A stretch of DNA of 64,000 bases from Eledone cirrhosa. Lineage: Eukaryota. Positions 1-64,000 of this stretch are shown piece after piece. The stretch's first letter is position 1; every line of letters begins with the position of its first letter. Under the pieces are notes generated by a model that was given only the letters and a program-made list of their open reading frames with translations, had not been told where the DNA came from and made no database searches. The position numbers and the translations under genes were made by a program. The DNA is taken from NCBI GenBank assembly GCA_964016885.1, contig OZ024742.1:136338001-136402000 (forward strand). Reading direction: 5' to 3'.

Positions 1-79
1 TTCATATTCACAATTTACAAGTTCAAGATTATGAATTGAATCAAATTGTTTAGAGAGATGAAATTGTTGACTATTTTTG

Positions 80-660
80 TTTGCCCATATAGTTGCATTC
101 GATAGGACTGTGCATAATTTGGTTTTGTTATTATTGATGATTCTAGAGGTATATAAGTTTATATCTGTCAAACCTAGCATTTCCACAATTTTATCTACAG
201 CTGTAAACAAATCTGTTGTGTACATTAGAAAGAATGGGTGAGATAGGAGAACTCTGTGTGAAACACTTTTTAAAGTAAATAATTTCACTTTATTTGTTTC
301 AATTGTACTATAATTAGTGAAAAAGCAGAGATAGTTGAGTTTCATGAAATAATCTTTTAACTAGAATGTCATGAACTAAATTATATTAAGCCCCCTTTAT
401 ATGTATTGAAATCAGTCGTTTCAATAATGTTGCTGTTCTGATGAATGTGGTTATTTCATGTATGCAATTCTCACTCGAAATCCAAACTAAGACTTGGGGG
501 AAAAACTTGTTTGTTTCTCTTAAGTAAGATAATCTTTCACCAAATATTTTTTCTAGCATTTTAGATAGATTGCTTAGGAGAGATATTGGAGGATATGATC
601 TGCTAGAGTGGTAGTTTTCTTTATTTGGTTTTGGTATTGCTAACATATGTGTAAATTTTC
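80..660 (-). mobile_element. Decayed non-LTR retrotransposon reverse transcriptase fragment (I/Jockey/R1-like)
   Basis: ORF 386-646(-) reads IPKPNK..SYPPISLLSNLSKMLEKI, matching the RT motif IPKxxK..YRPISLLxxxxKxxE. At about 210-268(-) SVSHRVLLSHPFFLMYTTDL resembles GVPQGSxLSPxLFxxYxxDL. Frameshifted. Confidence 0.85.
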
Positions 661-753
661 ATATATCTCAATATTGCTAAAATTTAAGTTTAGCACTGTT
701 TCATGTTTAATTTCTGATCATCCTACATTTTCGGTGGGATTTAATGATTTCCT

Positions 754-954
754 TTAACCCTTTTGCTAGAAAGCCATTTGTTTTAAAGGATTTATATTTT
801 TATATTTAATTTAAATCTTCCATGATAATTTTAATAAAGAAACTTTATGTTCCTAAGATCAGCTTAAAAATGAAAAAATTATTTTAGAATACCTTTCAAA
901 ATTGCTTGAAAAACAGAGTGTATTTTGTTAGAAATATGATAAGGAAAGGATTAA
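754..954. mobile_element. Putative piggyBac-type MITE
   Basis: TTAA|CCCTTT at the left end and AAAGGA|TTAA at the right end. The right end (gtgtattttgttagaaatat..) recurs at about 14060-14097. The TIRs are degenerate. Confidence 0.45.
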
Positions 955-1149
955 ATCAGTATGACCATGTTTAGTATTTTCAAAATGTTTCCTGTCCAAG
1001 CATGTTGACAGAATTATCAGCATCATCACTGTTTAACGTTCATTTTCCATGGTAGCATGAGTTGTCCTCTTATGAGATAAGCCAGGTTAGATGACCACGT
1101 CTTGCTCATTCAGAACTGATATCCACTTGGATTCTATGGCTGGATGCAG

Positions 1150-1670
1150 GCTGTATCTGATCCCTATTATGCCTAGTTTCTCTCTTCAGCTGATTTATGC
1201 TTTGCTGTTCACGTATATTAGTATTACACATCCATTGAAGTCTGCAAGCTTCATTTCTTCACAGGTCTTCTGCACACAATGCCCAGGTCATACAGTCTGC
1301 CCTTCATTTTGTGGGAGCAGCCTTTTGAAGCTAGCAGCAGCAGTATCTTCCTGAACTTCTTCCATTCCATTCTCACTTTGGCTACTGTACTCTCAGAACA
1401 CCCACCTCCACTGCTAATTTGGTCACCCAGATAGCAGAAGTCGTCTACTGCTTCTACAGAGCCTTCCAAGAATTAGATAGCACTTGTTTCCTGTGATCAT
1501 TTGCTGCTTACTGCTCCCATGCAATGACCACCTGTAAAACCAACGTTCTTGGCTAGACTACCTGAGATTTCACTGCATCTCTTGTGTACCCATTGTTTGC
1601 ATTTGGGACAGAGGATGGAATTTCTACTCACACCTTTCCTAAAAACTGAGCAAGAATGCTTCCTATAATT
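1150..1670 (-). mobile_element. RTE-clade LINE ORF fragment (end of RT/thumb with Cys-rich insert)
   Basis: EAVDDFCYLGDQISSGGGCSES..KVRMEWKKFRK is the typical RTE post-RT motif. It is preceded by CSVFRKGVSRNSILCPKCKQWVHKRCS. Confidence 0.85.
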
Positions 1671-2103
1671 AAATATTAATACATTGGTAAATACTGTTTT
1701 ATTTCTGGAAGACCAAGCATATGCCAAATTATATTAACTGTAATTTCACTTTAGTTGATAGATTCTATCTTTCATGCTTAGTGTTGTTATAATTTTTTTT
1801 GTTGGCATAGCAAACACCACAACACTTCTTCACCAACAATTGTTATTTTATATGATAGTGGCAGATGCTCTTTGCTATAGTATTTATAGAAAGAAACAAC
1901 TATTAGTTACTTGTTAATTTGCAACAGTATAATTGGGAATCTATCAACAGGTAATAATATAATATATGTAGTTTCCAGAATTAGTGAAACAAGTTTTGGT
2001 GGGTTGTTTTACTTGGCTGTTTGCCCTGAGTGAGTCCTACTTTGAGCTCATCATGTAACATTATACATACTCACACACACAGGTGTGTGTGTGTTTCTAT
2101 GTG

Positions 2104-2177
<74 letters not shown>

Positions 2178-2340
2178 ATAAGTGTATATATTTGCGCATA
2201 TGTGTGTGTGTATATAGATTTTATATATATATTTATATGTATATATACGTGTGTATATAATTATACATATATGTGTGTGTGTATATTTATGAATATATGT
2301 TTATATATGTATATTTTTATATGTATATATATATGTTTAA

Positions 2341-2665
2341 AGTGGTGAATTGGCAGAGTCATTAGAATGATGGATAGAATGTTTTTTGTTATTCGTTTGG
2401 CTCGCTACTTTCTGAGTTCAAATCCTGCCGAGGTCAACTTTGCCTTTCATCCTTTCATGGTCGATAAAAAATGCACTAGTTTAGTACTGGAGTTGTTTCT
2501 TCCTCTATATCCCGTTCTCACTTTCTCTCTGTCACTATCTATCCTTTTCTGGAAGAAATCTGCTATATTGAGACCTGGAGAGCGATGGGTTCCACCAGGT
2601 TTTAAAATGCTGTATGTCAATGTGGTACACCTACGACTCCTTCAGGAGTTACGGAACCATGCATA
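2341..2665 (+). mobile_element. tRNA-derived SINE (family A) with extended 3' segment
   Basis: Head ggtgaattggcagagtc, B-box-like gagttcaaatcc and core gaggtcaactttgcctttcatcc. The same 3' extension follows the core at 24770-24910. Confidence 0.75.
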
Positions 2666-2989
2666 CCATTTATGCATATATACATATGCATATTTTTTAT
2701 TCATATATATATATATGTATGTGTTGGTATGAGAGGCATGTAATTATTTTGATCTTACACTATAACAATTTTCTATGAAAAAGGGATGGTATGTGGGCAG
2801 GCATGTGTGTGTGTTTTTTAATGGCACACTTTAAAAATAATTATGGCAAGGTGATGGGAAGAATGTTTAGAAGTATTCCAAGTAAGTGTGAGACTATTTA
2901 TGGGGTCACTAAATCTGCTAAGAATGGCAGCTAATTCTGTCTCTATGATCCTAAAGAAATGGACATGAAATAATGTAGTTCTTCTTCTC

Positions 2990-3270
2990 ACACTTATTCC
3001 TGGGAGGGACATGGAAGCAGAGTCCTCAAACACTTCTTCCAATGTCTCTTCTCAGAAGCAACTGTCTCCATTGATGTGGCTGGATCTCCAAGTGAGACCA
3101 ACCGACCTCATGGATGTAATCCAACCATCTTGCTTGGAGTCTACCCCTGGGTCTTTTGCTTGGTTTTTCCAGCTATTTTTTCCTGAGTTATTCTAACAAC
3201 ATGCCCATGATATCAGCGATCTGATCTCCCAATTCAGAGAAATAGGAGCTCTACTTAACATAGTCTTAGA
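2990..3270 (-). mobile_element. RTE LINE 3' end fragment
   Basis: Homologous by eye to 16050-16500(-) and 54130-54420(+), which carry a GRxxxRW..VASDR..W-type RTE C-terminus. Confidence 0.65.
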
Positions 3271-3936
3271 TATAAAAAAGGGATGGTTTATAGACAGAAT
3301 AACTTCAAACATAACATGAGTTTACTTAATCTGGAATGACCAGTGGCTAAACAACTGCAGCAGCAGCAGCAACAATAAGTAACTCTAATACCCCCATCAC
3401 CACAATCATTGTCACCATTACCTATGATATTTTCACTGTCAACAGTTACACCATCACAATTGTGTCCATCACCATCACTAATGCCAAGAGAACAACAGCA
3501 ACAATACCATCACAATTTCACCTCAATTACTAGTTGTCATAACATCAATAAAGCAATGGGGCCAACAACAGCTTACCCCCCACCCCCACCCTGCAACAAC
3601 CATCAATAAAAACATCTACAGCACTATAAACCACCACCAACAACATCAATAACACCACTAACAACTTGGCTTCATTGAAACTATAGCAGTCACTCCACAA
3701 ACCCAACCATATTACTATATATCCCATCTGACAAGATGTAGAGATAAACAGTCTTTCTCACTCCATTTATTTCTATTACCAGCTGTCAAACATGATTAAA
3801 TGTGACTTGAGCTTTCCTCTTTTGGCTTATCCTAGAGAAAAATTCCACAGTTGTATGTGTATGTGCCTGTGCATTTGTCTGTGTTGGTGTGTTTGCACAC
3901 ATGCTCACACACATATATATATATATAAATGTGTGT

Positions 3937-3983
<47 letters not shown>

Positions 3984-4094
3984 GTATATTCAAAAGTAAG
4001 GTTTTTAATATATCTCTTTAGCTTATGCATACAACTATGTAGTATGTAATTGTCTACAAACGTCTATATATGTGTGTGTTATGTACAACTGTCT

Positions 4095-4146
<52 letters not shown>

Positions 4147-5654
4147 GTATATAATGTATGTGTGTGTATGCACATGTATGTGAATGTAATAATAAAAACA
4201 TTTTATACACACATATATATATATATGTATATATATGCATAGGGACATGTGTGTTTGGGTATGTGTGTGTTTCTGTGTAGCCGTATACACACACATGGCT
4301 ATATATTTGTAACATATTTTTATTTGTGTATGTTATATACATATGGACAAACATACCCTCTTTATACACACATATATATGTTTGTGTTTGGGTGTGTATA
4401 TTTGATATGCACTCAATTTTGTAAGATATGTAATGGCTGACTGCAGTCTATAGTTATTTAATCTCTTGTGTAAATGTGTCCGCTAGTTATAACGGCTGTT
4501 GATATAACAATAAAAATAAATAATAAAATATTAAATATTTATTTAAATATCTGTTGAATGAACTTGTTTTTTTATTTTTATTTTCAAACTACTGTTTGCA
4601 AATTTGTCTTGCACACACTCACACTCTCACACTCTCACACATGTGCAAATACATCTCTGTTTATACATATTTGACACTTGTTATATATGTAGCTTAGCAT
4701 AGTGTTGGTCATACAATATATTGCAATTGAAATTCTTTCTTTATGTTAAGAAATTGTTGGAAAATGAAGTTTGAGGAATGAATATGAGTGTCTTTAACTG
4801 TGTGGAAAATTTCTAAATGCAAACATTTTATACTTCATCAACGTCAATTTTTTCAACATCACTACTGCTGTCACAAACATATCATCACTGTAGCAATCTT
4901 TCAAATTTTCTTGCTGCTTATAAATCACCATCATTGTCACCAGCATAATTGTAATTGTAATAATTTGTAAATAACTGTTATAACTAAATTGGTCTTATAT
5001 GTTTCCTGGCAACCACTTCTGCTAGCTAATATTATTTTATTGTGAGTTTTGACAAAATTGGTCTGCACTATTGTTTATATTCTGCTGTCTTTCCAGTCTT
5101 TCCAGAAATACCAAACAAATATGTCTTACAGAAACTGCAATTATCATCATTTTCATCATCCTTATGTTCACCATTATTTACTTCCTCACTGGTTTTTACA
5201 TCACATTAAGCTTGGAATATAAACTACAATCAATAGTTCTTAATTTTTTCTTCCTTCCTGTTTGTGAGCACATGTATGAAAAAAAAAGACATGTTAAAGA
5301 CATCAAAATTATTATCCTTATTGTTCTGATTTTCGTCACCATGATTCCTGTTCATATGTTATATAGCAAAACAGTGGAATCTAGGGAAACTGGGGCACTT
5401 TAACACAACTGTACTTCTACCACATTTATGGCAGCAATAGTAACATCAATTTTAACCCTCTAGCAAGTGTTTATTGCAGGCAAAATCCATATTTAATCGA
5501 AAGTACTGATCTCTTATACAGGTTAAGGGAGAGGGGCACATCCCATTTATATATCCACACACTCTATAGAGTCCATGTGGTACATGACACCAACTAAATT
5601 ATGCCAGGGATAGAAAAGTGTATCTAATCTACTTTGTAAAGTGGTTTGAATATA

Positions 5655-5724
<70 letters not shown>

Positions 5725-5860
5725 CAAAAGGGATATTTAATTTGTTGGTAATTCAACAAATATAAATGTTTATAACTGATTCGAAGCACTCGACAGGTTT
5801 TCTGGAGTATAATATTCAATGATATTAAATAAATGGAAACTATATTTATAAAACCATATT

Positions 5861-5923
5861 TATTCTATTATATATATATTTCAAGGGTACCAAAACTTTG
5901 GTACGCTCTCATCAGATAAAATA
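5861..5923 (-). ncRNA. Type I hammerhead ribozyme (Penelope/retrozyme-type)
   Basis: The minus strand reads UAUUUUAU-CUGAUGA-GAGCGUACCAAA GU UUUGGUACCCUU-GAAA-UAUAUAUA-UA-AUAGAAUA. This gives an intact core, 8-bp stem I, 12-position stem II (one mismatch, G-U closing pair), self-complementary stem III and an AUA cleavage triplet. Confidence 0.75.
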
Positions 5924-6237
5924 CAAAGTTTGTTTTATAAATATTGACATATCCAGGAAGAAGATCTTATCGGTTCAAGTTTTTCCAGAAAAACTTGAAC
6001 CATACCAGTAATACACTGGAATAACTGCTGGTCTTGTGCCAAAAGTAGAAACAATTATTTCCCATCTGATGTTTTCTCTATATGTGCATCACTACTCATG
6101 ACTTATATTTCTATTTCTTTTTCACAATCTATTTTCCTGTCGAAGAGCTCAAAATGTCAACAACAAAATAAAATTCCCTCTTTTTTTATATTGTTAACAT
6201 TGGCTTGCCACAAATTTTGTACATTGATATCTAAGTA

Positions 6238-6300
<63 letters not shown>

Positions 6301-6305
<5 letters not shown>

Positions 6306-6504
6306 AACCAGTAAGACCCTGACAGCTGAGCTCAAGCCGTTTCGACGGCTAATTCTGGACTGATTTTAGTCCAGAATTAGCCGTCGAAACGGCTTGAGCT
6401 CAGCTGTCGGGGTCTTACTGGTTCCTATTACCCACTCTACTACCTCAAGTATTGAGTACTTTGGTGCGTTATGGTCCACCTGGTTCCTTACCACATTTCC
6501 TTTG

Positions 6505-6506
<2 letters not shown>
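6301..6506. repeat. (TA)n-embedded hairpin element with 61-bp inverted arms
   Basis: Arms 6301-6361 and 6368-6428 are reverse complements with one T:G pair. A unique tail runs to about 6506. Homologues at about 34549-34628 and 60401-60584. Confidence 0.85.
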
Positions 6507-6575
<69 letters not shown>

Positions 6576-6738
6576 TGTGTATGTACATATATATATATGT
6601 ATACTTATTTACTCTTATTTTCTATTATTTCCACAGAGCTGTGATTTCCAACCGACATTTTCTTATCAGGTCGGACATGAACTAAAAAAAAAAAATCTAC
6701 AAATGAAACCAACCAAGAGATAATATTACTATTTCACA

Positions 6739-6916
6739 ATGGATGGCAATTCTAAGAGTAAAAATAGAGAGTCTCGAACTCACAGGGCACGCCGAGCCAA
6801 AAATTCGGGAAGCAGAACTTACAGCTCTTCAGATGAAGATTTTCACTCGGATGATAACCTTCGTCCCTATGAGGAAGTTAAAATCGCGCACCATGATAAG
6901 AAATTGTCTGGCTTAG
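6739..6916 (+). CDS. TENM: Teneurin (Ten-m/Odz) first coding exon, intracellular N-terminus
   Basis: MDGNSKSKNRESRTHRARRAKNSGSRTYSSSDEDFHSDDNLRPYEEVK resembles the teneurin N-terminus (basic stretch, then YTSSS..SYSSSETLKAYD). Upstream acceptors tttccacag| (6636) or ttcttatcag| (6669). Strong donor AG|GTAAGT after 6916, phase 1. Confidence 0.8.
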
Positions 6917-7421
6917 GTAAGTAGTAAAAGCAAAAAAAAAAAAAGATATATACAAATAACAAATAAATAAAGATATGAAAATAGAATTATAAGCTTTCAC
7001 CCTATTTTTGACTACCAAAAAATTGTCTAATAACAGGGCATATAAGCCCCCATAAAGGATACATTTTTTTTTTCTTTTTAACCTGTTATTAAACTAGCTT
7101 ATAAAGTCAAAATATTGTGAAAGCTTATAGTAATTCTATTTTCAAAATTTTCAATCATCATGTGCAGATTTAGATAAAAATGTGTTTATATGTACGATTG
7201 TTGTTTCCCACGATTAAGAAAAAAAAACAACTCATTTTACTTCAAAATGTTCATATTTGTGTGACATGACTACATGCTCATCTTTATGTCCATGTGTGTG
7301 TGTGCATGTATGTATAATAAAACTGTATGTATGCATGAAATACATATATGTCCATATACACATACATACGCACACCTACATGTGTGTATATTTATATAGA
7401 TATATAGATATATGAATTCAT

Positions 7422-7459
<38 letters not shown>

Positions 7460-10073
7460 ATGGATGCATAGCATACATATGTGTTTAAAATGCATATATC
7501 CACATATGTATAAGCAATAGATATAATGAGTATATACTTCATAAGTAGATTTCTTCACATTTATGTAATGCTGCTTTTCTAATAGATAGTAGCAATGCAG
7601 AGTTGTCTTTTGTTCAGAGATAGTATGCATCTCTATATTCATCTATACATCGTGTTTCTCTCTATAATTCCAGCATTATCAAGAACTATTTGATATTTTG
7701 GCAATATTTTGAACAGAATGTTTTCGCTAAAGCCTAGTAATTGATTAATTGCTCTAGTGGTCACTTCAAATTCATTTCATCATACTTTTGTAGGATTTCT
7801 CGTGATTTTTGTTATCTTCTTTCATAAATATAATGTTTGATGGTTCAATCTTGAGGATATGCAATACTAACTTCCAGAATTCCTTTTGTATGTGATTATT
7901 TTTATCTATCAGCTTTATAACTATGATAATAATAATAATAATAATAATAATTGTTATTATTATTTTAACATAATTTGCAGCATATAGTTAAGTCTCCTTA
8001 CATTCTGATTTCACATACTGCCGAGGTTAACTTTGCCTTTCATTCTTATGGGATTGATAAAATACAGTAACAGTATTGCGCTAGGATTCTTTGAACAGAG
8101 TACTTCATTTTGAATTACTGCATTTCACCTGACAGCAAGGAATAGGTATTATTTTGGGGGTTGATTTAATTGACTTTCCCCTGCCTCATAATTGTTGGCC
8201 TTGTGCCTAAATTGGAAACCAATATCAAAGTTAAATGTGATAGATTGTCATCATATTCAGAGAAGATTTATCTTCCACCTGTTTCTCACTATGTATCCTT
8301 GAAAATCTAATTCAAGCTTAGGAAGAATTTATATGTTTTTTACTTTTATAAACCACCATAAAGCTAAATATGGAAACAAATAACTAATGATATTTCTGAA
8401 AATGTTCCTCTCATTTCATCCATTCCAGAGTAAAAGATTAAACATAACATAATTTGTGTTTTTATATTCATTTTCTATGCTAGCATGAGTTAGATGAAAG
8501 ACTTTTGTGAGATGATTCTATGGCCAGATGCATTTCTTGATACCAGCCTAACTACTGTCTAACTACGGAGCTATGTGGCTTTCCTTTATGCAAAGCATAA
8601 ACAAACATCATTTCCTGAACTAAAAATTCCAAATGCAAAGCAAATATGCAGAAACTAGCAAGCACATACATGTATGCATACATGTGCACATACACTCACA
8701 ACAGGCTTTATACAGTGTTGGTCTAGGAATTTCACTCACAAGGCATTGTTCAGCTCAGGCTATATTAGGAGACAATTGCCCAAGGTGTCACACAGTGGGA
8801 TAGAAGTGGAAATTGAGAACGAAAGTTCATCACCATATAGCTATGCTCTTTCGAAAGCATAGTATATGAAAAGAAAAATATACACAAATTTAATGAATAG
8901 GTTCTTTTTTTATTTACCAAATAACTTGAATGTTGTTTTTTTAACACTAACAATAATTTTCACATTATAAATAGCAAATGTAACAATTATAAAATCTCTC
9001 ACACGTCTTCTAGAGTGTGTGTGTGTAGGATAAGAGTCTTAACAGTTAGACATTAGTCGCTCTTTAGAAGATAGAATGAGAACTAAAAAAAAAAAGAAAT
9101 TGAAACATAAAAGGAAAGCGAGATGAGGAAAACAATGGAAGAAAAACCCTTTTGAAAAAAAAAAAAAAGAAATGTGTCCAGTTAGCCATTTTAGGAAGTG
9201 TATATATATATATGTACCTCGCCCCATATATATATATATATATATATATCCATGTGTATATATATATATATATATATGTGTGTGTATATGGGAAGAGTGA
9301 GAGCGGGAATTATTTGAAGAATATTTGTATGTGCATATTTGACAAAGATACAAATTGTGGGAAGAGAAAGAATGAGCAATAGTGAAAGAAAGCGTATAAG
9401 AGATATAACCATACATCAAAATAAGACAATGGGATGTGTATCCATGCTACAGGATTGGAGCAGGTTTCTATGGAAATCCCGTGTTGTCAAAGCACCAGAA
9501 TCACCTCTCTCATTCACTTACATCTTTTAATTTCTGTGCTCTCTCTCTCTCCTAGACTTTCCAGTGTATTCCAAACAGAGAACACACTAATATATCTGGC
9601 ACCAGCTTGGCTGCTGAGTACAAGTAGAAGTATCTGCCTTGCAGATGAGAAAACACAGAAATACACTTACATATACATGCAGGTGGCATGCACACAAACA
9701 CACACACACATAGAACATACACATATTTATACACAGCATGCATAAATCTAGCTGCTAATAATAAAATCTAAACATCAATAACAATTACACCTGATATATG
9801 TCACTTATAAGATACTTGTCCCCATGAATATTGCAAACTTCATAACAAGAGAAAACGTATTGCACAAACATTATTGGTGAAATAGCCTGCAGTTCTTTCA
9901 ATACTTGGATGCAAACATATTATGCATTTGAAGTGAACAATTGAATTCAATACATAAATCATACAAATGTCCTTTTTACAATATTTGCCTACACATTTTT
10001 TAAGGATTTTTATTTATTAAAAAAAAAAAGCAAAAGCATCCCCATTTGTGTGTAAGAGTATATATGTGCATAC

Positions 10074-10114
<41 letters not shown>

Positions 10115-10311
10115 TGTTATACTTGGGGAGGGTCATATTTGTGTAATATTGCCAGAATTAATAACAGAACACACTCACTGTTTGGTTGGTTTTCGCTTCT
10201 GTGTCTTTTATATCGGTAATCTAATTTATTCGGTCCTCAATGTTGCCATTGACTGACCAACGGTCAAAAATAATACAGATACAATATAGACACAAACACA
10301 TATATATAGTT

Positions 10312-10358
10312 TATCAAAGTTCTTTCGTTGCACATCTGCAACATCGTCAGTGGTGCTA
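10312..10358 (-). ncRNA. Degenerate hammerhead-like motif
   Basis: CUGACGA-U-GUUGCA GAUG UGCAAC-GAAA with a perfect 6-bp stem II. Stems I and III are eroded. Confidence 0.5.
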
Positions 10359-10488
10359 TTGTTTCCTCCTTCCTAATCATATTTATATATATATCAACTA
10401 GAAATAGATTGACATATATATGTATAAAATAAATACATGAAACAATCACATTTTAATTTTGGATATATATATATATATATATATATAT

Positions 10489-10924
10489 CATCATCATCAT
10501 CATCACCGTTGTTCTTCCACGCTAGCATGGGTTAGACGTGTAGTCCTGTTGTGGGCAATGTCCGGTCGGCTGACCTTGTCTTGCTCATACAGGAACTGAT
10601 TCTGGCTTGATTTCTACAGCTGGATGCCCTTCCTAACACCAACATCATTTACAGTGAGTGCTAGGTGCTTTTTTTCCGTGGCGCCTACACGTCCACTTTA
10701 CAGTGTGGGCTGGGTGCTTTTTTGCCATGGCACTTCCATGACCACTTTGCAGTGGAATGATATGGATCCCAGTCCTATCATCTCATTTCTACAGCTGAGT
10801 AAACTGGAGCAGTGTGAAATAAAGTGTCTTGCTCAAGGAAACAACACACCACCCGGTCCGAGAATTGAACTCACAACCTTTCGATTGCAAGCCTAATGCT
10901 CTAACCACTAAGCCATGCGCCTTC
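10489..10924 (-). mobile_element. Full-length tRNA-head/CORE-like SINE (family B) with internal ~40-bp repeats and (GAT)n tail
   Basis: The minus strand has A box tggcttagtggttagagc, B box gagttcaattc, CORE-like ccttgagcaagacacttta..ctcagctgtagaaatgag, then taggaagggcatccagctgtagaa..cccatgctagcgtggaa and (gat)n. Confidence 0.85.
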
Positions 10925-13179
10925 ATATATATATATATATATGTGTGTGTGTGTCATGGGATTTAGAGTAGTTACACCTTATCCTTGCCTGTCATAAGAG
11001 ACAACGAAAATGTTTCGTCGAAGGAAAGGCTTCAGGCTATTAAACATTGCCTCAAAATGGCCTGTCAAACCTATGTCAACATGGAAAATTGGCCATGAAA
11101 ACGATAGTGAGGACGTTATATATAAATAGGCAAAGCATTGCAATATTTTTCTAGGAATTATCAGTTGTGTCAATCTCTCTAGTATTAGTGCAATAATAAA
11201 ATGCATCTAGTACACTTTGTAAAATGGTTGGTAAAAGGGAGGCCATAAAACCGTAGAAAACACATCAAACAAGGGATTGAGAGGACTCTCTAAAGACGTG
11301 ACATCTGCACTATGGCTGGTATCATTATAAGATGCACCTGGTGCTCTCTATAGAGTATGGGAATGTATGTAAGCAAGACAAACTCTCTTGACCTGGATGA
11401 AAAGTCAATAACTCCGATTAACTATTGGTTTCGTCTGTGTCAACCCACCCAACCTTTGCTAGCAGGGAAAACAGATGATGAAGGATGATGTTATATGCAA
11501 AATAGCTATGGGGATTCATATAATGCCATGGTTATTTTGACACCTATATTTACTTAAGTAGGATCAAAATGGTCTGGGGAAATGCTACACTGTTATTTTG
11601 GCATAGAATTATGACCCTTTACATTCTGACTTCAAATCTTGTCGAAGTAAGTTTTGAATTTCATCCTTATGGGATTGATTTAATCGACTTTCCCTTCCCC
11701 CAAAAATTGTTGGCCTTGTGGATTATATATTCTAAGATTGGCTGAATTAATGTTATAAATCAAAAAAAGAATGGGGAAATTTTTCTGACTATATTTCATA
11801 CATATATCATTTTAATCAACACATCCAATACAACTGATCTCAGACCTCTGAATGTCTTGTGAAATAATGGATCTCAACCTTGAATGTTCCTCTGCAAGGG
11901 CAAAGTTTTTTTGTGGAAAATTAGCAGTCATTTGTGTACGTAAGCCTCCCTTCTCCGTGCCCTAAATGTTGTCTATGTGAAAGGGAAAGGCCAATTCAGC
12001 CTGGCATTTGTGATTTCACAGATAAAATCAGAATGCACAGGGCCATTTGAGATACCACATCTAACACACTATTTTTATTTATCCACATTGAATGAATGAA
12101 ATGTAAAATTGTTCTCAGCTGGATTTGAACTCAGAATGTAAAAAGTCTGAACAAATACCACCTTCTGTTTTATCTGATGTTGTAATGATTGCCAATTCAC
12201 TGCTTGTGTATTACATTTCTCCTATCCATTAGAGAAGTAATATCATAAGCAATGAATAATCAATAAACAGTATTTCAAGTCATGAACAAATATAGTTAAT
12301 ATGGTTTATAAAGCTGACTATGGCAACATAATTATTACCTTCTATAAAAGTAAATTTCGTATTTCACCAGAAAGATCAGCAAGCACCCAAATAACTAAAA
12401 GCTGATTAAGAAGAAACGACCATTCTCCAAAAGTGCAGAGTACCATGTAAAGCATTTCTTTTGTGTAAAGTATCTGAGACAAGTCAGATTTGCTAAGCAC
12501 AAACTTATTTAAAGAATACCACATGAGAGAGAACTTGTAAGAGAACTTGTAAGAGAATTTGCCTCAGTTATATAGTGCTTATGTTTCATCAGGAAATTAT
12601 ACTAATGTATAATATCTGCTTACAGTTAGGTTATGAGAGCCTTTGAGAATTAAAATGTTTTCTGCTTGCACAGTGTATGGTACAAATGGTGAGATATGAT
12701 TTGTTGATTATAGTTGTCAGACAAATTGGCCCATTTATTTGTGACTCTCCATGCTTTTATTATAAATCACTAAAATCCTATTTTGATTATCCAACATCTG
12801 TAACTATCCTACCTAAAATTATCTACCTCTATTTTATTTAGTCAATTGTTTGGATTTTTGTTATTGTTTTCTTTATTTACTTGAATTATCACTCTCCCAG
12901 TAAGATAATAAAACAACAAATTAATAAAATGATAACAACTACAAGCATTTTACTATCATTCGCCAATCTAAAGCAAAGATTAGATTTGTGGCACCCATTT
13001 TACTCATCATATACATCGTGATTTTTTTTTTATTAAAAACAATTCATTACAGCTAGATACCCCTTCTGGTGCCAATCCTTTTAGTCAGCTCTTCTGACAT
13101 GCAGATGTACCTATTCTAAACTAGTTTCACACAGGTGTAAATGCAAAATATTTTTCGCCCAAAGGGAAGATAAGTTTGG

Positions 13180-13370
13180 GGGATCAGAAAGTCGATTACA
13201 TTGACTCCAGTGTATTACTGATACTTTATTTTATGGACCTCATAAGGATGAAAGGCAAAGCCAACCATGGCAGGATTTGAAATCAGGACTTGCCACAAAG
13301 ATTTGAAATCAGAACTATGCCACAAAGTAGGGTGTTTGATGCTCTACTGATACTGCCAAATCACCACCCT
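13180..13370 (-). mobile_element. SINE family A copy
   Basis: ggatgaaaggcaaagccaacc..ggatttgaa is the reverse complement of the family A core. It has an internal ~27-bp duplication. Confidence 0.7.
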
Positions 13371-13844
13371 CCTAAAGACAAAATAACAAAGAATTTTGTA
13401 GATATTTGTTTCATTCAAAACGCTGTCTTTTAAGATATTAAATGTGTGTTGCGATGTTTTGTAATATCTCACATTTTTGGTGAAAAATTAGTCATATGAA
13501 AAATGAAATTCAATTCAAATATGTTTAGACATGCATTTACATAGAACTTGCTAGTGTCGATTTAATCAGCTGTAATGTTTTTCACAACATATTTGTAGGC
13601 CTTGGGCTTATGTAAGAGATTATTATATTATGTTTAATTTGTTGTTGATAGAAACAAATGTTTTTACAGCTTGATTAAAAAACAATTATTTCAGTGGACT
13701 AAACACAGCTAATACTTTAGATTACAGAACAAATGTTTTCGTTTGAATGATCACTAAGTATGTATCACTGGTACATGTTATTTTCCCCTACACCAAAGAG
13801 AAAGGGTTGATGATTGTGTTGTCCAAACTCAATGCATAATATAT

Positions 13845-14097
13845 TTTATCCCTTTCAACACCAGCCAGCCAGCATAAAACTAACTTTATTTATGTGTTTG
13901 TCATTAAATTCAATAAAACCTTTAATTGAAATCTTATGATTATAGAACATATAATACTATGGTAGTTAAATTAAATATGTATTTTATTGTTGTGAAAGTT
14001 ACTTATTTCCCTAATGTCTCATAATCCTTCCACATTTTTAAAATTAGAGCATAAAGGCTGTGTATTATTGTTAGAAATATAATCACAAAAGAGTTAA
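13845..14097. mobile_element. Putative piggyBac-type MITE (related to 754-954)
   Basis: Left end ttatcccctttc. Right end gtgtattattgttagaaatataatcacaaaagagTTAA, similar to 918-954. Confidence 0.4.
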
Positions 14098-15289
14098 AGA
14101 AAAACAAGTTTTGTTATTGAAGTAGCAAAAGGCTCACGTTTTAGAGGAAATGATTAAATGGGATATTGTGATATTCATGCCTTTTCCAATGGCTTTAGAG
14201 GTGCCAGCGAAATAAACTTTTCTCAATTGGACATCAAACTGAGCCACAGTAATATCATGCCAGGAGCTTATCGCTTGCTTTGCTCTAATATATAATATAT
14301 TGTCAGCATGATAAGAAAAATTTCCATTTGTATAATTGGACATTCATAGATGTGTTGTAATCAAGCTGTGATATAGCTGTAGCAATCAATGTATAGGATA
14401 GAAGCAGTTGAGTTTTTAAGATCTAGACACTGCATGGTATTAGATTCCTTTTAACAATAAAAGACAGATGTGAAAATCTTTAAAATATAGCTGTTAATAC
14501 AACTACTACCATCACCATCACCACTTTTGCCATTAATACTACTACTACTACTACCACAACTACTAATACTACTACCACAACCACTAATACTACTACCACA
14601 ACCATTAAGGTTGATTAAAATACTTGATGTAGTGAAGACTTTAGTGTCTGCTCTGCCATAATACAACTACACCACATTAAAAGAAAGAAATTAAATAGCT
14701 AATAAATAAATAAATGGATAAATAAAACAAAGATTGAATGTATAATGCAAAAACATGCAAACAAATAAATAAATAAATTTACTATGGATGGAAAGAAATA
14801 AAGAAGAGTACAAAGAATTTTAACAAAAAAATCTCACTGAAAAAATCAGATATTTGTCAGTTTAGAAAATTGAAATTAAAGGAGAAATGAGTTTGTAATG
14901 TCAATAATATTATATCTATTTCTGCACAGTTTCTCTTATGCTACATAATATACACATAGATAGACACTCATATACACGTACATACACAAACACAGACACA
15001 CATACATGTACCCACTCACATATACATACATACCCAAACACAGACTCACACACTTATTATTGCTGGTAGAACTATTTAGAATATAAAGACAAAATGCCTC
15101 ATACATGGTAACATGTTACATACAACCCTTTAACTTCTGAGTTCAAATCCAGTGGAGGTCAACTTTGTTGTTCATTCGTCCAGTGTCACTAAAATAAAGT
15201 ACCAGTAATGCATTGGGTCAATTGAATCGAGTTTTACTCACCCAAATGTGTTGGCTTTGTGTTTTAATCAGAAACCATTATTATTGGTA

Positions 15290-15725
15290 TTATTTCGGCC
15301 TCCCTCAGGATTGATAATTCCAGGTTTGGTCAAGATAGAGGACCAAATCCAGTGGTCCAAGGTATCATGATGTTGTTTCCTTCTTGAAAGTTTATATCCA
15401 ATAATTTTGTATTATCCTAGCTGTTCCATTGCAAATAAGGTTTCTGTAACATTTCCACTGTAAGATTCAATTCTAGTTTTTCTATCAATTTATCAAAATT
15501 CTTTGTGATCATCTTCAAACGACCACTGGTATCACTTCCACCTTTTTCATTTTTCACATTCTTAAAATTTCATTATTCAGGGGACCATAATTTATACACT
15601 TTTCATCCTTTTCTTCTATGTGACAAGCTCACTCTATCAACATTTTGTTTTACTTTTCGATTAGAGTGACGTCTGGTCTATTATGATATAGCCGTTTATC
15701 AGTTCCTATGGGTAAATCCCATAAA
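15290..15725 (-). mobile_element. R4/Dong-clade non-LTR element 3' end (REL endonuclease remnant)
   Basis: The minus strand encodes WDLPIGTDKRLYHNRPDVTLIE, the WD..I.TD....HNRPD REL motif, followed by ITKNFDKLIEKLEL..EMLQK. Confidence 0.75.
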
Positions 15726-16049
15726 ATCTATTACTGTTATTATAATTATTTGTCATGTTTTTATTCTGCATCATCACTGCATCATTCTGCATCAGCACAA
15801 CTCTGTGTGCCTAGGGCATGTGCACTGTTGCTTTTTTGTACTGAGAGTATTCCTTATATGTATGCAGGGCCTAGTAGTGCCATATTTTGTATGCTGTATA
15901 TATATGTGACCCTCCTCCTTCTTTTTCTTCTTCTCTTTCTTCTTCTTTCTTCTTTCTTCTTCTTTCTTCTTTCTTCTCCTTTCTTCTTCTTTCTTCTTTC
16001 TTCTTTTTTTTTCTTTTTTATTCTTTCTTCTGCTTTCTTCTCTTCCTAC

Positions 16050-16510
16050 TCCTCAAAGGGTCATGGGGACAGAGTCTTCAAACACCCCTTCTAGTAGGTT
16101 CTGTCAGAAGCAACTCTCTCCAGCTGACCTGGCTGGATCCTCAAGGGAGACAAGCCAAGCTCATAGATGTTATCTAACCATCTTGTTTGGGTTCTACCCC
16201 TGCGTCTCCTGTCGGTTGATTTTTGCCTATAAAATTTGTCCAGCAATTCTTTCCTAAGCCATTCAAACCACATGTCTATAGTATCAAAGCTGTGATCTCT
16301 CAATTCGGAGAAGTAGCAACTCTACCTGGAGTGATGCTTTGATCTCTCAGTTGAGCACCCTACTGAATGACATTGCTCCAAAGACCCTTCAGAGGAACTC
16401 CATTTGGCTGCTTGAATTTGCGATCATATTCTTTCGGTCATTACTAAAAATTCATGACCAAGGCACAAATACAAAATTGAAGATAGTGAGTTTGACTTTT
16501 ACACATACTT
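16050..16510 (-). mobile_element. RTE LINE 3' end fragment
   Basis: ORF 16091-16303(-) ends RRRRGRTQTRWLDNIYELGLSPLRIQPGQLERVASDR. An adjacent (GAA)n-like tract lies at 15917-16050. Confidence 0.75.
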
Positions 16511-16899
16511 CCCTTCTTATGGCTTTGTTGATTATTATTATTATCATGGCTCACGTTTGTAAATCTCAGACACTTAGATGTTAAATGATCTGGATATTTC
16601 AGTTAGGAGCAGTCAACAAGTTGCCAAAAGTCCCTCACAGCATTTTCTCCTGTGTCTTACATAGACATGACTTCCTTAAAATCCTTGCTGTACGATGAAA
16701 TGCTGTCTTCTGCTTCACCTGTAACCTTGCATCATTTCAAATTACTGTAGTTGTTGTCACTACTACTATTACTGCAACTACTACTAAAAATACCTTTTAT
16801 TCAACACTGATTCTCTTTTATTGGAGACTATACACACACTCATACATTCACAAACATGTTCATACATAAATGTATGCAACAATATGTCAATGTGTATAC

Positions 16900-17210
16900 A
16901 ACATGACTGAATGGTTAAGTAGTTTTCTTCACAATCCTTAAGTCCTAGATTCGATTGGCCTCATTGCATGGGATCTTTGGAAAATGTCATTTAGCCTTAG
17001 GCTGCCTTGTAACTTGTGAGTGAAATTAGAAGTCTATTTGATGGACTGTACCTGTAATTCAAGGAGCCAGCCATGTCATGCTGAATCTCATTGAGAATTA
17101 CTTGTCTTTGGCATGCTCAGCCACGTACAAGTTATTTTCATGAGTAAGCTGTACCATTGATAGAACAACTGGAGAATTTGTCATCTAAACTGACGGAGAA
17201 TCCATGGCAA
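16900..17210 (+). mobile_element. tRNA/CORE-like SINE with alternative body
   Basis: Head catgactgaatggttaag and body ggactgtacctgtaattcaagga..tgagaattac. Partial homologues at 38070-38310 and 47960-48080. Confidence 0.55.
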
Positions 17211-17544
17211 CAAAATTATGGCATTCACTAACAAGAAAACAAGGAATTGGAAAGAAGAATCCTTACCAAGAAGTTTTATCACTTGAGTGTTTGCTATTTA
17301 ACAAAGAATGAAATATACAGAAAGAAGATTTTACACCGATAAAAGAGGGAAAAATTCATTATTCTTTCAAAATATAAATATTTATGTGTCTTCATGCACG
17401 TGTGTAGTTGCATAAACACACCCAAACACATATTCACATGCACACATACACACATTATACATGCCTTGGATTGGTGCAATATAATGCTTTTTATCATACA
17501 TATATATATCTACAGGTATATCTACAAGTATGCGTGTCTATGTA

Positions 17545-17608
17545 CACACACACACACACACACACACATACATACATACATACATACATACATACATACA
17601 TACATACA

Positions 17609-17638
<30 letters not shown>
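17545..17638. repeat. (CA)n-(CATA)n compound microsatellite
   Basis: Directly visible. Confidence 0.95.
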
Positions 17639-17640
<2 letters not shown>

Positions 17641-18075
17641 CGTGTGTCTATGTGCAATTATTTGTGTCAGTGTATTTATATATGTATTACATATATATAT
17701 ATATATGTGTGTGTCTGTTGCAGTTCAAGAACTGAGGTTTTCACTATTGTTTTTTCCCACAATTTGCTTTCCTGTTTATTTATGTTTACTATATTTCTAC
17801 AATATATATATATATATATACATATATATTACATATACATCATATGCACTTGTTATATGTTAGCATGTAACCATATGGGTCTGTATACACAACACAGAAA
17901 TAATAATAATGTACCCCGCCACACACACATATGTACGCAAACAATGTTAGATACTCCAGCTTGTATTTCTTCTATACTGTACAGCCTTCCTACAAATAAT
18001 AACATATAATTTTACTTTCTTCCTTCTTCAGTTTCCAATTCTTCTCTTTTGTTCTTCTTGATTATATATTTATTT

Positions 18076-18130
<55 letters not shown>

Positions 18131-21100
18131 TTATTTCGTTGTTATGATTATTATCATCATCAACAATAACACCAACCCCACCATCACTACTACTACTGCT
18201 GCTACTACTATTTTTTGTGTGTGCTTTTCCTTGTCTTAACACACATAGTTTTCTTCCCTTTGATGTTCCCTGCTTTTCTTGCTTGCTTTTTCTTTCTTCC
18301 TATACCAATATCACAGCTGCTGTTCTCTTACCCAGAAAATGGTAAAACCAAAACAATTTTTTCTCAGTGGAGAAGGTGTTGCGTTGAATCTCTTGTTGAT
18401 ATGAGTTGAGCTGAGCTAAGCTGGAGATTATTTTTTCCTCATCGTTTTTCCCTGTTCTCAAAAAAAAAAAAAAAAAAAAATTCTTTTAAATCAATAATAT
18501 TTTTTACTACAAACACCATAAGAAGTTGTACACAAACTGATGATAATGATAAGAACAACTAAAAACAAAAACATAGTTGCCTCCTTCACAATCTCTATCC
18601 ACATAAAATTACTAAAAATTCTCTGTATTATATATTGTCATTTTTGTGAGGTTTTTACTACCTTTATAATCTTCTTTAAATAACAGTTTAAAATTTAAGT
18701 GCGAGAATAGCAAAATAAAACGAAAATAGAGAATATAACAATAAGGCAAAGGAAGCAATGAAAAATATATTGGATGAATGTTCTCAACCTCCCCCAAAAC
18801 ATGTATGAAAATAGAATATAAATGAGAGAAAAATACTTTAAAGTTAGATTCACAGTAATGCATCAACAATGATTGATTAACCCTTTTCTTATCAAACCAC
18901 CTTAAACCCTTCCAAATTCTACATTATAAAAATAAACTGTTTATGTGTCCATATCAATGCAGTTTTCTCTCTTCCATGTTACATCTGATTCTTCATTTGT
19001 ACTTTGTCATTTATGTGCATTAGCATTAAGCATCCAACAGAGCATGCTTGATTCATTTCTTTTCTGCCTTTGCATATTTATTGAGTGTGATTCTATGACA
19101 TTCATATGTTTCTCAAGGCCTTGGATCATTTTTGCTATTGAATCTAGACTTCAATTCAAATAACAGACTGAATATGGGGCTGATGTGAAATAAACCTTCT
19201 TTCAGTTATTCACTGCAAGATAAACAATGAACAATTCCTACCATAATATTATGTTTATAAAATGAAAAAGAAAATCATCTTGTTCTTCTTCTATTGGTAG
19301 AATGATTGGAGCAAATTGGCTTTAATCAATAAAGGACTGTTGGGTATTCAAACTACCTTAATATTTTGAATATATATGTTAGGTGACAACCATCTATTTT
19401 TGGTACTAATTTGTGTAACCCAAAATTCCCTAGTTCTCACATAGTCTAATCAATTTAGCTATAAATAGTTACTGCAGACTTTGAATAATGGGATATATTT
19501 CTAATTTTTTCCATTGCATTGACCTTCAAGATGAGAAATAATGTCAATTGTATGTCATAAAAATATTGTTAGTAACCAAGTAATTGTAAAGCAGTTGATT
19601 ACTTTGTAGCATGGATCTAGATATATATAACTTTTGTATAGATACACAAGAAAAAAATATACAAAATCTGTATGATCTCCAAGAAATCTATACGTGTTTT
19701 CCATAACATTGTAATATTTCAAAAAGGAAATTTCAAATTTTTTTTGTAAAGGTTAGAATTGTATGCAAGGACTGCATATTATTCACAATCTGTTGCATGA
19801 TTTCTCATCGGCAGAGCACATGAACATTCATATGTATTAAAGAAATATATAATAGATATACATACAATAGTTGGTGGATGGCAGAATTGAGAGTTATAAA
19901 TGAAACACCTTGTAGTATTTGGTTATGTCCCTTTATATTTTGAATTCAAATTCTGCTTAGGTCTAATTTGCCTTTTATTATCTTGAGGTTGATTAAATAA
20001 GTATGGTGTTGATATAATTAACAGTGCCATAGAAGACAGTGCCCCAGCATGGTAACTCACTGATAACGGGAATCAGTCAAAACAAGATTAACTTCATAGA
20101 TGATTAGTAATTTGACCAGGCTCATTGTAGACTTTGTACTCAAAGCTCTCTTGTCTTTATACATTAACAAAAGAAGAACAAAAATTTCACACTCTAAGTA
20201 CTTTACTATGAAGTAAACCCAGAATTTGATTAGATTAAGATGCTGCCTACAATTCCTGTTTTGGCTATAGGGTTTTGCTAGTTGTAGAGCTAACAAACTG
20301 ACCCTAGATACATTTCATTAAGCTGTATTCTATCATGGTGTCTCAACAAACCAATAGATTATGGGATTCACCAAATCTGTGAATTCATTGACCCATTAAA
20401 TTAAATTAAGTTAGAATCTCTTTCTTCTTACCATAGCACTGCATATTAGCTCTCTGTTTCATTCTATCACTTTTCTTTTTCAATCTTCTTCATAATTAAA
20501 ATAGTCGCTATCAAGACCACCACCTCTTCTTTATTATCTTCTAGCTGCATATGAAATTATTGCAGTTTGGAAGAGCCTTCGTTTTTACCTCTTATCTCAC
20601 TCTGTCTTCTTTATATGCTCCCACTGTGTCCACAGTTTTCTTGAAATCAACTTCAAGAGGTTTCTCCATTTCTTAGCCACCATCTCTCATCTTTTTATGC
20701 ATTAGAGTATACAAACAAAAGAAAAATTACACAATATATACAGACTATATTTATTCATTCATAGACGTTCTTGTTTACTTAATATTCTGATCTAAAAAAA
20801 ACTGAGAACAGAGTATATCTGAGCATTTCAAGCTAGAGGCTTATGATGTAAACTAGATAGTCCTCACCTGAAATATAAAGTTAATTACTACTGATACTGA
20901 TTTTTCTCTTCCTATGTGTTTCCATGTTTTTGGTTTCTATTTTCAACCTTACTCTTTGCTTTTATTTCTTTTTAACCTTTTCATATACACAAAATTCATA
21001 CAATTTTTCCTGAGGAAAGAAATTTTATCAAGATTTTACCTGGAAATATATAAACGAACACCTCAACTCTCATTAACCTTTACCATGAATATGTCATGTT

Positions 21101-21564
21101 GACAGTGTATTTAATAATACACAAATATGAGAACCCCATTATATTATACTATTGCTGTAATTATAGTGGTGAATACTATATCCAATACCTTGGAGATCAG
21201 TGTCTAAAACAAAAGAAACATTTCCACTGAGCCAAGAATGAAATGAAATGATGACGTGGTTGGTTTTTAAGCACTAGATGAAGCCAGCCAATTCACTTTG
21301 CATGTGGTTTTTATACAGCTGCCTTTGGAAAAAGCAGAAATATCATATAATATGGCTTTATTTCTCAATGCTCCCATTCTTTCTAAAATATAGAATCTTT
21401 CTGACAGAATTAGAAGAGCATTAAATAGTCTTGAGAATATTTTGTTTTGTCCTTTACAACCTTAGTTCTAATTCTGCCGTGTTTTATCCAGCTTTCTACA
21501 TTCAAGGATTAATACAATCAATATCAATCATGCTCCGGATTACATCCAATTATATTTGTAGTCA

Positions 21565-21660
21565 TTCTTTCATCCTTACAGGGTCGATAAAATAAAGTAC
21601 CAGTAATGCACTGGGTAATTGCTGGCCTTGTGCCTAAAGTAGAAACAATTATTATTATTA

Positions 21661-21710
<50 letters not shown>

Positions 21711-21942
21711 AGGATGGTGGATGGGCAGAATTTGTAGAGCCTCAGACACTATGCTTTGTGGAATATAATTACGGCCCATTAGGTTGTGAGTTCAAATCCC
21801 ATTGAGGCTAGCTTTGCCCTTCATCATTACAGGGTCAATAAAATAAACTGCCAATAACGTAGTGTGGTCGATTCAATCAACTTTCCTCTTCGCCAACATT
21901 GTTAGACTTCTGCCTAAATCAGAAACCATTATTATTATTATT
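21565..21942 (+). mobile_element. Two tandem SINE family A copies with (ATT)n tails
   Basis: A 3' fragment with a long (ATT)n tail (21565-21710) is followed by a near-full copy (21711-21942). Confidence 0.8.
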
Positions 21943-21989
21943 TAATCTGGTTTTGTTGGAACTTGATTTCTATCCACAGCCTATGGTAC

Positions 21990-23830
21990 CAAGTTATTTG
22001 TTCCCTTCAGTTATCTTGTACTTTCCTGATAATTCTGACCATGCCAAGGTGGGAAACGTTTTGCAATAACTCTACTGGGTATTCTATTCCTCTTTTCTTT
22101 ACGTTCCTCTCAATATCTTTTGATACTGTTTCTAAGGTCCCAATAACAATCAGCACTGTCTTCACCATTTTCATCTTACAGAGTCAGGCAATCTTATACT
22201 TAAGAGGAATGTACATGTCTAATTTCTCACCTTTATTCTTAACTCTCCTTGTGTCAAATGGGCATGTAATATTGATTATAACACACAAGATTTACTGTGT
22301 CCACAACCCTATGTCAAGTTTGTTGTGCTCAGGCACCTGACCCGTTTGAATTGGGAAATCACACTGTCACTCTCTGTGGTTTGTAGTTGTGTCATATCTT
22401 ACCACTTTTTAACTCCCACATTCCACACAGCTTCCAATGCAGACCTTTTGCCAACTTACCTTATCTTCACAACTTATACTGGTTTTTGGCAAGTTCAGGA
22501 GATTCTGTTGTAATATGGGCAATAGTTTTGTTAATTTCTTTACATAGAGAGACACCTGATCATATCTAAGCCTGACACTCGAAATTGTGGCCAAGGCTTG
22601 GTCTTGAACTGCAAGTATAGTGCTCTCAGTCTCCTTAAGTGCTCCTTTCTTCAAACAGCCACATCTATGTTCTACAGTAACTTCAGTTGTGACCATGTGA
22701 AATTTTTTTTGTAACCCCTTGTGGAGTAGTGCTTCTTCATATACTTCTTGTACTTCTTGATTTGTTTTCTCCTTCTTTCCTGCTTTCAATATGTTCTTTT
22801 CTTTTAGTACTACTAGCAAGGTTTTGTCACTTTGGGTTAGATATTTCAGCAAGCTCCCATATTCAGTGTGCATGCAGTCTTCTATGCTTATCATTCTCTT
22901 TCCTTTATTTGTTGCCTTCATGTATAGACGATCATGGATGATGGGCTCCATGCATAGTCACCTGTTGTTTTGTCTTCCTATCCAACTACTTTAGCTCATG
23001 CTCTGTCCACTTCAAAATTTCAGCTGCAATTGCAAGCAAGTTTATTGCCGGGAATATGTTTCCGGCATTCAGCTTTCAATCCAATATCTTTTTCAATTGT
23101 CACAGATACTCTTTCTTTGGCTTTTGTTTCATATCATCATGCTTAATTCCATCTGCCTCAAGTTTTCCCAGGGATTTATATCTGGATTCAGGTTCAATAT
23201 CCTTTATGATTTCCCCACTTGACATACTTATAATCTCTGTTTTCACACAATTTTTTCTTCTTCTCATCATCACAACACATTCTGAAAGTCCAAGCTCCAT
23301 CTTGATATCATTTGAGAAAATCCACACAGAGTAGATAGACTAGGCTACCTAATTCTCCCTCACATTTTGAAAAAAACTTCAAATCCTCTGTATATAGCAG
23401 CTGATTGAACTTTCCTTTATCCCTTCCCAGATCAGATCCCAACATTGTCTTTCAAAACATTTCACAGAGATCAATGGAGATATACAGTCCTTCTGGTAGA
23501 TACCCTTCTTATTTTTCACTTCTCTTGTCAATTCAGTGGTCCAACATTTCATACTGTTCCATATAAGGCTTATTATGCTTTCTGCTTCTCCATTCATTTC
23601 AATAGACATACAATTCATTGGCCAATGTACCGCATTGGTTTTGAACTGAGTAAAATGAAATCAACCAGTATACAGTTTGTCCAAGCTGACGCTGGTATTA
23701 TCAGTTTACTCAATCACAATATGACTGCTTTGTACATAGTATTGGGCAAAACACAGCAAAGACTAGTCCAATTATGTGACAATAACTGCCTTAGTTGTTG
23801 CTGTAAATTTCAATTTTTATCTTAACATGT
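21990..23830 (-). mobile_element. Decayed R4/Dong-clade non-LTR retrotransposon (RT C-terminal half to REL endonuclease)
   Basis: Fragments KKGIYQKDCISPL (GIFQGDxLSPL), FSNDIKMELGLSEC, YKSLGKLEADGI, DRLYMKATNKGKRMISIED and LKETESTILAVQDQALAT. A C-terminal CPFD..VIGTL..LLQ..LG..RIIRK lies near 22020-22270. Confidence 0.88.
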
Positions 23831-26800
23831 TTGTTTGCAAGTTTGTGCAAGTAATATTGTAACTCTGCATGCACAATATCAAATCCGTAAGCATTTTATA
23901 TGCACATTTCTTAAGTGAACCTGCAACACATATGTCATTGACATACATTGTTATTATAATTTTCATCACCATCTTTATAGTTTTACTTTACCTTTTCCAT
24001 GTCAGCTCAAGTTGTGCGATTAGCATAAGTTACTAAGCTTGTGTCTTAAAAGATTACTGAATCTGTGTCATCAATAATGGCAATAGCATTGAACATATTT
24101 AATTTTTGGAGTCCAGGAATAGTATGCCATATATACCAGGATTGCTCAATGCATGCATAATCATACAAGCTGGGAAATTTGTATTTAGATAAATTAATCA
24201 TTTGCATAAGAGAAACCCTATAGTTTACGTAGGTTACTGATAACTGGAAATAGTTAAAGATAGGAATTATGTTTTAATAATCTATTTCTAAGACATAATT
24301 ATGTAAATGTTCAACATATATGTACAAATGACATACATGATAATTATGTATAGGGACAAATGTATGGTTAAAACCCAGAACCTTATAATTGTCAAAATAT
24401 GGAGATAGGACATGTTTTCTGTGAATATAAATATACAAATATGCTTGGCATATCATTATAATAGATTTTTAGATAGTTCTTTATTTATTTCAGTATCATG
24501 TAGTAATCTTTCTAATAATGGTTCAATGTTGACATTAGAATTTAAATGGTTGACTGGCTTTAAAATGGCTTGACTAGAGATTCAAAACTCCTGGATAGAA
24601 AACTTGGCAATGAAGATAAACTTGATAGAATTATTTGCATTTCATTCAGAATGTGGTTTCATTTATAAAGTGGTTCCCATTTGAAATTTTTGGTATCGCA
24701 TACTCATTAGGTCAACATTGTCTTTCATCCTTTTGTGGTTGATTAAAAAAGTACCAGGCCAGTACTGGGGTCACATCTTCCTCTATATTCTTTTTCTCAC
24801 TTTCTATCCTCTTTTGGAAGAAATCTGTATTCAGACCTGCTTAAAATGCCCAATAAATGCTGTATGCCACTATGGTGTCCCTGTGACTATCAGGAATTAT
24901 GGGACCTTATCATATTCATTATCGTTACCATCAATATCCTGCTGACCAGCTTCCTCGTCTAGTTATTTTCCGTAAATGAAAGTTGGTGGTGATGGCTGAT
25001 ATAAAGAATTGATTATGGTTAATAAAATATATTTTGGTTTCAAATCCCATTGGGGTTGACTTTGCTTCTCATCAATAGGAATTCAATATAATAAACAAAA
25101 GTATAGACTTGGGATTTATTTTATCAATTCTACCCATCTATTCAACCATCCAAATTTGAGACTTTTTATCACTATAAGAAGTAATTTACTCTTTGGCAAT
25201 AGTAATAATTTTGATTTAGTAATTAAACATCTTTTACATTGGCACCACAATAAATATACCCAATTCACTCTGCTTGTGACTTAGTAGTGAGAGAATATGA
25301 TTCACTATCTTGATGTTGTGAGCTTGATTTCTGAACCAAGCAATGCATCATGTCCTTGAGCAAGACACTTTATTTCATGTTGCTCTTTCTGTCAGGAGCT
25401 GCAACTGGTAGACTAATAGAAACATTGTTTCTTTGGTCAAGTTCCACCCCACTCTGAAAGCAAATGAAGTGTGGGATCTTGTGGATCGATTCCTATGTTT
25501 AACATCAGAAAAAAAATCATGTTTAAAATTTATGCTATAATGAAGGCTATCCAAGCTATGCTAGCAAGAAAAAAAGAGAAAATTTAAAATGATGATTGTT
25601 CTACTACCACTCCTCACTGAACAAACATTGATGAAAACATTCCAGTCATGAAGATACTGCCACTCTTCAGATGTAATCTTTTTGAACTATGTTATCAAAT
25701 GTATTCTTACTTTTTAAGATAGTAAAATGTGCTGTGAGAGAGATATAGCATCCATTTTTAGCAAATTTATCTACTTCATACTGGTTTCCTTGTTGGATTG
25801 ATGACCCCAGGAGAGTAATATAATAATAACCCTTAAAGTATTTCTTCATGATTCTGGTGTTGTCTTTGGTATTATAGTTGGTAGTGAAGGTGGTGCTGAT
25901 GATGGTGGGGATAGTATTGGTTAACCAAATACCTGTTATATTAGCAGAGTTGGTTAATTTTCCTGTTGTCTTCCTTCGATTTGTGTGATTGGCCTTGTGC
26001 CAAAGTAAGAAACCATAATAGGAATAATAATTATTCTTGTTGTTGTTCCAGTTGTTATCCCCTCTCCCCCTCCTCCACTTCCTTATAATAATAATCATCA
26101 TCATCTCTTATTTCTATTAGTTGTTGCAACTAAATTCTTTTATGGCTGAATCTCCGTATCAACTTTCTTCCATAAATTGTTCAATGCGGAATTTATTGAT
26201 TCCATCCTATCGATCCATCAATCGATTAGAAATAACAGCTATACACATTTTTATGTCTCATTTTGGCTTCCTTCCTTTCTTTTTCATATTTCTTTCTTTT
26301 CCCATTTCCCATTCACATTCCCCAACCTCATACCTATTATCGTTGTTATTATTATTATTATTATTATTGTAATTATTCCTGCTTTATTTCTCTTTCGCAC
26401 GTATATGTCTTCTGTACAATTTTTTACCCCACCTCCTTTATTTCATTTTATCTTATAGTCTAATTGATTTTATTTTACATCTTATTCAATTTTGTTTAAT
26501 TAATTCTTTTCCTTGTTTTTTATTTTGTATAATTATTTTTTCTCACACTCATACCTTCTCTCTTATCTCACTGCTGCTGTCTTCTCTCTCTCTTTCTCTC
26601 TCACTATCTATCTATCTCTTTTTACAACTCCCAACCTAACACACTCTTTCAGCCACTAACATCACTATTACAATCATCATCATCATCACCACCATCTTCA
26701 CAGCAACACAACAACCACTATGATGGTCATCATCATCCTCATCACAGCAGCACAAAAACCACTACCATCCTCATCACAGCAGCACAAAAACCACTACCAT

Positions 26801-27020
26801 CATCATCATAACAGCACAACAAACCACTATCATCATCATCATTATCAACAACATTATCACCACCACCATCATTACTATAACCATTCTTACAACTATCTAT
26901 ATCATCTTCCATTTTTACACCTCCACACCTCTGCTCTGTTCCTCATCTGCAGAATTTCTGGAACTAACTTTTCCCTAACAAGTCCTGCAGCTTTCATTGA
27001 TTCTGATCAACAACATGAAC

Positions 27021-27056
<36 letters not shown>

Positions 27057-28597
27057 CACTAGCATGAACAATAATATTGAGGATGATGATGATGATGATA
27101 ATGATGATAAAAATACTAATAATAATAATAAATCTCAATATAATATTTTATATCCATTTTTTCTCCTTCCCTTTCTCTCCTGCTCTTTTATTTTTTGTGT
27201 TGTTATTTTTTTTCTATTGAAAAAACATTTCAATGCTTTCACAAAAGTCTTTAGTATTGATTTTCAAATTTAATTATGAAACTTGCATGAACACAACCAC
27301 ACATACATACACATACACACATGCATACACACATACATACATATGCACAAACACAGATCCTCTGAACTTAGACACACACACACGTGGGCATACTGGCATA
27401 CTCTTACACGTATGCAGATGGATAGCCTACACACTCACATTCATCACATGTACTCACATGCACACTCATAGAGGTGGATATTATTATCAACATAACTGAA
27501 GATCACATTCAATTAAAAACACTCACACAGAGGAAACATTTACCTATATGTATTCACACATAATTTCATATAAAGATCATCGAAACTATAAGGCCACATA
27601 CATACACAGAAATGTGTGCTTGTGTATGTGAGGTACTAGCCAGATGAACAATATATGTGGCTAGGTGCAAATATTCACTGTACTTATAATGAATATGTTC
27701 AGATGCATACATACATATTTATGTGTAAGTTAGTAAGTATATGCCAACATATACACATATACACATGTAAATTCATTCATATAAACCCACACATTTCCAT
27801 TCATATTTTGTTATCTGAACTAATATACATACCACCCAAAGAGCAGCTTTATATGTGGCCACACATCACTCATATAACAGCATCTACATATTGGTCTATA
27901 TATTGATTCTTTATATAAATTTCCATCCATCTCACAAATACACACCTACATGCCAAACACAACATCCTTTTAGTTGCACACACACATGCATTTATAGATG
28001 TTCATAAAATGTTATAAAACAAAACTGAAACACACACTACCATCATGCTATTCACTTGACCTATATAAAATATAGAGAGATGTTTACCTATACATAAACG
28101 TAAATAAGATGTAAATTATTGCTCCAATCAGTCTACTAACTATCAGCAAACATCCCTAAGGATGGCAGGCAGCATTGGCATTAAGGCAAGAGCTGCATTA
28201 GACATTCATTGATTGCCTTTAAAAAGCTTTAGTGCAGAGTATTTCTAAAGAGTATGCTAAACACATTGTATCACTACCCTCTTCAAGAATTGTGAAGCTT
28301 GAGTGGGCAATAGTCATTAGAGAAATTCTTAGGAATGCTTCCATACATGTTGCCTCTAGAGTATCTTGGGTATTATTATTATTTGGGGTAATTGTGTATC
28401 TCTCTCTGAATTACTTCCAAAGAACGATAAAGTATGAAGACTGCAGTTGCAGTGGCTGAAGCATGTGATAAGAATGTTCTCTTGTCAGTTACTTCACAGA
28501 ATGGTATATGGGTGTCTACACCAAGATTGATTCTTAGTTGGATGTATTAGAGGTAAACACCAACAAAATATATGCATATATATATATGTAAACATAT

Positions 28598-28972
28598 CAT
28601 CATCATCATCATCATCATCAGGTTTAGCGTCCGTGTTCCACGCTTGCATGGGTTTGGACGGGGGTTTTCCCACTTGAGGCAAGAGTGGTTGTCTTGCTCG
28701 CATAGGACTGTCTGGCGGGTTTTCTACAGTTGGATGCCCTTCCTAACACCAACCACATTTACAGTGTGGGGCTGGGAGGTTTTTACCGTGTTGCCTACAC
28801 GGCCACATTACAGCGTGGACTGTCTGGCGGGCTTTCTACAGCTGGATGCCCTTCCTAACACCAACCACATTTACAGTGTGGGGCTGGGAGGTTTTTACCG
28901 TGTTGCCTACACGGCCACATTTACAGCGTGGACTGTGTGTTTTTTTGTCGTGACACCTACACGATCTCATTT
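28598..28972 (-). mobile_element. SINE family B 3' part with 112-bp internal tandem duplication
   Basis: (CAT)n tail on the left. Repeat units start at 28705 and 28817. Confidence 0.85.
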
Positions 28973-29141
28973 GTTTATATATATATATATATATATATAC
29001 ATACATACATGTAATAGATGTGGCAATAATGTATATATGATTATGATGGAGAATAAATATTTATACCATACTTTTATGGATAAGGCTATAATACATACTT
29101 ATAAACAGTCACATATATTGTTGTATTTGTATGTTTTTGTT

Positions 29142-29173
<32 letters not shown>

Positions 29174-31333
29174 CTTAAAATATAAAATTCATAAAGTAAA
29201 CTGAACTAAAACAAAAAAAAACAATTATGGCATAGATGTTAAAATGAAAAAATAATTTCCTGGTCATAATTATGTTTCTGAGATGTCTAAAGGTAAAAAT
29301 ATACACATGTATATTCACATCATCAGCAGGATGGCAAGAGAAATTCTTGTTGGAAATTAACTCATTTATATACACATGTAGCTGACATAAATCAAATCAT
29401 TGGATATTGTAAACAAAGTCAAAATGTAAGTTTGGAGCAAAAACACCCAAAGGGTCGAGTCTCTGCTTCAAAGTGCTCTACAATATTGTATGCGTTTATT
29501 TTAAATAATTTTCTTTCTTATAGTCCTGCTGATTATGTGAATATATATATATATGGAGATATTTTTAGACATGTTTCTTCCATAGAAACATATAATCATG
29601 TCTAATGTAATACACACACACGTTCTTGAACACACAAGTGTGTTTTAAAGCACATGTGTGTGTGTGTATGCATGTATATATAATATTTATGTCTTAATTG
29701 TTTTTCTTTTCATATTTATAATTAAGGCAATTTTGTAGACATTGCATAAAAATGAATATTTATGTATATAGTTATAGGATAGAAGAAAATGTAGGTTTTA
29801 AAATATGTAAATTAGATTAAATAATTGTAGGTATACAACTGAATAATTTCACAGATGGCCAACTGCATTGGATGTCAGCCTTTTCTCTGAGGAGGTCAGA
29901 GGTTTGTATTTCTTGTATAGAACTTGTCACACTTGCTAAGTCAGTCATCCTCCCTCTACAGTGTGGGCATGAATAAATGCCTATTTCTGGTGGCAGAATT
30001 GTATTTTCCATATATTTAACAGGCATAATTTTTTTCTTTTTTTTTTGAGTGGTCACATATTCAAGCCCACTTATGTACTAATGGAAAACAAAAGGAATAG
30101 TTCTTTCATATGCAAGAAAAGATCTGTAATGTTGCACTTATTAAATCTAGGCTATTGCTTTTTTTCATATAATGTGTGGTAGCTTGAAGGTAGCAGTTCA
30201 TCCAAACTCATAAATAATCCATCTCCAGTTCCTTATCTTATTTGATTCTGTAGGCTTCCATAATTAGTAAACCACCACATAATTCTGGACAAATACTAGA
30301 ATTTGTAAACTCTTGCTCATTTGCTTTATCATTCAATGGATACAATTGCATAGTTTATTCATACATATAGTTTATAGTGTATAAAGAAAAAATAACAACA
30401 TTTTTTATTGTCTGCAAATACACTTTTCGATATTTAATTAATTCATTTTAATTTAAATTGCTAGCTATAATTATTTTTTAAGAGAGAAATGTTCAGTATA
30501 ATTAATGAGAAAAGAACCAAATTAGTAATTAATTGCTGTAATATACTGAAATTTCACAAAAAATCAAAATAAAGCAACTAAAAGGTTTGCTGATTAAATC
30601 TCACTCTGTATATCTATATCACTTTGAGAAAAATGAGACACATCTTTAATGTGTAGATATGTTGTATATGTTTGTAAGTCTTTGTGTGTTTTACAGTACT
30701 GTGATAATATAGGTTGAACATTTGTTGGCAGTAAACTCATCTTATCTAAACCTACATTTTAATTCACTTGCACTTTGGTTTCAAAATATGATTGTATATT
30801 TACATCTTGTGCTGCACTAAATACACATTTTCAGACATGAATAAAATATTATGGAAATGTGAAAGAGTGGTTAAGGCAGTTAGTGACACATCACATCATA
30901 GACCAGTACTTCAAATGTATAATAATGGCTTTTTTCTTGAAAAACAACACACCGACACAAACGTTTCCCATTGGAAATGCGTTGAAAAATGATCATATAT
31001 CTGTGTCTGTCATTCTCATACATTCTTATACCCCTCTGTGGTACATGTGTGTTATATATATCAAAAGCTACTTTAAAATTCTACCCTTGAATATTGGCTA
31101 GAGAGCTCTAAAACAGAGATTTCCGTCTGTTGTATTGTACTTTTTATATCCATTATATTTTAAACACTAACTATGTAGAACACAAGATACAAGTGCACAA
31201 CATATTAATGTCCTTGCAATATATGGTAATTGTTTTTCCCTAAGTGTGTGTGTGTCTGTGTTTGACACTGACAACTTTTAAAGCATTTCCCTCTAAAATA
31301 GTTCATGTGCATACATATACACGGATACATGCT

Positions 31334-31365
<32 letters not shown>

Positions 31366-31964
31366 CATGCTTACACATATAGTTATAACCGTTAAATGTA
31401 AGAAGTTTTTGATCATGATGGTTTCTTAATGGAGGTGTTGTATATATTTTAGTCATAATCTATTCATGTGATGAAGTTCAGAAAGTATTCAACTATTTTT
31501 ACATATTTATTTATTTACAACTGAATTTGTATTATCTGAGAAACAGAGTAAACTGATGGCTACTTTAGAATTACATACTGTATATACTTGAATATAAGAT
31601 GAGGAATATGTAACAAATAAGTCGATGGTAAAATGGTGAGTCGGTTTATATTCAGGGTCAGTATTTTGATGATTTTCACCAACCTTGGGAATTGAAAAAA
31701 CATTTAGTTCAACTGAAAAATTTGTTATAATGCTGTTCATTATAACGGAATTTTAGCTGTACATCCAATCAGTTTACATTTATTTTCTGCCAACTCAAAT
31801 TCACTCTAAGGGCCTGGATCAATCCAACTTTGTGGTAAAATACACATAGTAAAGTAAATGAGGAACTGCTATACATACATTCATACTTATATGCATGCAA
31901 CAAAAAGTGACACATTAAACTAATCTGGTATTGCTTAGTATTGAGTACTGTCTTATTTCTAATA

Positions 31965-32025
<61 letters not shown>

Positions 32026-32028
<3 letters not shown>

Positions 32029-32393
32029 ACGACAAAAAAACACACAGTCCACGCTGTAATGTGGCCATGTAGGTAACACGGTAAAAACCTCCCAGTACAC
32101 ACTGTAAATGTGGTTGGTGTTGGGAAGGGCACCCAACCGTAGAAAACCCGCCAGACGTGTAGCTGTCACGACAATAAAACACACAGTCCATGCTGTAATG
32201 TGGCCGTGTAGGTAACACGGTAAAAACCTCTCAGTCCACACTGTAAACGTGGTTGGTGTTAGGAAGGGCATCCAGCCGTAGAAAACCCGCCAGACAGTTC
32301 TGAGCAAGACAACCAATCTTGCCTCAAGTCGGACAATTCCCGTCCAGACCCATGCTAGCGTGGAAAATGGACGTTAAACGATGATGATGATGA
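32026..32393 (+). mobile_element. SINE family B 3' part with duplicated body, inserted in (TA)n
   Basis: Same subfamily as 28598-28972 in the opposite orientation. Ends ggaaaatggacgttaaac(gat)n. Confidence 0.85.
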
Positions 32394-33498
32394 TATATAT
32401 ATATTTATCCTTATCAAGCCCTCTTTGGATTTTAGTCTTCAAATTTATTATTATTACTATATATATATATATATAGTAGTGAGTACTGGATTTTTTGGAA
32501 TAATTTTGTAGCTCTACATAGAATATCTGAATAAAGGAGAATGATGAATGAAGATAGGTTATAAAAATATCATCTCTTCAGTATAGTAGTTACACTGAAT
32601 ATTGTCTTTGTTGTTATTGCGTCTAATTCCTGTTCAGCCATATGCATCACAAAATTTCCCTGTGTGTTGAGAATCCAAAGCTTTGGGATCCAATATACGA
32701 TTCCCTAATATGAAAGTGTGATTTGAGGGAGATTTGACTGTTAATTCTTAAGAGTTGAGCAACTACATAGATACTATTCTCATTGGCTCATTCTACGGAA
32801 TATGTATTTTTAGCATATGTAGTCTTGATAGTGTTAATAGTTTCTAAGCCATTATCTTTTGAGTGCTGCCAGCAGCTGTGTGCCCCCAAACAAAATATTA
32901 AAACTTGCAGTTGTGGAGAAGATGGTATTATCAATGGACCAATGAAACTTGATGATCCTTAAGTATTAACATATGTGCTATGCTTCAGTAGGCTTGATAT
33001 ATATTTAATATATTTTAAATCTATATTTTCCAGTTGTTATATATGTCAGTGCTATAAAGAAAGAATTACTGTAACAAATGGTTAAATAAGATAGTGTCAT
33101 GTATAGTTAAGAACATTAGCCCTCTCCTAAAACTAAACATACATGCAGACATCCACTAACATACACACACAATCATACACATATATTTGTATATATATTG
33201 CAAACTTTCCAACAAAAATACATGAAAACCCCAAATATAGTTTATCTCCTAGCCCTAGAAAAACATCAATTCAAAGTATTTAGTACGTTTATATGTTCAT
33301 TGTAAAATAGAAGTGAGTCATATCAACTGGTGCAAACTGTACATAAATGTATATAGCATATATGCATACATGCACCTCTCACACACAGTATATATATACA
33401 TATATATGTTTTGTGTATGAAAAGTAAATGGAATAAACAACAGATGATGAAGTACAATGAAGCTATATATTAGTTTCATGCTTAACATAGTAGGAAAA

Positions 33499-33535
33499 GT
33501 TTAAAGGTTTTGAACGTTAGTTCTTCATCAGAAAA
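33499..33535 (-). ncRNA. Degenerate hammerhead-like motif (probably inactive)
   Basis: CUGAUGA-A-GAAC UAAC GUUC-AAAAC. GAAA appears mutated to AAAA, consistent with CpG decay. Confidence 0.45.
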
Positions 33536-33630
33536 TAGAATGAGAAATTAAAGAAGAAATAGGAAGATAAAAGAAACAAAATAAAAAAATTATTTGAGAA
33601 AAATCAGGTCTGTTCATTTTGCCATCTCTT

Positions 33631-33661
<31 letters not shown>

Positions 33662-33665
33662 GCAT

Positions 33666-33697
<32 letters not shown>

Positions 33698-34200
33698 ACA
33701 TTGGTTTAAAAATAGCAATACAGATTAAAATTCCTTGGAAGAAAATGTAAGTCTTTTATATGAAGTGTAAGAATTTTGTTAGTATCTCAAGCACACAATC
33801 TCTAATTAGGTGGGTTTTTTTTATCATAGAAATGATTTTGGAGCAAGCCATAATTGTACTACTTTAGTGTAAGGAAGAATTAATTCATTTGCTTTAAGTA
33901 TTATTATTATGCAATTTTAGCTGCATGAGTATGATAGTTCTAATTTCTGACATGAGTGATTCAAATGCAATGGATACAAGTAATGGTAGCAGTAGAAATA
34001 GTAGTAGAGATAGTGGTGGACGTTGAAGTAGTAGTAGAAGTAGTAGTAGTAGTAGTAGTGTAACTGATGTATCATACAATACTAACGATTTCTAAAAATA
34101 TCAATTTAACCTCTATTCAGAAATATATCCCTTCAGTGGTTGTTCTGTAAATCACATTATGGTGTTGCACATCTGAGGGCAGTGAAGTCATCTTTGCCAA

Positions 34201-34402
34201 CATTGTAATAATTGTTTCTACTTTAGGCACAAGGCCAGCAATTACCCAGTGTATTACTGGTTCTTTATTTTATCGACCCCCGTAAGGATGAAAGGCAAAG
34301 TCAACCTCGGCGGGATTTGAACTCAGATCGCAAAGAGACGTAACTATGCTGGAAAGCATAGCATCCGACCCTCTACCGATACTGCCAATCCATTGTAATA
34401 AT
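34201..34402 (-). mobile_element. Relatively intact SINE family A copy with 12-bp target-site duplication
   Basis: cattgtaataat occurs at 34201-34212 and 34391-34402. The core retains CpGs. Confidence 0.85.
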
Positions 34403-34649
34403 ATTGATGATGATGATGATGATGATGATACATACGCATACTTTATATATGTACTTACGCACACATGAACACACTCACTTGCACACACATGCTTACTTAG
34501 ATACATACATATGTATATGTGTGTGTGTGTGTGTGTGTGTATATATCAGAGAGGGTGTGGTAAGATACCACTTTGGATCTATCTGTTGAAACAGCCGGAG
34601 CTCAGCCATCGGGGTCCTGAATCTTTTCACACATACACACACACCTATA

Positions 34650-34868
34650 TATCATCATCATCATCATCATTTTACGTCCGCTTTTCCCTGCTTGCAAGGG
34701 TGGGGCAGGAACTGATTCTGGCTTGATTTTTACAGCTGGATGCCCTTCCTAACACCAACCTCATTTTCAGTGAGTGCTGGGTGCTTTTTTGCCGTGGCAC
34801 CTCCAGGACCACTTTGCAGTGGAATGATAGGGATCCCAGTCCCTCATTTCTACAGCTGAGTAAACTGG

Positions 34869-34870
<2 letters not shown>
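34650..34870 (-). mobile_element. 5'-truncated SINE family B copy
   Basis: Closely matches about 10590-10808. It abuts a long (TA)n. Confidence 0.85.
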
Positions 34871-34943
<73 letters not shown>

Positions 34944-34975
34944 CCTCCATATACATATATATATATACATACACA

Positions 34976-35034
<59 letters not shown>

Positions 35035-35041
35035 ATACACA

Positions 35042-35127
<86 letters not shown>

Positions 35128-36164
35128 ACATACACGCCTATATTTAAAGATACATACAAATCTTACATTGCTGTTTAGATATTGTTTCACTATTGATGAC
35201 AATTACTGTTGTTGTTTTTGGTAATGTAATGAAGATGATGATGATGATGATATTTGTGTCAAGATAGAGTAAGACCTTGTTGCTTAGCTGATGACTTGGA
35301 ATGTGATTGGTTTGAAGGCTGTTTCTTAGATTCCTAGAAACCTCTATGGTAGAAAGGAAGAACTGTTGTTTTTGGTATATACATTATTGAATGGCATCGA
35401 TGTTTTCCATTGTCTAATCAATCAGAGGGAAGGAAAAGGAAGAAAAAAAAATAAAAGGGACAAGAGGAAGGAAGACGAAAGAAAAGGTTTAAGTGAGTTG
35501 AAGAGAAATGGAAAGAGGGGAAATTCCTTTCCATTTATGACTCATTCCAGGATGCTTCCTGTTGTGAATGCCCGGACTGTCTTATACAAACAGACATTAT
35601 GAAAATTATGTGTATGAGTGTCTGTGTATGCATGGATGTATATATGTATGTATGTGTGTTTGTGTGTGTGTATGTGTGTACATGAATGAATGGCTCTGTT
35701 GGAAAAAGTTTTGGAAGGATATAAAGAAAAGAATTTCTTTCACCGATATTTTTTAAACTGCATATCTAATGGAAGGTTATGAAGAGCTTCTATAGGAAAA
35801 ATCATCATCATCACAATTATCATCGTTGTGTCATTGTTTTTGTTTTTGTGTTGATGGCCTTTGCAAGTCATTTTCCCCACCACAAATGTTTACACTTGTG
35901 AGGTTTTATCTTTGTCTTTTGTTTTAATTTTATTTTCGTTTCATGGTGTATTGACATTTAAAATGCGTGTTTATTTTCTAAACACATTCTTAACAAAGGT
36001 ATTTCATTTTCGGAAGTTCTGTCGTTCCCCCAGATGAGGGCTTTCATTGTAAGATGTCTAGAACTCTTTTGTTTCCTTCTTTGATGATCTTATTACTAGC
36101 GCAGAGTGTGGTAGTTTTGAACTTCACATTTAGTCTATCATATGGGGGTGACAGTGTATGTGTG

Positions 36165-36230
<66 letters not shown>

Positions 36231-36372
36231 CGTGTGTGTGCGTGTGTGTATATGTGTGTGTGTATATATGTGTGTGTGTATATGTGTGTGTGTATATATG
36301 TGTGTGTGTATATATATATATATATATGTGTGTGTGTGGGTATATATATATATATATGTGTTTGTGTGTGGG

Positions 36373-36473
<101 letters not shown>

Positions 36474-37318
36474 GGCTTCAACTCGATTTTGAGTATTGCC
36501 ATCGCTTGATACTTAAACATGCACGCAACAGACGTGGCACTTTAGTCCTGATGAGGACTTACTCTGGCCGGCAACACTATCCATCACAAAAAAATGTCAT
36601 ATATCAAGTGATGCCTGTGTTTGAAGCTTTTTTAAGTGAGGGAAGGCTTTGCACAGGGCCAATCCCACTCTCTGAACATCTAATGCATTTGCCCAAAAAG
36701 AAGATCTGGTCTACATCATTGGATGCAAATGAAGTTGCAGGTTTTATATTAGAGTGAGCTTCTCCTAAAGAGATATCTTAATGTGTGTGTGTTTGTGTTA
36801 CTAATGTGTAGCCATGTGTATATAATACATACACACATGTAGATATACTTTACATATTCATAGATGTATAATGAAACACAGTTTAACACACATATGCACA
36901 CACACACGCACACACACACACACACACACCCATGCATACATACTTTTGCATAGCATATATATAAATATACATATTTACAAGTAGAGATATACATACACAT
37001 TACACACATACATATATGCACACAGGTACACATTCAGGTAGGCATAGAGGTGCACACATGAATAAATATTGGTGTTGTATTTTTTTTTATGTCATTATCT
37101 CACCAGGATTGAGTAGAAGAATATTATAGATTAATTTATTAAAATCTTAAATTTAAGAAAGCTTTCAGCATTTACATTAACCTTCATAAAAAGATGTCAT
37201 ACACAAACACACATATATATATATACCAACAGATATATGAGTGTGTATATATATTTGAATGTGTATGTATATACACACACACATATACACACACACATAT
37301 ATATATATATACATATAT

Positions 37319-37378
<60 letters not shown>

Positions 37379-37391
37379 AATTATGTATATG

Positions 37392-37927
37392 TACGTACAT
37401 ACATATATGTATACAGACGTACAGTAGTATGTATATATATATACATACATGCACACACATATGTATGTATGGATTCACCGAACATTTATTATAATGCTCA
37501 GTGTGTTTGTAAACAAACATCCCGAATTAAGCCGTACAGTGTCTAGCAACCATCGTTGCTCATTTGTTCAATACTGACAAAGGGACGCTGTACTAGTTTC
37601 AAGCTTATTAGCTATCGTCAGCAACGTATACCTTCCTGTCAGATGGTTGAACGTCTGAAAGTATATACTTTCCTTATGCATATTAACGGCTGAGCAGCTT
37701 AATTTGCATATCGAGTGAGTTAATCGGCCGGGGTACCGAAAACAATAAACGGAAAAAATGAAACAAAATTTCATTTCTCACTCTTAGTATGGTTGTTACT
37801 TAAATATAAGTATGTATACGTACATACATATATGTATACAGACGTACAGTAGTATGTATATATATATATACATACATGCACACATATATATGTATGTATG
37901 GATTCACCGAACATTTATTATAATGCT
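37392..37927 (-). mobile_element. Direct-repeat-flanked unit containing a minimal hammerhead (retrozyme/Penelope pLTR-like)
   Basis: ~110-bp direct repeats at 37392-37498 and 37817-37927 surround a CpG-rich ~320-bp core. A hammerhead motif lies at 37585-37627(-). Confidence 0.6.
37585..37627 (-). ncRNA. Minimal type I hammerhead with palindromic stem III
   Basis: ACGUUG-CUGACGA-U AGCU AAUA AGCU U-GAAA-CUAG-UA-CAGCGU. It has a 6-bp stem I, an ACUAGU palindrome and a GUA triplet. U.U replaces the G10.1-C11.1 pair. Confidence 0.65.
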
Positions 37928-38016
37928 TATATATAAACGCATATTTATATATGCACATATTTATATATACATATATAATATACATAGCTATATGTGTTTG
38001 TGTATGTATGTGTACA

Positions 38017-38059
<43 letters not shown>

Positions 38060-38717
38060 GTATGTGAACGCAGCATGATTGAGTGTTTAAGAATTATTAG
38101 GTTCCAGGTTTTGCAATTATTAGTTTCCGGGTTCAACCCTACTGCAAGACATCTTAGGCTCATGTCATTTACCAAAGCCTTAGTTTGACCCATGCTCTTT
38201 GAGTGAATTATGTCAACAAAAACTGTTTGCGTGTCCGTTAGGTGGATTACACTTGTAATTAAAAGAATCAGCCATGAATTTCCTTGAGAATTACATTTAT
38301 AGTACTTGTGTCAGTAAAGGGACAGGTCTTATTGGTTAGAGTGTTCGACTTATCATCATAACATTGTGTGTTTGATTCCTGGACTGCGTTGTCTATGTGT
38401 TCTTGATCAAAACACTTTATTTCATTTTATTCCACCGTACTCAGTTGAAAATGAATACCAGAAATGATTGGAGGTTTAAGTCTATGAGGGACTGGCATCA
38501 TGGCTGGGGGAAGTCTTGTATTTCCAGTTGCATGATGCTATGGAAGCTGGGATAAGCCTTGGCCTCATGAACCTCCAGGCTCAAAAAAGATTTTGGCCTG
38601 CTGAATCCACTTACACAGTAACAGAATCTTCTGTTGATTGAGAAACTGGATTCTTTATATATGTGTATACGTCGGTCTATATGTATGTATGTATATTTAT
38701 ATATATATATATATTCA

Positions 38718-39010
38718 TGATGGCAACACAGTAAAAAGCACCCAGTCCACACTGTAAAATGGTTGTGTTGGCAACATGAAAAAAGTGCCCAGTTCATGCT
38801 GCAGAGTGGTCATGTAGGAGTGATGAAAAAAAGCACCCAGTACACACTGTAAATGTGGTTGGCATTAGGAAGGGCCACCAGCCATAGAATCCAAGCTAAA
38901 ATCAGCCCTGCATGAGCGAAACACGGTCGCTTGACCAGATCTCTCACAAAGGGACGGCCTGGCCTACCTATGCTAGCATGGAAAATGGACGCTAAACGAT
39001 GATGATGATG
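38718..39010 (+). mobile_element. SINE family B 3' part with three ~42-bp units
   Basis: Repeats of aaaaagcacccagt.cacactgtaaa, then taggaagggc..gctagcatggaaaatggacg..(gat)n. Confidence 0.8.
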
Positions 39011-39170
39011 TGTATGTATATGTATATATACTCTGTTTACTGATGGAAAAGAGAATAATGTTTGAAGAATGAAGGAGATTTTGCTTCATTGTTTTCTCTT
39101 GTAAGTAATTTTGTTGAAAAATATAAACATTTATACACATACATGTTAAAGTGAATATATATGTGTATGC

Positions 39171-39206
<36 letters not shown>

Positions 39207-39448
39207 GTATATGTGTGTATATATATGTATATATATATATGTATATATATATATATGTATATGGGTGTATATATATGTGTATATATATATGATCTGTTAT
39301 TCATTCTGACGACTGAAGACATATAAATATCTGTCTCCAAGTAACCATTGGTAAATGAAATAATTATCTTATGTTGTTTATTACATAACTAAAAAGCTCT
39401 GTAGCTTACATAGAGCACTCTATTTTCCTTTACCTTTCCTACTGAAAT

Positions 39449-39519
<71 letters not shown>

Positions 39520-39871
39520 GGGAGGTATTTATATAGATACATCCATACACATATAGACTTAAAGTCATAAAAACATGTGTGCACTCTGAACTCATTCTGA
39601 AAAGACTGATTTTGTCTTCAATCTTTTCTTTGCTTCTTTTATTAAATAGAGAAAGAAACTATGAAAAATAAACTAAATGAATATTCACATATCTTGAGTG
39701 TAATATACACACTCAAAGATAGAAGTGTGTGTATGCGAATATATGTGTATCTATAATTATACACTTATACATCTGATCATAAGAAATATTGGGAATCTAA
39801 AAATGCTTTTATAATCTATTAGTTGTTATGCTGCATTGGATCTGAATATATGTGCATATGTTTGTGCCCGT

Positions 39872-39904
<33 letters not shown>

Positions 39905-40453
39905 CTCACACATGTATATATATATATATATCATCATTATCATCATCATCGTTTAACGTCTATCTTCCACGCTAGCATGGGTTTATTTAGAAACTCTGTT
40001 GCATTTCAGTTTTAAAATATGAGAGGAAAAATGGAAGTAATGTTAAGAGATATCAAAACTTTTACCATATACTTTGTGATGTTTTTGACTTAAGAATCCT
40101 GAGTTCATACATAGGTTCCTATTCACAAATTCAACAGAGCTAAATGACAAATATAAAACATTGATTAGAGCAGAAACAATTGAAGATTTTTGGTCATATT
40201 TGATGGTGCAAGATCCTTCAGCATTGACTTGAAAATATACTACTTATCATTCTGGTATTATTGTTGCAACAAAATATTCATTACTGCCAATGAGGGTCAT
40301 TTTAAGTGTACTAAGAACAGATTAACTTTTCTGTCCTGGGATGTACTAATAAAACAAGCACTGTTAAGGGTTAATTTTATATAGTAGATAAAATCCTTCA
40401 CTTTCATTCATAAAATTAAAAAAATGAGGTAAATTAATGTATTCTTAATCAAA

Positions 40454-40513
<60 letters not shown>

Positions 40514-41302
40514 AGATCTAAAATATATATTAATATATACTAGCACATAAATTAACTCTCATGCACCAAACAATATTTGAACCTACGTGTATACACACAT
40601 GATTGCATGTCTATAAGCATGTGGCATAAAAAACCTGCTTCAGATTTTCTATGAAGTGTTTAGTTCAGAATTATATTTAAGGAACGTCTATTTGCATGTA
40701 GGGTCCAGTCTATTCACTTGTAATGTATTCAAAGATTCTGAATACATTACGAGTGTATTTTTTCACAAAGAAGAGCATGGATCTCCAAGGATATGTGTTT
40801 AAGAAACATTTTGTCCACTGCAGAGAAAAAGAAATAGATACTAAGTGGAAGAGTTTGTTATTCCCAGATAAATATATCTTCATCTGTACCTTTGATCAAA
40901 TATGTTTATGCAATTTACTTTCCACCAAATGTGATGTCACTAATTCTGCCATAGGACTAAGATATCTTCAGATTGTTGAGTATTTCATGAATGGCAAGCT
41001 GACAGCAGGGAACAGGTGTGTGTAGACAGAAAGCTATTGAAAGGATTATACTGAGAAGAATTCCATATGAAACAAACCCAAAAAATGAAAGTGACATGCA
41101 GCTGTTTAGGAGTGCTTGACTCACCAAGGGGAAGTGTAATTGGCAGATTTGTTTAGCCAAAATATAAAACATTCCAAAAGTGAAACTGATACTATAGTCT
41201 AGTGACATGTATATATAAGATTACCTTCACTAACACTGCATTTTGAAATGTAAAAGGATAGCATGTTTAGTCATGGATCCTGTCTTCATGCTGTCATATT
41301 TT

Positions 41303-41400
41303 ACAGGTGCTAATATACCATAATTCCAAAATATAACACAAAATCCCAAGTCCTGAAACACTTAAGTTCACAAGCATTTTGGATAAAGGATTATTAATTA
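41303..41400. mobile_element. Short pogo/Tigger-type (MER2-like) MITE remnant
   Basis: Starts TA|CAGGTG. Ends gaaacactt..caagcattttggataaaggat, resembling Tigger-family termini as I recall them. Confidence 0.45.
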
Positions 41401-41799
41401 CAACAAACACACATGCACATGCATACATGCACACACACACTTATACTCACACACACGCATGTGAGAGAGAGGAGCAGAAAGAAAGGCCAATGCTTAAATG
41501 GGAAATAAACCAGCATTCTCCTAGCTTAAATCATCTGTGGTTATTTTGTTGGGTAGTACACCTAATTAATAACTGGGCTCTTAATTCCAGAAATGTTAAT
41601 TTTAATACATTTGGATTGTATACCACCAAAATATCATAAACCTGAAAATATGTATTACCTGATTTGAAAACCTATATGTGTCTTAGGGACATTATCTATG
41701 GTAACAGAAAATAGTAAAGTTAAACACATCAAAACAAATGTATTGATGTACACAATATTTGATTCCTATTTCCAATATACAGGTCTATTGGAAATATAT

Positions 41800-42265
41800 A
41801 ATAATAATAATAATGAAAATATTGTGTACAGTGCTCAGGTGCACTACAACTCACCAAAAGTGTATGTATAGTACATAGAGTAATGTACAAACGTCAGGAA
41901 AATGAACAGTGCATTATATACACGTGCGCATGTGTATGGAAGGGGGACATCAGGTGTAGTTTTGGCGAATTTCGGGAAGCATGAGGGTTTTAAAGGATGC
42001 AGTGTCTTGGCAGCTAACAACTGATGCAGGCAGTTTGTTCCATGCTTCAGCAACTCTAAGTGTGAAAAAATGTTTCCAAAAGTCATGGGTGCTGTTTTCT
42101 GACTTTGTAGGCATGTCCATGTGTGTTAGACACATGGTGATCAAAAAGGTGCTCAGGGTTGTTGTTGGCGAGATGATTAATAACTTTGTGGGTGTTTACC
42201 AAGTCCATTGCCAGACTTCGGAGCTTCAATGAATCCATGCCCAGGGAAGCAAGGCGTTCAGAGTA
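41800..42265 (-). mobile_element. CR1-clade LINE 3' end with (TTA)n tail
   Basis: YSERLASLGMDSLKLRSLAMDLVNTHKVI..THGHAYKV, then after a frameshift FFTLRVAEAWNKLPASVV..SFK. This is the canonical CR1 ORF2 C-terminus. Confidence 0.9.
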
Positions 42266-42841
42266 CAATTTCGTTTGAAATGGATGAATAGTATAGTTTT
42301 CTATAAAGAAGCCATAATAATGTTTATGCAACACTGGGACTGCTGGTATCAAAGAAAAGATTTTAATTGCCTGAATGTATATCACAAAACAGTTCACAGA
42401 TTTTAACTATTTAGAAAATAACCCAACATCTACATTAAAAAATCTAGCAAATCCTGAATATATTTTGATCAATTAAAAAAAGGAGTCCCTGATACAATAA
42501 TGAGCCTGTTGATATTTATGCTATATTCTTTAATAATGATTAACCCTGACATTTAATATTTTATAATTATGTTTTGTGTTATTTCTATAAATATATAGTC
42601 ACCTATCTACCCAAATAGAAATGAAAATTATCTCATCTTTTTTTTCTTTATAATTAAAATTATTTCACTTAGAATCCTTCTACACAATAAAAGGAATGTT
42701 TAAAACAGAATATATTACAAGATAGTAATAATTCTCTTACATTTCAATATAGATTTTTTAATGATTATTTTCGTTATCCCTTCAATTATTTTTCTTTATT
42801 ATCTAATCTCATTTCAAGTTTCCAAACACAAATGAGTTAAC

Positions 42842-42926
42842 ATTATTATTAAACAAGTACCAGTAATGCACTGGGTGATTGCTGGCCTTGTGCCAAAAGT
42901 AGAAACAATTATTATTAAACAAGTAC
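42842..42926 (+). mobile_element. Severely 5'-truncated SINE A insertion with 19-bp TSD
   Basis: attattattaaacaagtac occurs at 42842-42860 and 42908-42926, around the SINE 3' end. Confidence 0.8.
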
Positions 42927-43708
42927 AGTCATGCCCATACAAGTGCATGAATACATTACACAATCACGAGTTTATATATATATATGTATGTATGTATTGA
43001 CACATACATTCATAAGGGATAAATCAGCAGAAAAGGAAATGAAAATCAAACTAACTATTAAAAAATCTATACAACAAAGAAAAACGTCAAGGTAAAAAAT
43101 ACTAACATTTCAAGAATTAAAAAAGTTAAATAAAACAATCCCATAGAAACATTCTCAAACAAATTCTTGGGGTTAAAAAATCTAATCTTAAGCTTTTCTT
43201 AAAGTTTGATAGTTTAAAATTTTTTTCTGCCTCAATTCATTTAATTTGATTTTTTTGTGTGTGTGTGAATGAAGATTTGCATCATCACTTCATTGACTTG
43301 AAATTTTTCACAAAGAATTTATAATTTGAAAAATGGGATTTAACTGATACAGAGTGCAATTCTGGATAGGATACCTTACTGTAGCTTGTTTTTCATGACT
43401 CTATTATAACTATGTTCCACCAAGTTCAACTTAGCTTTTTTTGCAGACATCCATGCAATAAATATCAGTAATATCTTAAAAGTCCATTCATTTTCAAACG
43501 TTCATCAATTTTGTCAAAAGAAATTGTTATTATTATTACTTTTTAAAAGATAGCTCTTCAAAGCATTTGTTGTATGTTAATAAAGGGAAATTTCCATTTT
43601 CCAACTGACTTCCCCTAATTTATTTGTTTTTTTTTAATACTTAATGGCATTCATAGATATTGAATAGACACTGACACCCACGTACACACACACACGCACA
43701 CACACACG

Positions 43709-43796
<88 letters not shown>

Positions 43797-44258
43797 GTGC
43801 ATTGAATTTGGAAAGTTTGAGGATATCTGCAGCCTCTCACAACTCTCATTTTCTAGTTCATTTCTTTTCTTTATATTTTCATTCACAAAATAAAAGATGA
43901 TGTAAATTATTGTACTTTTTTAAATCAAATTAAAATATAGATAAATATACACTAGCCCATAAATTAACTCACATGTACCCAATAATATTTGGACCTATGT
44001 GTACACATATTTATGTGTTGATAAAACTGTGGCATAAACAAAACTGCTTCAGAGTTCATAGAAAATGTTTTGTTTGGATTTATATTTGAGGAACCTCTTT
44101 TTACATGTAGGGTCCTGTCTATTTTAAAAAAAAACAACAAAACATGAAGGTGGCTAAAGAAATAATGACTCAAAATGTATTCAGAATATTTCAACATAAG
44201 ATAAGATTATATTCTTTTCAAATGAATTTTAGTAGAAGAACCATGACATTGTATCTTC

Positions 44259-44317
44259 TATCATAGACAATATATTAAGATATATGTGACATATATCTCA
44301 ATATATTGTCTATGATA
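44259..44317. repeat. 59-nt near-perfect palindrome
   Basis: 29-nt arms around G44288 with one mismatch (44277/44299). Confidence 0.9.
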
Positions 44318-44409
44318 TTTTATTGTTATACATATTGTACAATTTTCCATCTTTTATATCTATAATATCAATTATCAGGTATTGTAAACTTGCCTATTTT
44401 TTTATAAAT

Positions 44410-44538
<129 letters not shown>

Positions 44539-46545
44539 ATTATTATTCTGAGATTACTTTCAGTTGCTACTCTGAGTAACACAATACTCATTGGTCAGCA
44601 AGCATTTGTTAAATGTATATATTATACTATATATTGGTATTAAGCCCTTTTCCTCATGTTTGCAAACCCAGGACTAGATTCAGTAATACTCATAGGTTTA
44701 TGTAGGCATATTTAAATTCAGTATATATTTTTAGGTGCAACTATGGCTGTGTAGTTAAGTATCTACCTTCACAACCACTTTGTCTTTGGATTTATCACAC
44801 TGCATGGCATCATGGACAAGATTTTACACTATAGAATAAGGCCAACCAATTATTTGTTAGTAAATTTTGTAGAAGGACACTATAAGAAGGACATCATGTG
44901 TGAATGTGTGTGTGTGCATGTGACGCAATTTGAAAATGAGCAGTGAGATTTCTTTGTGTTCCACGTACATAACAGTACATCCCACATGTTATGGTTCAAC
45001 TGAGTTTGTCAGAATATATCCCACTTAAAAATAAAGTATGAGTTTATGTTTGGAAGGTAACAAGACCTGACATATTTATTTTAATATTCCACTGATTTCA
45101 GTGTAAATCTCATTGAGGTTTGCAGCCTTTGATACACCGACCACGAATTACGGTGCCACTGGTTTTAATAAAATATGTACCAGTAAAACATGATGATTGA
45201 TTTGGTCTATTATATTACTTTGTCTTCTTAAAATTTCTCTAATCATTACAGTGTCAAACAAAAAGCATTCTCTGTTTAACTTTTACTAAGGTTGACTTTG
45301 ATTCTTCGTTTTTCTAGGGTCATTAAAATAATGTATCATTCAAATACTAGGTCTAAAATAATCAACAGCTTTCTCAACCTGAATATTTCAAGCTTTGTGT
45401 GTCTGTGTACGAAATCAATATTATTACCTCCATCATCATTCATCATAACTATGTCATTCCTGTTATCCAATTGTCTTCAATTTCTTGGTAATATGTATTA
45501 TGCTCTTTGGAAATACTCTAATCATTTTGGTACCATATCTAATGAACAACACTGTCTTATAATTCACAAATCATTTTGAAAATAATAAAAAATGAAGAGG
45601 AATTTAATAAAATAACTAACATTCATGATATTTAGCTGGTGATTGAATCATAACTGAACAAACGTTCTTCTACAGAAGTATGATAAAAGGTTTTTTTTAT
45701 ATAAAATAGATAACTTAGTATCATAGAACCAGAAGCAGTTTCAAGCTGTTTGGTATCAAAAGAACTACAATAACAATTTCTTAATAAGTCTAAACCATTT
45801 AATAACTAACTTGCCAAAAATTGCCTCTGGTTTTGTGAAACAAATCCACCCATTTTAAAGGGTTTCTATTCAAATAAACATTTTTTCAGATAATTTTATA
45901 TAAGAACCATATGTTGAGTAATGAAATAATTACTAAATTTAGCAATTCGGTAATTAATTGAATTATTGTATTCCATTAGCAATATTGTCCCGAAAAGGTG
46001 AAGTCATAATTTGGTGCCTTTGTAAACAATTATTACTGTTTCTGTAAATATTATTTGTATTGTTATTGTTATTATTACTGTTGTCTTTGTTGTCATATCT
46101 AATTTGTTTTAATATTAATGTTTTATTTTTATTTTTTGTGTTATTGCAATTTTGTAATGTGATTCTGTGTGTGTGTGTTTTTCTTTGGAGTATTTTGATT
46201 GTTTTGTGGTCACATGTTATTAATTTCATTCCTATCTTTTATTTCTAATCAGAACAAATTCATATTAGAGAAAATAAATAGTTCTTACTATCTAATTATT
46301 TGTTATCAATTTTGCATATGTACACAGATATACACACTCATACATACATGTATATATATTCACATACACATGATACATACACAAGCACACACATGTATAT
46401 ATATATATATGTGTGTATAGATACAAATATAGACCCATGTATTGAGTCCTTGGCCCACATGGATGGTAAAGGCTTCACTTGATTACTGACCAGTCTGTGA
46501 CAATACAGCCAACCCTTGGTAGCAGAGAAAATATGATGATAATGA

Positions 46546-46584
<39 letters not shown>

Positions 46585-47769
46585 GTATATTGTATATACT
46601 CACACAAAAAACATGTTTTTAGAAGAAAACCTTAACGTTGTCAAGTTTTATTGTTCTGTATACTAAGTTCTAGGTTATATGACTAACTATCTACCTACAC
46701 ACCTACCTTCTGCAAATCTATGTTCATCTTCATTTTTCTTCTTTCATTTTTTTTCTTCCTAATTGTTTCACACTTGAAAGATTTAGTTAATGATTGTTGA
46801 TCCTGTTGATTCAGTAATAAAGGCAATATCATTGAAATATATTTCATTGTTGGAGCCCAGGGTTGGTATACTATGCATACCATGTTTAACAGATGTATAA
46901 ACAATCCAAAAAACTAGGAATTTTGCCATCTGATAAATTAATAGTTTGCATAGGAGAACCCTGTAGTTTATGTTAATTATAGACAGTTTTAAGTGATTAA
47001 ATATAAGAATTATATTTTGATAATTTATTTTAAAGATATAATTGCATAAATATCATTAAATGTATAAGTGACTTTGCGGAAAAAATTATTTATGGAGACG
47101 AATGTAAGGTTAAAATCCAGGACTTGTAATGTTGCAACATCACTGAGATGAAAAATGCATTGTGTGTGTTTGAGTGTGTACATTTTAAGGACTTACATAC
47201 ATGTGTATATAAACAACAATACAAACACACACACAGTCTATTATTAGGGTTGATTCATAATTTCAACACTCATATCCAATTATACCTTGCTTTTGGTGCA
47301 TTAATTTCAATGCAATGAACCAGTCTTTTCTGTCACATGATAATATTAGTCTTTCTTCCATTTCATATCTAGTTAATGTAAAATGCAAAGTAACTAGCTT
47401 CAGAATCTCAAGGCTTTTATAACAACAGGTACTTATTTCAATTTGTATTGCCTTAAGTGGACAAATGAGGAATCCTATTCTGCAGTTGACAGTAGTTAAT
47501 ACTTCTAGAAGTTCTGGTGCCTTTTCTTACAGATTAGAGGCTTGAGAGGCAATATGGAAAATAGCATCTTGTTCAAAGATGCATTTCTAGTAGATTTGAA
47601 TAGAAAACCTAAAGACTAGAAATTTGATAATAGAGAATAATGCTTCATAAACCCATAGGAGAGTTTTAAATGGCAGTACTTAGCTCTGCTTTCAAGTTGT
47701 TATGTCGAAGGGAGATAAACGTGTCCCTGGAGAGAATACTTGTGTATTTCAGTTCAATATTTCCAGATG

Positions 47770-47880
47770 ATCTGGCATTTATTATCAGCAATATGTTGAA
47801 CCTAACCAATATGAAATAAGCTTTTCTGTCCACAAACATAACAGCATACCTGCATTTTGGTTGCAGCATGACTGTAATAT
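47770..47880 (-). mobile_element. Possible RTE C-terminal zinc-knuckle remnant
   Basis: The minus strand reads VCCYVCGQKSLFHIG*VQH, similar to RTE CxxCGRxCxSRIGLxSH. Confidence 0.35.
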
Positions 47881-49129
47881 AAAGTTCATTTAAAATCAAA
47901 CAACTTTTTCTTTAACCCACTACATAGCTTCTTGAGTAATTATTATTTGTTAAAACTTTGGATCAACCCAAGCTTTGTGATTGAAATTAAGTAGACAGAA
48001 ACTGTTTGGAAGCCTTTTGGATGAACTGTCTCTTTAATGCAAAATGATAGACTTGTAGATACACTGTATCATACTGAATATCCCATTTACAATATATTAT
48101 CCCTAGATTTGAACCTAGTTTGATATCATTTCACCTCTACATTTCTATTGTTCTATCTCAATGTGGTTGTCAGTTCTATAAGCCCACTGAATAATCATAG
48201 AGGCACAATTGACCTGTAGAGAGATTCATGTGAAGGATATTCTTGATTTGTTTCAAGATATTCTTGATTTGTTTCCAGAGTACCATTATTAATCCCATAG
48301 GAAGATTTGAGCTAGGTACTACAATTTTGTGAAATATTCATCAATATTGGATGGTAACTGGGAGAAACATGAGATTTATGTACGACTGAAACCATGGACA
48401 TTATTAGGGCAGGGGATAAAGTTATCAACAAAAGAACAGACATATTCGCTACACATGAATTATATAAGATATTTCTAAGATTATATGGGTAAACATATGA
48501 TAACTCTGCAACGGAAATAAAATAGTTATATATAAAAGTTAAACCCCAAAATAATTACATATAGGGTTATAGGTAAACTAATTATATTAATTAAATTGTT
48601 TAAACTAATGACCATTATAGAACTACAGAGAAAAAGGTGACGCTAATTACTACCCACAAACAGGACTATAGTCGTAACACAAATATGAGTGTACACATAT
48701 TAAAACCAGCAAATTAACAAAAAATCTGGGTGTACAGGTCTGATAGAAGAGGAATAAATTAGCAACATGCACACACACACAAATACAGATACACACACAT
48801 GCACAAACACACTCACATACTCAAACACACACGCATGTACATAAGCATATATTTACACACACATTCCTACCTGCACATCATAATACACAAAAATGGAACG
48901 AATTCATAAAAAAAAAAAAAAATTATTGTTTTTTTTAAATCAGCTTTCATAGAAATATTGGCCAATGAAACATCTAAATAAGAAAGTTGATGTTGCCAGT
49001 GAAGAGACAAACATACACACGCATACAAATTCAAATACACAAATACAATCATGCAGTTAATGAAACAGCACCAAACTTACGACCTTGACAATGCCAACAA
49101 AAAAAACATCAACTAAAAGTACTTGTTTT

Positions 49130-49512
49130 GGTGGCATGACAAAAAACACCCAGCCCACACTGTAAAGTAATCATGTAGGTGTCATAACAAAAATTGCCCA
49201 GCCCACACTGTAAAATCATCATGTAGGTGTCATGACAAAAAATGCCCAGGCCACACTGTCAGGTTGTTGTAATGGTGACATGACAAAACATGCCCAGCCC
49301 ACACTCTAAAGTGATCGTGTAGATGTCACAACAAAAAGCACCCCAGTACACACTCTAAATGTGGTTGTTTTTAGGAAGGGCATCCAGCCATAGAAACCAA
49401 ATCAGTTCTGTATGATCAAGACATGGTCACCTGATCTGAATTGTCTCACAACAGGACAGCTCATCTAACCCATGCTAATGTGGAAAAATGGACATTAAAC
49501 AGTGATGATGAT
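49130..49512 (+). mobile_element. SINE family B 3' part with five ~42-bp VNTR units
   Basis: Repeats of catgacaaaaaa..cccagcccacactgtaaa..atcatgtaggtgt, followed by the family B tail. Confidence 0.85.
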
Positions 49513-49993
49513 ATGTGTGTGTGTGTTTGTAATAGCAACAGCAGTATAATTATTTGACATTCTTATTTCAATTAGACTACTTCTTCAATTCTACAGGGAG
49601 ATAGTTTTTTTTTTAATATATATTCTACTCACATATTTCTGAACAAATGGAAAACTAGAAAAAACATTTCTAAAAATTCCTTTACAAATAAAATTAAACA
49701 TATTGCCATTTTTTCTTCTTTCACTTCTGAAACTTCTCTCCAATATATGTATATGTTTGTGCAGATGTATGCATATGTGTAAACACAAATCAAAAGATAG
49801 GTGCATGTAGAGATGAGTGCTTATGTGTGTGCATGTGTGTGTGTGTATATATGTGTGCATGTGTGTGTGTATATATATGAATTTCTATAAGACATTTTAT
49901 ATAAAATAAGGATAACTATACTCTACTAACCTAACAAGTACCTTTATTAACTGTGATTACCTCTGGATTCTGGATACCCATTGAAATTCACCC

Positions 49994-50034
<41 letters not shown>

Positions 50035-50630
50035 CTAGCACCCCACACCACCAGCTTTAAACCCCGTCTCTTGTGTGCTCTTATCTATTAATAGAGCATC
50101 TAAAATAAAATATGTTAAAAGGTATTTAAATATTGCACAACAATTTAAAAAATTTATTTAGAATATCGAAATACAGAAATTAATAAAGAAAATAATAGAA
50201 AAATGTATTCTACGAAGATTATAAAACATTTACAGAACTTCAGTATATACAATATTTTAAACGTTTTTCTTTGGAGCAAATATATATGAAGAGTTTGTGG
50301 GAGCTTCCTAATCTGCAACAACCTACATACAAGCAACCCTCTTCTAGATGGAGACTGACAACTTGTTAATTGTCATTGTGTAACTAACTCTCACTGGGAA
50401 TTGAAAAGGGATAACTGCTGATATTAGCAGTATTCCTGATATAAATATGATATCTCACTTACCACATCCTGTGAAGATTTTGGCTTCAATAATGTGATGC
50501 TGTAGCTCAGTTACAACCAAGCATGTCCCATTGCACAATCATGGCTGATCCAGGTTTCTGAGAAACATGATAACTGTGCCCATTTTCAATTCAAGGTTGT
50601 GTAGCAGCATACCGGATGGTTACAAACTGT
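50035..50630 (-). mobile_element. Helitron 3' end: decayed RepHel PIF1-helicase C-terminus plus terminal CTAG
   Basis: The minus strand translates to PSGMLLHNLELKMGTVIMFLRNLDQP*LCNGTCLVV..IIEAKIFTGCGK*DIIFI..PFQFPVRVSYTMTINK, then GCLYVGCCRLGS..LFIY and NIVYTEVL*. It ends in CTAG|T at 50038-50035. Confidence 0.9.
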
Positions 50631-50841
50631 AGGCGTCATGAAGAAAGCATCCAGTACTCACTCTAAATGAGGTTGGTGCTAGGAAGGGCATCCAGCTGTA
50701 GAAACAAAGTCAAAATCAGTTCTGTATTAGGAAGACATAGTTCACTGACCTGGCCTTGCTCACAAAAGGATAACTCGTCTAACCCATGCAAGTGTGGAAA
50801 AATGGACGTTAAATGGAGATGATGTTGATGCTGATGATGAT
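50628..50841 (+). mobile_element. SINE family B 3' part abutting the Helitron fragment
   Basis: taggaagggcatccagctgtagaaac..cccatgcaagtgtggaaaaatggacgttaaa plus a GAT-rich tail. Confidence 0.8.
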
Positions 50842-51109
50842 ATTTGATATAAAGCAGTGTGAGATATGAAATAAATAACTTATAAGTTTCAAAATGCTGG
50901 TATGATGCAGTAGAAATATATAAAGGGCAAATAAAACAACAATTAATGTTTTACCAAGTGTATTTCAACATGATATTTCAGAGTATTATTCTACTTTCAA
51001 ATGTGAAATGCAAACGATTCAAAACACAAATGAACGATCGATGTCTTCTTCCTTAACTCATCTACATATCTGAAAAACCCATGCCTGGAGTCTTTATAGT
51101 AACCAATTT

Positions 51110-51300
51110 ACTTTGTGGATTTCCAATCTATTATTTATGTGTTTTTTTCTTGTTGATAATAATAACCTCTTTGATACTTACATTTCTTTTCTGTTGCCTC
51201 TATGGTGACCTCAGTGTTTTGGCAGTGGGATCTGTCCAGATGTTTTTTGACAAAAGAAGCTCACATTGTTGTGTGCTCTCTGATCTGTATGTGCTGACAT
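51110..51300 (-). mobile_element. Probable Penelope-like GIY-YIG endonuclease C-terminal remnant
   Basis: The minus strand reads HIQIREHTTM*ASFVKKHL..VTIEATE, then SIKEVIIINKKK and INNRLE. This resembles RxxEH..S.v.kH...E.i.I....lN. Confidence 0.45.
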
Positions 51301-51595
51301 TTTACATCCAAAAATTGAATATTTGATTGGGTTTATGGATCATTATTTAGGGTTTCATTTTCTTTGTGTTTAGTTTATATTGTTTGTTGATTTTTCTAAG
51401 ATTCTGCTTTAAAATTAGTATTCCTTCCATTATTAACCACTTATTTTTGTAGGTAATTCTGTTGGGTATAGAAGTATTGTGCACTAATATATCCCATTCT
51501 AGTTTTCCTATAAAGCTAAAGAATTAAACAACATTATTAAAGAAAACAATGAAATAAAGAATATGATTACATATGTGTTTCTATATGAGTGTATC

Positions 51596-51690
<95 letters not shown>

Positions 51691-51693
51691 TTA

Positions 51694-51725
<32 letters not shown>

Positions 51726-54129
51726 CTTATATACTTATATATGTGTGTGTTTATGTAGCACTATCTCATTAATATCAATATAGGCAACAGGACATATTTG
51801 TAAACAAACACACATACATAAATATATATATATATTCATTCTTCTGCTTCACTAAATGGGTTCCTGGCAGGGACTGTTGCCTTACAATTTGTCCTATGTC
51901 CAAATGGATTTCTTGAGCAAATTGCAAGCACCGAGATTGGAATCATCATATCGATCTAAACCATTATTATTATTATTATTATATATACACCAATTATCCC
52001 AGTGTAATAAAGTACCAGTAATACACTGAGATAATTGCTGGCCTTGTGCCAAAAGTAGAAACAGTTATTATTATATATACACACTCACACATGAAAGTAG
52101 ATAACGATATAAGCCCCTTTAATATCCTTTTATATAAATAATTAGAGAAAGATGAAAAAAATGGGCTTTTTTTTCTGTAGAGCATTTTCTTTCTTGAAAT
52201 ATCCTGTATTTTAAATTTCATGTTGCACTATATACATATATTATGTATATATGAATATATATATATATGTGTTTGTATGTATATATATATACATACACAC
52301 ACATGCACACATACTTTATTATCTAACCCATATTCCTGCTATATGTTTTTTCTCTGTACTTGGTTTATCTAGTAAGGTACACGAGGCATACAGGTGAGCA
52401 AGCTAGTCTAATAATGCATGATAAAAGACTTCATTTGTTTTTTTTTTTACCATTTCAAGATATGTGCTAGTATGCCAAATCTCTCCCTTTGTTTTCTCTA
52501 CATCTCTCTCTTCCCCGATTCTCACTCTCCTTTTGATTTCCCTCATGTACTACTCTGTTTTTCTTTTTTCCAACAACCATTAGTATTTCCATTCATATTT
52601 CAATCCATAAATTTGAGATATTCAAACAAATTTTAAAACTTTTAAATGCCTTACTAATGTGTATATATATAAACTCAAACATATGTACATATGTATATGT
52701 AATTTGTCCTTAATTTTGTTTAGCATTCATTGAATTGAGAAACATTTTCACTTTTATCAATTATCATCCACATTTTCTTTGACTTCACCAATAATTTATT
52801 ATTCTGCTAATAATTACTTTTGTAATGATAGCATAAGTGTCAGAATTATCCTATTGAAATCATTATAATTTCCCCACAGTATACTAGCTGCCACATCCAA
52901 ATGATAGAACTATGTAGAGTGCCTATCTCTTATTTTGTTTACAAGAATATCTAAAGCATAGTGCTTTTCAGGATGAGCGACATATGCACTGAGATCTTCT
53001 GTAGCAATCAGTCAGAAAATTATCATCTGAATGAGAGTGACACTTCATTCATTATTCTCTTTCTTTCAGCCCATAATGCTGATGAAATTGTTTTGAGGTG
53101 ACTGGAACCTATTGTTCTGGTGAAGGTGTAACATCTCGCACAAGAGCCTTGCTTTTATGAATGGTACTAATTTAGTGCTGTTGGAACATAGTGTATTGGC
53201 AATGGATAAATTAGATGCTCTTATGCAATTATCATGATCATCGTCATTATCAGTAGCAACAGCCTCTTCATTTAGCCCAACAACTATGTGCATGGCTGAA
53301 ATTGTTTTCTTGAGAAAGCAATCAAATCTATTTGCTTGAGAAAGATTACTTGCCTAACTTAGAAATTATCATGAGTACTGAACATTAAAAGTAATAAAAT
53401 TAAGCATCAGTTATACATTTATTACTTTTAATACATTAAAAGTAATAAAATCAGCATCAGTAATACATTTTAGGTTGGATGTCTTTAAAAATGAGACTCT
53501 TGTGTCAATGCAACTGAGCTATTATTGATAATCTTCTATTATTGTTATTCTAAACATTGCCAATTCTATTGAGAAAGCTATGAACCCAACATTTTCATTT
53601 TATTTCTCCAATAAAATTCTAATGCCTTATGCATACATAAAATCATTAATATTATTATCATTATTATTATGAGGACAGTCAAGGGATTAGAAGAATTGGT
53701 AAAGTAGTAGACTAAAAGTTTTGTGTTATTTAGTTAAATGGTTTTAAGGCTTAAATTCAGATTTATTTTTCAATCTTTAGGGGTCCATAAAATAAGTATT
53801 TAAGTACTCGGAGTTGATTAAATTGACTACAAGACACCCCCCACCAAAAAAAAAATTAATAAGAATCTGCTTATCTGAAAACTAGAAATATTAAGGGCAC
53901 TGGAGAGGGAGGAACAGTGAAAAAGTGCCTTTTGCTTCACATATGGTCTGAATTTAAATGACATTAGGAATGATTTGGTTTTCCATCCTTCCATGGATGA
54001 TAAAACCAGTACCAGTAATGTGCTAGGATCAATTCAGTTGACAATATACCTTTTATGGCTTTGTGCTGATTATGAGAAAACAATAATATTAAAAGTAGCT
54101 GATGGTGTCATAGAAAAAGTAGGGAATTT

Positions 54130-54420
54130 TGCATAATCGTATTTAAACAAGCATGCACAGATGTTGTTCAGGTCCAGTATGGACATGTGTTCAGAATGTC
54201 TCACGAAAAAATTGCTGGACAGATTTTACCGGCAAAGCCAACCAGCAGGAGACCCAAGGGTAAAGCTTGAGCAAGATGGTTGGAAAACATCCATCTGCTC
54301 AAATGGTCTCGCTATATAATATGGAGGTACTTGCTTCTGACAGAAACTGCTGGAAAACATGCTTGAGGACCCTGGTCCCACAACTCTCTCAGGAATAAGT
54401 GTGAGAAGAGGAAAAAGAAG
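54130..54420 (+). mobile_element. RTE LINE 3' end fragment
   Basis: QILPAKPTSRRPKGKA*ARWLENIH and ttgcttctgacagaaac. Homologous to 16050-16330(-). Confidence 0.65.
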
Positions 54421-57264
54421 ACTTCCAATATAATTTATTGCCTTGTGACAAACTAAGAAATAAATATCAGGGTAGTGAGTTGGTAGGATTGTTATAACAC
54501 TGGACTATCTTATATCGTTTTAGTACTGGTGCCATAATGAAATGCACTCAATATACAGTGTAAAGTGTTTGAGGATTGAACTGAGATAACATTGAATAGA
54601 GAGGATTCATTAGTTTTGTGAAAGACATGTCATAGTATATTGTGCAGATATGTTAAACTTTCACCCAGTAAATTTGTTGGCAACTGAACACTTGTTGGCA
54701 ATTGAACACAGTCAATGCACACTGTTTATGGTAGTGAGGGGTTTTTAGTCTTGTTCAGGACATGACACCCTATCTAGTGCAGGTGTCATAATTAATTGCA
54801 CCCAGTACTGTCTGCAAAATGGTCAATGCTAGGAAGACCATCAAGCCATAGAAACCTTGCCAAAATTGAATCATACATGTGTGATATTGTTTCTTGACTA
54901 GTCTAGAATGGAAGTAACCATGACCGACCTTCCAACATATGTCAGCTTAGAAAGTGAATGTAAAATAATCATTTTATATATGAATATGAAATTTATTCTA
55001 TATTCCTGCAATGTTGATAAAAATTTTAAAAATAGTTAATGCAAGAAACATATATAGGCACCTACACAATTAACATATATGAACTAATCAATAGGAATCA
55101 TAATTTATTCTCATAATATATTTTTGCTTATGACTTCAAGACAGCCACTTCTAATGAACTAAAGTACATGAATATCCAGAAAGCTCAGCTTCTCATTTTT
55201 TCAAACTTCTGTAAGAAGTGTATTATTTTTAAAATTATTATTGTTATTATTATTGATATTATATCATCATCATGATCATAAGGATGATATTATTTCATCC
55301 CTAACTATATGGATTTGTGTCAAATGTAGAAAACATTTTTATTATTGTTCTAATCCTGTTCAGGATTAACTTCATTGCAGTGGAAAAAAGTACCAGTACT
55401 TCTCCTATATATTCTGTCCTTTTACCAATGTAGAATATTATTAATGCTATTATTATCATTACTATTATTTCATTAATTCTTCTTATTTGCTGTTCATTTC
55501 TCTTCATTGCTTACTCTCTCTCTCTCTCCCTTTCCTTTTTCCATTTCTTTATCTACTCTATCTACACATTTACCTGCTTATCTTTTTCTATATATCTCTT
55601 CTACTTCTCTTTATAAAGCAATATTCTCCTTCAAAGGGACTTAAAGAGCAATTCGATTTGAAAACAAACCCCAACTCTTCTAAATATGAAATACAATTGC
55701 TTAAAAATAAAATTTAAAATAAAATGGTGCTTTACATATCAAAAGCTGGTATCAATGTTAGTTATATAGAATTAGAAAGCATTAAAATAAATGTAAATCA
55801 CTGCCCTGATTTCGTTCTTCCTATCACTCTCTCTGTGTTAGTGTCTGTCTCTGCCACTCTCCTTCCAACTCACTTTGTCTTTCACTGACTCATTCTCTTT
55901 CTCTCATCAAACTCAAAACTTCAATTTGTAGATCTATGATCAGTGAACTCCCATCGCATAGATCTATCATCAAACTAAAAAAAAAAAACCATTACATAGT
56001 TTAGATCATCTAATATATCATCAATCATAGAAGTTCAATACATCGATATATCTTCTACCAAACATAGCAGCTCAATACTTCTTTCATTAAGAATAGAACA
56101 TCATAGAGCCCATTTATCAGATCTATCTTTCATGAAACATAGAAATTCAATGCGTATCTCAATATACCATCATCTATATGAAAGGCTTACACCTAGATCT
56201 ATCTAACTTTATTTCATTTGGTCTTATTTATCTATCAATTTTTCTAACTACCTATCAATCTGTCATAAATTATGTACTCAATACATAGATCATTTATCAA
56301 ACACATAAATGATGATGATGATGATAACTACCATGGTTTGTTCAATATATATGAAACTTAGAATTTCCATTGATGTTATCTCTTCACCATCAAACATACA
56401 AGTACTCGGCACTATATAGACCTGTCTCTACAAATACCAAGCTTATGTATTTAGAAGATGCTTATCATAGAAGAAGAAACTTTTTTAATACATATACTGC
56501 TAAATTTTAAATATCAACAAACAAGATCTCTCAACTACCCTGTTAGCCTTCTAAATAGCCAAATCTAACCATGATAATATGCTAGTACTACCTGGTTTTA
56601 TTGGCACAATTCCTTTTGCTAGCAAGGCTCTTTTCTCAAGTTACTAGTAATTTCTTTATATCTAACATCAATGTAAATATGAATGTTAAGGGGTTAAATA
56701 TATAGAAAATGGAATATTCAAATCTATTTTTTCAAATCTTTTTATCTTTCATTTAAACATTCGGAAACATCTGTACAATTTAAACCTCAAAAATCAAACC
56801 ACTGTATAAATGTGTTGTGCCCATAACATAAATCTGCTTTCTACTCCTAAAGATCTTGCAGCACAAAATGCATAATGCATTGTCCAATTGAATGCAATAA
56901 CATTGTATGCCAATCGGAACAAAAACTAAGAAAAGACAAAAAAATAAATCGTCTTTTGTTTGTAGAACAGCAAGGCTACCTGCATGAATGAATTTCTTGT
57001 GTCTCTTCTTCTTTTCTCCTTCACTATTGTTATTTCTTCCTTAATTCTCTCTCTCACTCTCTCTATTCTATGGACCTGTTATTTATCTTTCTCACTATAT
57101 CTGTTCTCTTTGGTATTTTGTTTTCTTCGTTTGAACGACTACATGATTCTTTCACATAATAATACTTGAAGAATGGATTGAGATAATTCCCAGCACTTTT
57201 ACTTAGATCACCCTCTCATGCATAATTACAACCAGCCCATACTTTTCACTTGAGGCATTCACTA

Positions 57265-57545
57265 AGTCACTCATTTCTCCTTTAATGTAACTGATTAACT
57301 CTCCACTAAATTACACATTCATTCACTCCTATTTTTCACTTGAGTTGAGTCAATTAATTCACTCATTAATTGTCTACTGAATTCACCTATTCCCTCCCTC
57401 ACACATTTTACTTGAGTTGAGTGAACACTCACTCACTCATTAATTTTGTACTAAATCACATATTCCTTCACTCACACAGTTCACTTGAGTTCAATCAATT
57501 CTCTTACTCCTTGTCTACTAAATCACATATTCCTTCACTCCCACA
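57265..57545. repeat. Degenerate ~72-bp minisatellite, about 4 copies
   Basis: acttgagtt recurs at about 57338, 57410 and 57483, and ctaaatcacatattccttcactc recurs at 57451 and 57518. Confidence 0.75.
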
Positions 57546-58100
57546 TGTGTGTCAATTCTCAAACTCATTGACTGGTCAGTCTCACTCAACATGACATCAC
57601 AACCTCCAACTACCTATCAAACACTTATATTTACCTTTAGCTACTACTGTCTACCTCATCATATTGTACTAAAGTGATCTGTGCACTTTACTGAAATTTC
57701 AAAGTATAAAACTGTAGTTAAGTAGCCCATCTTTTATATGTGTGTATTTTACTCAATATGCATGTGCACATATGTATATATTTCTGTGTGTAAATGTATT
57801 GATATACATACATGCATATACTTTTTTCTTTATATACATGTATGTACTCATGCACAGATTTACATCCATATGCTGGCAAATGCACACACACACATACAAA
57901 CCAACAAAAAAACGTTTAAAAAAAATCTTCACTCTCATATCACATCATTTTATAGCTGTGACCAAAGTGTGTGTGTTTATGAGTAAGTTGAACCTAATTT
58001 TATGTGTATGCATATGAGTTAGTTTATGTGTGAGTATGTTTGTATGTGTGAAAAGAGGGAATTGTTCACTATAAAATTATTTGTTCCTTCTAACCCCCAG

Positions 58101-58466
58101 GCTGGCCTGCAGGCGCAGCACCTCCTTCTGTCATGGCTTATGGGGCCTGCCCACTGCAACAGTGCAATGCAGACCAGAGTCCAACAATGGCACCAGATGA
58201 TATGGCCGACTTCTATAACTATGCAAGCGCCGGGTCAGAAGGTGACATCGAGACAGACTACGGGATATCTTCCTCGCACCCCCGGTTCAGTCACCGGCAA
58301 AAATCAACTAATACATCACACCACCACATAGACTCTGAGAGTTCATCACTCTCCTCTTCAGCTGGCCTTGCTAGTAGCCACTTGAAAGACGCAAATGTCT
58401 GCGCGAAACTCTCTGATTCGGACGGCACCGATCAAGAAACTACTACCATACATTATGGCCATGCAG
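58101..58466 (+). CDS. TENM: Teneurin intracellular-domain exon (symmetric phase 1-1, 366 nt)
   Basis: Acceptor ccccag| and donor CAG|GTAAAA. GC/CpG-rich open frame encoding YASAGSEGDIETDYGISSSH..SSSLSSS..AKLSDSDGTDQE, resembling teneurin YSISAGSDADTE..SSCLSSR..LTLTDTEHEN. Confidence 0.8.
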
Positions 58467-58601
58467 GTAAAAAAATACAAATAAAAAATGTGTAATACAT
58501 TTTTAAAAAATTAATCTAAAAATTATTTTTAAAATAATTTTTAAAAATTCGAAAAATAAAAATAAATAAAAAAAAGTTAAGACAAAAGTTTTTTCAAAGG
58601 T

Positions 58602-58663
<62 letters not shown>
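58602..58663. repeat. (CTA)n microsatellite
   Basis: Directly visible. Confidence 0.95.
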
Positions 58664-60142
58664 ACTCCATCCTACTGCAATTAGCTTGTCCATGCTTACT
58701 ATTAATGAAGATGTGCATGGGGGCAATGAGCCATTGGTTATTTTTGCATGTTAAGTGCATGTATGTATTGATATGCATTCATACATTGAAGATGTGCACA
58801 TGTATATGTACACATATGAACACAAAACATAAATATATACCACCATGCATATATCTATCTATCTCTATATATATATGTAATATAATAATTTATAATACTT
58901 CTAAGAATACTAATACTATTACTAATGGATATCCCTCTTTTACTGCAATAAGTCATGTAACTATTTTGGATTACTTGTTACACCATAGTGTATTAATATG
59001 GCTACAAAACCTGCTTATATTGATGCTGAAATGCTCCTTCTCTTTGTTATCTCAGATACTGGTCTGCACACTACTAATACTGCATTACTGCTGCTGCTAC
59101 TACTACTACAACCACTGTCACTACTATTACTACTATTTCAAGCTCCATTACCACCCCTATCACTACTACCACCACCAACACCAAGTCAAATTCTGCCGTC
59201 CACAAAATTTGGGTCCACAAAAAAAAGTAGCAGTAAATAATGAGATAGATTTAATGTTTGGGTTTGTGCCATTCTTATAACACAATATTTATTACAAATG
59301 CCACAGAAACGTTTTTGTTGGCTCTGCTCTCATATCTTTACAAAATATGAAAATAGAGTTGCCACAATGCAGATAACTATAGTAATAATTATATAACTCA
59401 AGTAACATACCCCTGGATGCATAAAAAAGAGAAATGAGGCATCTCTTTTTTTTTTGTCTTCTCCAGAGATACTTTACCCAATTTATTCAACTAATATTTA
59501 TAAATTTTGAATTATTATTATTATAGTTACTTGTATTATGGTGACTATATTTTCAAATTAGAAATTTCCCAATACTTCAGAAGTCAACCATATTAATTCA
59601 AAAATAGTTTACACTGCTCTTAATTTCCTATTATTTGTGTACTTGTTGGTGGTTTTGTTGATGTTACTAGTGCAATTGCCATTTATGTTGTTGTTACTGC
59701 ACACTGTAATCTGCAGTTTTTTAATATATCATGGCAAACAACCCCGCCAGTTTTTTCTAACCTGAAACAAATACCACTACTACTACTACCACCATTGTTG
59801 CTGCTACAATTACCATTGTCATATGTGGTCATTTGACTGCAAGATATAGTAATCAAATCACTCACTTACTATACCTTACCATAATAAAAATGGACAGACA
59901 CTGGATGCTATATTTATATACATACATATATATATATATCCTGTCCCATCCAGGGCCTCCTCACTCCTGTCAGAGGAATCCCCCCCTGGTTGAACTCCAC
60001 CACTTTCTGTTTGGCTTTGGTCATATCAGGTGTGTGTCTGTCTTCACTACACTTAGCTAATTGTGGTTTGGTGAGGCTACTTAACCCATAGTTGGGTGGA
60101 TGGCTGTTGGCTCTGATACATCCATCCATCCTATTATATATA

Positions 60143-60185
<43 letters not shown>

Positions 60186-60400
60186 TATACACACAAATGG
60201 AAGTTCAGCATAATCGAAGCTCTGGCTGCAGCTAAGCTAATGAATGCAATCGGAATGTGCAGCTAAGCACTCAATAAGTATTTTACCTTAGAGTAATAAC
60301 ATTACGTTTAGACAGCTTTGCAAATTGAAGATTGCGACCAGTAAGCCAGCCGCAAGGATCAAAGCAACGAGAAAACCGGCACCGGATAATATATATATAT

Positions 60401-60578
60401 CAGAATGGAAGTGGTAAAATCGGTTAGACCATTACTCATGAGAGTACTCAATACTTGGGTTAGTAGAGTGGGTAATATGAAAAATTTGGGACCCCAACAG
60501 CTGAGTTCATGCCATTTCAACAGCTAGACCTGAATAGTTCTGATCTAGCTGTTGAAACTGCAGGAGCTCAGCCGAACT

Positions 60579-60584
<6 letters not shown>
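60401..60584. repeat. Second copy of the (TA)n-embedded hairpin element, opposite orientation
   Basis: gtactcaatacttgggttagtagagtgggtaat matches the reverse complement of about 6427-6459. An imperfect hairpin spans 60476-60584. Confidence 0.8.
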
Positions 60585-60636
<52 letters not shown>

Positions 60637-60719
60637 TAGTTAAATGTTTAACTACAGTTACAGGTGGTGCACCCTTCGATTGTAAGATGCCAATAAAGTT
60701 TATATATATGCTGCAACGG

Positions 60720-60940
60720 TGACTTTGATCCTATTGTCTGTATGCAGTTGCTTGACTCACGAGAAATAACAAAATCACCTTCAAGTCCCCATACTGTCTT
60801 AAAATAAGAATGGCACAGTTGCTAGTGTAGTCCAAAATATGCTGTATGTAAAAGTCAACAGCATATTAAAGTTAGCATGTATGGTCATAGGTCTGCATGG
60901 TTACATTTGATTTGCCCTCAGCTAAGCAAGAACAAAACAA
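60720..60940 (+). mobile_element. Old SINE-like repeat ending in an (AAC)-rich tail
   Basis: Homologous segments at 63725-63915(+), 32715-32790(-) and about 20215-20330(-). Confidence 0.45.
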
Positions 60941-62944
60941 TACCAAAAAATGGAAAAGAGCAATAACTGCCTCTACATTTGCAAATGTTACTGCTACTGC
61001 TAGAGCATGTCTTTCACTCTCTCCCTCCTTCTCTCCCACTCTCTAATCTTGTTTTAGTCTTTTTGTTTCAGTTGTTTTTATTTCTGTCTATAATAACACT
61101 CATGTTAATATGTCTAACACCACCACAAACAATAATAGCAACCTTCCACCCCATCACTAGCAACAATGCCCCCCCCCCCACACACACACACACACAATAA
61201 ACATCAATTAATAAATAACATCAACTACTATGCTGAGAACAGCTCCATGAACAGTAACTTATTAACACCATTAATACTATCATTACTACTCCTATAAACA
61301 AAAATATATATAATTCTAACAAATCTATCACATCTGCTTCAGCCTCTATCGCTACTACTAATATGCTACTATTACACACAACAAATATATTCCAAGCTGC
61401 TATCATCTTCTATGCCATTGTCTCCTGAATACCAACATTGGTGTTATGTTCTGCTTTCATTAAATGCAGAAAATAGATATATTTTTCACTGCATAAAACG
61501 CTATTCGATTGTAGCTATCATTCTCAAATGACTTGGTGACTATTTCTGACAAACATATAATTGGAGATAAGTGGAATTAGGTGTACTGCCCATATACTCA
61601 AAGGTATTACTGCAGTGAATTTGAATTAATCAACCCCCATTTTCACTCAACCACTTCAATTTATTTGATCTTAGGCTATAACAATTATATTATATATCTC
61701 ATGAAATGCATTCAGCTTGATTAAGACAAGATGTCCCTTGCTATTAAGTTTATGTAGCCATAATTTAGAACTAGAAAGAGGCTTATATATGAATTCTAAT
61801 CCTGCTAGAATTAGAAGCTAAATCACCCTAACATCTACCAAGAGATTAAGAAAGCTGTCAGAAAGCTTCTCTATAGTTTTGCAATCAAATTACTCTCAAC
61901 AAATTGTATTTAGAAAAACAAAATGGAATAGCATACTTAGAGGCGTAAATTTACAAATTAGATCATAATTCTAGAAAATATCAGAGATGATCATAACATT
62001 CAATTTTGTAAATCACAAGCCAGCATGGGAGCTGCTAGATAGCTGTTTAGCTTTTAAAATATAGTATTTAGAATTTACTACTAAACAATGTATGTCCAGG
62101 CAGTCTTCAAAATAGAAACCATATGTTTAACCATATGTTTAGTACAGCTTGTATACAATAGAGCTGTCATGGCTAGTGTGAGAACATGGGATCAGTTGGT
62201 GAACCTTTCTCTTAAGTAATATATTGGATATTTTATTTCTATTTGTTAAGGATTTTTGGTCATCGTATCCCTTTTTGCGACTTATCAAATAGAGGGGCAT
62301 GTGGCTACTCTCACACAGATGGTTGTTGTTGATTGGTATATACAACAGACACTGAATATTTTTACAACGAAATCCAGAAAAAGGCTTATTGTTTCTCAAA
62401 CCTGCGTCAACCATTTGGACTATCATTTGACACAGCAGGCATTTTGTGATGGTAACATAGATTATCTGATGTACAAAATCACAAAATGGTAAAAAAAACA
62501 ACTAAAAATCAGAAGAAACCAACACCATCAGCCACCATTTTATAGTTATTTACAGGAGTTTACCTTGTGGGCCACATGACAGATACCAAATTGAGCATGA
62601 GGTCCTTTTTAAAGCAATATTTTGCAATTGGATGCCCTTCCTTGCACCATCTCTTTTACTTACCTCTTATGACAAGACATACAAGGAACTTGAATACAAA
62701 AAAAAAATAAAAACATAAATGTAAACATCAATACCAACAAAATCCCCATAGTCACTTGTTGAATGAAACAAGAAAAAAAAAAGCCTAACAAATGGGATAT
62801 GCAAATAGTAGTTTGGCTATATTATATCATGTTAATGCTGCTAAATCTTTGCCCAATGTAAATTTATTAGTCATATTTAAAAATTACTGCTTCGCTTTAG
62901 AAATATCCTTGATTGGCTAAACAATGGTTTGAATTTTCACCATC

Positions 62945-63113
62945 ATTTTATTTTATTTTATTTTATTTTATTTTATTTTATTTTATTTTTTATTTTATTT
63001 TTATTTTATTTTTTATTTTATTTTTTATTTTATTTTTTTATTTTATTTTTTATTTTATTTTTTATTTTATTTTATTTTATTTTATTTTATTTTATTTTAT
63101 TTTATTTTATTTT
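62945..63113. repeat. (TTTTA)n microsatellite
   Basis: Directly visible. Confidence 0.95.
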
Positions 63114-64000
63114 AAAATTTTTTGATTTTTTTTTTTTGATTTATTATATTATTGATTTTGTTTTTTGTGCAATATTCAATTGTCTTGTCTTTTTGTTGTT
63201 TACTATCCTTCCCTTCATCCTCTTACTACTACTACTACTACTACTACTAGTACTTCCTCCTTTTCTTCTTCTTCTTCTTCTTCTTCTTCTTCTTCTTCTA
63301 ACCAGATCTTTTCCTCTTTCTTTTTCATATATGTTTACACCTATTACCTTACACTACAGAAAAGACAACCCCATACATGAAATAATACAATTCCCACCAA
63401 AATCACTAATGTTAATTTTATTTTTATATTATTTATTTATTATTATTTTTTTTATTTATTAATTAACACCTTTAAACTATACCCACGTCTATACAACATT
63501 TGTCCCAACGACAAGAGCAGTACCTGCATAGGTTATGAGGCACAATTCATTCCTTCTGATTAGAATTATATGAAAACCCATTTAAAAAGTGCCAACACCA
63601 TCACCACAAGGAATGTATATTACACTTGTTTTAATTTGTTCTTCATTTGAGTAGAATATAATACAACTAGCACAAGCATAACCTGTATCAGTGCTAGCAG
63701 CATGGCAACATGGAAGATTCTGCATTTTTACTTAACTTGCTAAAAATAGCAGCCAAATCCCCCTAAGTTCCATGTTACTCTCTAAAGAAAGAAGAGAAAT
63801 AGAGAATATTGTAGTCCATGATATGCAGATAGGCAGGATGCTCAAGGCTTGACCACATTTTAATCATAGATCTGCTCCATTAGGGCTGACCTGGGGTTAA
63901 GCAGCAACAAAAACTACAGCATATCAAATTAGACCCTTATGCTTTTAACTACATTACATTTCTCAGTAGCCAGTTGCAATACTGCCAGTTTTAATACAAA

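What the first reader, a model, noticed from the sequence alone, without database searches (positions are those of the whole stretch)
5861..5923. Apparently intact antisense hammerhead ribozyme about 700 nt upstream of the first teneurin coding exon
Seen: the full core CUGAUGA/GAAA/AUA with all three stems formable. Predicted cleavage is between + coordinates 5869 and 5868 on a minus-strand RNA. Stem III is a (UA)n palindrome. Knowledge: Penelope-like elements and retrozymes carry type I hammerheads with palindromic stem III that can act as dimers. Inference: the extra TA units may give a stem III long enough to fold as a monomer. It sits in a ~250-bp element next to (TA)n.
Basis: partly seen in the sequence, partly recalled or inferred. 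Interest (0 to 1): 0.75.

Follow-up and report, generated by a model that had tools for sequence, protein, structure and literature searches.

The report
Penelope retrotransposon stub with intact hammerhead
This is an intact hammerhead (self-cutting RNA) motif in the broken-off end of a known kind of jumping gene that has left over 11,000 such motifs in this genome; it lies backwards in a teneurin intron, is predicted to cut poorly on its own, and is likely there by chance.

Summary
The motif is real: full core, stems I and II, predicted site 5869|5868 on the minus strand. It is ordinary. It lies in a 279-bp, 5'-truncated 3' end (5723-6001) of a Hydra-clade Penelope-like retroelement. Longer copies carry an RT plus C-terminal GIY-YIG ORF on the same strand as the hammerhead. 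The pattern occurs 11,349 times in the genome, control 0, so about one 64-kb window in five holds one. Stem II covaries at four pairs between subfamilies. The window copy has one extra TA (114 such copies against 5,051 standard). The extra TA sits in only one arm of 8 of 9 two-armed insertions, which points to slippage. Predicted monomer active-fold probability is 0.0014 (standard 0.0001), and no partner copy lies in the window. The element is antisense within a 19.5-kb 5'-UTR intron of teneurin, so it cannot cut the pre-mRNA in cis. Cleavage and antisense transcription are untested. Hydra-clade hammerheads are published, including one from octopus, and this scan noted them before on other DNA.

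The parts
5658..5722 (.). (TA)n microsatellite; insertion target at the element's 3' end
   Evidence: 34 of 43 distinct copies matched at this end continue into TA-type repeats, 4 into the element's own 5' UTR
5723..5986 (-). 5'-truncated 3' end (pseudo-LTR plus tail) of a Hydra-clade Penelope-like element
   Evidence: 39 other full-length matches at 96-98% identity among 40 scored of 1,550 candidates; linked to RT/GIY-YIG ORF in longer copies
5985..6001 (+). short inverted 5' arm (fold-back junction)
   Evidence: similar short arms at the same junction in L025 and L030
5861..5923 (-). type I hammerhead motif: stem I, CUGAUGA (5915-5909), stem II (5908-5883), GAAA (5882-5879), palindromic stem III strand (5879-5870), predicted cut 5869|5868
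5842..5944 (-). distal stem I extension, 13 bp (5944-5932 with 5854-5842), closing an internal loop
   Evidence: predicted; distal helices of different sequence also predicted in other subfamilies
5869..5879 (-). stem III strand with one extra TA unit relative to the family
6637..6916 (+). first coding exon of a teneurin gene (context, not part of the element); ATG 6739, in-frame TAA at 6721
   Evidence: spliced contig boundaries, upstream exon 19.5 kb away, homologues, teneurin GBD domain 60 kb beyond the window on the same strand

Best explanation
The motif is the sequence-intact hammerhead of a Hydra-clade Penelope-like retroelement, carried on a 5'-truncated 3' stub inserted at a (TA)n repeat in a teneurin intron, where it is likely a neutral passenger that is predicted to cut poorly as a monomer. 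[quoted passage not shown] Inferred: the element's protein cut the (TA)n target and primed reverse transcription on element RNA using TA microhomology, stopped about 35 nt upstream of position 5950 and folded back to give the short inverted arm; in the parent element two hammerheads in a tandem transcript pair through the palindromic stem III and cut the precursor; the template of this copy was uncut or re-ligated, because the copy spans the site; the extra TA arose by slippage during or after insertion.
For: Family: 11,349 exact pattern matches, reversed-pattern control 0. Parent: L031 and L189 hold RT, CxCX5C linker and GIY-YIG upstream of the same hammerhead, with an inverted arm at the 5' side. 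In 30 ORF-bearing copies: DKT-type motif 17, FDxTMGS 24, YIG/YVG 26, CxxC 20, CxH 29. Two ends: 74 and 56 of 149 distinct matches stop at query positions 220-228 and 135-144, like the 'tail' between two RT start sites in PMC11167929. Structure: 97.8% of cells paired, 4 stem II pairs change on both sides, slid controls 33-60%. Slippage: +TA in one arm only in 8 of 9 two-armed insertions; 9 changes for 11 rows on the tree. Monomer: P(active) 0.0014; no second copy in the window. Chance: 0.24 expected per 64 kb, 0.07 per this intron. Antisense and intronic.
Against: No cleavage assay. Folding energies omit loop-loop tertiary contacts; an axolotl hammerhead with a 2-bp helix III and a U.U at the base of helix II cleaved 22% in an hour as a monomer (PMC7229834, passages), so weak monomer activity here is possible. 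Stem I and stem III show no two-sided change. The 15 rows were hand-picked from related subfamilies found with a pattern that fixed the core, so the covariation amounts to a few events, and only 2 of its 5 measures plus the score beat all shuffles (pairs with two-sided change: 96 of 500 shuffles as high). The tree is poorly resolved (1 starred branch of 48). Clade assignment rests on motifs and by-eye likeness to the published Hydra-1_Obim protein, not on a tree. The unit is about 3.5 kb, longer than the 'generally <3 kb' given for the clade. No complete ORF was seen among the 150 matches scored (longest open frame 699 aa).
Confidence: 0.9

Rival explanations
1. The extra TA made this copy a monomer-active ribozyme that cuts an antisense transcript and has been co-opted to regulate teneurin.
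For: Core intact; the extra TA raises the predicted active fraction about tenfold; apart from the TA the copy has branch length 0 on the tree; it is 714 nt from the first coding exon.
Against: The active fraction stays at 0.14%. 114 copies share the variant and it recurs by slippage. Branch length 0 is equally what a young insertion gives, and the other rows were picked as best hits to this copy. Proximity to an exon is expected somewhere among more than 11,000 copies. No paper holds both 'teneurin' and 'hammerhead ribozyme'.
Confidence: 0.03
2. The stub is a copy of a short (about 270-nt) non-autonomous, SINE-like derivative of the Hydra element that is transcribed and mobilised as its own unit, not an independent truncation of full-length RNA.
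For: 21 of 30 best-matching direct arms begin within a 20-nt interval 28-48 nt upstream of position 5950, and most inverted arms begin there too.
Against: Start points are not identical (range -2 to -67, four far longer); the stub is colinear with the parent 3' end; no tandem arrays of the short unit were seen in these 30 loci; an RT pause or template-switch hot spot explains the cluster equally well.
Confidence: 0.15
3. The match is a chance arrangement in A+T-rich sequence.
For: Rfam finds no hammerhead; stems I and III are almost all A-U; the narrow fold has z of only -1.70.
Against: 11,349 matches against 0 control; compensatory changes in stem II; motif 73-86% identical between subfamilies against 50-56% for the 60 nt upstream (the motif was picked by a core pattern, which inflates this); same position and sense as in published Hydra elements.
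Confidence: 0.01

Closest known systems
Hydra clade of C-terminal EN+ Penelope-like elements, including Hydra-1_Obim of Octopus bimaculoides (Craig et al. 2021, PMC8557442; section 11, passages, Files S1 and S2 and search hits in the supplement read)
   Same: RT followed by GIY-YIG; DKT; CxCX5C linker; no CCHH cysteine pair in the nuclease core; CxxC and CxH near the C terminus; (TA)n target; sense hammerhead near the 3' end; palindromic 8-10-nt stem III strand; U at 11.1 as in many listed Hydra hammerheads; inverted 5'-truncated arm.
   Different: A different family from Hydra-1_Obim (its hammerhead sequence in File S2 does not match). RWR in place of RWK. 3' untranslated region about 1.1 kb, unit about 3.5 kb. 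Stem III is pure A-U with an AUA triplet, where the listed Hydra motifs have GU-H. Stem II has a C.C mismatch at the fourth position in all subfamilies sampled (partly fixed by the search pattern).
Minimal hammerheads of metazoan PLE pseudo-LTRs (Cervera and de la Pena 2014, PMC4209133; parts 1-2 of 4 read)
   Same: Type I, long helix II, short palindromic helix III proposed to work as a dimer, thousands of single copies from truncated elements, pairs on opposite strands 100-700 bp apart.
   Different: Here helix I is longer (8 bp plus a predicted 13-bp distal helix), there is no extra nucleotide between A9 and 10.1, and 10.1-11.1 is G.U (74), A-U (36), U.U (6) or G-C (2) in 118 parsed of 126 distinct strings.
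Poseidon element PAc of Anolis (Frangieh et al. 2024, PMC11167929; part 1 of 4 and passages read)
   Same: Two fixed 3' ends that define a tail; hammerhead near the pLTR-ORF junction; there, uncut RNA was the main insertion substrate and cleavage was dispensable in vitro.
   Different: Different clade. Here the two ends are about 85 nt apart and both lie upstream of the start codon, not inside the ORF.
Metazoan non-LTR retrozymes (PMC7229834, passages; bioRxiv 10.64898/2026.07.22.740005, part 1 of 5)
   Same: Type I hammerhead in a short non-coding repeat related to PLE pseudo-LTRs.
   Different: No tandem repeat of hammerhead-bearing units here; the copy is single and colinear with the end of a coding element.

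Membership tests
Type I hammerhead ribozyme | Core C3 U4 G5 A6 N7 G8 A9, G12 A13 A14, A15.1-U16.1, H17 | tested here: met
   consensus as quoted in PMC3088659
Type I hammerhead ribozyme | Stems I and II paired next to the core, stem I open-ended | tested here: met
   10.1-11.1 is a G.U wobble
Type I hammerhead ribozyme | Stable stem III in a monomer | tested here: not met
   3 A-U pairs plus 4-nt loop; +2.3 kcal/mol; P(active) 0.0014. A self-dimer of the strand is predicted at -5.6 kcal/mol. Weak stem III is the norm in metazoan type I motifs.
Type I hammerhead ribozyme | Covariation in helices | tested here: met
   4 stem II pairs with two-sided change; none in stems I and III
Type I hammerhead ribozyme | Match to an Rfam hammerhead model | tested here: not met
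Type I hammerhead ribozyme | Self-cleavage at H17 | not testable with these tools
   needs an assay; only assembled contigs were available
Hydra-clade PLE | Single ORF, RT followed by C-terminal GIY-YIG endonuclease | tested here: met
   (motifs read from translations; Pfam gives no RT or GIY-YIG family match)
Hydra-clade PLE | DKG modified to DKT | tested here: met
   KSDKT in 14 of 30 copies, near variants in 3 more
Hydra-clade PLE | RWK motif | tested here: inconclusive
   RLRWRA in 8 of 30 copies at the homologous place (many loci do not reach it intact); R replaces K
Hydra-clade PLE | CxCX5C linker; CCHH absent; CxxC and CxH near the C terminus | tested here: met
   true CxCX5C in 15 of 30 (19 regex hits less 3 microsatellite artefacts and 1 with a stop); one Cys only in the GIY-YIG core; CxxC 20, CxH 29 of 30
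Hydra-clade PLE | (TA)n target and sense hammerhead near the 3' end | tested here: met
Hydra-clade PLE | Length generally under 3 kb | tested here: not met
   about 3.5 kb from 5' UTR to tail; a tendency in the paper, not a diagnostic
Hydra-clade PLE | Placement in an RT phylogeny with published Hydra elements | not tested
   published proteins were seen in the supplement and compared by eye only
Naiad PLE | N-terminal GIY-YIG, DKA, no canonical hammerhead | tested here: not met
   nuclease is C-terminal, DKT, canonical core
Non-LTR retrozyme | Tandem repeats with a hammerhead in consecutive units | tested here: not met
   single copy in the window; second copies in 30 loci are almost all inverted

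The most novel reading that the evidence does not exclude
A single slippage event turned a dimer-dependent transposon hammerhead into a monomer-active one that cuts an antisense RNA in the teneurin 5'-UTR intron and so tunes a neural wiring gene in a cephalopod; the 114 extra-TA copies would be a pool of switched-on ribozymes among 5,000 silent siblings.
Probability: 0.03. Interest if true: 0.65.

Novelty: new member of a known kind. Interest (0 to 1): 0.12.

Why it matters
The locus itself is ordinary transposon debris. The family is useful as test material: what PLE hammerheads do in vivo is stated as unclear in PMC8557442, and cleavage was dispensable in vitro in PMC11167929. With more than 11,000 motif copies, several subfamilies and a natural stem III length variant (114 against 5,051), a strand-bias count in annotated introns (intact against broken cores, long against standard stem III) would show whether these motifs cut host pre-mRNA. 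Rfam and Pfam both miss the element, so such copies go unannotated.

Tried and rejected
Rfam at gathering score and at E up to 10: no hammerhead. Pfam on four ORF pieces: no RT or GIY-YIG family. Sequencing runs: no RNA holder listed on record; all four runs laid were contigs, which cannot show ends, strand or level. X24 holds 1,314 contigs on the element and none over 6081-6232; a part without cover proves nothing. Two runs from other organisms cover the exon (5 differences in 229 nt) and nothing over 5724-6012 at 90% likeness; contigs show presence, not absence, so this is not used as evidence of age. The protein atlas was unavailable. The next coding exon given by X24 (consensus of 2 contigs, agreement 0.67) was not found in the window, so the join from exon 6637 to the teneurin domains downstream is inferred, not traced. 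First guess that the parent was a Naiad: rejected, nuclease is C-terminal. Idea that the flanking (UA)n could complete stem III: rejected by reasoning, since a plain splint cannot bring A15.1 and U16.1 together. In-cis dimer partner: none in the window, and the inverted arm does not include the ribozyme. Literature: 'teneurin' + 'hammerhead ribozyme' 0 papers; 'cephalopod' + 'hammerhead ribozyme' 4 papers, 2 listed; 'hammerhead' + 'penelope' + 'octopus' 5 papers, 4 listed. These searches cover open-licence PMC and bioRxiv only. Repbase was not searchable and the bioRxiv preprint's supplements were not seen, so this exact family may already be catalogued. An earlier count said '7 of 8' two-armed insertions; the recount is 8 of 9.

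Full report
Observation. The minus strand at 5923-5861 reads as a type I hammerhead: stem I (5923-5916 with 5868-5861, 8 bp), CUGAUGA (5915-5909), stem II (5908-5883), GAAA (5882-5879), a palindromic (AU)5 strand (5879-5870) and A17 at 5869. All core positions match the consensus quoted in PMC3088659 (passages). Rfam has no hammerhead match here. The first pair of stem II is G.U.

It is a repeat. The window lies in a 3.0-Gb genome, likely a cephalopod mollusc (inferred from mollusc homologues of the exon, and Octopus and Argonauta proteins among the ORF's homologues). The 228-nt stretch 5723-5950 gave 1,550 candidates; the 40 scored were the window itself and 39 copies at 96-98% identity. A pattern for the core and inner stem II matches 11,349 times, reversed control 0. 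That is 0.24 expected per 64 kb and 0.07 for this intron. Copies end sharply in TA repeats, are truncated at the 5' side, and often carry an inverted arm. The window copy runs from 5723 to 5986 with a 17-nt inverted arm to 6001.

The parent. [quoted passage not shown] Thirty ORF-bearing loci (the output was cut, counts are) show KSDKT (14, plus 3 variants), FDxTMGS (24), LYRDD-type (23), a CxCX5C linker (15 true hits), YIG/YVG (26), CxxC (20), CxH (29) and RLRWRA (8). L189 has a 637-aa open frame, the hammerhead 1.1 kb downstream and an inverted arm upstream. These are the features given for the Hydra clade in section 11 of PMC8557442, whose Files S1 and S2 list an octopus member, Hydra-1_Obim, with a sense hammerhead near its 3' end. 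That family's ribozyme differs from this one. Its protein resembles this ORF by eye; no tree was built. No complete ORF was seen among 150 scored matches. In 10 of the 30 loci the motif marking the window's 3' end was found 5' of the ORF; in 9 of them it runs on about 60 nt to the start codon, and one of these also has a separate copy further out. This is the pseudo-LTR arrangement. Copies stop at two points about 85 nt apart (74 and 56 of 149 distinct matches), like the tail between two RT start sites described in PMC11167929.

Is the fold selected? In 118 parsed of 126 distinct motif strings the stem III strand plus H17 is 9 nt in 114, 11 nt in 3 and 6 nt in 1. On 15 hand-picked rows from four or so subfamilies, 97.8% of cells pair and four stem II pairs change on both sides; slid controls give 33-60%. 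Stems I and III change only on one side; the central change in stem III keeps self-complementarity through G.U, which fits a dimer but is a common transition. The rows are related and were found with a core pattern, so this is a few events. It supports selection on the master elements, not on this copy.

The extra TA. Genome-wide, 5,051 copies have the standard stem III and 114 have one more TA. Among 9 distinct two-armed insertions with the variant (11 rows, two duplicates), 8 have it in one arm only; on a poorly resolved tree it needs 9 changes for 11 rows, near the shuffled mean of 10.2. It is recurrent slippage. It gives 3 A-U pairs with a 4-nt loop; forming stem III costs +2.3 kcal/mol against +3.5, and the active fold is 0.0014 of the ensemble against 0.0001. 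The strand is predicted to self-dimerise at -5.6 kcal/mol, but there is no second copy in the window. Published minimal PLE hammerheads showed no detectable monomer cleavage and low dimer cleavage (PMC4209133). Against this, an axolotl motif with a 2-bp helix III cleaved 22% in an hour as a monomer (PMC7229834), so weak activity is not excluded.

Relation to teneurin. A contig of run X24 covers 6635-6917 and continues on both sides into other sequence. Its upstream part maps once, 19.5 kb away, and is followed by GT. The element therefore lies in a 5'-UTR intron, 714 nt before the exon. The exon's 59-residue peptide matches 8 proteins, 7 of them named as mollusc, one as teneurin-m-like, and the genome's only GBD_Tenm3 matches lie 60 kb past the window on the same strand. 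The ribozyme is antisense to this pre-mRNA and cannot cut it in cis. No data on antisense transcription were available.

Mechanism. Shown: family, parent ORF, two ends, target, covariation, intronic antisense position. Inferred: target-primed insertion at (TA)n with TA microhomology, 5' truncation with fold-back, dimer-dependent cleavage in tandem parent transcripts, an uncut or re-ligated template for this copy, later slippage. Untested: cleavage.

Verdict. A real motif and a new family member of a known clade, with no sign of a host role. Earlier notes of this scan reached the same reading for other loci; they were read after my own identification and are not counted as support. Interest 0.12.

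Noticed in passing
window 5971-6001 and loci L001-L030: 5' truncation hot spot: 21 of 30 direct arms start 28-48 nt upstream of position 5950, and most inverted arms start there too. Could be an RT pause, a template switch or the 5' end of a short RNA.
   Followed up: partly
window 5799-5818 and 5736-5762 (minus strand): Two small predicted hairpins: one has the short 3' end in or next to its loop, the other lies just before the long 3' end. Agrees with earlier notes on 'twin hairpins'; no covariation test was done.
   Followed up: partly
window 6303-6506: A second fold-back element between (TA)n tracts: a near-perfect palindrome of about 125 bp plus a tail of about 75 nt, with GTCGAAAC in a stem. 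Likely another Penelope-type stub; related sequence flanks L007, L010 and L027.
   Followed up: no
window 6003-6059: 3' part of a very high-copy repeat, likely a SINE tail, abutting the inverted arm; its 5' part is missing.
   Followed up: no
window 10858-10915 (-): tRNA-like match at the Rfam gathering score, likely a SINE head.
   Followed up: no
window 58101-58467 (+): Likely further coding exon with AG/GT ends and matching phase; not the exon joined in run X24, so possibly alternative. No Pfam match.
   Followed up: partly
L067:1-1036: Pieces of a different RT-type ORF (YADD motif), likely a LINE, directly upstream of a Hydra-type copy.
   Followed up: no
L088:3878-4320 and L092:2944-4190: Fragments of other, diverged Hydra-like ORFs nested beside or within copies of this family.
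   Followed up: no
L112:1450-1590: One copy folds into a nearly perfect long hairpin around the ribozyme (-45.5 kcal/mol), probably from local strand repair or conversion.
   Followed up: no
L156:1480-1506: The upstream 5'-UTR exon of teneurin contains a short upstream ORF of 7 codons.
   Followed up: no
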